DNA from: Malacoraja senta
Taxonomy: Eukaryota
DNA: 64,000 nt
NCBI GenBank assembly: GCA_038087875.1
Contig: CM075992.1
Coordinates: 7,504,001 to 7,568,000, forward strand
Reading direction: 5' to 3'
Under the pieces are notes generated by a model. That model saw nothing but the letters and a program-made list of their open reading frames with translations. It ran no database searches and was not told the origin of the DNA. Positions 1-64,000 of the stretch are shown here, piece by piece. Position numbers and translations under genes: made by a program. Position 1 is the stretch's first letter, and every line of letters begins with the position of its first letter.

Positions 1-2
1 AG

Positions 3-62
3 TTTGACAGTTTGATCGCTGACATTGAGCGGGAGCTGGCCAAGAAGATCATCTTCCTCTGA
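3..62 (+). CDS. Putative last coding codons of an unidentified upstream gene (FDSLIADIERELAKKIIFL*)
   Basis: Frame 3 from base 3 gives an amphipathic-helix-like peptide with vertebrate-like codon usage, ending TGA at 60-62. It is followed by 3'UTR-like sequence with AU-rich blocks and AATAAA at 1565-1570. The protein was not recognised. Confidence 0.5.
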   Translation, partial: FDSLIADIERELAKKIIFL

Positions 63-391
63 GGAGTACGGAGAGGTCGGAGGTCAGAGCCAGACACGGG
101 CGGCTGTGGGCGTGGACTCTCCCACTCGCTGCCCGCGTGCCCAGTGTGCAATAACACGGTTGCCTGGCAACATGAGCGTCACGCCTGCTCACATGTATGT
201 TTCCAAATGTAGCATGTGCATGGTCTTCATTCTGTCTCCCTGGGGGTTTGGTATGGAGGGTGTCCCACCGACTGTTACCACCCCCCCCCCTACCCTCAAT
301 CAATAATCAGAGGCCCTCCCTCCCTGATCAGAGGCCCACCCGCACCCTTCCTTCCCCACCCCCTCCCACACCCAGACAAGTGCCCTTCCAG

Positions 392-585
392 TGTTTAAGA
401 AGGAACTGCAGATGCTGGAAAATCAAAGGTACACAAAAGTGCTGGTGAAACTCAGCGGGTGCAGCAACATCTATGGAGCAAAGGAAATAGGCAACGTTTC
501 GGGCCGAAACCCTTCTTCAGACTATTTCCTTCGCTCCATAGATGCTGCTGCACCCGCTGAGTTTCTCCAGCACTTTTGTCTACCA
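392..585. mobile_element. Palindromic Penelope-derived mini-element with hammerhead core
   Basis: Inverted arms, a minus-strand CTGAAGA-GGGTT/GGCCC-GAAACGTT motif at ~491-523, and a flanking direct repeat agtgcccttccag. Confidence 0.75.
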
Positions 586-629
586 GTGCCCTTCCAGCCC
601 TGGGCTGTGATTCCCTCAAAGATTGTTGG

Positions 630-950
630 CCTTGATGCTCCCCCTCTCCCTCACCACCTCCCCTTCCCTCCCTCTCTACCTCCCCCTCGCTGCCCAACTC
701 CGTCTCTCTCCCTCACTACCTCACCTTCCCTCCCTCTCCACCTCCCTTCCCTTCTTTCTCCCCCCAACCACCCACCCCCTCACCTCCCCCCACCTCTCCT
801 CCTCTCTCTTGCGCACCTCCCACCTCTCACCTCCCCACCCACTCCCTGACTGTGACCCTGTCCTTTGCCCCCTCGGTCTGTATTCCCATCCCTCCCACTG
901 AGGGTCTGCCTCTCCGACCCACCCCCTCCACCTGACCCCTTCCCCACCCT
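630..950. repeat. C/T-rich low-complexity tract
   Basis: Nearly pure pyrimidine runs (ccctc, cccac). This explains the Pro/Leu/Ser-rich spurious ORFs. Confidence 0.85.
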
Positions 951-1564
951 CTCAGCCAGGCTGGGCGCTGATGAGAAGGTGGTGCCCGCTGACTATAGAG
1001 ATCCCACCTTCCCCGGGGAGATTGGAAACAGTATTTTGAGGAACTTGCTCAGGCCATTCTGCCCTATTCTGTGCAATTATCACGCTTTGTGTTTAGTGGA
1101 TCGATAAACCGCTCAGTAAGTGCTGCAAATAATCGCCCCAACACTCAGTCCACAAGAACATGTTCCACCCCCCCCTCCCCCTCAGTCAGTATTAAACAAA
1201 GGGTCTTAGCTCTGGAGACCACCGGAGGGGTTGCATATCACAAGCGTGATATAAAATAGATTGAGATCAAGTGACTTTTAAATATATTATATATATACAT
1301 ATATATATATATATAAAATGCTTTATTTAAGGTTCACATTTATTTTTGTAGATCGAACGTTTTTTCTTTTGGAGAGTTGTGAATGTATTTGCGGGGATAT
1401 TTCCCCCCCCCCCTGAGTCTGTCACATCTTCGGCCCGGGTGTGGTGCCGAATTTCCCCGGGGGTTCAAAACCAAAGGCGGATGTTGCAGCCGACTAGCGC
1501 CTGGCTCCTTCTTTCCCCACTCACTATTTATCCAAGTCTGACAAGCAGCTCCGGTACTTTGTTT

Positions 1565-1570
1565 AATAAA
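1565..1570 (+). terminator. Candidate polyadenylation signal for the upstream plus-strand gene
   Basis: AATAAA downstream of AU-rich 3'UTR-like sequence (TTTATTTAA, TATTTTTGTA) and followed by a T/C/G-rich tract. Confidence 0.45.
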
Positions 1571-1597
1571 CTGTAACACTTTACTCTGAAGGTGCTG

Positions 1598-1629
<32 letters not shown>

Positions 1630-1653
1630 GCTCTCTCTCTCTGTCTGTCTGTC
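1598..1653. repeat. (CT)n/(CTGT)n microsatellite
   Basis: Read directly from the sequence. Confidence 0.9.
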
Positions 1654-1764
1654 TTCGCCTGTGTTGGGTATTGAGGGAGTCCCGGGTGGATGGGGAGAAG
1701 GCAGGAGAATAGGGTTAGGACGGAGAGATAGATCAGCCGAGATTGAATGGCAGAGTAGACTTGT

Positions 1765-2235
1765 GTAGGAAGGAAGACAAAAGTGCTGGAGAAACTCAGC
1801 GGGTGCAGCAGCATCTATGAAGCGAAGGAAATAGGCAACGTTTCGGGCCGAAACCCTTCTTCAGACTGATGTAGGGTGGAGGGGGGTGGGGGAGAAGAAA
1901 GGAGGAAGGAAGAGGAGGAGCCCGAGGGCTGAGGGAGAGCTGAGAAGGAGAGGAGACAGCAAGGGCTACCGGAAATTGGAGAATTCAATGTTTATGCCGC
2001 TAGGGTGCAGACTGCCCAAGCGGAATATGAGGTGCTGCTCCTCCAATTTCCGGTGGTGCTCACTCTGGCCATGGAGGAGGCCCAGGACAGAGAGGTCGGA
2101 TTCGGAATGGGTGGGGCAGTTGAAGTACTGAGCCACCGGGAGATCGGGTTGGTTAATGCGGACCGAGCGGAGGTGTTCGGCGAAAAGATCGCCAAGCCTA
2201 CGCTTGGTCTCACCGATGTAGATCAGCTGGCATCT
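1765..2235 (-). mobile_element. Penelope-like element 3' fragment: GIY-YIG endonuclease C-terminus, 3'UTR and hammerhead-bearing terminal repeat
   Basis: The minus strand ~2233-1966 translates CQLIYIGETKRRLGDLFAEHLRSVRINQPDLPVAQYFNCPTHSESDLSVLGLLHGQSEHHRKLEEQHLIFRLGSLHPSGINIEFSNFR* (YIG-ET, R..EH, catalytic E, P.G.N). A pyrimidine UTR follows, then CTGAAGA...GAAACGTT at ~1836-1868. Confidence 0.88.
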
Positions 2236-2337
2236 ACTAGTTTAACCCGTAGATAGACAAAAAGCTGGAGTAACTCAGCGGGACAGGCAGCATCTCTGGA
2301 GAGAAGGAATGTAGCTATGCCCTCTAGTTCTTTTCAT

Positions 2338-2647
2338 TTTTAGCTTTAGATACAGCGCAGAAACAGGCCCTTCGGCCCACCGAGTCTGCACCGACCAGCA
2401 GTCCCTGCACACTAACACTATCCTATCCTACACTAGGTCCATTTTTAATTATATTTTTTGTACCAAGCCAATTAACCTACAAACCTGTACATCTTTGGAG
2501 TGTGGGAGGAAACTGAAGTTCTCGGAGAAAACCCAACAGGTCACTGGAAGAATGTACAAACTCCGTACAGACATCGCCCGTAGCCAGGATCAAACCCTGG
2601 TCTCCGGCACAGTAAGACAGCAACTCTATTGCTGCACCACTGCGCCA
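2338..2647 (-). mobile_element. tRNA-derived V-SINE (HE1-like)
   Basis: tRNA-like head with A/B boxes, V-domain-like core (gtacattcttccagtgacctgttgggttttctcc) and CR1-type tail gggccgaagggcctgtttc. Confidence 0.8.
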
Positions 2648-2649
2648 TC

Positions 2650-2962
2650 TAGTGGTGGACACTTCCACCCTGGGGACAAGGTTCTGACTGTCTACCCTAT
2701 CTATGCCTCTCATAATTTTATATCCTATCAAGTCTCTGCTCCACCTCCCGCATTCCAGAGAAAACAATCCAAGTCTGTCTCCCTGTAGCTGGAACCCTCT
2801 AATCCTGGCAACATTCCGGTAAACCTTCCCTGAACCCTCTCCAAAACTTCCTCCTCTTTCCTGTAATGGGAGCGACCAGAACTGCTCGCAATATTCCAAA
2901 TGCGGTCTAACCAAAGTCCTCTGGAGCTGTATCAGGACTTCCTGACTCTTATACTCAATGCC
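2650..2962 (-). mobile_element. CR1 LINE RT C-terminal fragment
   Basis: Translation [11 protein letters not shown]...LGLFSLE...YKIMRGIDRVD, degenerate. Confidence 0.8.
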
Positions 2963-3099
2963 TCTGGCAATACGACACGACTCGATAGAACTTTATTCAT
3001 CCCAGGAGGGACATTGATCTGCCAACAGTCATAAAACACACAAAATACATGAAACATGAAATTAAAGTGACGAGTGGAAAGGATTGGGGATGTGCAAAG

Positions 3100-3395
3100 A
3101 TTGGGGAGGGGGGGGGTGGGGAGTGGGGGGCAATTGGAGAGAGGGAAGGGGGGAGGGGAAGGGGGAAGGGGGTGGGGGGGAGTGGGGAGTGGGGGGCAAT
3201 TGGAGAGAGGGAAGGAGGGTGCTGGGGAAGGGATGAGAAGGGGAGGGAAGGGGAGGGGGAGCGGGGGGAAGGGGTGGGGGGGGAGTGGGGGGCAATTGGA
3301 GAGAGGGAAGGAGGGTGCTGGGGAAGGGATGAGAAGGGGAGAGGGGAGGGAGGTGGAGGGGGGGAGGGGGTGGGGGGGTGGAGTGGGGAGTGGGT
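3100..3395. repeat. G-rich minisatellite (gagtggggggcaattggagagagggaagg units)
   Basis: At least three near-identical units separated by G runs. Confidence 0.85.
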
Positions 3396-4267
3396 GCTCC
3401 GCTCTGAACACAATGTTGACGAGGAGCGCTACCAGCCAGACCCGCAGCTCCAGGCGCCGATCATCACCCGGGGACGGGTGCACTCTGCCCGGCCTGACAC
3501 AACCTCCCATCCCATCCACGGCCATATTTGGTAAAGTCTCTGGAGAAGCTGGGACGTGTCCAGGATATAAAACACGCACCGGGTCCCCGGCTCATTAACA
3601 TTAACCAGGCTCAATGTAGCAACAAGGAGCCGGCGATGCTGGAGTAACTCATTGCGGGCCGGGCCGGGCCGGGCAGCATCTCTGGGGGATATGGATGGGT
3701 GCTGTTTCGGGTCGGGACCCTTCTTTAGTGTTGGCGGCCGAGGTGTGCTCGGGTCCAGTTCCAGCTCCCAATGTAGAAACAAACTAGCAGGTATCTGGAA
3801 TTAGCGGCCTGAAATAAGAAAGGTTCACCCGGGTGTGGCTGAAGGAGGGGTAGAGGGGGCGAGGTGGAGGGTACATCTGCGGCCGAGAGTTTAGTTTCCT
3901 TTAGAGATTCAGCGCGGAAACAGACCCCGAGTCCCACTAACACTGTCCCACACACACTGGGGACAATTTACAAGTTTTACCCAACCCAATTAACCTACAA
4001 ATCTGTGCGTCTTGTGGGAGTGAAAACGGGGAGAACGTGCAAACTCCACCCAGTCAGCACCCGTGGTCAGGCTCGAACCCGGGTCTCTGGCGCTGAGAGG
4101 CAGCGGCTCCACCAGGTGTCTCCACCCGAAATGTCACCGATTCCTTTTCTCCAGAGATACTGCCTGATCCGCTGAGTTACTCCCCTGCATTTTGTGTCTG
4201 TTTTCTGTGATACCCTGTCTCTTGTGCACAAAATATGATCATTTTTCTAATGTGGGACTTTTCATTC

Positions 4268-4746
4268 AATAGACAATAGACAATAGGTGCAGGAGTAGGC
4301 CATTTGGCCCTTCGAGCCAGCACCGCCATTCAATGTGATCATGGCTGATCATCCACAATCAGTACCCCGTTCCTGCCTTCTCCCCATATCCCCTGACTCC
4401 GCTATCTTTAAGAGCCCCATCTAGCTCTCTCTTGAAAGTATCCAGAGAACCGGCCTCCACCGCCCTCTGAGGCAGAGAATTCCACAGACTCACCACTCTC
4501 TGTGAGAAAAAGTGTTTCCTCGTCTCCGTTCTAAATGGCTTACTCCTTCTTCTTAAACTGTGGCCCCTGGTTCTGGACTCCCCCAACATCGGGAACATGT
4601 TTCCTGCCTCTAGTGTGTCCAAACCCTTAACAATATTATACGTTGCACTCCCTCAATAGCAAGAATGTCCTTCCTCAAATTAGGGGACCAAAACTGCACA
4701 CAATACTCCAGGTGTGGTCTCACTAGGGCTCTGTACAACTGCAGAA
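4268..4746 (-). mobile_element. CR1 LINE 3' end
   Basis: Translation ESRTRGHSL...FFSQRVVSLWNSLP; 3' stem ggctcgaagggccaaatggcctactcctgcacc and (ctattgt)n tail. Confidence 0.9.
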
Positions 4747-4901
4747 TTCAATAACGCAATTGTATCTGCTCTTCTGCTGTGGTTTGTTGTTCATGTTTTG
4801 AAGCCATTATTTCTGTTCAAACCCCATGTTCCCGAGAATTGAAGTGATCTCTCCGGCTGATTGCTGTTGGACTTCGCTCACTCCTGCTTTCCCACCGCTG
4901 G

Positions 4902-4972
4902 ACACCAGACGGCGCCAGTGAGCTGCTCCAAGGTTTGTCGCTGCGGCACTGCCACCGGCCACCAGGAGGCGC
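4902..4972 (+). promoter_or_regulatory. Pair of CTCF-like motifs in a CpG-rich unique patch
   Basis: ACACCAGACGGCGC (4902-4915) and CCACCAGGAGGCGC (4959-4972) compared with the consensus CCASYAGRKGGCRS. Confidence 0.5.
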
Positions 4973-6004
4973 GTCGGAGCGCAACCGACTCCTACACTGA
5001 TCAGAGCCCAATAGAGGTGCATTGAATAGGAAGGGACTGCAGATGCTGGTTTAAACCACAGATTGAGATAGATTACAAAATGCTGGAGTAACTCAGCGGG
5101 ACAGGCAACATCTCAGGAGAGAAGGAATGGGTGACGTTTAGGGTCGAAGCCCTTCTTCAGACTGGTTAGGGATATGGGAAACGAGCTATTCATCATCTAG
5201 AGAGCAGTCCTGACCGACCATCTATCTCATTGGAGACCTAAAGACTATCTTTAATTAAACTTTACTGGACTTTATCTTGCACTAAACATTATTCCCTTTA
5301 TCTTGATATCTGTGAATGGCTCGATTGTGATCGTTCTGCTGACTGGATAGCACACAGCAAAAATGCTTTTCACTGTACCTCGGTACACGTGACATCAATC
5401 AACTAAACCAAACTATTGAGGCAGGGCTCAGTGGGTGATAAAACATATGTGGTCACAAGGAGAATGTACAAACTCCGTACAGACAGCATCCAAGGTCAGG
5501 ATCGAACCCGGGTTTCTGGCGCTGTGAGGCATCAACTCCACTGCGCCACCCTCTGGTCAAACCCTAGCAGAAATGCTCCCTCTGTTCAAACCCACCCTCT
5601 GCCCCCTTCTCTCTGCCAAAAAAACTGGGTTTTTTTTAATTCGCCAGTTTTGATGAAGGCTCCCAGACTGAAATGTCAGCAGTTTCTCCTCTTCGTGGAT
5701 GCTGCCTGACCTGCAGTGTTGTGAAGATTTCAGATTCAATGTATTTTAATGGTTGGCTAGTATCCAGAAAGTGTTGTCATGGAACTGGGCAGAGTCAGAG
5801 TAGTTTCATCAATGGGGAATCCAGTCTGATGAACTAAATGTGAACGTTTGCTGGCAGATGATGAATGTTGCTGGCAATATGATATTCATAGTCCATCCCT
5901 CATTGCCCCTAACCAAAGGTGTATTGCCAAATTAAGTACTTTGGTCAGCCTGCAGTTACATATAGACCAGACCAGGTGATGATGGCAAATTTCCTTGTAT
6001 GAAG

Positions 6005-6750
6005 GATGGTGCAGCGGTAGAGTTGCTGCCTTACAGCACAAGAGACCCAGATTCGATCCCGACTACGGGTGTTGGTACATTCTCCTTGTGACCAATAGAC
6101 TATAGACAATAGGTGCAGGAGTAGGCCATTCAGCCCTTTGAGCCAGCACCGCCATTCACTGTGATCATGGCTGATCATCCCCAATCAGTACCCCATTCCT
6201 GCCTTCTCCCCATATCTCTTGACTCCGCTATCTTTAAGAGCTCTATCCAATTCTCTCTTGAAAGCATCCAAAGAACCGGCCTCCACCGCCCTCTGAGGCA
6301 GAGAATTCCACAGATTCATAACCCTTTGTGTGAAAACGCTTTTCCTCATCTCCGTTCTAAATGGCTTACCCCTTATTCTTAAAAACTGTGGCCCCTGGTT
6401 CTGGACTCCGCCAACATCGGGAACATGTTTCCTGCCTCTAGGGTGTCCAAAGCCTTAATAATTGTATATGTTTCAATAAGATGCCCTCTCATCCTTCTAA
6501 ATTCCAGAGTGTACAAGCGCAGCCGCTCCATTCTCTCAGCATATGACAGTCCTGCCAACCCGGGAATTTTCTCCGGGACCTCCGGTTTCCTCCCACATTC
6601 CAAAGATGTACAGGTTTGTAGGTTAATTGGCTTAAGTAAAGATCGTAAATTGTAAAGGATAGTGCTAGTGTAGGGGGGGGGGGGATCGTTGGTCGGCGTG
6701 GAGTCGGTGGGCCGAAGGGCCTGTTTCTGTGATGCATCTCTAAACTAAAA
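6005..6750. mobile_element. Plus-strand V-SINE split by an inverted CR1 3' fragment (~6095-6565)
   Basis: SINE head at 6005-6092 and SINE body/tail at 6565-6750, with CR1 RT C-terminus and tail between them on the minus strand. Confidence 0.8.
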
Positions 6751-7371
6751 CTTCGGTCGATTTTTTACAATTCGGCAGTTTTGTGATTACTGGGTTTGGT
6801 TTTATGTTCAACACCATTTTGATCTAGCAACAAGGAACTGCAGATGCTGGTTTACACAAAAGGGTACAAAGTGCTGGAGTAACTCAGCGGGTCAGGCAGC
6901 ATCTCTGGAGAACATGGATAGGTGATGTTTCAGATCGAGACCAACCCAAGAGTTTGGAGAAGGGGGGTTGATCTGAAAGATCATCTATCCATGTTCCCCA
7001 GAGATGCTGCCTGACCTGCTGAGTTACTCCAGCACTTACTGTCCTTCCATGTTAATCTAATTGCTTGAATTAAGAATCCCTTCCCACTGGCCTAGAGTTT
7101 TGCTCCAATAATCTAACCACAACTGTACCTCCTGGAGCTATGACAAGCAGAGGAGATAACAAGGGATCTTTGTGGACTTCCGAAAGATATTTGATAAGAT
7201 GGTACATGAGAGATTATTGGACAAGATAAGACTCAGGTGGTCAGGGTAATGGATGAGATGTGGAAGCAGAACTGGGTGTAAGATAATCAACGTAATTATC
7301 ACCTACAAAAGGACAGTAGAAGTAATATAATGAAAGACTTGCTTACAGCAGCAGTACAGGCACTGAGACTC

Positions 7372-7950
7372 AGACAGACAATAGACAATAGGTGCAGGAG
7401 TAGGCCATTCGGCCCTTTGAGCCAGCACCGCCATTCAATGTGGTCATGGCTGATCATCCCCAATCAGTACCCCGTTCCTGCCTTCTCCCCATATCCCCTG
7501 ACTCCGCTATCTTTAAGAGCCCTACTTCGCTCTCTCTTGAAAGCATCCAGAGAACATGCCTCCACCGCCCTCTGAGGCAGAAAATTCCACGGACTCACAA
7601 CTCTCTGTGAGAAAAAGCGTTTCCTCGTCTCCGTTCTAAATGGCTTACCCCTTATTCTTAAACTGTGGCCCCTGGTTCTGGACTCCACCCAACATCGGGA
7701 ACATGTTTCCTGCCTCTAGCGTGTCCAAACCCTTAACAATCTTATATGTTTCAATAAGATGCCCTCTCATCCTTCTAAACTCCAGAGGGTACAAGCCCAG
7801 CCGCTCCATTCTCTCAGCATATGACAGTCCTGCCATCCCGGGAATTAACCTTGTAAACCTACGCTGCACTCCCTCAATAGCAAGAATGTCCTTCCTCAAA
7901 TCAGGGGACCAAAACTGCACACAATACTCCAGGTGTGGTCTCACTAGGAC
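7372..7950 (-). mobile_element. CR1 LINE 3' end
   Basis: [15 protein letters not shown]...EGVQRRFTRLIPGM...LGLYPLEFRRMRG motifs and CR1 tail. Confidence 0.92.
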
Positions 7951-8349
7951 AGCACACAAGAATGATACTCATGCATAAATTCTACAAGACAGTGAAAGGA
8001 AATAAAGACTGTGCAGAAGGAAGACATCAGTCCCTTTCCCAGCTCTCTCCTCACATTCCATGAACCCTTTTATCCGAAGACAATTCTCCAACTCCTTCTT
8101 GAATATATTTAATGACTCAGCTTCATTCAGTGCTGGAGAACTCCACAAATTCACTCATCTCTGCGAGAAGAATTTTCTCCTTGTCTCTGTCCTAAATGAC
8201 TTATCATAAGACCATAAGTTATAGGAGCAGAATTAGGCCATTCGGCCCATTGGGTGTGCTCCACCATTCAATCATTTCTGATCCATTTTTCCCCTTGACC
8301 CCATTCTCCAGCCACCTCCCCGTAACCTTTGACGCCATTACTAATCAAG

Positions 8350-8765
8350 TCACTTCAAGTCAAGTCAAGTCACTTTTATTTCTATAGCACATTTAAAAAA
8401 CAACTCTGGTTGACCAAAGTGCTTTACATTGGTGGAGGTACTAACGTTATACAACAGTGGTTCATAGATTAAGTACGTACATAAATACACACATATAGCC
8501 CTCCCTCAGAGGACATCAAGAAAGGCTTGAGAGTAAAGATGAGTTTTAAGTCTCGACTTAAAGGAGTCGATGGAGGGGGCAGTTCTGATGGGAAGAGGGA
8601 TGCTGTTCCACAATCTAGGAGCTGCAACTGCAAAGGCACGGTCGCCCCTGAGCTTATGCCTAGACCGCGGGATGTCCAGTAACCCCAAGTCGGCCGATCT
8701 GAGGGACCTGGAGGTGGTGTGGTGGGTAAGCAGACTATTGATGTAGGTGGGGACAAGCCACCTAC
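8350..8765 (-). mobile_element. L2-clade LINE 3' end inserted in an older CR1 tail
   Basis: Translation ...RGDRAFAVAAPRLWNSIP..IR.APSIDSFKSRLKTHLY, an (acttg)n tail, and aatcaag on both sides. Confidence 0.82.
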
Positions 8766-9191
8766 AATCAAGAACCTATCAATCTACGCGAGTAGTTCTT
8801 AACCTTTTTGGGGCATGTGTGAACAAAATACTGTATGTGGTATGTAAACATGGGCTCAACAAATTGATATGTTATTTGTGTCCCCTTCATGACCCCCGGC
8901 AAAGCCACAAACGCCCCCCCAGGTTAAGAACCACTACGCTTTATAAATTGGGCATGTCTTGTCCTCAAGAACCATAACAGTGGCAATGAATTCCACGGGT
9001 TCACCACCTTCCGGCTGAAGAAATTCCTCCTCATCTCCATTCTAAAGGTCTAGATTACTAATCAATACTTGTCCTCACTAATCGCCCTTACTTATCTTAG
9101 ACTCTGCCTCTGGTCCTGGAATTCACGGCCGTCAGAAATGTCCTGCCGACGTCTAATCTGTTCAGATCCATCAGGATTACACAGCTACAAT

Positions 9192-9391
9192 NNNNNNNNN
9201 NNNNNNNNNNNNNNNNNNNNNNNNNNNNNNNNNNNNNNNNNNNNNNNNNNNNNNNNNNNNNNNNNNNNNNNNNNNNNNNNNNNNNNNNNNNNNNNNNNNN
9301 NNNNNNNNNNNNNNNNNNNNNNNNNNNNNNNNNNNNNNNNNNNNNNNNNNNNNNNNNNNNNNNNNNNNNNNNNNNNNNNNNNNNNNNNNNN
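9192..9391. other. Assembly gap (200 N)
   Basis: Run of Ns. Confidence 1.
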
Positions 9392-9843
9392 CTGAAGAAG
9401 GGTCCCGACCTGAAACATCACCCACCTTTTTATCTCCAGAGATTCTGCCTGACCCGGTTAGTTACTCCAGCACTTTGTGCCTTTCTTTGGTATAAACCAA
9501 CATCTGCAGTTCTACGTTTCTCCAGTGAAAAGCTTTTTTGTTGCGCACTATCCAGTCAGCATAAAGACTATACATGATTACAATCAAGCCGTCCGCAGTG
9601 TACAGATACAGGATAAAGGGAATAATGTTTAGTGCAAGATAAAGTCCAGTAAAGTCCGATTAAAAGATAGTCCGAGGGTCTTCAGTGAGATAGATGGGAG
9701 GTCAGGACCGCTCTCTAGTTGGACTATGGTGTTTAGTTTAATTTAGTTTAGAGATACAGCGCGGAAACAGGCCTTCGACCCAGCATGTCCGCGCCGACCA
9801 GCGATCAACACACATTAACACTATCCTACACACACTAGGGGAC

Positions 9844-9980
9844 TTCTTCTTGCGTATGGCGTGCACAGCCTAAAGTTGTTGGACAACTTGTTCTATTTGA
9901 TCTCACTTGATTGTGCACGCCAGGTTAATTGCATTCGTCGAAACAGGGTGGACCACGTGAAGGTTGCAATCTCCCACCCC
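9844..9980 (-). mobile_element. ~140-bp SINE-like retroposon with HDV-like ribozyme head, copy 1
   Basis: TSD acactaggggac (9832-9843 / 9981-9992) and (AAG)n tail. The 5' end reads GGGGTGG GA GATTGCA ACC TTCACGT GGT CCACCCT GT TTCGA CGAA TGCAATT. Confidence 0.85.
9927..9980 (-). ncRNA. Predicted minimal HDV/CPEB3-like self-cleaving ribozyme
   Basis: P1 GGGGTGG/CCACCCT with G1-U wobble, P2 GATTGCA/TGCAATT, P3 ACC/GGT, L3 TTCACGT, J4/2 CGAA with catalytic C, and P4 reduced to ~5 nt. Confidence 0.75.
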
Positions 9981-10709
9981 ACACTAGGGGACAATTTACA
10001 CCTTATACCGAGTATACAAACCCAAGCCAAGTTACCTACAAACCTGCACGTCTTGGGAGTGTGGTAGGAATCCGAAGATCTCGGACAAAACCCACGCAGG
10101 TCACGGGGAGAACGTACAAACTCCGTACAGACAGCACCCGTAGTCAGGATCGAACCCGCGTCTTTGGCGCTGCAAGCGCTGTAAGGCAGCAACTCTACCG
10201 CTGCGCCACCGGGCCGCCCAGGTGTGTCGTCAGATATCTGACCTCACCTCAGCACAATCAAATGGGTAGCAAGTAAGTTTTTTGTAACCCAGCTGAATGA
10301 TGTCTATTTGTAATAAATATGTTGGGTATAAAAGCCTCCTGGGAGAATGAGCAGAAGAAACTGTTTAAATGTCTGTTCCCATATCTGTCCTCACTGTGAC
10401 CAGGAGATTAATGTTTAACTCCAGGAAACTCCGAGGCAAACGTAAAAGTTGCCAATCGAAACCAAGGCGGGAGCTAAATGGCCTCATATATCTCACGCCC
10501 CAATGTCATAGCACCCTCCTTAATGTCTGGCCCATGACTTGGACCCACCACAGCGAGGTGGCTCATGTTCATAACTTATAGGAGCAGAATTAGGCCATTT
10601 GGCCCACCAAGTCTACTCCATCATGGCTACCCTATCTCTCCCTCTCAACCCCATTCTCCTGCCTTCTTCCCATAACCCCTGACATCCTTACTAATCAAGA
10701 AGCCATTTA

Positions 10710-10990
10710 ACTTACAAACACTTTGGAGTGTGAGAGGAAACCGGAGCACGAGGAGAAAACTTCTTCAGTCTGAAGGATTTCGGCCCGAAACGTTGCCTAT
10801 TTCCTTCGCTCCATAGATGCTGCTGCACCCGCTGAGTTTCTCCAGCATTTTTGTGTACGCACGAGGAGAAAACCCAGGCAGTCACGGGGAGAACATACAA
10901 ACTCCATACATACAGCACCCATAGTCAGGATCGAACCTGGGTCCCTGGTGCTGTAAGGCAGCAATTCCTCCACTGCGCTACTGTGCTGCC
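10710..10990 (-). mobile_element. V-SINE interrupted by a Penelope mini-element (~10761-10859)
   Basis: Direct repeat cacgaggagaaaac flanks the inserted Penelope-type repeat. Confidence 0.75.
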
Positions 10991-11533
10991 CTAAAGGGAA
11001 CAAGGTGGGGGTCAAATGATCAGCAGTCACAAATATGGAGCTATTTTTTCCCTTTCTCCACCAGTCTTACTGCTAAAGGAACGATCCCTCTACCTCAATA
11101 CCAGGACCATAACTTGACTCATGGCTGAAACTTCACCCCTCTCGCTGACTGTGCAGTTTAACTCGACAATGCCTACAGGGTGGCATGTTAAATAATGCAC
11201 AGATCCTCCATGCACTTTGGCTTAGAGTACAATGGTTTTTCAAACAGCTACTGGATCAGTGTCCATCGCATTGATAGGACAACTTTCAATGGGAATTACT
11301 GCATGAACGTTAAAGGTTGGTGCAAGGTGGATTAACTGACAATCATTCACACACATCCATTCACAATAAAGGAAGGCTCGATATATTATAGTGTCGACAC
11401 ACTATGAAATGAGAGAGAGCAGACCAGACTTGAAACAAAAGAACAGGCTTCAAAGTTCCCAAAGTCAGCATTTCATATTTGTTAAATTAACTCGAACCTA
11501 TGCATTGAATATTATCGGTTTAGGTTTAGTATT

Positions 11534-11718
11534 TAAGAAGGAACTGCAGATGCTGGAAAATCGAAGGTAGACAAAAGTGCTGGAGAATCTCAGCGGGTGC
11601 AGCAGCATCTATGGAGCGAAGGAAATAGGCAACGTTTCGGGCCGAAACGTTGCCTATTTCCTTCGCTCCATAGATGCTGCTGCACCCGCTGAGTTTCTCC
11701 AGCACTTTTGTCTACCTT
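11534..11718. mobile_element. Near-perfect palindromic Penelope mini-element
   Basis: Inverted arms of ~77 bp centred near 11641 (gcaacgtttcgg-g-ccgaaacgttgc), flanked by ttaggtttagtatt direct repeats. Confidence 0.85.
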
Positions 11719-11744
11719 AGGTTTAGTATTGTCGCATGTCAACA

Positions 11745-12602
11745 AGAATAATCCAGGGGATGATTGGGTTAATGTATGAGAAGCGGGTGAACATTCTGGG
11801 TCTTTACTTGCTGAGGTTTAGAAGGATGATGGGGGTTCTAATTGAAACTAACGGATAAGGGGTTAACCCTTAAGGGGTTGGACAGGCTAGATGCATGAAG
11901 ATTGTTCCCGATGTTGGGGAAGTCCAGAACAAGAGGGTCACAGTTTAAGGATAAAGGTGAAATATTTTAGGACTGAGATGAGAAAAACATTTTTTACACA
12001 GAGAGTGGTGAATCTCTCGAAATCTCTGCCACAGAATGTAGTTGAGGCCAGTTCATTGGCTATATTTAAGAGGGAGTTAGATGTGGCCCTTGTGGCTAAA
12101 GGGATCAGGGGGTATGGAGAGAAAGCAGGTACAGGATACTGGGTTGGATGATCAGCCATGATCATATTGAATGGCGGTGCAGGCTCGAAGGGCCGAATGG
12201 CCTACTCCTGCACCTATTTTCTATGTTTCTATGTTTCTATAATGCAAGGCTTGGATAGATTGGATGTGGAGAGGATGTTTCCAGTAGTGGGAGAGTCTAG
12301 AACCAAAGGGCACAGACTCAGAATAAAAGGACGTACCTTTACAATGGAAATGAGGAGGAATTTCTTTAGCCAGAGGGTGGTCAATGTGTGGAATTCATTG
12401 CCACAGACAGCTGTGGAGGCCAAGATATTGGGTACTTTTAAAGCGGAGACTGATGTGTTCTTGATTAGTACGGGTGTCAAAGATTATGGGGAGAAGGCAG
12501 GAGAATGGGGTTGACAGGGAAAAATAGATCAGCCATGATAAATAGACTCGATGACTCAATGGGCTGAATGGCCTAATTCTACTCCTATGTCTTATGGTCT
12601 TA
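11745..12602 (+). mobile_element. Two tandem CR1 3' ends of different subfamilies
   Basis: Two successive ...RTRGH.L...FF.QRVVN.WNSLP...YGEKAG blocks, each with its own tail. Confidence 0.85.
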
Positions 12603-12614
12603 AGTACCGAGGTA

Positions 12615-13975
12615 TGAATGAATGAATGAATGAATGAATGAATACTTTATTGTCATTATAACATGTAAACATGTACAACAAAATTAGAAATGCCAACCAG
12701 TTAGTGCACCATTCACACATTTTCTAAAAGGAACTAAAATAAATAACATGAAAAACACATTCTTCTGTCGATTTCCCAGTCCCTTTGGTGTGTAGCACAC
12801 CTGCACTCATTTGGTGGCTACATTAAGTGTAGTTATTGCTGGGGGGTAAAAACTGTTTTTGAGTCTGTTTGTCCTTGTCCTCATTGATCTGTACCGTCTG
12901 CCTGACGGCAGCAGTACAAACAGGGAGTGACCGGGGGTGGAAAATGTCCTTTATGATCTTCTGGGATTTTTTGAGACAGTGGGAACTGTGTAGGTCCTCC
13001 AAGGTGAGGAGAGGGCAGCCGATAATCTTCTGGGCGTTGTCAATAGCCCTCTGGAGCGCTTTCCTCTTAGCCGCTGTGCAGCTGGTGTACCACACGCATA
13101 CACAGTATGTTAAGATGCTCTCTATTGAGCACCGATAAAAGGATAGCAGCAGTCTCTGGGCGATGTTGTTCTTCCTGAGCACCCTCAGGAAGTACAGTCT
13201 CTGCTGGACCTTTTTCAGCAGCGCAGAGGTGTTCACGCTCCATGTCAGGTCCTCCTCAATGTGGATTCCCAGGAAGCGGAAATCCGCCACCCTCTCCACA
13301 CAGTCCCCATCGATGATTAGTGGTGTGATGTCCGTTTTCTTCTTTCTGTAATCTATTATGAGCTCCTTGGTTTTTGAGGTGTTGAGGAGCAGGTTATTTT
13401 CTCCACACCACCCTGTCAGCTGCTCCACCTCATCCCTGTAGGCGTACTCATCCCCCCCAGAGATGAGCCCCACCACCGTGGTGTCATCCGCGAATTTGAC
13501 AATGGTGTTACTGTGGTGGGCGGGGGTGCAGTCATATGTGTAGATGGTGTAAAGCAGGGGGCTCAGCGCGCAGCCCTGTGGAGAGCCGGTACCGAGGCTG
13601 AGGGCCGTAGATGTGTTATGGCCCACTCTGACTCTCTGACTGCGACCCGACAGGAAGCTCTTTATCCACATGCAGGTGGAGTGTGGAAGTCCCAGGTCCC
13701 CCAGTTTGTGGGGAAGGATGGTGTTAAAAGCAGAGCTGTAGTCCACAAAAAGCATCCGCACGTAGCTCCCCCGCTGCTCCAGATGTGACAGTGCAGCATG
13801 GAGGGCTGTGGCTACAGCATCCTCTGTGGATCTATTCGCTCTATAAGCAAACTGGTGGGGGGTCAAAGCTTCGGGACAGGAGTGATGTGATGTGACCCCG
13901 GACCAGTTTTTCAAAGCACTTCATCACCACTGGTGTGAGTGCGACTGGCCGGTAGTCGTTGAAACTGGAAATGTG
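12615..13975 (-). mobile_element. Rex1/Babar-type LINE, 5'-truncated, with 363-aa RT ORF (12823-13914)
   Basis: RT motifs QFAYR, VDYSSAFNTI, GSPQGCALSPLLY, KFADD, FLG and the C-terminal YR.SIESILTY..VWY typical of Rex1. It has an (ATTC)n tail and is nested in another Rex1-type 3' end that continues at ~13990-14400. Confidence 0.88.
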
Positions 13976-15160
13976 GGTTTTTTTGGGCAAGGGGACTATG
14001 GTGGAGTGGTATAGTGAAAGAGTTTGTTTTGTATGCTATCCAAACAGATCAGAAGTACCATACATTGATACAATTAGTTCAACCTCCAGAATAATAGATA
14101 GAGCAAAGAGGAAGATACAGAGTGCAGAATATAGTTCTCAGCATTGTAGTACATCAGTTCCACAGACAAAGTCCAATGTCCGCAATGGGGTAGAGGTGAA
14201 TCGGACAGCACCCTAGCTTATGGAAGGACATTCAGAAGCCTGATAACAGAGGGTAAGAAGCTGTTCCTGAGTCTGGTGGTGCGCGCTTTCAAGCTTTTGC
14301 ATCTTCTGCTGGACAGGAGCAGGGAGAAGAAGGAACGACCGGGGTGGGACAAGTCTTTGATTGTGTTAGCTGCTTTTCCAAGGCAGAATAACATGTAGAT
14401 AGACACAAAAGCTGGAGTAACTCACTGCTGTATGCAGACAGCTAGATTCACCCATCCCTTCTCTCCAGAGATGCTGCCTGTCCCGCTGAGTTACTCCAGA
14501 TTTTTGTGTCTATCTTCGGTTTAAACCAGCATCTGCAGTTCCTTCCTGCATAGAATTTAGTTTCGATGTACGTACAGTGTTGAAACAGGCCCTTCAGCCT
14601 ACATCGACCATTAATCACCCGTTCACACTAGTTCTATGTTATCCCACTTCCACATCTTACACACTAGGGGCAATTTACAGAACCCAATTAACCTACAAAC
14701 CTGCACGCCTTTGTAATGTGGGTGGAAAGCGGAGCACCCGGAAGAAACCCACGTGGCCACAGGGAGAACGTGCAAACTCTGCCCAGACAGATTCACCGCC
14801 CGCTGGCTAAAGAAATTTTTCCTCGCTTAATTAGCAACCAAGTACCTTTCATCACCAACACATATCCCAAACATACTGCAGCCAGTTAAACACTGGGATC
14901 CACATGGCTTGCTACTAATTTAACATGCCCTTGTAAAAATGGTTTGGGGAATTAATTATGCTGGATGAATGAATGCACTCTTTTGGTCCGTGTGTGTGTG
15001 AGAGAGACACAGTTTGTATGGGGAGTTGTTAATTGGAGTTATCTGTGTGAGTGACTGAAATGGGTGGCTGAGAGTATTTAACTGTGTTTAAAAATTCCCT
15101 TGGAAGTTCTGTTGGCAATAGTGTACGGGAGTTAGCAACTAATGTGTGCAAAGCCAGATC

Positions 15161-15314
15161 GGGGTGGGAGATTGCAACCTTCACGTGGTCCACCCTGTTT
15201 CAACAAATGCAATCAACCCGGCATGCACAATCAAATAAGATCAAATAGAACAAGTTGTCTGACAACTTTAGGCTGTGCTCGCCATTTGTACGCTGTGTAC
15301 GCAAGAAGAAGAAG
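15161..15314 (+). mobile_element. SINE-like retroposon with HDV-like ribozyme head, copy 2
   Basis: TSD aaagcc(a/t)gatc (15150-15160 / 15315-15325), same G1 start as copy 1, (AAG)n tail, J4/2 CAAA. Confidence 0.85.
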
Positions 15315-17871
15315 AAAGCCTGATCACACAGGCAGCAATGGGAAACCTTCGATTTTCCAGCATCTGCAGTTCCTTCTTAAACAGCAATGGGAATATGATG
15401 GTAGACAAAATGCTGGAGAAACTCAGCGGGTGCGGCAGCATCTATGGATGCGAAGGAAATAGGCAACGTTTCGGGCCAAAACCCTTCTTCAGACCTTGGA
15501 GAAAGTCTGCTTATTTGCTTATATGAATATAATCTGAATATAATATGAATATGGCTACTTGGTTGCTAATTCATGTGAATATGATTATATGAATATAATA
15601 TGACTACTTGGTTGCTAATTCATGGGAATATGATTATAGTCAGGATTATAGTCTGTAGTCAGGATCGAACTCAGGACTCTGGCGCTGTGAGGCAGCAGCT
15701 CTACTGATTCTGCACTAATCACATCACAAACACACAGTGCCACTCACATGCAGGTAGAAATCCATTTGCAATCAGGAGCGTATTAATGCCAGAAGCATTC
15801 TTTGCAATGACAGACTGTGGTTTAATTTCATGAAACTCTGTTTAATCACATCCAGCTCCTGTGATGTAATGAAAACTGGATCATTACATGTGGAAGGGGA
15901 CTTGGTGTCAGAGCCTTAGAGGGCACAGCTCAGCTCACTGCTAGTAAAAATCCACTTTATTGTGTCAACTTGACATTTCAATAGAATCTGAACGTGTATG
16001 AATTTCATTCAGGTGGGATTATTGTGCATTCATAATGCTGCCTGCTCAGAGACCGCCTTGGGGATATTGAGAAACTCCAGCACCCCGAGGACACACAGTC
16101 AACAGCAGAAATGTTTTTCTACCCAAGTTCTTAAACTTATTTTCTTCCAGCATGTATTTAATATACACAGTATCCTTTCATAGAGTCATAGAATCTTACA
16201 GCGTTGAAAAAGGTTCTTCGGCCCAACTTGCCCATACTGGCCTACACTAGTCCCACCTGCCTGCATTTGACCCAAATCCCTCCAAACCTGTCCTATCCAT
16301 GTACCTGTCTAATGTTTCTTAAACGTTGCAATATATCCTGCCTAAACTACCTCCTCCAGCAGCTCGTTCCATACACCTACCACCTTTTGCGTGAAAAAGT
16401 TACCCCTCTGATTCTCTGGGCAAGAGAATCTGTGCGTCTACCCGATCTATTCCTCTCATGATTTTGTACACTATGATTTCATAACAAAAATGATTCTCAA
16501 CAAGCACTTTGACAGTTTAGTCAGTCAAGACTTTCAAAAACTAGGCCAACAACCCTGTGGTGAAGGAGTGTTGCGTGGTAGAGTTGGCATAGAGATAGCA
16601 TGGATAAATTGGGCCAAAGAGCCTGAATTCCATGCTGTATGGCTGTATAGCTGTTTACTGGAGGGATTAAAGCAGACTCAGCTACATCCAGGGGGTAATG
16701 CATCACCAAGGTTTGCTATAACTATAATCATATTCCCATTGCTGCCTGTGTGATCAGGTTTTGCACACATTAGTTGCTAACTCCCTTTCGCTGTTACCAA
16801 CAGAACTTCCAAGGGAATTTTTAAATACTCTCAGCCACCTATTTCAGTCACTCACACAGACAACTCCCCATACAAACTGTGTCTCTCTCACACACACACT
16901 CACCAAAAGAGTGCATTCATCCAGCATAATTAATTCCCCAACCCATTTTTACAAGGGCATATTAAATTAGTAGCAAGCGTGTGCTCTGGAAAGGGATCCC
17001 AGATTATTCCGAGGCAATAATCTGATGTAGACAAAAATGCTGGAGAAACTCAGCGGGTGAGGCAACATCTATGGAACGAAGGAAATAGGCAACATTTCGG
17101 GTCAAAAACCTTCTTCAGACTGGGTCGAAACCCTTCTTCAATCTGATGATCTGTTTTCAGATGTTAGCTGAGTCATAACATCAACTACAATTCCAAGTTT
17201 TCTCCATTACATTTCAAATAGTTCCATGGGACAATTTTATGTACGTGAAGGAGAGGATGGAGATTTAATTTAACACTTGATCTGATAGCTCACCTCATAT
17301 GGAACAATACAGCAATCCCATGGGACTATATATAGTGTCATCCGGGATTCAGTGCTGTAATCCCTGGAGTGGGACTCGAATCCGTGACCTTTTCACTCAG
17401 TCAGGAGTGTTAGACATTGAACACTGACAAAAACAAATAAAAAAGTTTAAAAAAAACTGCAGATGCTGGCTAGCTTAAAATAAAAACAGAAACTGCTGGT
17501 AGGACACTGGACCCCAGACAGCATATGTGGAAAGTAGGCAGATTTTTCATTTTAGGTCAAAGACCCTTCATCTGAAAATGGGAAAAGAAGTTGCAGAGTG
17601 GGTGAGAAGGATAGGATAGGTATTCGGTATAGGTGAGGACTCTGTGGTGGATGTGCTCAAGAGGCGTATGAGGAGCAAGGTGCAGGTCATCCTCGACAAC
17701 TCCGGGCACCCCCTCCATGAAATTCTGGAGGGTCAAAAGAGCACACGGAACAACAACCGGTTCCTCTCCCTGCGCTGTAGAACAGAGCGGTTCAGGAGAT
17801 CCTTCACCCCTGCAGCCATTAGATTTTATAATACTGTAGGCTGTATGGGGATGCTTTGCATTTTTTTTTAA

Positions 17872-17921
17872 AGAGAGAGAGAGAGAGAGAGAGTCTCAGA
17901 GAGAGATAGAGAGAGAGAGAG
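17872..17921. repeat. (GA)n microsatellite
   Basis: Read directly from the sequence. Confidence 0.9.
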
Positions 17922-20650
17922 CGTGCACTAAAAAAGGGATATGTAAAAGCTGTGGAATGCGGAGAAATGAAACCAAAAAGAAAATGCTGCTTTCCAAACT
18001 CCAATTCCAAAAGACATCTTTGCAACAACCGAAGAAGCCACTTCCAATTAAAAGAAAACAAAAGTTACTGTATTCCAGGAGAATGCACGCACTTGTTAAA
18101 TATGGGATCAGAGAAAGATCCACCTTTGTTATGTTCAAGAAGGAACTGCAGATGCTGGAGAATCGAAGGAAGACAAAATTGCTGGAGAAACTCAACGTTG
18201 CCTATTTCCTTCGCTCCATAGTTGCTGCTGTACCCGCTGAGTTTCTCCAGCAATTTTGTCTTCCACCTTTGTTATTATTCACCTAACCATGTGTAAATCA
18301 TCAAAAATCTCACTCCCCCTTAAACGCTGCTGTGTGGGCAGACTTCAAGGCATTAGTGAATAAAGATTCTTTATGTTAAAATATTTCAATGAAAAATCAG
18401 AACTAATCTAAACTAACTGAAAATGGTAAGTATGTACAGGTACTAAACCTGTGTGTGATAATAATGCTGGTTGTTACTAAAGTTGTGTTTGCACCCAGAC
18501 ATGACTTGGGTTCTTCTGTTGGCCTCATGAAAAACGATTAAAGGGAGACAGGAACCTACAGATGCTGGTTTACAAAAAAAGACACAAAGTACTCAGCGGG
18601 TCAGGCATCTCTGTAGAACATGGATAGGTGATGTTTTGGGTCAGCGACAGGGTGGGAGGGGGAAAAAGTTGGAAGAGAGATGATATTGTAAATCCATACA
18701 CATCCCCCCTCTCTCCGTCCCTCCCCCAGCCTAGTCGTTGCACTAGTTTCACTGTCCTGTTGAGATTCATTGTCTGGATAACTCGTTATCACCTACCCCA
18801 CAGCCAACAATGGACCATTGTGGGCTCCACCTTTGCTTTTTGCATATCTTTCATTCATTTGGTCGACGTCCTGTTTCCCTCTCCCCTGACTCTCAGTCTG
18901 AAGAAGGGTCTCGACCCGAAACTTCACCAATTCCTTCTACCCAGAGATGCTGCCTGTCCCACTGAGTTACTCCAGCAGTTTGTGTCTACAAAATTCTATG
19001 TTTTAAACATTCACTGGATGGCTCAGTTGCATTAAACCTTTACGAAATAATTTAAAACCTAATGAAAGATATGGTAATAAAAAATATCGAACATTTCCTT
19101 CAAGCCCAGAAATATAAGATTCAGTGGTTAATACCATAAACGAGGCATGACTTTATGCTGTGAAAGACATTTAAGCCTATTGATTTAATCTGCTGATCTC
19201 CTGGTGACCTAGCATAACTAGATATTCAAGTGAAATGGCCAGAGTTTTTGTGATGTGTAAAATGAGATTTAATGTAGAAACAAAGAACTGCAGATGCTGG
19301 TTTATATTAAAAATAGACACAAGTGCTGGAGTAACTCAGCGGGTCAGGCAACTTATGGAGAAAAAGGATGGGTGGCGTTTCGGGTAGGGAACCTTCTTTA
19401 GACACGAGATTGAATGAGATTTAAACCTGGGTTAGATCAGGAGAGTGGAAATAGGGAGGTGTTTCCCAGCAGGAGTGCAGATACTGAAAGATGGACCAAC
19501 TAAATGACAGCATTCAGCCCCATTGTAAATCCCACTCGGTACTCTTGGTTAAAAGGTGAACCAGAATTTTCGTTCCTGGACCACAAATCAAGCTTCGCTC
19601 AATAAGATGCAAAGGATGAGAAAGAATATCTTGCCGAATAACCCTTACCTATTTCCCACTTTCACTTAACCTTCTATACACACAATGCGTTTGGAAAACA
19701 CAAGGCATTTATTCAGCAAGCTTCCTGCAAATTTACATCCATGCATAAAAAAATGCTTGGGAATCAGTTTTTGTACTTCAAAAATTATTTATTCAGAGAA
19801 AAGTATAATTTCAATTCCTCTCCAAATCTTAGCTAAACAAAGTTGAAGGGAATAGTATAGACAATAACATGGCAGTGATTTGAATGAAAAACATTGAGTT
19901 GGATGGAGAGATGTGAGAATGGAACATAAATGCGGGCACATTTCAGCTGGCCCAAATGCCTGTTTGTCTCGTTAATTCTCTGTAATTTCCTGAATGGTGC
20001 AGATATTATTTCTGGGATTATGTATCGCCCCAGATTGGTAAAGTTTTGTTGAAGCCCAGTATAAGTCTGTGACATGAATCAACATAAAAAGGGGTGGAGT
20101 ACTCATCAGCTATGAACAGGTCAAATCTCCATGTATTCAATGCTGATACTAATGTGAGGGCATGCGTATGGCTTTCCGTTTTTAATACCACTTCAGCGCT
20201 ACTGGATATGAAAAGGAATATGCAGCTCCCAGAACAGTAGAATACAAACCAGATGGATCTTGCTCCATTGTTGTCCAGCGATTCCTGGGATCACTCTATT
20301 GGAAGAGCTTCTTGCCACCATATGTTTTTCACCAATTTTGCCTCAAAGTAGTGTTCTAAATGTTGTTGTGATGAACGTTGCTTCTTTTCACCCATCCGCA
20401 CAGATATTTCCTAAGATTTGGATTTTCATGGCAATGCCACGTGTCTAAGCTATTTATATTGGTTTATTTCTTCCCTCTATGAACAAACGTGATCTCAAGC
20501 TCTTCATTGTCAATGCAGACACTTCATTTTGATACATTCCCCTTATTGGTTGCTGGTCATTCTTAGTCACAAATTGCCTTCCTTGGGTAGATTCTTCATT
20601 AAAGCAGCTCCCGAGGTGTGGAATCTGTGGCAGCGATGATCCCAAGCCCA

Positions 20651-20670
20651 TCAAGCCATTGCAGTTTCAC
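20651..20670 (-). CDS. CHCHD5: CHCHD5 putative last coding exon ((G)ETAMA*)
   Basis: Acceptor ttttgttcttag and phase 1 compatible with exon 3, with TGA at 20653-20651. A unique 3'UTR-like region follows, with minus-strand AATAAA at ~20463, ~19788 and ~19708. Confidence 0.6.
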
Positions 20671-21677
20671 CTAAGAACAAAAATTAAAAGGCAAATGAGT
20701 GCAGAGTTGTTTAAGAGTTTACTAACATAAGAAACAGTAGTAGTCTAACTAAAGGGACACATGGTATTTAATAAGACGGTAGACAAAAGTGCTGGAGAAA
20801 CTCAGCGGGTGAGGAAGCATCTATTGAGCGAAGGAATATGGAGCTCCATAGATGCTGCCTCAACCGCTGAGTTTTTCCAGCACTTTTGTCTACCTTCGAT
20901 TTTCCAGCATCTGCAGTTCCTTCTTGAACGTATTTATTAAGACCACAGCCAATCCTGCAAATATCCACTCCCCTTTCCTCTTCTCATAGCTTTGAGTATA
21001 TTCAATGGTTGAGTATCTTGGTCCTCGGAAGTAGAGATTTATAACTCTATGCACAAAGAAATGTCTCAATGAAACTTTAAATGGGTATCCCTTTATTAGC
21101 ATGTGCTAAACTTTTCATCAGAAGGAAGAAACCCAATTGTTTAGTTTAGTTTAATGTAGCGTCATGTGTACCGAGGTAAAGTGAAAGCTTTTTTGTTTTG
21201 TGCTATCGGAAAGATTATACATAATTACAATCAAGCCATCCACAGTGTACAGATACAGGATAAAGGGAATAACGTTTAGTGCAAGATAAAGTCCAGTAAA
21301 GTCCGATTAAAGATAGTGCGAGGGTCTTCAATGAGGTAGATGGTAGGTCAGGGCCGCTCTCTAGTTAGTGATAGATGGTGAAGGAATGATAGATGGTGAA
21401 GGAATGGGTGATGTTTCGGGTCAAGACCCTTCTTCAGACTGATGTTCAGTTCAGTCTGAAGAGGGGTCTCGACCCAAAACGTCACCCATTCCTTCTCTCC
21501 AGAGATGCTGCCTGTCCCGCTGAGTTACTCCAGCTTTTTGTCTAACTGAGTAGCAGTCCCTCAGTACCCTACCGAAATGTCAGCCTAAACTCTGCAGTTA
21601 TTTCATAAAACAGATCGGGATCCAGGAATGGAATTGATACAGTAGGGTATCAATTTGCAAAGTTTTGTACATTAAAT

Positions 21678-21980
21678 GTTTAGTTTTGTTTGGAGATACA
21701 GCGCGGAAACAGGCCCTTCGGCCCTCCGCGCCGACCAGCGATCCCCGCACATTAACACTACCCTACGCACGCTACGGATAATTTTTACATTCACCATAAC
21801 CTACATATCTCTACGTCTTTGAGGTGTGGGAGGAAACCGAAAATCTCAGAGAAAAACCACGCCATCACGGGGAGAACGTACAAACTCCATACAGACAGCA
21901 CCCGCAGTCGGGATCGAACCCGGGTCTCCGGCGCTGCAGGTGCTGTAAGGCAGCAACTCTACCGCTGCGCCACCGTGCTG
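21678..21980 (-). mobile_element. V-SINE (HE1-like), full length
   Basis: tRNA head, V-domain core and CR1-like tail. Confidence 0.85.
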
Positions 21981-22043
21981 TGTAGTTACATTTGCACTGT
22001 TGTGATTTTTAAAAGAACTGTGAATCTCACAGAAATGTTTTAC

Positions 22044-22195
22044 CTGGGTTTGGTGCTTTGACTTTCTCCGCACAGGCCAGGAACTTGTTAACATGCTCTG
22101 CGCAGTTCATTATGGATGACTGGTTCTGCCTCAGACACTGCTCGAAAGTCATGAAGGGCTCGGCACATTCCGCACGGATCCTTTGAATAACTGGG
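22044..22195 (-). CDS. CHCHD5: CHCHD5 coding exon 3 (second twin CX9C domain)
   Basis: PVIQRIRAECAEPFMTFEQCLRQNQSSIMNCAEHVNKFLACAEKVKAPNP; AG/GT boundaries; resembles human CHCHD5 PIIRQIRQACAQPFEAFEECLRQN. Confidence 0.93.
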
Positions 22196-22374
22196 CTGGA
22201 AAAAGAGTGATCAGATTTAAAAACAGGAGGTTTCAATCGGTGGCAAGAATCCAGCGATAGAAACATTATAAGCAGACTTATGTTAGAATGGACTGAAATG
22301 TTTGCAGTCCTACAAAACACCTCAGTTATTTCCTAAAACAATGCTACAGGTCTTTATAGATAAAGGGTTGTAAG

Positions 22375-22730
22375 TTGAAACATATAAGATTGTTAAAGGC
22401 TTCGACACGCTAGAGGCAGGAAACATGTTCCCGATGTTGGGGGAGTCCAGAACCAGGGCCACAGTTTAAGAATAAGGAGTAAGCCATTTAGAACGGAGAC
22501 GAGGAAACACTTTTTCTCACAGAGAGTTGTGAGTCTGTGGAATTCTCTGCCTCAGAGGGCCGGTTCTCTGGATGCTTTCAAGAGAGAGCTAGATAGGGCT
22601 CTTAAAAATAGGGGATATAGGGAGAAGGCAGGAACGGGGTACTGATTGAGGATGATCAGCCATGATCACATTGAATGGCGGTGCTGGCCCGAAGGGCCAA
22701 ATGGCCTACTCCTGCACCTATTGTCTATTG
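22375..22730 (+). mobile_element. CR1 LINE 3' end
   Basis: Same subfamily and tail as 4268-4746. Confidence 0.85.
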
Positions 22731-23011
22731 GATGGTTCTGGCTGTTATTGATGGCAGACAATTCTGCAGAGAGTGTCGTCACTGGGAACAATGCTGATCC
22801 TCTCCAGCCAGGCCAATTTTTTTCCTCTAATTCAAACTCCAGCAGCCCTTGTGAGGACATATTTCACCCAACGATCATGCAGTATTCTTAAAATCCTAAT
22901 TACAGAGGGAAAGTAAACTGGAGTAACTTAGAAAAAGGAGATCTTTGAGTTTATCGGTCCAAAACACAATTAGAAAACAAGTCTATGGTAGTGCAAGTGG
23001 TGGTCCGTAAT

Positions 23012-23315
23012 TTTAGTTTAGAGATACAGCGCGGAAACAGGCCCTTCTTCCCACCGGGTCTGCGCTGACCAGCGATCCCCGCACACTAACACTATCCTAC
23101 ACACACTAGGGACAATTTTTACATTTACCAAGCCAATTAACCTACAAACCTGTACGTCTTTGGAGTGTGGGAGGAAACCAAAGATCTCGGTTTAAACCCA
23201 CGCAGGTCACGGGGAGAACGTACAAACTGCTTCCAGACAGCACCCATAGATGGGATTGAACCCGGGTCTCCGGCGCTGCAAACGCTGTAAGGCAGCAACT
23301 CTACCGCTGCCGCCT
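23012..23315 (-). mobile_element. V-SINE (HE1-like), full length
   Basis: tRNA head, core and tail. Confidence 0.85.
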
Positions 23316-23607
23316 TCCCTTACTGAGTAGGATTAGGGTTGTGCAAAACCTGATAGTTATAGTGTTTTTCCTGTACCTAATTGTGTGGGATTTTGATGGT
23401 AGCCTGAAGGGGAAAAAAGCATAGCGGTGAACATGGTGATCGTCGATGACAGATAATGCTTTCTTGGGGCGACGCATGAAGAGGCTTTCGATGGTGGGAA
23501 GAGCTGTGCCTGTGATGGACTGGGCTGAGTCCACCACTCTCTGTAGCCTGGTGAATTTCTGAGTATTGAATTGCCATACCAGGCAACGATACAGTCAGTC
23601 AGGATGT

Positions 23608-23905
23608 TTTTAGACTTTCGAGATACAGCCCAGAAACAGGCCCTTCGTTCTACAGAGTCCGTACCGACCAGCGGTACACTAACACTATCCTACACACTAG
23701 GGACAATTTATGTTTTTACCGAAGCCAATTAACCTACAAACCTGTACTTCTTTGGAGTGTGGGATGAAACGGGAGCACCCAGAGAATGTACAAGATGTCA
23801 CAGGGAGAACATACAAAATCCGTACAGACAGCGCCCGTAGTCAGGATCGAACCCAGGTCTGGTGCTATAAGGCAGCAACTCTACCGCTGCGCCACTGTGT
23901 TGCCC
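23608..23905 (-). mobile_element. V-SINE (HE1-like)
   Basis: tRNA head, core and tail; inserted in a degenerate Rex1-type fragment (~23380-24300). Confidence 0.78.
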
Positions 23906-25884
23906 TTTCTACTTTCTACAAGGTACTTGTGGAAGTTTGTTTGAGTATTTGGTGACATGCTGAAACTCTCTGCACTTATAAGAAAGAAGTGTGCAGATGC
24001 ACTTTCTTTGTGCTTACATCTATGTGCGGGGGCCAGTACAGGTCATCCCCAAGATGTTATGCCCAGAAGTTTTAAGCTGATAACTCTATCCACGAAAACA
24101 AGCAAATGGTCTCCTGACCATCCCTTTTAAATTAAAGATGAGTTGCTTTGTTTTGTTGACATTGGGAGGTTGTTGTTGTGGCACTATACAAGCAGCTGTT
24201 CCATCTCTTTCCTGTATGTTGATTCATCACCTGTGATTTGGCCAACAACAATGGTGTTGGTGGTGAATTTTTAGTTGGCACTGGATTTTCCTCTGCTACT
24301 GTGATGGCTGTAAGGTGAGTGGAGCAAAGGGAAAAATACGTAGCCTTGAGGTGCACACCCTAATTCCACTTTGGCAAACTGGAACACCATCGCAACTTCT
24401 TGTACTACCATCGGCTTGCCCTCATTATGATTTTGCACCAACGTTTTTTTTGCAGTCATCTAGAATTTTACATAACATAGAAAATAGGTGCAGGAGTAGG
24501 CCATTTGGCCCTTTGTGCCAGCACCGCCATTCAATATGATCATGGCTGAATCAGTACCCCATTCCTGCTTTCTCCCCATATCCCTTGATTCTGTAACATT
24601 GATGTTACGTTTATGTTACATAACAGTTATGGATATTGTTTTGGAAGGACATGGGCAGGTTTGGAGGGATATGGGACAAACGTTGGCAAGTGGGACTAGT
24701 GTAGCTGCAACATGTTGACCAAGTGTGGGCAAGTTGACATGTGTGGGCAAGTTAGGCCGAAGGGCCTGTTTCCACACTGTACCACTGTATGATTTATGTG
24801 TAATGTATTTGTGTGTGTTTATCTGAGTCAATGTATCTGTGATACTTGCTGCAAGCAACATTTTCATTGCATCTTGTCTTTACCATACTCATGCCCATGA
24901 CAAATTGAACACGTCATTGAAGCAGGGACGTTGTTACTGATCTGCCATGATTGAGGTCTGCTGATGAAAAAGTCAGGGATCCGTTTGCAAAGGGAGTCTT
25001 GGAGCTGGGAGATGTTTGAAGACCATCTTCTTTTCGTGTCCATCTTGTGACAAATGTTGACCCCGCTGTCATCGTCCGTCATGAAAAGGACGCAAGCTTC
25101 CGGCGACACTCAGTGTGAGCCATCACTTGTGGCAATAGATGATGGTGGTAGCAGAATTAGCTCGGGATACTTCCAGTTTCCAGCCCCGCGACGTGGACGC
25201 TTCTGCTATGGGGCCTTTGAAGACCATGAATGTGTTTTACATTGAGCTGTACATTGTTTTACAGTGAGATGCTTCGGAGCAGAGTGGAGAGCCAGTGAGA
25301 TAGCATGTGCTGTTGACCTGTTGTGGCGATAGGTAAAATGCTAACTCTGTTTCTTTTCCCACAGATGTGCCCCGACCTATGGGCTCTTTCCAGTATTTTC
25401 TGTTACTTTGAGTCTCATTGATGTCAGTTCTTTATAAATGGACAACTGCACCAATGCTAGCTATAATCAATTATTTTGAGTTAAAACTAACGAGACATTA
25501 AATTCTTACATCTAGCGCAACAGTGCAAGGACAGACAGTGACTTGGCGAGATGAATGCGTAATAAACAAGCTGTACCAAATTAGGTGAAGAAAAACAATG
25601 TACGAAAAATCTCTAGGGAAATGGAGTAACAGCATCTTCAGGAAAATTTAAAAACAGGTTTAAAAACAAGTCAGCAGGGCAAGATAAGAACTCCTAGGGC
25701 AAGACGACAAACATTTAATTCCACAGCACAAATAGAAAGAGGTAAACTAGGATTAGGAAGCCTCATGAATTAAATTGCTGAGGAACAAGGCATTCATACA
25801 AACTAGTGTTTAATCTTCTCGCACCTTATTTCAGCTTGCTCCATCTAACAAAATGGCCTCCTCATCTCTTCTACATTGTACAAT

Positions 25885-27105
25885 TAGATAGATGGATAGA
25901 TAGATAGAATCTTTATTTGCCACACGACCAGGGTTGGTGGTATTTGGGTTCGGTACGTGATGGTACACTGCTTTAGTCACATTAACACTAATAACACAGA
26001 TCATAGTAATAAAGTGCATCCATACCACATCACAAATGACAAATCTCACCAACAATACATAGTGCAAAAGAACAGACAAGACCATAGACAAGACACTGTA
26101 TACACCAAAAGTCCTTAGTATTGTCTGTTATTGGAAGGAATTGAGTGTTCTTATTGCTGAGGGGAAGAAACTGTTTTTAAAGCGGGTGGATTTTGTAGCA
26201 ATTGACCTAAGGCGCCTCCCTGAAGGGAGAGACTGGAAAAGGTGGTTTGCTGGATGGGAGGGGTCCGAGATGATCTTTATTGTCCGTTTTGAGGTACGTT
26301 GGAGGTAAATGGTATGGATTGAGGGGAGGGAAGAGTTGATGATCCTAGAGGCCTTGGAGACAATGCGCTGTATTCTGTGTAGTGAGTGACTGTCAGTGTT
26401 TCCGTACCAGACTGTGATTGAGGAGGTGATGATGCTTTCAATGATGGATTGATAGAAGCGGACCAGGAGGTGTTTGTGGACTCTGACCTTTTTGAGCTGT
26501 CTGAGGAAGTATAGGCGTTGTTGTCCTTTCTTGATGATGTGGTCTGCATTGATGTGCCATTTTAGATTATTGCAGATATAGGTGCCCAGAATCTTAATGA
26601 GTTCGTAGAGGTTATGGGATGGGAGTTGACATGGACCGGGGGTTTGGGGTTTTGTTTGCGTCTGAAATCTATGATGATTTCTAAGGTTTTTGAAGTATTA
26701 AGCTGGAGGTTGTTGTCTGCGCACCATTTGACTGCGCTGTCCACTGTTTGATGGTATTGTGATTCGTTGTTGTCTGAGATGAGGCCAATTATTGTTGTGT
26801 CGTCTGCATATTTGAAAACAATTTTGACTGAGCTGCATTGGGATGTGAGGTTGTTGGTGTAAAGTGAGAAGAGCTGAGGTGACAGAACGCACCCTTGAGG
26901 GGCTCCTGTGTTGAGAGTCAGAGGGCTGGAGAGTTTTTCACCCACCTTGACTCTTTGCTGTCTGTTTGTCAGAAAGTGCAGAATCCAATGGCACATGGCT
27001 AGGTGAATGCTCATGTCCAACAGTTTATTGTAGAGTTTAATTGGGTGTATAGTGTTAAAGACCGAGCTAAAATCTATAAACAGGATGCGTGCATAAGTGT
27101 CTAGC
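25885..27105 (-). mobile_element. Rex1/Babar-type LINE RT fragment, frameshifted
   Basis: WILHFLTNRQQRV, GAPQGCVLSPQLFSLYT, KYADDTTIIGLIS, LN.SKT.EIIIDFRR; (TATC)n tail. Confidence 0.85.
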
Positions 27106-27689
27106 TTTTATTATCTAGCTTTTCCTTAAATGCATCCACCAACCACTCAATGTGGCGATGTTTAGTTTAGTTTAGAGATACAGTGTGGAGCCAGGCCCTT
27201 CGGCCCACCGAGTCCATACTGACAAGCGATCCCCATACACTAGGACTATCCTACACAGTCGGGACAATTTACAATTTTACCAAAGCCAATTAGCCTGCAA
27301 ACTTGTAGGTCTTTGGAGTGTGGGAGGAAACCGGAGCATCCGGAGAAAACCCACTTGGTCATGGGGAGAACGTACAACGAGGAGTTTGGGGTACAGTATT
27401 CCAAAGATTCATAACTCTCAGAGAAATAATTTCTCTGAAACAGGTGGCACCTTTCTTTGGAACTATGTCTCTTAGGTCTAGATACTGCACCTTGAGGGGA
27501 ATATTCCCTCTGCATCATCCAAATCATTGATATAGATGACAAACAGCATTGGGCCCAGCATCAATCCCTGAGGCACACTACTAATCACAGGCCTCCAGTC
27601 TGAAAATCCTTCCACCACCACCCTCCTACCATTAAGCCTCATTAGCTATAGGAAGTGCTTTCAGTGACTGGTTCTCCAGAAAATGTGGT

Positions 27690-28150
27690 CACATTTTTAC
27701 AAAAAGTTGTAAACACTGCCCAGTCCATCATCGGCTCTGACCTCCCTACCATCGAGGGGATCTACCACAGTCGCTGCGTCAAAAAGGCTGGCAGCATCAT
27801 CAAGGACCCACACCATCCTGGCCACTCACTCATCTCTCCGCTGCCTTCAGGTAGAAGTTACAGGAGCCTGAAATCTGCGACATCCAGGTTCAGGAACAGC
27901 ATCTTCCCCACAGCCATCAGACTATTAAACTCAACTCAAACAAAAATCTGAACTTTAATAGCTTATTGCACTTTATATGCTTATTTATGTGTGTATATAT
28001 ATATTCAATGGTATATGGACACACTGATCTGTTCTGTATTTATTTATGCCTACAATATTCTGTTGTGCTGAAGCAAAGCAAGAATTTAATTGTCCATTCT
28101 GGGACACATGACAATAAACTCTCTTGAACTCTTGAACTTGAACTCTTGAA
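27690..28150 (+). mobile_element. Rex1-type LINE 3' end
   Basis: LQKVVNTAQSIIG..LP.IE.IY..RC.KKA.SIIKDPHHPGH..LPSGR.YRS; (cttgaa)n tail. Confidence 0.82.
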
Positions 28151-28465
28151 CATACATTACATATAGAGACGGTGATTAAGGGATAAGTAGTGGCTTGGAT
28201 AGCAGGCAATTTGTTCCTCACTCTTCCAGTAGAGTGATGCACATTGTCGTCAAGTGGGTTCAGTTCAACAATTCACCCAAAAGACAATATTTCTGAAAGA
28301 ATAGTAGTTGCCTAAATGTGGTGCTGTTGACTGCTCACCATTCTGACTCAGGCATGACCACTTAATCCTTGAGGGCACCCTCCATGCTCAGCTGATCGCT
28401 TCCCGGACACCCAAACATCTACTGCGCATCTTTCAAAATCTGCTGCAATGCTTAAACAAACTCAC

Positions 28466-28606
28466 TGTGACGATGTGCACTGGGCAACTGTGGTTTTAAG
28501 TTGATCACAGTCCTTTTGCCATGTGGATGGGTTCAATGAGACACACTCCCCATATGCCTCCATCTCCTTTGAGCAGTACCGTGCCGTTATCTCAAAAGCT
28601 GCTTGC
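28466..28606 (-). CDS. CHCHD5: CHCHD5 coding exon 2 (first twin CX9C domain)
   Basis: (M)QAAFEITARYCSKEMEAYGECVSLNPSTWQKDCDQLKTTVAQCTSSH; 141 nt, AG/GT; resembles human MQAALEVTARYCGRELEQYGQCV. Confidence 0.95.
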
Positions 28607-28809
28607 CTGTCATTAAAACAAAGCAAAGATTAGACACACTCAGGATGAATGGCACTTATTTACAGCAAAACTATTTTGTTTGGAAGAGCAAATAGAGTCA
28701 TATTGTGGAAACAGGTCCTTCAGCCTAACTTGCCCACACCAAACAACATGTCTCATCTACATTAGTCCCACCTGCCTGCATTATCCCATATGCCTCTAAA
28801 CCTGTCCTA

Positions 28810-29560
28810 TCAAGAGTCAAGAGTGTTTTTTTGTCATATGTCCCGGACGGGGCAATAAAATTCTTACTTGCTGCAGCACAACAGAATATGTGCATATTTA
28901 AACATTGTATATAACGGGGGGAAAAAAAGTTCAATAAATAACAAATATAGTGTAAATAACAAATAATAATATAGTCTTTTGCAGTTCAGAGCTCATAGCT
29001 TATTCGTTGGGTTTAATACCCTGATGGCTGTAGGGAAGAAGCTGTTCCTGAACCTGGACGTTGCAGTCTTCAGGCTCCTGTACCTTCTTCCTGATGGCAG
29101 TGGTGAGATGAGTGTGTGGCCAGGATGGTGTGGGTCCTTGATGATTTTGGCTGCCCTTTTGAGGCAGCGACTACGATAGATCCCTTCGACAGTGGGGAGG
29201 TCAAAGCCGGTGATGGACTGGGCAGTGGTCACAACTTTTTGTAGTATTTTTCGCTCCTGGACGTTCAAGTTGCCGAACCAGGCATTGGATTAATGCAACC
29301 AGTCAGAATGCTCTCTACCGTGCACCTGTAGAAGTTTAGGAGAATCCTCTTCGACATGCCGAATCTCCGTAATCTTCTCAGGAAGTAGAGTTGCTGACTT
29401 TACAATTACATCGGTGTGCTGGGTCCAGGAAAGATCTTCTGATATATGCACGCCCAGGAATTTGAAGTTATTGACCCTCTCCACCATCATCCCGTTGATA
29501 TAAACAGGATTGGGGGTCCTCATCCTTCCGCTACTAAAGTCCACAAGCAGTTCCTTGGTC
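28810..29560 (-). mobile_element. Rex1-type LINE 3' fragment nested in a CR1 fragment
   Basis: TKELLVDF...VERVNNFKFLGVHISEDLSW and LQKVVTTAQSITG...LPSGRRYRS; CR1 sequence on both flanks. Confidence 0.82.
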
Positions 29561-30007
29561 CTACTGTCCATGTACCTGTCCAAATGTTTCTTAAATGTTG
29601 CGATAGTACCAGGCTCAACAACCTCCTCTGGCAGCTCGTTCCATACACCCATCACCCTTTGTGTGAAAAAGTCAACCCTCAGGTTCCTATTAAATCTTTT
29701 CCCCCTCACCTTCAACCTATGTCCTCTGGTTCTCAAAGCTTTTCACTGTACCTCAGTACACATGATAATAATAAACTAAACTACACTAAAAGGTGATCTG
29801 AGGAGAAAGTTGTTTTGTCACATAGTGAATGGTTGATATCAGTAACACACAGCCAGAGGAGATAATGGAATTAGATACAATTACTATATTTAAGAGGCAT
29901 TGATACGAATATCTAAATAGGCAAGGCACCCAAGTACAGGGTTTTAATGTCTGCAAATTGGATTAATGCAAGGTGCAATAAGGTCAGTGCGGATGTGGTT
30001 AGCCAGA

Positions 30008-30280
30008 GTTTAGTTTAGTATAGAGATACAGCGCGGAAACAGGCCCTTCGGCCCACCAAGTCCACACTGACAAGCGATCCCCATACACTAGGACTATCCT
30101 ACACACTAGGGCCAGTTTACAATTTTACCAAAGCCAATTAACCTACAAACCTTTACGTCTGTGGAGTGTGGGAGGAAACCGGAGCACCTAGAGAAAACCC
30201 ACGTGGTCATGGGGAGAACGTACAAACTCCATAGAGACAACAGTCCGGCGCTGAAAGGCAGCAACTCTACCACTGCACGA
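30008..30280 (-). mobile_element. V-SINE
   Basis: Core and tail intact, head partly deleted. Confidence 0.78.
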
Positions 30281-30589
30281 GTGCTACCAATGGCCCATTT
30301 GTGTTCTGTACAAGTCTATAACTTTAATTTTATGTGTTGAGATGAATTAAGAACGTCCTGTTCAAAATTCAAATGGCAGAGAACCCTCTCTATGCATACT
30401 GTTCCATCGCTGGAATGCTTATCAGGTTTATAGCATCCATGATGAAGCAAACAGTACAAAATATTAAACTGCTGCTGGAGTGTTGGTATATTCAAATGCT
30501 TGGGACACCCATTCAACCTCAGGATCGCAAATCAGATCCCTTAGTTACACCGAGTAAGGTCTGTTAATATCTCAATAATGAAATTATTA

Positions 30590-31210
30590 TTTGAGTGTAG
30601 GAGCAGGGAGGTTCTACTGCAGTTGTACAGGGTCTTGGTGAGACCACACCTGGAGTATTGCGTACAGTTTTGGTCTCCAAATCTGAGGAAGGACATTATT
30701 GCCATAGAGGGAGTGCAGAGAAGGTTCACCAGACTGATTCCTGGGATGTCAGGACTGTCTTATGAAGAAAGACTGGATAAACTTGGTTTATACTCTCTCG
30801 AATTTAGGAGATTGAGAGGGGATCTTATAGAAACTTACAAAATTCTTAAGGGGTTGGACAGGCTAGATGCAGGAAGATTGCTCCCGATGTTGGGGAAGTC
30901 CAGGACAAGGGGTCACAGCTTAAGGATAAGGGGGAAATCCTTTAAAACCGAGATGAGAAGAACTTTTTTCACACAGAGAGTGGTGAATCTCTGGAACTCT
31001 CTGCCACAGAGGGTAGTCGAGGCCAGTTCATTGGCTATATTTAAGAGAGGGTTAGATGTGGCCCTTGTGGCTAAAGGGATCAGAGGGTATGGAGAGAAGG
31101 CAGGTACGGGATACTGAGTTGGATGATCAGCCATGATCATATTGAATGGCGATGCAGGCTCGAAGGGCCGAATGGCCTGCTCCTGCACCTAATTTCTATG
31201 TTTCTATGAA
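30590..31210 (+). mobile_element. CR1 LINE 3' end with intact 179-codon reading frame
   Basis: [19 protein letters not shown]...QRRFTRLIPGM...TRGH...QRVVNLWNSLP; (ttctatgt)n tail. Confidence 0.93.
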
Positions 31211-31344
31211 ATGGTCTACAATTAGAGTTCAAAGGCTATTGACTGAGTACAGAAGAGCTGACCTGATGGTTATATTGTTGCATCAGTCAATATCTCTGCT
31301 GTACCTAATGTGATGTTGTGTTCAAGAGATTATCAGCAACTTCA

Positions 31345-31685
31345 GAAGGTTAAGAGGGGACTTGATAGAGGTCTTTAAAATTATGAGCGGGTTAGACAGA
31401 GTGGACGTGGATAAGCTTTTCCCATTGAGAGTAGGGAAGATTCAAACAAGGGGACATGACTTGAGAATTAAGGGACAGAAGTTTAGGGGGAACATTAGGG
31501 GGAACTTCTTTACTCAGAGAGTGGTAGCTGTGTGGAATGAGCTTCCAGTGGAAGTGGTCGAGGCAGGTTCGATGTTATCCTTTAAAAATAGATTGGATGG
31601 GTATATGGACGGGAAAGGAATGGAGGGTTATGGTCTGAGTGCAGGTAGATGGGACTAGGGGGAAGTATTTTATTTTTAATTTAAA

Positions 31686-31717
<32 letters not shown>

Positions 31718-31822
31718 ATAATTAAAATTTAAAAAAAAATTAAAGGTTCGGCACGGACTTGAAGGGCCGAGATGGCCTGTTTCCGTGCTGTTATGGTTAT
31801 ATGGTTATATGGTTATATGGTT
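31345..31822 (+). mobile_element. CR1 LINE 3' end (second subfamily) with (tatggt)n tail
   Basis: RGDLIEVFKIMSGLDRVD...TRGH...FFTQRVVAVWNELP. Confidence 0.88.
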
Positions 31823-32299
31823 CATAGATTCTGGTTGTGGGAAGAGAACTCAAGTTCCTTTCCTCTTTTCTAATTAAAGATCCCAATGTAAAACATTAAC
31901 TGCCGCTATTTTGCACTAAACGTTATTCCCTATCATGTATCTGCAAACTGTGAATGGCTCAATTGTAATCATATATAGTCTTTCCACTGTGTAAGAAGCA
32001 ACTGCAGATGATGGTTTACACCGAAGATAGACACAAAAAGCTGGAGTAACTCAGCGGGACAGGCTGCATCTCCGGAAAGAATGAATGGGTGACGTTTCGG
32101 GTCATGACCGAAGAAGGGTCTCAACCCGAAACGTCACCCATTCCTTCCCTCCGGAGATGCTGCTTGTCCCGCTTTTTGTGTCTATCTGTAGTCTTTCCGC
32201 TGACTGGTTAGCACACAACAAAAGCCTTTCACTGTACCTTGGTACACGTGACAATAAACTATACTGAACCGAGATAGTAGTTCAAGACTGCTCTCCAGT

Positions 32300-32662
32300 T
32301 CATAAGGTCATAAGTGATAGGAGCAGAATTCAGCCATTCGGCCCATCAAGTCTACTCCGCCATTCAATCGCGGCTGATCTATCTCTCAATCCTAACCTCA
32401 TTCTCCTGCCTTCTCCCCATAAACCCTGAATCCCATACTAACCATGAATCTATGTATCTGCCTTAAAAATATCCATTGACTTGGCCTCCACAGCCGTGTG
32501 TGGCAAAGAATTCCACAGATTCACCACCCTCTGACTGAAGAAATTCCTCATCTCCTTCCTAAAAGAACGTCCTTTAATTCTGAGGCTGTGACCTCTAGTC
32601 CTAGACTCTCCCACTAGTGGAAACACCCTTTCCACAGCCACTCTATCCAAGCCTTTCACTAT
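32300..32662 (-). mobile_element. CR1 LINE 3' end
   Basis: ESRTRGHSLRIKGRSFRKEMRNFFSQRVVNLWNSLP. Confidence 0.85.
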
Positions 32663-32818
32663 TCGCTGTGGTAGGATGATACGGTTATCCTCCCCAACAG
32701 GGCACCGTGCACCACTCGGCCCATTCCTCTTCCCTACTATCCCGCGATAAGGGGACGCGGACAGGGCCCGGTGCCCCCCCGCGGGCCACTCCTCCGCCCC
32801 AGTCCCACCTTCACTCAC

Positions 32819-32820
32819 AT
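32819..32820 (-). CDS. CHCHD5: CHCHD5 exon 1 coding part: AT of the split start codon
   Basis: The minus strand reads cggcgacAT|gtgagt. Exon 2 begins with G, completing ATG-CAA-GCA. The site lies in the CpG island. Confidence 0.75.
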
Positions 32821-33404
32821 GTCGCCGACAACCTCCACACGCCGCAGGCAACTGGGTGGGAACCACCAAGCAACCCCCGGTGATTGGACCATCAGCCTGC
32901 GATCACCCGCAACACCCTTCTGATTGGACAATGGGGGCGGGACATCCACTGGCGCCGCCACCGACTATTGGCCGGCCGCCTGCCCATCATCACTTGATTG
33001 GACAATGGGGGCGGGACATCTACTGCCGCCGCCCACCGGCCCCCACGGTGGCCGCCGATTGGAGCAGCCGTCTGTCCGTCACCCATTGTCCTCCTGATTG
33101 GACAATGGGTGATATCTCTAAATCAAGGCATTTGAGGCCACTGGGCGAGTGAGATCACTTCACGTGACGCAGTTAGGGACGATTGTCGGAGATAGGATGA
33201 TATAGTGTCAAGTGCACGGAGCGGGCGGTTTTCATGTTACGAGGGGAGGAACAGGCAGAGCGGAAGTGCCGGTTGCTATGGAGGTCACGTGTGACGTGCT
33301 CCGGAAGTAGCGGTCGCCACTGAGGGGAGGGGGGGGTCACGTGGGCGGGATGCCGGTTGCTGTGGCAGCGTCACCGCGGCGGGCCTGCTGCACCGAGTCC
33401 GGCC
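32821..33404. promoter_or_regulatory. Bidirectional CpG-island promoter between CHCHD5 and ATP13A1
   Basis: CpG-rich ~32690-33750. Six ATTGG (reverse CCAAT) at 32883, 32923, 32967, 32997, 33058 and 33097; GC boxes; CACGTG at 33161, 33286 and 33338; ETS CGGAAGT at 33261 and 33302; X-box-like GTTGCTATGG at 33272. Confidence 0.85.
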
Positions 33405-33730
33405 ATGAAGGCGGTGCAGGAGGACACGGAGCCGCTGCTGGGGCCGGGCCAGGGCCAGGGCCAGGGCCCGAGTAGGGCGGGCGGCCTCCATGAGGAGCTG
33501 GTGGAGAGCGTGTCGCTGTACCGCCGCCGGCCCTTGCCGCTGTACGGCACGCTGGGGCCCTTCGCCGCGCTCTACGCCGCCTGGCTCTACCTGTGGGTCG
33601 GCCACTACGGGGTCAGCAGTACCCGGAGGCGGGCCTCATCGCCCTCGCCGCGCTCGTCATCCTGCACATCCTCACCGTGCTGTCGGGGCACTGGTCTGTG
33701 CACGCACACTGCCTGCTCACTTGCACCGCG
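33405..33730 (+). CDS. ATP13A1: ATP13A1 (P5A-ATPase) exon 1, with apparent 1-nt deletion near 33612-33620
   Basis: gccATG start MKAVQED...[41 protein letters not shown], then in a shifted frame [38 protein letters not shown]|gtaaga. The exon is 326 nt, 1 short of a multiple of 3. Confidence 0.88.
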
Positions 33731-33889
33731 GTAAGAATGCGCACCAGCCAAAAATCGAATGTATTATTATACACACAAAAACGCTGGAGTACCGAAGATA
33801 AACACCAAAAGCTGGAGTAGCGCAGCGGGTCAGACAGCATCTTTGGAGAAAAGGAATGGGTGACATTTCGGGTCTCCTTTTCTCCAGGA

Positions 33890-33985
33890 AAGGGTGAGGG
33901 TGTCTGATGTTGAAAGAACCGAAGCACCCAATGATCCCAGGTTACATCACTGATGATGTGTTCAGGAGCATCAATAGATGTATTT
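33890..33985 (+). mobile_element. HERO-like retrotransposon 3'UTR fragment
   Basis: Nearly identical to the 3' end of the element at 45246-45708, in reverse complement. Confidence 0.7.
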
Positions 33986-34297
33986 GTTACAACCGCACCA
34001 GCCAAAATCAAATGTATTATTATAGACACAAAAACGCTGGAGTAGCTCAGCGGGTCAGACAACATCTCTAGAGAAAAGGAGACCCGAAATGTCACCCATT
34101 CCTTCTCTCCAGAGATGCTGTCTGACCCGCTGCGCTAACTGCCAGCTTTTGTGTTAATCTTCAGTTTAAACCAGCATCTGCAGTTCCTTCCTACACACGT
34201 ATTATCATAGACAGACTTATAGACTGTCTGAAGAAGGGTCTCGACCCGAAGAGATGCTGCCTGTCATGCTAGGTTACTACAGCATTTTGTGTCTCTC

Positions 34298-34797
34298 GTT
34301 CTTGCTATTGAGGGAGTGCAGCGTAGGTTTACAAGGTTAATTCCCGGGATGGCGGGACTGTCATATGCTGAGAGAATGGAGCAGCTGGGCTTTTACACTC
34401 TGAGTTTAGAAGGATGAGAGGGCATCTCATTGAAACATATAAGATTGTTAAGGGTTTGGACATGCTAAAGGCAGGAAACATGTTCCCGATGTTGGGGGAG
34501 TCCAGAACCAGGGGCCACAGTTTAAGATAAGCAGTAAGCCATTTAGAACGGAGACGAGGAAACACTTTTCCTCACAGAGAGTGGTGAGTCTGTGGGATTC
34601 TCTGCCTCTCTATGGTGGAGGCAGGTTCTCTGGATGCTTTCAAGAGAGAGCTAGATAGGGCTCTTAAAAATAGCGGAGTCGGGGGATATGGGGAGAAGAC
34701 AGGAACGGGGGTACTGATTGGGGATGATCAGCCATGATCACATTGTATGGCGGTGCTGGCTCGAAGGGCTGAATGGCCTACTCCTGCACCTATTGTC
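34298..34797 (+). mobile_element. CR1 LINE 3' end
   Basis: Same subfamily as 7372-7950. Confidence 0.88.
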
Positions 34798-35089
34798 TTC
34801 GGTGTAAACAAGCATCAGTAGTTCCTCTCTACACAAATATATCATTGCTATCCACTGAAGGTAAACCCAGCTACTGGCGTGGTCCAGCACAGAAGATGGG
34901 CACAAATGCTGGAGTAACTCAGCGGGGCAGACAACATCTCTGGAGAGAAGGAATGGGTGACGTTTGGGTTGAGACCCTTCTTCAGACTGGTGTTGTAACT
35001 ATACCGAGGTACCCCCAGCTTGATATGCACAGAGGCATGCTGGAGTATTGAGATAGGATTATACTCTGGGAGGGATGTGTGCATTGCAA

Positions 35090-35730
35090 GTTTGCTTGGG
35101 TACAGAGAAGAAGTGTACGATGTGGGTTAGGTTCAGGAACTGGGGCTGTACAGTGTGGGTGTATCAGGGTAGAGGGACTGGGGAGTGTGCAGTGCAGATA
35201 TGCTAGGGTACAGATGTAGAGCCCAAAGTGCTGCAGTAACTCAGTGTGTCAGGCAACATTTCTCGAGGACATGGATAAGTTGGGAGTTTTGTGTCTGAAT
35301 AAGGGTCCTGACTTGAATTGTTGCATATCGTGTCCTCCAGGTATACTGCCTGACACGCTGAGTTACTCTAGTTTGTTCTATACAAGATTCCAGGCTACGG
35401 GGACGCGCAGTGTGTGTGCAGGAGACGGACTGGAGCTGTTCTGTGTGTTTTACATGATACAGGGACTGAAGCGGTTCAGTGTGTGTGTCTGCAGGATACA
35501 GGGACTGGGCTGTACAGTGTGTTTGTGTGCCAGGGTACAGGGACTAGGTGTGTAGGAAAGAACTGCTGATGCTGGTTTAACTCGATGGTAGACCCAAAAT
35601 GCTGGAGTAACTCAGTGGGTTAGGCAGCATCTCTGGAGAGAAGGAATAGGTGCCGTTTCGGATCAAGACCCTTCATCAGACACAGGGACTAGGCTTGTAT
35701 TGTTATGTGTGTGCACACCAGGGACTGGAA
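35090..35730. repeat. Degenerate minisatellite (gggtacagggactggggctgtacagtgtgtgt-like units) interrupted by Penelope minis
   Basis: Recurrent acagggactgg / tgtacagtgtg motifs at ~35-40 bp spacing. Confidence 0.6.
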
Positions 35731-37949
35731 ATGAGTGCTGCAGGTGTAAAATCGAAAAATACTGCCGATACTCAGCAGGTCTGGTGGAATCTGTGGAGAG
35801 GAGTGAAATTAAGGTTTCAGGTTGCTCTTTACGAGAATTGGGAACATTTCTATGTTTTAAGTTACGAAGAAGGGATGGGTGTAGGAGGGAAAGTGCAGAT
35901 ATATCTGGATTCAGGGCAAGAAACGTGCTGCTGGTGTGCCTGGGTACAAGGATGAGGAATATAAAAAGTAAATAGTGCCAAGTACAGGGTTAAGGAGGTA
36001 CTTTGTGGGTGTAGGCAGGAACTGCAGATGCTGCTTTAAACCGAAGATAGACACAAAAAGCTGGAATAACGCAGCGGGTTTGTCAGTATCTCTGGAGAAA
36101 AGGAATCGGTGACGTTTTGGATCGAGATCCTTCAGACCCGAGTCTGAAGAAGGGTCTTGACCTGAAACGTCACCTATTCCTTTTTTCCAGCTGACCTGTC
36201 TAACCTGTCTAGCTTTCTGTCCACTTTGTGGGTGTGCCTGGTACAAAGAAAGGAAAAGTGCTGTGCAGGTGTGCTTAGTTACCTGAATGGGTAACCTGCA
36301 CCTGGTATCATTTTCATTTACAGTCCCTGAGGTTGTTAACTTCCATTGCAGCTCTGAGCTGTGAAATGGATGAGACTTGCAGACTCTGCCACAGCTGGCA
36401 TTTCAGGAGCATGTTTGGAATGCTGGGCCATTCTATTGTTTGCTCATGTACCCTTCTTGCTCCCATTATAGACATTTAGAGTGCTTGGTGTTTTCCTTGG
36501 TAGATGCTTCACTATTTTTAGCCATCATAGGTTAGGGGTTGAAGAGATTATTGCATTCATTTTTAAAGACATTTTGACAAAGCCCTTGAAGTGTTTATTT
36601 AAACTGGAGATCCTTTGCCCTTCAATTTAGCCCAATTTGTCCATGCTGATCAAGATGCCCCATCCTAAGCTACTCCCATTGGGTCCATATCCATCCAAAC
36701 TTTTCCTATCCATGTACCCGTGTGCAGGAAAGAACTGCAGATGCTGGTTTAAATCGAAGATAGACACAAAATGCTGGAGGAACTCAGCGGGACAGGCAGC
36801 ATCTCTGGAGAGAAGGAATGGGTGATGTTTCTGATCGAACCCCTTCTACAGCTGAAAAGCTTTTGTGCCTTTTTTGCCATTCATAGAGTCATAGTGTTGG
36901 AAACAGGCCCTTCAGGCCAACTTGCCCACACATGTCCCAGCCACACTAGTCGCACCTGCCTGCATTTGGCCCATGTCCCTCAACCTGTCCTATCCATATA
37001 CCTGTCTAACTGTTTCTTAAACATTGGTATGGTTTCTGCCTCAACTGCCACCTCTGGTAGCTTGTTCCATACACCCAACACCGTTTGCGTGGAAAAAGTC
37101 ACCCCTCAGATTCCTATTGAATCTTTTTCCCTGCACCTTAAACCTATGTCATCTGGTCCTCTGTTCACCTACTCTGGGCAAGAGACCTCATTTAGTTCAA
37201 GGTTAATCTTTTTGCTTGGCAGCACTTTCCAGTACTAACTTTAAATCTGTTGATTCCTTTGATATCTTTAAAAAAAACTATTGCCCTCTATCATGAGTTT
37301 GGAGAGCTTGAGATTCCCTACCCTGGGTAAAGAGACATCCATAAACCTCCAAATTCAATCTTCCATATTGACACCTCCAATGTGATGTCACCCATGTCCT
37401 CAACCTTGTTTTTCAATACTCCCAAGGGGGTAGTTCTTCCTCTTCTGCTTTTCCTACCTCCTGTCCCCCCCCCCCCCCCCCCCAACTTCCCCTTTCAGTT
37501 TGAAGAAAGGATCGGACCTGAAACGTTGCCCATCCTTTTTCTCCAGAGATGCTGCCTGACCTGCTGAGTTACTACAGCACTTTGAGTTGACCCTTTCCCT
37601 ACTTCCAGTCCCCCCCCAGAAGAAGGGTTTCAACCTGCTGAATTACCCCAGCATTTTATGTCTATGGACTTCCTGCTTGTTGTGATTCATATTTCCAGCT
37701 ATAACCACTGTACTTTGCACATTATGATGCAACAATAGGAGATGCTGCACCTGTTTTTACTTTCATCCTGACCTGGGCCCAAACTATTCTCCAAGTGAAG
37801 TGTACAGTGTACTGCATTTGGTGCTCCAATGTGCTCAAAATAGTCAATACTTTGATTCTCATCTTCAAAATTATTTTACACTCTGGAATATTTTGTGGCT
37901 TGGTAGAAAATTTTCACTATTTTAAGGGGGTGAGAGAAAAGGGGATCTG

Positions 37950-38645
37950 TTGTCCAAGTAGCCCAACCTCAATAGTAGGGGAAAATGTAGTAGTATGTAT
38001 AAAGAAGTATGGTGTATCAGAATGCTTTGAAAGGAATTGTAAGATTGAGAAAAATCAGCATGAATTTATGGAAAGTAAGTCACGTTTGCCTAATCAACCG
38101 GAGTTCTTCCGAAGATGTGGTTATAGAATAGATAAGGAAAATCCAGTTGATGTGCTGTATTTGGATTTTTACGGATCTTTTGATAAGGTCTTAAGAAGGG
38201 GGTTGGTCAAGGTTACAGCGCACGAATTTGGGGATACCATGTAGATGGAGATTTAGTTACTGTTCAGAAAGCAGAGTTGAAATAAGCTGAGAAGGGTCAA
38301 ATTGGCAGGCTTTGTCGATTGGAACATGATTGGTGTTTGTGACCTCGCATGTTTGAAGTCTTCTCAGCTTATTCCAACTCAGATTTTCTGAATAATAAGG
38401 TTGAAGGATGAAATGTCATATTTCCAACTTCTCTGATGCTACTGATCTATATGGGATTGTAAGCAAGGAGGAGGATGTAAAGTGGATTCAAAAGGATATA
38501 AAACAAGCTGAGTGAATGAGTGAAAGCATGGTGGATGGAATATAATGTGCAAAACCAGGAGATCATCCACTCTCCACATTACAGTAAAGAAACTATAGGT
38601 AAAAATAGTGAGTGATTGTATGATATTGATATTGAAAGGGATGTT
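37950..38645 (+). mobile_element. Old degenerate CR1 RT fragment
   Basis: NQHEFM..KS, VDVLYLDF..SFDKV motif remnants. Confidence 0.7.
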
Positions 38646-39919
38646 CCAGCATCGGCAGTGCCTGTGGCTTCAAAGGGATCTAGATGCTCATAAGTTCTAG
38701 GAGCAAAATTAGGCCATTTGGCCCATCAAATCATGACTGATCTATCTTTCCCTCTCAACCCCATTCTCCTGTCTTCTCCCCATTACTGCTGACACCATAC
38801 TTAATCAAGAATTTGTCAATCTCTGCCTTAAAAATATCCATTGACGGCCTCCACAACCTTCTGTGGCAATGAAAGAGACTATTTCATATTAACCCCCGCC
38901 TCCCCGTACATAACGTACATGGTCTTGCTTTAGATACCTCCGTGCTGGTGGAGTACCACTAGCCTGCAAAAATCAACAGACACTGAAAGTGAGCCAACAA
39001 CGGGTATCCCTTTTCATGGCTAATATTCCTAGCATTGAATAGTAAGAAGGAACTCTCAATGCTGGTTTACAACAACAAAAACACCCTGCTGAAGTAACTC
39101 AGCGGGTCAGGCAACATCCCTGAAGTACATGGATAGGTGATGTTTTGGTTGGGACCTTCAGACTGATTGTAGGGGGGGGGGGGGGAGAAAGTAAACTGGA
39201 AGAGAGGAGGGGCAGGACAAAGCCTGACAGGTAACAGGTGAATACAGGTGACGTGTGAGTTTTTTGTAGGCCGATGGTTGGCCAAATGCCAGAGATATAA
39301 TTAAACAGTAGGAGTAAGACAAAAGGATAGAGGCGTTGCAACTGGGGGTTCACATTGTTTCTTTGCTACAGACTCCTGAAACAGGCACACTGTTTCAACC
39401 TTTAAATGATAATCAGAGAGAAATAGCCATCAGGCTATTAAACCTGGCTCGGACATAACACTGAACTTTACTAGCCAATACTGTTATTTGCACTTTATCA
39501 GTATATTGACCATTGTGTATATATTTATAGAATGCCTTGTAGTAAATGCCTACTATGTTCTGTTGTGCTCAAGCAAAGCAAGAATTTCATTGTCCTACCA
39601 GGGACACATGACAATAAACTCACTTGACTTGACTTGACTTGAAATATTCAAGGTGCTCTCAATGAACATGGGTACGAATGATTAGATATCAGATGCAGAA
39701 ATGATGGATCAGCCCTTCTAACATTTTGTTTCCTGATGTGGTTTGTCAATGCCTCTTGTATATTGAAGCATAACCACCTTTTGTATTCAATTCCTTTAAA
39801 TAAACAACATAATTGCTGATTATGACCCGCATGTTGGCCTTCTGTGAATCGAGCTATAGACAAACAGATCCCTCTGCATGAAGAACATATGTACAGAGGA
39901 GGAATGCCTGGTAGGGAAA

Positions 39920-40465
39920 TAGCTTGCAACCCAGCGGTATGAATGTTGAGCTTGCAACCCAGCGGTATGAATGCTGATTTCTCCAATTTCAAGTAATCCC
40001 TGCATTCCCTGTCTATCCGCCCCTTCCCCACCCTAGTCATCCTGCCAGATTCACTATTTGCATGGGGTGGAAGATTGCAACCTTCACGTGGTCCGCCCTG
40101 TTTGACAAATGCAATCAACCTGGCGTGCACAATCAAATAAGATCAAATAGAACAAGTTGTCCTACAACTTTAGGCTACGCACGCCATACGCAAAAAGAAG
40201 ACGACGACTATTTGCATCCATATATACCTTAATTCTCACTTCTTCCACAGCCAACAATGGGCCATTGTGGGCTCCACCTTTTCTTGTTCAATGGTGCAGG
40301 CTCTGAATTGTTCTGAACTTTTTCATACTCTAATTTCCCCTGCCCTGACTCGGTCTGAAGAAGGGACCGAAACATCATCTATTCATTTCTCTAGAGATGC
40401 TGCCTGACCTGCTGATTTACTGCAGTATTTTGTGTCTATCTTCGATGTAAACCAGCATCTGACGT
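39920..40465 (+). mobile_element. Penelope 3' fragment (LQPSGMNADFSNFK*, UTR, hammerhead-like terminal repeat)
   Basis: GIY-YIG C-terminal peptide with a local tandem duplication, and a terminal repeat at ~40354-40465. It hosts copy 3 of the ribozyme SINE. Confidence 0.7.
40064..40206 (+). mobile_element. SINE-like retroposon with HDV-like ribozyme head, copy 3
   Basis: Perfect TSD actatttgcat (40053-40063 / 40207-40217). The 5' end reads GGGGTGG AA GATTGCA ACC TTCACGT GGT CCGCCCT GT TTGA CAAA TGCAATC. Confidence 0.85.
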
Positions 40466-41797
40466 TCCTTCCTACATGTAGGGAATGTGCAGTGCAGCTA
40501 AACGGAGGAATACTTTTCACACCGTAGTATACTGAGGTACAGGAATAAGGGAATAAACATTAGGTACGTCGAGGTACAGCTGTGAAATATGTAGTGCAGT
40601 TATACATAGAATAAAAACTTTAAAGATATCATCCTTGCAGCTAATTTAGAGCAGGCTATATTAATAGTTGTTGGGTTTAAGAAGGAACTGCAGATGCTGG
40701 AAAATCGAAGGTAGACAAAGGTGCTGGAGAAACTCAGCGGGTGCAGCAGCATCTATGGAGCGAAGGAAATGGGCAACGTTTTGGGCCGAAACCCTTCAGA
40801 CTTCTTCAATAGTTCTTCTTCCATAGTTGTTGGTATTTGACCTGCTTTGGGTGAGGGTTTAAATAATACATAATATATGCTGGTTTCTGCCCATTATTTA
40901 ATCTTCTAAATATATTCCAATTTCAGATAAAATAACTTTTTACTATTTTACAGTTGACAGTTTCTATGATACTAAGTTTATAGTGGTACCTGGCAGCTGA
41001 TTAAACATAGAATTATTCATAATTGATAACTATCTGTGGAATGCCTCAGATTTGGTATGCTATTCTCTGTTTGCAGATTTATTTAGTGAAGCTGGTGCAT
41101 GGTTACATTGTTTTGTTTGGATTGAATCAATTTTCCACATATAGTAGGTGGGATTCTTAATTTAGTGCTGCCTTTTGCCATTTTTCTGCATCCTTATAAA
41201 GAAAATCAGAAAGTGCTGGAAGAACTCTGAAGGCAGAGATGCTGCCTAACCTGCTAAGTTACTCCAGCAATTTGTTTTCTTTTTTGAACAGCAGTTCCTT
41301 GTGCCTCCATATAGAGCTTGCAGTGTGCATGTTGTCTGCATCTCAGTGGGAGCTCTCTTGCCTGTCTTCTGGGCAGAAATGTTGTGTTTCCCTTTGATGC
41401 AGTACTGAGAGATATGCCATTGAAGAAGCCATTTGAATAGCCTCTCCAACACTCTGTTCCCACCAATTTGAAGACCGGCAAAATCACTGGAGTTCCTGCC
41501 AATATTTGTACCTACGCTTGTTGTATCACTGCTGCTTTTTAATCCTTGCTCTGCATAAATTGGACTCCAAAGTGCTTCCAGTTGTCCCGAGTTGGTGAAA
41601 GACACCATATAAAAGCTTGCTTACGATATGTGCAGTGAGCACATATTGAAAGTACCCTAGAGTTCTAGTACTTGTGTAGGGCTGTTTGGAACTGGTTGAT
41701 ATAACATCTTTGTTTCATCGTATGGACGATAAGTCTCAGTGATATTTGCATCGGGAAAGATTTTTGGGATGGTTTGCCTGTTACTGTGAGCCAGATA

Positions 41798-42127
41798 GGA
41801 CGACAGATGCGCAATGGGCTAAGTGTTCGGCTGGCAACCGGAAGGTAGCCGGTTCGAATCCCGCTTGGAGTGCATACTGTCGTTGTGTCCTTGGGCAAGA
41901 CACTTCACCCACCTTTGCCTGTGTGTGAATGATTGGTGGTGGTCGGAGGGCCCGTAGGCGCAGATTAGCAGCCACGCTTCCGTCAGTCTGCCCCAGGGCA
42001 GCTGTGGCTACAGAAGTAGCTCACCACCACCGAGTGTGACTGAGGAGTGAATGAATAATGCGATGTAAAGCGCCTTGAGTATTAGAAAGGCGCTATATAA
42101 ATCCCATCTATTATTATTATTATTATA
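41798..42127 (+). mobile_element. tRNA-derived SINE resembling teleost AFC/CORE-type SINE with L2-type tail
   Basis: B-box ggttcgaatcc, gtcgttgtgtccttgggcaagacacttcaccc, gccccagggcagctgtggctac, tail gtaaagcgccttgag...aaaggcgctatataaat and (tat)n. Confidence 0.8.
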
Positions 42128-44087
42128 TTGGTGTACTCAGTTTAAATATTGGATGTCCTCATGTTTGAGTATCACACTGGATGGCAAGATTGAAAAGTTT
42201 CCCATCAGTTTGCTATGCAGTGGGTATCACTGGCAGGAAGTAATGAAGATAGACACAAAATGCTGGAACAGGCAGCATCTCTGGAGAGAAAGAATGGGTG
42301 ATGTTTTGGGTCAAGACCCTTCTTCAGACAATAAAGAGCAGATTTCCAAGAAGAAATCCAGATCTGGTTTGCAAGTTCTAGCTGCAGGATGTGGTTGTTA
42401 AGCACAACTCTGCTGTTCTGCTCATTGTGGATGTGTGTCTGACACATGCCACCTCGTATGTTCTCCATTCCCAACTCGATCAATGCCAAATGGGCCACTA
42501 TAGACTTTGTTCTTCTTCAGGTAATCTGTTGCTGGCCCGGATTTGTACTGGCCTTTTCTTGCCTCCAGCCATCCCACCCCCACCTCCATTTTTCAGTCTG
42601 AAGGAGGGTTCCAACCTGTTACGTCACCTATTCCTTTTCTCCATGGAGCTCATTGAAAAGCTTAGATTGATAGACTTCTGAATATTAAGGGAATCAAGGA
42701 ATGTGATATAAAGTAATAAAAACGATCGGCAGATGCAGGGCTGCCAAGACTGGCCCCTGCTTGCCTTCAAAGACCGGGAACCAGAGAGGAGGTTGTTGGA
42801 ATAGTGCCGAATGCTGAACAAGGTCCAGTAAGAAGGAACCCGGGATCTTACCTTTGAAGACAGGCATAATCACTGAAGTTCCTGCCAATATTTGTACTTA
42901 CACTTGTTTTATCACTGCTTTTTTAAATCCTCACTCTGTATACATAGCCCTTCAAAGCAAAGGTACTTTTTGACTGTAAAATACTTCTGGTTGTCCCAAA
43001 GTAGTAAAGGGACCATGTAAAAGGTCAGCTGCGGGAGTCTCCCTGGGGCACGATGGTTGATGATGGCCACGCAAGGAGAGGGTGATGGTTCACGGGATGA
43101 CTAGATGGAGACGACAGCTGCAGCAGCCTTTAATGCCAGCTGCAGTTGGGACTGAAATGGTGCCAAAACCTGGCGACTCTTGCACATGGACTCAGTGGGC
43201 TGTTACTATGTATTATGTACTTATTGTACTCATGGCAATAATTTCTACTGATCTGTAATGCAAAAAAAAAAGTATTCCGCTGAACCTTGGTGCACGTAAT
43301 AACAAAGGAACCATTGAGCCATTATACCAAAGATAGACTCAGAAGAAGGGCCCTGACCTGAAATGTTACCTATCCATTTTCTCCAGAGATGTTGCCTGAC
43401 CCACTGAGTTACTGCACCATTTTGTGTCTATTTTTGGTCAATGCTAAAGCTGTCAAAAGAAATGTTACAAGGACGCCCTCAAAGCATCCGTGGGGGAATT
43501 TTGAGAATGGCATTGAAAGTCAGGAAGTTTGGTGAGATGCATGGAATAAAGATAGCATTGGCCTGCCATGACAGTTATGTAAGTTGGTAGAATGATTGGA
43601 TCATTGGCAGATGAAATTTAATGCTGAGAAATGTGAAGTGTTACATTTTGGTAGGAGGAATGAGAAGGAGCAACAGGGGCACAAGAACAGAATTGTGGAT
43701 GGTTTATTGAAGCTGGCAGGGTAGCTGGCAAAAGTCATTTTACCAGAAAATTACTTCTAAATCAAAGCTCAGATGCAATGTGTTGTTTAAAACTGTTAAG
43801 TTATTCACTTTGGCACACAAAATAGGAGTTTGTTAAAAGAAAGAGATTGGCTATTGTTGATGTTCTTGATGCAGTTGCAGAGGGCCTTAAACAGTACAAT
43901 ACAATAAGAAAGCACCTGAGTATTGTGTACAGTGCCTGTGAAAGGACATCCTTGCCAGTGAGTGCAGTAATGATTCACTACAATGATTCCAGAGATGGTA
44001 GGTTTGACATGGAAGGGATTAAATGGTCCTGGACTGCTTCTGTTAAGTTTAGAAGAATAAGAGTTCTCATTGAAACTCAAACTCTTA

Positions 44088-44412
44088 AGGGCCTGTCCCA
44101 CTGGACGAGGTAATTCAAGAGCTCTCCGAGTTTAAAAAAAAAACAAACTCGTGGTAAGCACGTAGAATGTACGTAGCAGGTACGTCGGAGCTTGGGACTT
44201 CTCTTAGCGGCTCGTAACGCTAACGGCAGGTACTCGGATAAGCTCGTGAAATCGGATAAGCTTGTGAAATCTCGTGAAGATTTTCAACATGTTGAAAAAT
44301 GTCCACGAGAGCCCCGAGTACCTACGAGCGGCTATTACCGTAATTCTCCGAGTTCGAATCAGGGGACACTCGGGAGCACTCTTGAATTGGCTCGTACAGT
44401 GGGACAGGCCCT
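44088..44412. mobile_element. PIF/Harbinger-type MITE (325 bp)
   Basis: TIRs of ~34 bp starting AGGGCCTGTCCCACTG, TTA TSD (44085-44087 / 44413-44415), and empty site actcTTAcac in copy B (~47766). Confidence 0.9.
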
Positions 44413-45245
44413 TTACACGACTCAACAGGCTGGTACAGCTGTGGAAATTTCCTTGGCTGAGAACCAGAAAAGAAAACCATATCAGAAAAGGGCACAACAT
44501 GCTGGAGTAACTCAGCGGGTCAGGCAGCATCTCTCGAGAACATGGATAGGTGACATTTCAGATAAATTTGAGGGGGGGGGGGGAGCTCCTACATTGATCT
44601 CTGGTTCTTAGCTGTGGTTTCACAGACCACTTCAACAACCCATGAAACAGGAGTCATCCTTGATCCAGAGAAACTGCTGCAGGAGGATATCTGTGTTATG
44701 TTGCAGTATAAACATCCTCCCAGTTTACCAATGGACGATTTGTGTACAGCTCGTGTGTACGATCAAGTGTTGGGGAGGCTTGATGGGGTGGTTTGCCGGT
44801 TGCAACAGGATTGCAGGCATCATCTTTTGCGCAGGGAAACTTCCCAGCTGCATTTCCGACTTGCGAACTGTTCAGCTTGCAGAACTCTGCTGCAATTTGG
44901 TAGGACCTGTGTGCTTTTACATGGAACAGTGTTGATATTTTAAGCCAACTCCAATAAGCACTTTTACCAGTTCTGGCTTCAAATTTCAGAATAATTATTT
45001 GCTGCTGAAAGTTCCAGGTCTACGCGACTTTGCTTGGTTAGGGGTTAATCAGTATTTCGTATGCAACAAAATTCTGTGTTTAACCAATTAACATTTAACA
45101 AATTAGCAAACCCTTGCAATCTCCATTCATTTGGTAAGTGCCTTGAGGTTTGTTGTAAAAATCTAGAAAGTTTTTCTTTATGGTTGATGACTGAGTGGGG
45201 AATATAATGAAGCTTTATTGGAGAAGCATGGATTGATAAAAAATA

Positions 45246-45708
45246 GATCTATTGATGCTCCTGAACACATCATCAGTGATGTAACCTGGGGGTCATTGGG
45301 TGTTTCGGGTCTTTCAACATCAGACACCCTCACCCAGGCGACCCAGCCATGGTTGATCAGACCACGACGTGTTCAGGTGGCATTCGCTCCTCCCCATGGA
45401 CCTCCTCTCCTGATCCACAGCCATCTCGAGGCTTCCTCCGCTGCCTCTGTGATGTTCTTGATGGCTCTTCTCCTCTCCATTCCGTTAATGCCCAGTGCAC
45501 TCAAGGCTTTGTAGAGCGATTGCCCTGCAAAACCTCTGCAGCCAACCTCGATGGGCATACACCTTGCCTTCCAGCCCTGCTTACGGCAGTCTATGACCAG
45601 CTCTTCATACTTGGTCATCTTCCTCTCGTGGGCCTCCTCCAGACGGTCCTCCTACGGCACTGTCAGTTCCAACAAGACAATGTTTTTGGTCGCCTCTGAG
45701 ACCAGGAG
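45246..45708 (-). mobile_element. HERO-like (restriction-like endonuclease) non-LTR retrotransposon 3' end
   Basis: Translation IVLLELTVP*EDRLEEAHERKMTKYEELVIDCRKQGWKARCMPIEVGCRGFAGQSL...SRWLW; absent from duplicate copy B. Confidence 0.8.
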
Positions 45709-46147
45709 TTTGGATTGAGGCATGTTAAGCTAGACATGATAGAGTCTGAAGAAGGTCTCGACCCGAAACATCACCCATTCCTTCTCTCCAGAGACGCTGC
45801 CTGTCCCGCCGAGGTACTCCAGCATTTTGTGACTATCTTTGGCTATAAAACCAGCATCTGCAGTTCCTTCCTACACACAGTCTTCACATTGGGAGCATTG
45901 TCCATTGTGCTGTCAATGGAGTTGACCAGTGACTCGTTGCGAATGGAGAAGATTAGAACAGGAAACATCCAGACGTGCCCTAATGAGGTGCCGGTCTAGT
46001 AAAGCTGCACCAGGGAATGAAATCATGCTAAATAGCAACAGCAGCGTGCAATAGAGCCAAGAAATCCTGCAACTGAAAGATCAGATTTTGCAATTTTGCC
46101 CTATTCAGTCATTGATAGTGGTGAGCAATTATACAATTAAGCTTAAG

Positions 46148-46390
46148 GGGGGCACACCAATGGCATAGTGGTGGAACTACTGCCTTACAGAGCCAGAGAA
46201 CTGGGTTCAATCCTGACTACGGATGCTAGCCATACAGAGTCTGCATGTTCTCCCAGTGTTCGTGTGGGTTTTCTCCAGGTGCTCCGGTTTCTTCTCGCAT
46301 TCCAAAGATGTACATGTTTGTAGTTAAATTAGTTTCTGTAAATTGCTCATAGTGTGTAGGATAGAACTATTATACGGGGATTATTGGGTA
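46148..46390 (+). mobile_element. V-SINE at the junction between the duplicated units
   Basis: tRNA head and V core, tail truncated. Confidence 0.75.
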
Positions 46391-46404
46391 ATAAAAATGA
46401 TCTG

Positions 46405-48993
46405 CAGATGCAGGGCCGCCGAGACTGGCCCCTGCTTGCCTTCAAAGACCGGAAACCAGAGAGGAGGTAGTTGGTAATGGTGCCGAACGCTGAACAAGGT
46501 CCAGTAAGAAGGAACCCTGGATCTAACCTTTGAAGACGGGCATAATCGCTGAAGTTCCTGCCAATATTTGTACCTACACTTGTTTTATCACTGCTTTAAA
46601 AAAAAAATCCTCGCTCTGTATACATTGGCCTCCAAAGCAAAGGTACTTTTTATTACTGTAAAATACTTCCGGTGTCCAAGGTGGTGAAAGGCACCATGTT
46701 AAAGGTCAGCTGCTGGAGTCTCTCTGGGGCATGATGGTTGATGATGGCCAGGCAAGGAGAGGGGTGATGGTTCACGGGATGACTAGATGGAGATGACAGC
46801 TGCAGCGGCCTTTAATGCCAGCTGCAGTTGGGACTGAAATGGTGCCAAAACCTGGCGACTCTTGCACATTGGACTCAGTGGGCTGTTACTATGTATTATG
46901 TACTTATTGTACTCATGGCAATTATTTATACTGATCTGTATGCAAAAAAAAAGTATTCCACTGTACCTTGGTGCACGTAATAACAAAGGAACCATTGAGC
47001 CATTATACCAAAGGTAGACTCAGAAGAAGAGCCCTGACCTGAGATGTCACCTATCCATTTTCTCCAGAGATGCTGCCTGAGTTACTGCACCATTTTGTGT
47101 CTATTTTTGGTCAATGCTAAAGCTGTCAAAGAAATGTTACAAGGACTCCCTCAAAGCATCTGTGGGGGGAATTTTGAGAATGGCATTGAAAGTCGGGAAG
47201 TTTGGTGAGATGCATGGGATAAAGATAGCATTGGCCTGCCATGACAGTTATGTAACCTGGTAGAATGATTGGATCATTGGCAGATGAAATTTAATGCTGA
47301 GAAATGTGAAGTGTTACATTTTGGTAGGAGGAATGAGAAGGAGCAACATAAACAAGGGCACAAGAACAGAATTGTGGATGATTTGTTGAAGCTGGCAGGG
47401 TAGGTGGCAAAAAGCATTTTAACAGAAAATGAGTTCTTTAAATCAAAGCTCAGATGCAATGTGTTGTTTAAAACTGTTAAGTTATTCACTTTGGCACACA
47501 AAATAGGAGTTTTGTTAAAAGAAAAGAGATTGGTTATTGTTGATGTTCTTGATGCAGTTACAGAGGGCCTTAAACAGTACAACACAATAAGAAAGCGCCT
47601 GAGTATTGTGTGCAGTGCCTGCGAAAGGACATCCTTGCCAGTGAGTGCAGTAATGATTCACTACAATGATTCCAGAGATGGTAGGTTTGACATGGAAAGG
47701 ATTAAATGGTCCTGGACTGCCTTCTGTTAAGTTTAGAAGAATAAGAGTTCTCATTGAACATTAAACTCTTACACAACTAAACAGGCTGGATACAGCTGAG
47801 GAAATGTCCTTGGCTGAGAACCAGAAAAGAAAACCATATCAGAAAAGGGCACAAAGTGCTGGAGTAACTCAGCGGGTCAGGCACCATCTCTCGAGAACAT
47901 GGATGGGTGACGTTTCAGATAAATTTGGGGGGTGAGGTGGTGTTGGGGGGTGGGGGGGGGCTCTTGCATTGATCTCTAGTTCTTGCTCTGGTTTCACACG
48001 CCTCTTCAACCCATGAAACCCTCTTCAACCCAACTGGAGTCATCCTTGATCCAGAGAAACTGCTGCAGGAGGAGATCTGCGTTATGTTGCAGTATAAACA
48101 TCCTCCCAGTTTACGAATGGCCGATTTATGTACAGCTCGTGTGTACGATCGAGTGTTGGGGAGGCTTGACGGGGTGGTTTGCCGGTTGCAACAGGATTGC
48201 AGGCATCATCTTTTGCGCAGGGAAATTTCCCAGCTGCATTTCCGGCTTACGAACTGAACTGTTCAACTTGCAGAACTCTGCTACAATTTGGTAGGACCTG
48301 TGTGCTTTTACACAGAACAGGGTTGATATTTTAAGCCAACTCCAATAAGCACTTTTACCAGTTCTCGATCAAATTGCAGAATAATTATTTGCTGCTGCAA
48401 GTTCCAGGTCTACATGAAAGAAAATCCTGTGTTTAATCAATTAGCATTTAACAAATTAGCAAATCCTTGCAATCTCCATTCATTTGGTAAAGTGCCTTAA
48501 GGTTTGTTGTAAAAATCTAGAAAGTTGTTCTTTATGGTTGATTACTGAGACTGAGTGTGGAATATAATGAAGCTTTATTGGAGAAGCTTGGATAAGATCT
48601 ATTTTGTCCATTGACTATAATTATTGATAATTGTTTGGATTGGGGCATTAAACTAGACATGATAGAGTCTGAAGAAGGGTCTCGACCAGAAACATCACCC
48701 ATTCCTTCTCCCCAGAGACGCTGCCTGTCCTGCCGAGTTACTCCAGCATCTTTGGTATAAACCAACATCTGCAGTTCCTTCCTACACATCGTCTTCACAT
48801 TGGGAGCATTGTCCATTGTGCGGGTCCACTGCAGTTGCTGTCAATGGAGTTGACCAGTGACTCGTTGCGAATGGAGAAGATTAGAACAGGAAAGGTCCAG
48901 ACGTGCCATAATGAGGTGCCGGACTAGTAAAGCTGCACCAGGGAATGAATTCATGCTAAATAGCAACACCAGCATGCAATTGAGCCAAGAAAT
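46405..48993 (+). repeat. Intronic tandem segmental duplication, copy B
   Basis: Collinear with copy A; lacks the MITE and HERO insertions. Confidence 0.92.
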
Positions 48994-49426
48994 ACCAAAG
49001 ATAGACACAAATTGCTGGAGTATCTCAGCACGTCGGGAAGAAGGGTGGAGCAGTGTTAAAGTTGCTGCCTTACAGCACTTGTAGCGCTGGAGACCCGGGT
49101 TCGATCCCGACTACGGGTGCTGTCTGTACGGAGATCTTCAGTTTCCTCCCACGCTCAAGACATAGAGGTTTGTGGGTTAATTGGCTCGGTATAAGTGTAA
49201 ATTGTCCCCAGTGTGTGTAGAGGTAGTGTTAATGTGCGGGGATCGCTGGTTTGTGCGGACATGGTTGGCCGACTGGCCTGTTTCCGCACTATCTCTAATG
49301 TAAATTAAGGGTCCCGACCTGAAGTGCTGCCAATCCAGTAAGTGTGTGTTTGCTAGAAACAGATTACATGTCAAGCAATAAAACTCTGTTCAAGAACTCC
49401 ATTCGCTGTTCTTTCATTTGCTACAG

Positions 49427-49516
49427 GAACCAAACCCTTTCAAGGCCACTTATGCGAAGGTTGTTCCAACCGCTAACAATGGGTCCCCTGAATTGGTGCT
49501 GCTTCTACATGACCAG
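49427..49516 (+). CDS. ATP13A1: ATP13A1 exon 2
   Basis: EPNPFKATYAKVVPTANNGSPELVLLLHDQ; 90 nt; AG/GT. Confidence 0.93.
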
Positions 49517-51400
49517 GTAAGCAACTGATGCTGCATGTGGCTGGAAGTATTTTTTTTTATTTTTTTGCAATTCTAATGGAAATTTCAATGGAAATGTGAA
49601 AGTGAGAGATGCTCAAATTCCCAGCTACTGTGAATCTATATCAATAATTTAGCTGTGATCCAATTCCTTATTTGAGAGTTTGCTAGAGGTATTTTGTGAA
49701 GAGAATTCAGAGGTATTTAGACTGAGTGAGGGGCATATGCAATAATTTGTGGGGAAAAATGAGAAGTTGATTGTTTGGATGCACAAAACAAAAGCGGAAT
49801 ATTTGTTGGAGAAGTTGGGGTAATGTTGATTTTCACAGTTCACAAGCTCATGTCACTGATGGTCAGTGAGCAGACATGAGAAGTGGTTAGAAGGGTAAAT
49901 GGTGTAATTGCCTTTGTGGAAAGAGAGTTGATTTCACCGAACTTGGCAGATCTTGAGCAAAACTGTTTCTGAGGAACTCTGTGGTCAGGCAGCATCTGAG
50001 AAGGGAAACGGATCAACAGTTTGGGACTCAATAGAAGAGTCCTAACCTGAATTGTTGCCTGTCCATTTTCTTCTACAAATGTTGCCTGACCTGCTGAGTT
50101 GTTCCGGTGCATTTATTCTGCTCAAGATTCCAGCATCTGCAGTCTCCTCTGCAAATCCTATTGCATTTGGCCTTGAGGGACAATTCCTAGAGTGTTATGT
50201 GCAGTTTTGGACTCCTTACACAAGAAAAAATATGCTTGCCAAAGAGGAAGTATAATGACATTTTGGTAAATTGGGATTGTTCTCTAGACTGAAGAAAAAT
50301 GAGTGGTTCTCATGTCAAATTGAAACCTTCAACGACCTGTTACTGGAAAGAGATTTTCCCCGATTGAGGATTCTAGCACGTGGATGTAGTTTGATGAAAG
50401 GCATGAGCCATCTAACAACGACATAAGAAATTAATTAACTTTGCTGAATCTTTGGAGCTGCCTACCTTAAGGCTGGGGAGGCTCAATAGTTGATCTTTTC
50501 ATGGCAGGTATTTGGATATTAGGGGAATTGGGAGTAATGTGGGAAAATGGCACAGAGATAGATCTGATCGCTCCCTTTCTGCATTCTTACTGCAAATTAC
50601 CAGAACAGGGGAACATAAATCTAAAGGTTACATGAAACTTTACAGTGCAATTTAATCTTTAGTGCATCTTAAATCTTAATGTTTGCAATTCAAAATGCTA
50701 TCAATTCAGAGCTAAGGATGCAGAGAATGGCAGCAAAACAAATTTAAGTCAGAGGAGCAGAATTAGGCCATTTGGTGCATCAAGTCTACTCCACTATTCA
50801 ATCATGGCTGATCTATATTTCCCCCTCAACCCCATTCTCCTGCCTTCTCCCCATAATCTTTGACACCCTTACTGATCAATAACCTGTTAATCTTTGCTTT
50901 AAAAATACACAAATGCTTGTCCTCCACGGCCATCTGTGGCAATGAACTCCACAGATTCACCACAGCAAGTACGGGTCAGTGAAAAGATTTGGCAAAGGTT
51001 AGCAGTGGCTAATAGTATTTAAGTAGTAAATGGTAAGATTAATTCAGTATTAAAAATAAGATAAATTGGTGGAACAAAAATATGAAACAAGTGACTTTTA
51101 AAATATAAATAGTCTGGTCTGAAATGCAGCAACTCCATCAAACTGGATGAATAGAGAAAACATTTTTTGGAAATCTGAAATTAAAATGTTTGTGTTAAGA
51201 AATTTCAGACATGTGTAAGATGACTATTGATGGATGTCATGTAGGTGACTGGTTGGATGTTAGGTGGGTGCATGTTCAATAGCATCAGGTTTTGGTGTGA
51301 TGGTGGACTCTTCTCAGCCTTTATTTCTCTTTTCATATTTAAATATCAGTCTCATTGTTTTCACGTTGTTGCTTAAATATTTTTTTCTCTTTCTCTGCAG

Positions 51401-51588
51401 GACACGAATCAACAGAAAACCATCTATTTTGAGTTTCAGAAGATTAAATACTGGTTTGATGAAGATGAGAATGAGTTCCTCCCAGTCGCTTTCCCAGTAG
51501 ATTTTCAAATTAATTTTTACCAGACTGCCAAAGGATTCCAGGATGAAATAGAACTCAAAGCTGCCGAAAAGAAATATGGTATAAACAA
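51401..51588 (+). CDS. ATP13A1: ATP13A1 exon 3
   Basis: DTNQQKTIYFEFQKIKYWFDEDENEFLPVAFPVDFQINFYQTAKGFQDEIELKAAEKKYGIN(K); AG/GT. Confidence 0.94.
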
Positions 51589-53189
51589 GTATGTACTGAA
51601 ACTTGGAAAAGTTGTGAAAATGAATGAAATGTTTATTTGTACAATAGCCACTATTGGGGTATACTCAACCATTTGTAAGCGTTACTACATTTTTGGTGGT
51701 TTGTATGTAGTTATTTATTTGCATAAGATTTGTTTTATCATGGTGAATACTATTGTAGCTGAAAGATCTCGATCATAGAATCAAAGTTTCCAGAAACAGG
51801 CTCTTTGGCCCAACTTGTCCATGAAGCCGCATCTAATCTAGTCCCATTTGGCCCATATCCCTCTAGACCTATCCTATCTATGTACCTGTCCCAGTGATTT
51901 TTAAATGCTGATAAACTATCTACCTCAACTCTCTACTGGCAGCTCGTTCCATGTACCCACCCACCCTCTGAGTGAGATAGCTGCCCCTCAGCTCCCTATG
52001 ATCGGTCCTGGAAACTGGTAGGTTCATAACTGAGTAGTTAGTCACTCAGACACAAAATGCTGGCGTAACTCAGCGGGATCTCTGAATAGGAATGGGTGAT
52101 GTTTCGAATCGAGAGCCTGAAGTAGGGTCTCGACCGGAAACATCAACCATTCCTATCCATAGATGCTGCCTGTCCCACTGAGGTACTCCAGCATTTTGTG
52201 TTTATCTTCGGTGTAATCCAGCACCTGCAGTTCCTTCATACACGTCGCTCAGCTCAATCTGAAGAAGGATCTCGACTCGAAACGGCACCTATTAATTTTC
52301 TTCAGAGGTGCTGCCTGACCCGCTGAGTTACTCCAGCATTTTGTCTATCTTGGGTTCATAACTGAGCTACCTTTAAATTATATCATATATCAGATGCTAA
52401 ACCATTTACCATCTTGACACGGAGACTAATCAGTCAGTATCACTGAGAATTATTCACTGCACGTGTTAGTGCCTGGCTTTTTGAAAGGCTGTCCAATTAG
52501 TCCCATTCCCTTGCCCTTTTCTTCATGGTCATATTGTAAGTATCACCAAGTTTGGAGGTCTTGAACCTGCTGGTTGTACTTTGGCAGTGGTTTTATTTTT
52601 ACTGATCTGCTGTTAGACTCAAATTATCAATAGAAAATGAACTTGTGTCAATTGCCCATTACTTATGGACCATGCAGAGAGTTAACCTGATGTGAAAACA
52701 GCAACTCCATTCACTTAAATGGAGGGAAGTGGTTTCAAGGTAGCAAGATAAGTATTGGTAATTTGAAGTTTTAGATTAGTTTAATGTCATGTTTTTTTCT
52801 GATTTATTTTAAATTGAATCCATTTTCAATGCTTTTGATTGCATGTTTCACGATGTGTAACACGATTGCCAGCTATGCTGTGGTGTGTTTTGGAGCATTC
52901 AACTAAATGACAAATGGTGGTACTGGAATAATCCTCGTTTAGTACTTTCGAGATTACCCTTTGCCTCTGATCCAGGAGAGGCAGGGCAGCTTGGATTGCA
53001 GTTGAAATTTGTACCATTTAGGTTTGATTGCAGGACGCCTTGTGAGCATCATCCAGGTGTTACAGATTTTCAAATTGGATGGAACGAACTTTGAAATAAA
53101 GGATTATTTAAAACAAACTAGTGATTCCTGTTAAACTGACCATGGGTTGCATGCACTTCCATGTATTTAAAATATCCAGCATTTTGATT

Positions 53190-53830
53190 GTTCCTGGTCC
53201 GAGAACACTGATGCAATTATCAAGAAAGCACATCAGCACCTCTACTTCCTGAGAAGATTACGGAGAGTCGGTTTGTCAAGGAGGACTCTCTCTAACTTCT
53301 ACAGGTGCACAGTAGAGAGCATGCTGACCGGTTGCATCGTGGCTTGGTCCGGCAACTTGAGCACCCTGGAGAGGAAATGACAACAAAAAGTAGTAAACAC
53401 TGCCCAGTCCATCAACGGCTCTGACCTTCCTTCCATCGAGGGGATTTATCGCAGTCGCTGCCTCAAAAAGGCTGGCAGTATCATCAAAGACCCACACCAT
53501 CCTGGCCACACACCCATCTCCCTGCTACCTTCAGGTAGAAGGTACAGGAGCCCGAAGACTGCAACGACCAGGTTCAGGAATAGCTACTTCCCCACAGCCA
53601 TCAGGCTATTAAACCTGGCTCGGACAAAACTCAACATTAATAACCCATTATCTGTTATTTGCACTTTATCAGTTTATTTATTCATGTGTGTATATATTTA
53701 TATAATGGTATATGGACACGCTGATCTGTTTTGTAGTCAATGCCTACTATGTTCTGTTGTGCTGAAGCAAAGCAAGAATTTCATTGTCCTATCAGGGACA
53801 CATGATAATAAACTCACTTGAACTTGAACT
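53190..53830 (+). mobile_element. Rex1-type LINE 3' end
   Basis: KKAHQHLYFLRRLRRVGLSRRTLSNFYRCTVESMLTGCIVAW...LPSGRRYRS; (cttgaa)n tail. Confidence 0.85.
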
Positions 53831-54182
53831 ACAATATAGGTTCATAAATTAGAGGAGCAGAATTAGGCCAATCGGCCCATCAAGTCTACACCACCATTCA
53901 ATCATGGCTTATCTGTCTTTCCCTCTCAACGCCATTCTCCTGCCTTCTCCCCTAACCCCTGACACATGTGCTAATCAGGAATCTGTCATCCTGCAGCTTA
54001 AAAAATACCCAATGACTTGGCCTCCACTGCCGTCTGTGGCAATGAATTCCACAGATTCCAGTGGAATCATCCCCTCCACATCCACTCTATCCAGTCCTTT
54101 CACTATCCAGTAACTTTCATAATAATCAAAATATGATCCAGAATGGTATCATGTCCTCATTTCTGATGTGTTTATTTTTCAG

Positions 54183-54255
54183 GGCTGAAATGATAGTTCC
54201 TGAATTCATGCAACTCTTCAAAGAGCGTGCCATTGCTCCTTTCTTTGTTTTTCAG
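54183..54255 (+). CDS. ATP13A1: ATP13A1 exon 4
   Basis: [24 protein letters not shown]; 73 nt. Confidence 0.95.
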
Positions 54256-56532
54256 GTAGGTATCTTGGATTACTAAAGGAATTTTAGTACTTTTTGCTTT
54301 GAACATGGTGAATATTATGTAGTATGTTTTGAAGATAGCATTATCATATCTCTCCCTGAGGTATTATATTCTTCCTCTGATCTGTCATAATCATCGTGGA
54401 GAGCAATGATTTGATTATTTCTTTATCTCAATTTCAACCATTGAATTCTAGTTTATCATTACTGGCAACAAGAAAAAAAATCCTCATTGTCTGACGAGTC
54501 TGAAGAAGGGTCTCGACCTGAAACGTCACCTATTCCTTCGCTCCATAGATGCTGCCTCACCCACTGAGTTTCTCCAGCATTTTTATCTACCCTCGTCTGA
54601 CCAGTGCCTTATAAAGCCTCAGCTTTGCATCCTTGCTTTTATATTCTAGTCCACTCACAATGAATGTTAACATTGCATTTGCCTTCCTTACTACAGGAGC
54701 AGGGGTAATATTGAATGGCTGAGCTAGAGAAGCTACACAGCCAACCTCTGCCTCTTTCTCATTATAGGGTGCCCTAACCAGTTTCTATACTAGCTCCCAC
54801 CTGCTCTTTGTTTTCCCTGATGTGCAGAGAAACATGGGGCATGATGTTCGTCCAACGTTCAACCCCAGCCTTATTTGGAGCCAGAGTTTTGATTTTTACC
54901 AATATATTGTAGACATTTATTGGCAAAAAAATTAAAATCTGGCTCCAAGTCCGCTGGGGTTAAACATTGGAAAAATATTAGACCCCATATCTTCCTAAAG
55001 CTGTATGGCCATTTTACCATGCTGCATCCATTATTCACATAGTCCAAACACACGTTTTGGTACATATGATAAAGAACCATTGAACCTAGACTGCTTTGTT
55101 TTTGATCTCTGACAGTAGTTATTTATTTTAGATTTCTCCCTCCCAATCCTGTAGCACTTAATTTTTCTCTAAATATTACATATACCGTGTCAGATTAAAA
55201 AAAAAATGTCCCAGTGAAAGTTATGGCTGCAAGGACATTGGTTCAAGATCAGATTACATCTACTCGCCTTGCATGAGCTAGGTGCATGAGCTACATCAGT
55301 ATATGGACTAAAAGTTAGCTGTTTCTCATGCCACATTTACAGCAGCCATAACTATTTTATCCGGTTATCGGTACTGTTTGAGTTTTAGTGTCAGTCAGTC
55401 AGGTTAGATTCTAATGGTGTTATTTATAATGCATGAGACTCGGTAATTGAGGTGCATGGACAGTTACTTGCTGACTGGGGTCATACATGAAAAAGAAATA
55501 TTCTGGCTGGTGCCAGGCACAGAGAAGATATATAGTCAGACCTGAGAGAAAGCTGGAAGCAGTTTAAAAAGGATTTTTTGCAGGAGGGATTCTAACCCTA
55601 GGAAAGGGTTGATTCCAAGTCTTGATGGTACCTGCTTGTCTGCACCAAGGAGTTTATCACATTTAGCAGAAAGCATGAAAAGATGACCTGTCCAAGTATT
55701 TGGGAAGAGTCCAGTGTTCCTCCCTAGTGCTGGCAGCAGTTTATCTCTTGTAGAAATAAACTGAAATTTTGTTTGTGAAGTAAATATATAAAAATAACTT
55801 CTGCCATAATGGCTATTTGCAGCCTAACTGCTATTCAGCTGCTACTCCAGGTAGTTCTGCTATAGTCCAGGGTTTACTGCGGTCCTGTGTTGTTGCGCTG
55901 GGCTTGGTAATGTGTGCAGGCCATCTTGTGGTACCGTGCTGGGTCTGGTGATGTGTACAGACACTTCCCATCTCACTTTGAGATTAGCATGCTTTCCACT
56001 CTGCCTTATAATTAATCCTGGTAAAATTCAGCAATAGACTCGAGGTTTGGGTAATTAAGTCTCCCTTGGCTACGGCCAAAAACACACCATCATTCCAACT
56101 CCCTCAGAAGATTAAGGAATGAGTGGACTCCAACGGCTTTTACCGTCTTCTACTGATGCACTGTTGAATGCATACTCCAGCATGCCTCGCAGCTTGGTTT
56201 GGCAACAACCCTGCCCAAGGCAGTTTTTTCCCTGCTGTTATCAGAGTATTGAACGACACTCCTGGAAGCTGGGATGTAGTGCTGATCTCCCAACCAACCT
56301 CAATGCAGACCTTGCACTTTGTTATCTGCATTTTCTCTAACTGTAATACCATAATGCTGTAACAGTATATTTTGCACTTTGCTACTTTTCTCTTTGCACT
56401 ACCTGTTGTACTTGTGTTTGGCTAGACTGTCCTCATGTAGCATATGATTGAATTTGACCAGATAGCACACAAAGTTGTTCAAGTGTATCTTGATACAGTG
56501 ATGGGTGTATTCTAAGTATGTGTATTTTGCAG

Positions 56533-56688
56533 GTGTTCTGCGTGGGTCTGTGGTGCTTGGATGAATACTGGTATTACAGTGTCTTTACCCTTTTCATGCT
56601 GGTAGCCTTCGAAGCCTCCTTAGTGCAGCAACAAATGAGGAACATGTCAGAGATCCGGAAAATGGGAAACAAGCCCTTCATGATCCAG
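56533..56688 (+). CDS. ATP13A1: ATP13A1 exon 5
   Basis: [52 protein letters not shown]; 156 nt. Confidence 0.97.
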
Positions 56689-56764
56689 GTAGGAGTTTAA
56701 GTATGGTAGTTCGACACTCAACTTGGAAAAAGACTGAAATGATGCCACCTCTTTGTGTTCAGGT

Positions 56765-57570
56765 TCTTCTTGGGGTCGGTGGGGGCGCTGCGAGTCGGCT
56801 GCCCTGCCAGCAGCATGTTCGTTATTTCGACTTTTCTTGTTTCTTTTGGTGTGTCTAAGTTGTTTTTGGTGCTGACAGTTTAGGTGTCTCTTGGTGTCTT
56901 GTGTGGTGGTGGGGGGGTGGGGGAGGGAAAGGGGGGGAACCACTTTTGGTCGCCTCCTCGACGGAGAGGCAACTTTTTCCATGTCGCCTCCCTCGCGGCC
57001 TAACAGCTTGGATTGGAGCGGCCTTTTCCCGAAGTCGGGCCTAGAGCTTCAGAAACAGGCGCAGCGTGGACTTTTCCATCGTGGAGCGGGCAAACCCTGC
57101 CAGAGAGGAGTGCTCCGATGGCTGGCCTGGTGACTTTGTCATCGTGGGGTTGTGGTTTGCGGAGCTTCTAGCCGCGGACGTGGCGTGGACTTACCATCCA
57201 GAGTCTGGGATCGCCGGAGAAGAGCTCCGACCGCCGGCCTGCGGCCTATAACATCCTGAAGCCGCGGTCTCCGGTAGGAAAGTGCCGATTCGGGTACTCC
57301 AATGTGTTTGACCGTCCCGACGTCAGAGGTTTGATCATCCCGAAGAGAGGGCCTGTACATCCGGCCGTCCGTAGCGGCGACTACGGAGGGTTCATGGCCC
57401 CGACCACGGATGAACAAAGGAGGAGGACTGACTGAATTTTGTTGCCTTCCACCACAGTGAAGAATGGTGTGGTGGATGTTTGTGTTAAATTCTATTGTGT
57501 ATTGTGTGTTCTTTTTAAGTGTATCGCTGCTGGCAAATTCATTTCACTGCACCTTTGGGTGCATGCATCG
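56765..57570 (+). mobile_element. Unclassified CpG-rich non-autonomous element
   Basis: Abrupt CpG-rich block in an AT-rich intron with no coding signal; 3' end atttcactgcacc...gtgcatg resembles Rex1-type tails elsewhere in the window. Confidence 0.45.
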
Positions 57571-59104
57571 GGACTTCCGCACCGATAGGCATGTCATCGG
57601 GACTTCCGCACCGATCGGCAGGTTGAATTTGCTACCTGCAGCTGAGGCTCTGGAACACCAGCCCGGCCTGAGCCAGCAGATCCGTTCCCATAGCCAACTT
57701 TGCCAGCCGGTGGCTCGGCTCTCCCCAAGGCTGTGACCTCTGGTCCGGCAAAACTGATAATCCAGAAAGGTTGTGGAACCAAGGGTGCCGGAAAATTAGG
57801 ATGGACGTAGTTACTCTTGGATGCCTGGCATTCTATACTTTGCCATTTTTTGATCACGATACTAGTATCACCATAAGACAACAGCACGAATGATATAGTT
57901 TGGCTCACTCCACCCCACCAAAATCTTTAGGTACAGAAAAGGTGAGATGCAGAAAAGAAATCTTCCTTTGCAATAGAATATAGAACAGTATGGTACTAGA
58001 AAGGGCCCTTTGGCCTGCAATGGCTGTGCTGACCATGGTGCCAAACTAAACTAATCCCGTCTGCCCAAACATGGTCTGTATCCCTCCACTCCGTCTGTTC
58101 ATGTGCCTGTGTAAATGGCTCTTTAGACGTTTGTGTTATTGTATTTGTTTCCACCGACTCCCTAAGTATATGGAAGGCACCATACCACTGTGTATTTAAA
58201 ATACACTTGCTTCAATTCTCTTTTAAGCTTACTCCCTCTCACCTTAAACCTGTACCCTCTAGTCTTTGACACTTCTACCATGCTCCATCTACCTTATCTA
58301 TGCCTCAAATACCTTTATATATTTCTATTGGGTCCCCCCTCACTGTGAAACCTGATGAAACAATTCAAGTTTGACCAATCTCTTATTACACTCTAATCCA
58401 GGCGACATTCTGGTGATCCTCTTCAACATCTTCTCCAAAGCTGCCTCAGCCTTCCTGAAATGCAGCCACCAGAACTGAATACAATACTCCAAACGTGGCC
58501 CTGCTAAAGTTTTATATTTGTACGTTCTGATCTGAAAACACTAATTTTACCAGTCAGTATCCTCTCTGTCATCCATGCCATGCAAAGCTGCATGTTGGCC
58601 ATTCCTAATCGGCAGTGGATGTGAATAAATGGTTCCTCAAAGGATTATTTGTAGTCTTGAAGATTTGAAATCCGTGGTCATGACCTGAAATTGTGCCTGT
58701 CCATGCCCTCCCCAAATGCTGCCCTACCTGCAGCATTGTTTTGATCATAGAACAGCAAGCCAGTTGAATTATTGATCCTTTACCTAGTTTCTTGGTTAAC
58801 TAGGTTTTAATAGAGCCCGAAGCTACCCATTTCCCTCAATGCATTTATAGCAATCGTATCTGTGTAATTATTTTAAAAAATATATATATACCCACACTCA
58901 CACTCAATTAAATAAAAAGATTTGGTTATGTTATGATGAGTCCATCTTTTTGTAGGTGCCCTGTATTCGTGTCTGTTAGTGTCTGATTCTTGAACAGTGA
59001 AATTAGTGTTTTATCGTTTGTTTGCTCTATAGTTGACAGTCTGAAAGATCTGTTATATTGACTAGTTTGTCCCCTTTGCGTTTTCTTTTGCTTATTTACT
59101 CCAG

Positions 59105-59174
59105 ATCTACAGGAATAGGAAATGGAGGCAAATCTCAAGTGAAGAGGTTATTCCTGGTGACATTGTTTCAATAG
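59105..59174 (+). CDS. ATP13A1: ATP13A1 exon 6
   Basis: IYRNRKWRQISSEEVIPGDIVSI(G); 70 nt. Confidence 0.95.
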
Positions 59175-59513
59175 GTAAATACTTAATCATTTGTTATGAA
59201 TATGGAGATGTTTGAGCTCCCATGGGGAGCATTTCATCTACACAAAACCTCTACGTAAAACAAATTCTGTTAATATTCCGCACATTGGAATAACTATTCT
59301 TTTCATCTTTGAAAAATTGTGGAGGCAGCATTTCTCTCATTTTTTGTTGTTTCTTGTGCCCAATTACATTTCAGGACTTTGGGATTGATTTGCTGCATTG
59401 TCAAATAATTTACAATCCACAGGATGCTTTACTTCAGTGCAGTAGTGAGCTTCCTTTGGCCTGAGACGATATTGACTCCCCAACCAAAATCACAAAAAAT
59501 AGTTGTGATGCTT

Positions 59514-59792
59514 GTTTAGTTTAGAGATACAGTGCGGAAACAGGCCCTTCGGCCCACCGATTACACACCGACCAGCGATCACCCGCACACCAGGGACAAT
59601 TTGCATTTACACGAGGCCAATTAACCTCCAAACCTGTACATCTTTGGCATGTGGGAGAAAACCGGAGAGCTTGGAGAAAACCCACGCCGGTCACTGGGAA
59701 AACGTACAAACTCCGTACGGATGGCATCCGGAGTCAAGAACGAACCCGGGTCTCTGGTGCTATAAGGCAGCAACTCTACCGCTGCACCACCG
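59514..59792 (-). mobile_element. V-SINE
   Basis: Head, core and tail. Confidence 0.8.
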
Positions 59793-60175
59793 CCTGTTGG
59801 GGCAGAAATTTGGTTGGGGAATCAATTATCCCAATACCTAACTCAATATTACATGGCAGTTGCCCATTCCGTCACCCATTCCTTCTCTCCAGAGATGCTG
59901 CCTGTCCCGCTGAGTTACTCCAGCATTTTGTGCCTATCTGTGATTACATTGCAGTTGTTGGACCTCAATGAGTACAAATCAGTACCATGTTTATATCCAC
60001 TACTGTGCAACGTCAATAGTATTTCAGAAAATGTAATTTGAAAATGTAATTAATTGTGGGCTTTGGATTATTCTGAATTTGTGAAAGGCACTGCATAGTT
60101 GCAAGCTTTTTCTAATCTATCGTCTGTTGCATGCCATTATCCCTCTAGGTAAATTTGTTTGCACTTTATTTCTGA

Positions 60176-60295
<120 letters not shown>

Positions 60296-61101
60296 TAAGG
60301 TGACAAGTTGAACAACCTTAAGATTAGAAATGGAACCCTTAACATGGAACATTTATGCACATGGGAATTGATATTTACCCATGAAAACTTGTGATTTACT
60401 TGGCTGAATGAAACTGTATATTAGGCAATTTTTAAAACATTTTTATTACATAAGGGGAAAAAGTGTATGTGTTACCAGATTGTCTATTGCACTTTTTATT
60501 CCCAGAGGAATAAAACATCTGGCAGCATTGGACAAACTCCATTCAGACGAATGAACATTATCTGTTCATTCCCTTCAAAGATACTGCCTGATCCTCTGAG
60601 TTCCTCCAGCAGTTTGTTCTTTACTCGAGATTCCAGCATTTGCAGTTTCTTATCTCCTAAAATGTGTGGGAGCTGTGTCCTTTTTGTTCATGGAGCGAGA
60701 GGTGGGAATAGGTTTGATGCAGTTATTGCCCATCGCAGTTTTTGAGTGCAAGGAGAATTTGTGTTCCGTTCACTGGGTCTGCAAGTTATCAGCAGTGCAG
60801 TTCCACAGTCCTGTTGCCCTTATTTCCCCCCCCCCCCCCCCCCCCAAATCTCCCCATACGTTTGAGGTATGTTCAAAGACAGGAACTTTCCTAGTGCATG
60901 TTAAAAGTCCGCTGGCAATGAGATGCTGGTTTTCCTTACACAGATGACGAGTTCACATGGTGACCAAGACTGATCACCAGAAATTGTCTAAACAGTTTGC
61001 TGCAGTGAACGTTGAATCTTCAGTTTCTTATTAGAAATATTTTGACAAATTAATGGCAAAATTGGAAAAAAATAATATTTTCACTGTGGTGATTCTCATA
61101 G

Positions 61102-61231
61102 GAACCAGTGGAGGACATTCCTCCAAATCAGACACTGGACTTGCAATCAGATTCAAAGCTGCATGTAATATTCGGGGGAACCAAAGTCGTTCAACATACT
61201 CCACCCCAAAAATCTAGTGCGGGACTCAAAC
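61102..61231 (+). CDS. ATP13A1: ATP13A1 exon 8
   Basis: [43 protein letters not shown](P); 130 nt. Confidence 0.96.
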
Positions 61232-62021
61232 GTAAGTATAGAAAAATAAAATTTGTAACTGGCAAAAAAGTTTTTCTGATATTGTCATAATGTTAATATA
61301 TTTTCATTGCACTAACATGATGGGGAATTTATTTTAAGTCCTGTATGTTATCTTCCACGCATTTTATTATATTTGTACTTTACTCTATAATAGCATCATG
61401 CACAACCAAAGAGAGCGTGCAAGTGATGATTAAAATTCAGCACTTTGGCCTGTTTATCTCATTCAATAAACCAAATAAATGTTGAAATGCTCCTTATAAC
61501 TTTCCTAAGTTTTCTATTCTTATTCCAAATATCACTTTCTCTTCACTTTTGCATTCAGTTTAATCTAGTTTTCCAAAATTCTGACATACCCCTATTGATA
61601 TGTTATTTATGTCACAATATTTGCTTCAAATTCTATGCCTGTCGGGTGGCAATAGAGATCAGACTATTGTCCCTTACACAAAATGACTGCCGTGGATTTT
61701 TTCATCTTTTAATATGGAAATCTAATCTGCTCTTGCACGTTGATACAAATTTGTAAAATCTACAAATCTATATCCACATACAAGATATTTAGTGCTTGCA
61801 GAATTTATAAATCTGCCATAGCTGTAGGTAGCCAACATGATACAGTTTTAAAGTTTAGACAACCTAATGTACCTGAAGAGCCATAACATTGTGTGTGGCA
61901 TTTTGTCACACTTTTTGTTTCTCTTTGACTCTTTCAATATTTAAACTAGCTTATGCTCTCTTGGCAAATGGCATTTTATTTTTGGCTATATACTAATGTT
62001 GCTCTCGTTATAATTCTTCAG

Positions 62022-62077
62022 CTGTGGATAATGGGTGTGCTGCCTATGTACTGAGGACTGGCTTTAACACGTCTCAG
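62022..62077 (+). CDS. ATP13A1: ATP13A1 exon 9
   Basis: (P)VDNGCAAYVLRTGFNTSQ; 56 nt. Confidence 0.95.
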
Positions 62078-62749
62078 GTGAGTAGATTGAAATCTGTTTC
62101 AACACTATCAGTGTCGAGATAAGCTGTATGTTATTATTCAGGATCATGATAGGCAATTAATGAGGCAAACCTCCATTTCACTGATGTTGAAATGGTTAAC
62201 CCTGGATTAATGTGACCATGGGTGTCTCTACCCCTGAGAATTGTGATCAGGAGTCTTGGATTATTTCCAATCAAGACTCAAATACAAATCTGCCTGACAC
62301 ATGGCATATTTTTAAAGTAGGGATTAAATTCGGTGGAAGGACATTAGAGTTTGCTGGTATTTGAGAATACAAATCTTTTATGGTAAGGGGTGAGAGATTT
62401 AGAGGGATCTGGTGGGCCTATCTCCGCCCCCCCCCTCCCCCCCCCCCCCCGGCCCAAAGTGTGAGCACGTGGCGTGCGCTATTGGAGAGACTGGTGGAAG
62501 CTGTATGAATTATCAAGATAGTCACTTGAACTGTCTTACTGAAAGACTGTGGGGTGAGTGATGGAAGATGGAATTAAAACACATGGGATTGTGACAGACC
62601 AGAATGAGTCCACCACTCTCTGCAGCCCCTTGCATTCCTATACATTGCAATTGCCGTACTAGGTCATGATGTAAACAGTTCTGGAGTAAGAAAACGGTCC
62701 CTTGCCTTCCCACCCCAGTCCCAACCTGCACTTGGGAAATCTTGTTAGT

Positions 62750-63122
62750 GTATAAAACATATAAAAGAACTGGACAAGCTAGATGCAGGAAAAATGTTCC
62801 CAATGTTGGGCGAGTCCAGAACCAGGGTCCACAGTCTTAGACTAAAGGGGAGGCCATTTAAGACTGAGGTGAGAAAAAACTTTTTAACCCAGAGAGTTGT
62901 GAATTTGTGGAATTCCCTGCCACAGAGGGCAGTGGAGGCCAAATCACTGGATGGATTTAAGAGAGAGTTGGATAGAGCTCTAGGGGCTAGTGGAATCAAG
63001 GGACTTGGGGAGAAGGCAGGCACGGGTTATTGATTGGGGACGATCAGCCATGATCACAATGAATGGCGGTGCTGGCTCGAAGGGCCGAATGGCCTCCTGC
63101 ACCTGTTTTCTATGTTTTCTAT
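62750..63122 (+). mobile_element. CR1 LINE 3' end
   Basis: ESRTRVHSLRLKGRPFKTEVRKNFLTQRVVNLWNSLP and CR1 tail. Confidence 0.87.
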
Positions 63123-63349
63123 GTAAGACATTATGTAGATAGAAGTGCCAAAGCATGAATGGCATTGCATTTTTTGCCTTGTCCTGAATCTTTTTTATGT
63201 ATGTAGACTTTTCTAATTCTCTTTTTTTGCTTGTCCTTTTCTCTGTGTGGGATTGGTAGAATGCCAGTTTCTTTAATTGCATAATTATGTTATAATGGCC
63301 AAGAACAAAACAGAAAATAGGATGCAGTTATATTACCATTGCAAACTGA

Positions 63350-63568
<219 letters not shown>

Positions 63569-63727
63569 TAACACTCGTGCCTGGAGGAAGATAACCTGAT
63601 CAAGTTTCATGTTCAAGTTTCTATATTTGATATGGCTTGTCCTTCTTTTGGGTGGGACTAGGGAGCATAGCTTCCCTATTTGGGCTAAGGATTGATGAAA
63701 AAAGGGGAGAAGTTTCCTATCTCCCTC

Positions 63728-63950
63728 GTTTACAACCCAATGGTGTGAATATTGAATTCTCCAAATTTCTCCTCTAATAACCCCCCCTCACTTGGACTCA
63801 CACCTATTCTTCCCTTCCACCTTCATTCCTTCCTCTGGCTTCAAAATTAGCAAATCTTCAATCCTTTTGTCAAGCACCTTTTTTGATCTCCGGCCTCTGT
63901 CCAACTATCTGCTTATCAAAACCTCCCTCACCTGCCAATGTTTGTCCTGC
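63728..63950 (+). mobile_element. Penelope 3' remnant
   Basis: LQPNGVNIEFSKF GIY-YIG terminal peptide followed by a pyrimidine-rich UTR. Confidence 0.55.
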
Positions 63951-64000
63951 CCTTTATTTATTTTATTTTTTTATTTAAATTTTTATTAGAGTTATCTGCA

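Follow-up and report, generated by a model that had tools for sequence, protein, structure and literature searches.

Retroposons in the analyzed window

The window, a stretch of 64,000 nt from contig CM075992.1 of Malacoraja senta, contains three copies of a short retroposon (family A), with a mutual likeness of 91–92%, and one copy of a second short retroposon (family B). An earlier note on this DNA had described the three copies of family A, their target duplications of 11–12 bp and their 54-nt head with an HDV-type fold. Re-reading of the window and BLAST confirmed these observations, and no fourth copy was found within the window by BLAST. Family A has no ORF, is flanked by target duplications and ends in a microsatellite tail (AAG). 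Copy 1 is inserted in a repeat that is older, dispersed and about 300 bp long; further copies of this repeat occur in the window, and it may resemble an HE1-type tRNA SINE.

The window also contains long palindromes, which are head-to-head copies of another abundant repeat and match miRNA models below the gathering score, a local duplication spanning several kb, fragments of reverse transcriptase from non-Vingi LINEs and one predicted tRNA-Ala. All coordinates are given in Table 1.

Table 1. Features of the window and helices of the copy 1 head (helix positions are counted from G1 of the element).
Feature	Position	Strand	Remarks
Family A copy 1, full length	9844..9980	-	Within another dispersed repeat
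Copy 1 HDV-like head, 54 nt	9927..9980	-	Descriptor parse
Copy 1 3′ part, stem enclosing hairpin	9855..9925	-
Copy 1 target duplication, 3′ side	9832..9843		12 bp, exact
Copy 1 target duplication, 5′ side	9981..9992		12 bp, exact; abuts G1
Copy 1 P1	1-7/30-36
Copy 1 J1/2			2 nt
Copy 1 P2	10-16/48-54
Copy 1 P3	17-19/27-29
Copy 1 L3	20-26
Copy 1 P1.1	C22-G37
Copy 1 P4	U39-A43		Closing 3 nt
Copy 1 putative catalytic C	C44
Family A copy 2	15161..15314	+	About 14 nt extra ahead of AAG tail
Copy 2 head	15161-15214	+
Copy 2 target duplications	15150-15160 / 15315-15325		11 bp, one mismatch; abut G1
Family A copy 3	40064..40206	+	P4 remnant short by one base
Copy 3 head	40064-40116	+
Copy 3 target duplications	40053-40063 / 40207-40217		11 bp, exact; abut G1
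Family B, about 190 bp	25027..25215	-	Rfam CPEB3 41.1 bits, cut-off 35
Family B target duplication	25015-25026 / 25216-25227		12 bp
Dispersed repeat around copy 1	~9742-10215
Palindromes	452-560, 11587-11695, 18171-18261, 6908-6998		Head-to-head repeat copies
Local duplication, several kb	42713-46065 and 46388-48993		85-93% identity
Non-Vingi LINE reverse-transcriptase fragments and one tRNA-Ala (ARAGORN)	12823-13920, 26128-27107, 41800-41873	-, -, +

Organization of the family A head

The head parses as the nested double pseudoknot of HDV-like ribozymes in all three copies, as the earlier note had proposed. The P1 (7 bp, with a G1-U36 wobble), P2 (7 bp), P3 (3 bp) and L3 (7 nt) are free of mismatches, and the one-pair P1.1 and a C-N-A-A motif ahead of the 3′ strand of P2 are parsed in each copy. 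The noted likeness of L3 to the loop of the CPEB3 ribozyme proved to be an identity with the Rfam CPEB3 consensus L3, and J1/2 also has the length of that consensus. P4 is indeed vestigial, with a single pair enclosing three bases; the canonical P4 helix is missing, and such a P4-less fold represents the minimal subtype of HDV-like ribozymes. The J4/2 sequence given in the note (CGAA) is found in copy 1 only, as copies 2 and 3 read CAAA.

A strict HDV descriptor of our own design, with features from the HDV/CPEB3 literature, yielded four matches in the window (copies 1–3 and family B at 25215) and none in any of 60 Markov-1 simulated windows. A chance fold is ruled out by these simulations together with the covariation with LINE heads described below. 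The Rfam models, including the HDV-type and CPEB3 models with which the note had proposed to check the head, do not match the family A copies but do match relatives. Minimum-energy folding of the whole elements gave structures no better than shuffles (z-scores of -1.06, +0.30 and -1.32 for copies 1–3); the program used cannot form pseudoknots and is thus uninformative on the head.

A P1.1 of one pair plus U:U has been reported to be compatible with fast cleavage (PMC13635239). A P1 of 6 or 7 bp and a short J1/2 are usual, while spacers of 0–1 nt impaired another ribozyme (PMC4908430). The near-loss of P4 and a 2-nt J1/2 could slow or abolish cleavage in family A.

The 3′ half and Pol III signals

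The 3′ part of copy 1 forms a stem of 10–11 bp around a 7-bp hairpin; the 10-bp stem has a z-score of -3.98 and was equaled in 0 of 200 shuffles. This stem, perfect in copy 1 as described in the earlier note, is mismatched in copies 2 and 3. The stem-loop is the presumed recognition site of the LINE protein. The same part of copy 1 reads as a Trp codon followed by eight codons and a stop, like the ORF ends of Vingi elements, a register that is suggestive only, with the Trp codon confined to one family A subfamily.

Could family A instead be a common Pol III SINE whose tRNA head has decayed and whose pseudoknot is coincidental? Loose, uncontrolled box patterns give A-like sites with one mismatch at positions 26 and 86, plus a B-like one at 79, but these are misplaced for transcription starting at G1, ARAGORN predicts no tRNA at any family A copy in the window, and the descriptor null and cross-family covariation exclude a chance fold; a tRNA-derived (SINE2) head was rejected, and we regard this origin as very improbable.

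Family A across the genome

Family A is dispersed, with unrelated flanks, over a genome of 1.94 Gb. With at most one mismatch, a 21-nt pattern from the head matches 8,562 times; exact matches to a 27-nt tail pattern number 3,304. Neither of the reversed controls gave a match. Near-identical family A words are also found in the sequence runs of nine organisms, and in four contig runs loose ends with unrelated flanks start at the same boundary (40063-40065).

The 5′ ends of these copies are uniform, as the earlier note had described. When loci were picked with the 3′ half only, 30 out of 30 extend to G1, a set in which the query, some duplicates and three previously seen loci are counted. Among copies chosen by the tail alone (the first 59 consecutive tail matches in C1), 58 contain the head. 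For 32 of the 59, this count relies on an exact match to the head word, located about as far away as expected, the first nine bases lying outside the part viewed. The other 27 were fetched: one is 5′-truncated, while 26 reach the position of G1; among these 26, some have a changed G1 or internal deletions, and a CR1-like insertion splits one. Target duplications ending exactly before G1 were called by a strict rule in 58 out of 78 distinct copies (20 remained uncalled), and 49 of these are 11–13 bp long. Family A thus has a fixed 5′ end and the signature of target-primed reverse transcription (TPRT), and is spread by retroposition.

A T precedes G1 in 44 of the 78 copies, and T is enriched at -6, -13 and -14 as well. 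In several copies this T has no counterpart in the 3′ duplication; it could stem from a non-templated A on the cDNA or from a target preference. We also observed a common subfamily that differs in its tail and has lost 2 nt, and a locus (L009) with two copies of different subfamilies about 200 bp apart.

The pairing of P1–P3 is conserved across copies, again in agreement with the earlier note: each of the 18 head pairs is kept in 71–78 of the 78 distinct copies, although every pair and core base is intact in just 43. The G1-U36 wobble is present in 68 copies, C44 in 75, and U39 and A43 of the P4 remnant in 78 and 77, respectively. Variants reach 15% or more at four head sites: 8 (in J1/2), 32 (where A or G faces U5), 42 (in the loop) and 45, the variable base of C-N-A-A (G/A/T/C in 39/27/9/3 copies). 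Three of these four sites are CpG guanines, the partner cytosines of which change far less often; C44 shows two C-to-T changes against 39 non-G bases at site 45. The retention of C44 next to a variable site 45 suggests that source elements were under selection and required the catalytic base; the count is weakened by the subfamily structure and by a query carrying A45 and represents few independent events. Non-CpG divergence is about 2% in both head and body, indicating that family A is young and that its copies decay neutrally.

Vingi-type LINEs of the same genome

Using a reverse transcriptase (RT) motif, back-translated in several codon variants, we found 349 matches genome-wide and none with the control. 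The homologues encode a single ORF; at about 1,000 aa, it contains APE and RT domains but gave no RNase H match. Vingi elements have been described with such a single-ORF APE and RT architecture (PMC13708176), and we accordingly refer to these LINEs as Vingi-type, an assignment made on domain architecture rather than on a named reference or tree. Most full-length homologues end in Trp, eight residues and a stop. Twenty-five LINE 3′ windows were fetched, several of which held no LINE end; most of those with an end have a short UTR and a tail of AAG repeats, while TAAA repeats terminate one family. Small contigs (C51, C385, C2310, C5476 and others) hold many near-identical matches to the Vingi APE, which suggests amplification within a larger duplicated unit.

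In 32 LINE 5′ windows, a head was recognized by eye in 18 and not in the remaining 14; a relaxed descriptor passed eight. The heads form five families (V1–V5), each situated directly before the APE ORF. Compared with family A, 43 out of 85 P1–P3 pairs are the same, 35 differ by two-sided changes, four by one-sided changes and three are broken. In a structure-blind MAFFT alignment of nine heads, which were picked for fitting the fold and are mutually related, P1, P3 and P1.1 are paired in 99 out of 99 cells against 44–54% when slid, with two-sided changes in eight out of 11 pairs. The family A fold is therefore supported by covariation among related sequences. The head of V5 is 85% identical to that of family A over 26 nt. 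The gap between P1.1 and C44 differs, with 5 nt in family A versus 18–40 nt in the Vingi-type heads. The Rfam model of the F. prausnitzii HDV-like ribozyme matched V4 heads below the gathering score (E-values of 0.002 and 0.008), and 3 out of 18 loci were matched. In V3 heads (L132, L135, L139 and L143), P1.1 is a U-A instead of a C-G pair, a compensatory change in a one-pair pseudoknot.

Similar heads were found in metagenomes. From 80 metagenome loci with Vingi-type ORFs, 1,602 windows were scanned with the descriptor; the three that passed all immediately precede the ORF on its sense strand. Upstream sequence was long enough at 20 of these loci; only two of them pass, and decayed versions are seen in many others. 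Two metagenome Vingi heads are 79–80% identical to family A over 39–45 nt. At the gathering score, Rfam detected nothing in 19 metagenome Vingi loci. Taken as sequence comparisons, these data show that the heads of family A and of Vingi-type LINEs are kin.

Search for a parent LINE

The earlier note had proposed to look for an autonomous LINE sharing both ends with family A. None was found in the exclusion searches or among the fetched LINE ends. Three exclusion searches (47, 36 and 56 matches), each with a prior chance of about 56% of passing a parent, revealed neither a recurring alternative flank nor a direct parent, and a version of the family A head with a long P4 did not recur. None of the 25 LINE 3′ windows has the family A tail; the 3′ half of family A shares tail type and ORF-end register with the fetched Vingi tails but matches them weakly in sequence. 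Two apparent candidates were rejected. In L081, with the head 3.4 kb upstream of the tail, a family A copy is split by a CR1-like LINE, and in L082 by another insertion. The CR1-like LINE (L081:120-3372) measures 3.2 kb with a 784-aa open frame and is inserted just behind the family A ribozyme, indicating that CR1 was active after family A. CR1 was rejected as partner LINE.

Family B and the CPEB3 ribozyme

Family B has an HDV-like head with a 6-bp P1, a 2-bp P1.1 and a P4, and ends in an AAG tail resembling the Vingi tails L096 and L153. Its 18-nt head pattern has 1,066 matches at one mismatch genome-wide (control, one), and the same G is the first base in each of the 20 loci examined.

Two copies of Vingi family V1 match the CPEB3 model RF00622 with 59.7 and 63.8 bits (cut-off 35; E-values of about 1e-15 to 1e-16), V1 being the best scorer of the five LINE head families. 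Their heads (L168:12-95 and L169:16-99) match the model over its full length, show compensatory changes in P1 and P4 and run directly into the APE ORF. The CPEB3 ribozyme and family A share L3, the 2-nt J1/2, the helix lengths of 7/7/3 and, in the Rfam consensus, a one-pair P1.1 followed by U. In contrast, the mammalian ribozyme is single-copy and intronic and has a P4, and family A fails RF00622, whereas family B and V1 match it. No occurrence of the CPEB3 ribozyme beyond mammals has been detected, and it has been left without an outgroup (Bendixsen et al.). The V1 head is a candidate source or outgroup for it. Convergence would be an alternative explanation for this likeness, given that V1 was picked as the best of five and that the R2 and HDV cores, too, share 21 out of 27 bases (PMC8256844).

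Proposed origin and mobilization

We consider it likely that family A is young and descends, as a non-autonomous element, from a Vingi-type LINE, of which it combines the 5′ ribozyme and the extreme 3′ end; it would be freed by its ribozyme and mobilized by Vingi. A host transcript would read through a family A copy, and the first 54 nt would fold as the HDV-like double pseudoknot backed by covariation, with P4 reduced to one pair. Cleavage just 5′ of G1 via C44, as expected from the known chemistry of the HDV-like family, would free an RNA of about 140 nt, the folded 5′ end of which may also resist decay. A Vingi ORF protein, acting in trans, would then bind the 3′ stem-loop together with the AAG tail and insert the element by TPRT, consistent with the observed signature. 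A short RNA with a fixed first base would explain why nearly all new copies are full length from G1, as is observed.

The main competing explanation retains the Vingi origin, but an internal promoter in the head sets the 5′ end and the P4-less fold acts as a protective cap or protein-binding site that cleaves slowly or never. Such a promoter would likewise give uniform 5′ ends, and Pr77, the head of L1Tc/NARTc in the sister clade, is an internal promoter and a ribozyme at once (PMC4035085). In addition, the HDV fold itself improves template use by R2, apparently through stability (PMC11331408), and the P4 of family A is nearly gone. The conservation of C44 beside the variable site 45 argues against this explanation, within the few independent events noted above, as does the activity of P4-less ribozymes in phages (PMC10879173). 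We deem it unlikely, though it deserves serious consideration.

The earlier note had left the choice between an RTE-like and a Vingi/Ingi-like mobilizer. Homologous heads and the AAG tails of the Vingi-type LINEs of this genome favor the latter. RTE families also carry such ribozymes and yield bipartite derivatives (PMC5786205), and LINE searches aimed at Vingi-type elements yielded no Vingi parent whose 3′ end matches closely. Yet the head sequence, the 7-2-7-3-7 geometry, the AAG tail and the register of Trp, eight codons and stop match the Vingi-type LINEs of this genome, making an RTE-type or other non-Vingi LINE as parent or mobilizer quite improbable. The interpretation given in the note is thus right in outline and partly supported.

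Comparison with known elements and implications

Family A is of a known kind of element, while its P4-less form and its link to Vingi appear to be new. The NARTc, RIME and SIDER derivatives of L1Tc/ingi in trypanosomatids are likewise short, ribozyme-headed LINE derivatives. In comparison, family A has an animal host, a 54-nt head, a one-pair P4, a length of about 140 bp and thousands of copies. R2 SIDEs are LINEs with internal deletions that have retained both the HDV-like ribozyme on the 5′ side and the recognition end on the 3′ side (PMC3414825). They insert in rDNA via an RLE-type protein, whereas family A is dispersed, with duplications of 11–13 bp and an AAG tail. The ORF-less Vingi-1_EE derivatives, RTE-N and Bov-A join the 5′ end of a LINE to its 3′ end (PMC5786205); family A differs from these bipartite elements by the absence of a direct parent among the sequences searched.

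Like drz-Mtgn-1 and the theta ribozymes, family A lacks P4 with an otherwise intact core. Minimal HDV-like ribozymes have been reported almost only from gut phages, often beside tRNAs, whereas family A heads an animal retroposon without an upstream tRNA. The accessible part of PMC10879173 reports minimal P4-less forms from phages and only 12 bacterial matches, in a search including human, mouse and protist genomes. An assignment to theta ribozymes, compatible with the P4-less fold, was rejected as family A is a dispersed genomic repeat with unrelated flanks and without tRNA at its copies.

HDV-like or hammerhead ribozymes occur in some metazoan LINEs and SINEs, as outlined in a review (PMC6765202). 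Bipartite elements derive from RTE, Ingi, Vingi and R2 according to PMC5786205, which in its accessible part lists six ribozyme-bearing clades, Vingi not being among them. Within the literature covered we found no account of family A, a Vingi ribozyme or a eukaryotic minimal HDV-like form, and the available portion of a 2026 ribozyme survey makes no mention of Vingi, shark or SINE. Family A may already bear a name in Repbase or Dfam, and animal Vingi heads may stand in earlier literature or repeat databases as Ingi.

On a broader scale, the whole Vingi clade might have HDV-like ribozymes as its standard 5′ end. Family A might be a P4-less ribozyme that arose by reduction of a head of this type and works in an animal nucleus, and the CPEB3 ribozyme an orphaned, domesticated Vingi head with V1 as its first outgroup. 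We put this combined scenario forward tentatively, as possible rather than probable. The V1 match gives the CPEB3 ribozyme a testable origin.

If the proposed origin is true, Vingi would join the ribozyme-bearing clades. This matters in practice because Vingi-1, equipped with its native 5′ UTR, serves as a gene writer, while a 2026 review, in its accessible part, names a ribozyme for R2 or HDV-derived modules only. Family A would rank with the smallest known retroposition units. It would extend minimal HDV-like ribozymes from phages to an animal genome, where they are present in thousands of copies, the natural variants of which would serve as a mutational scan.
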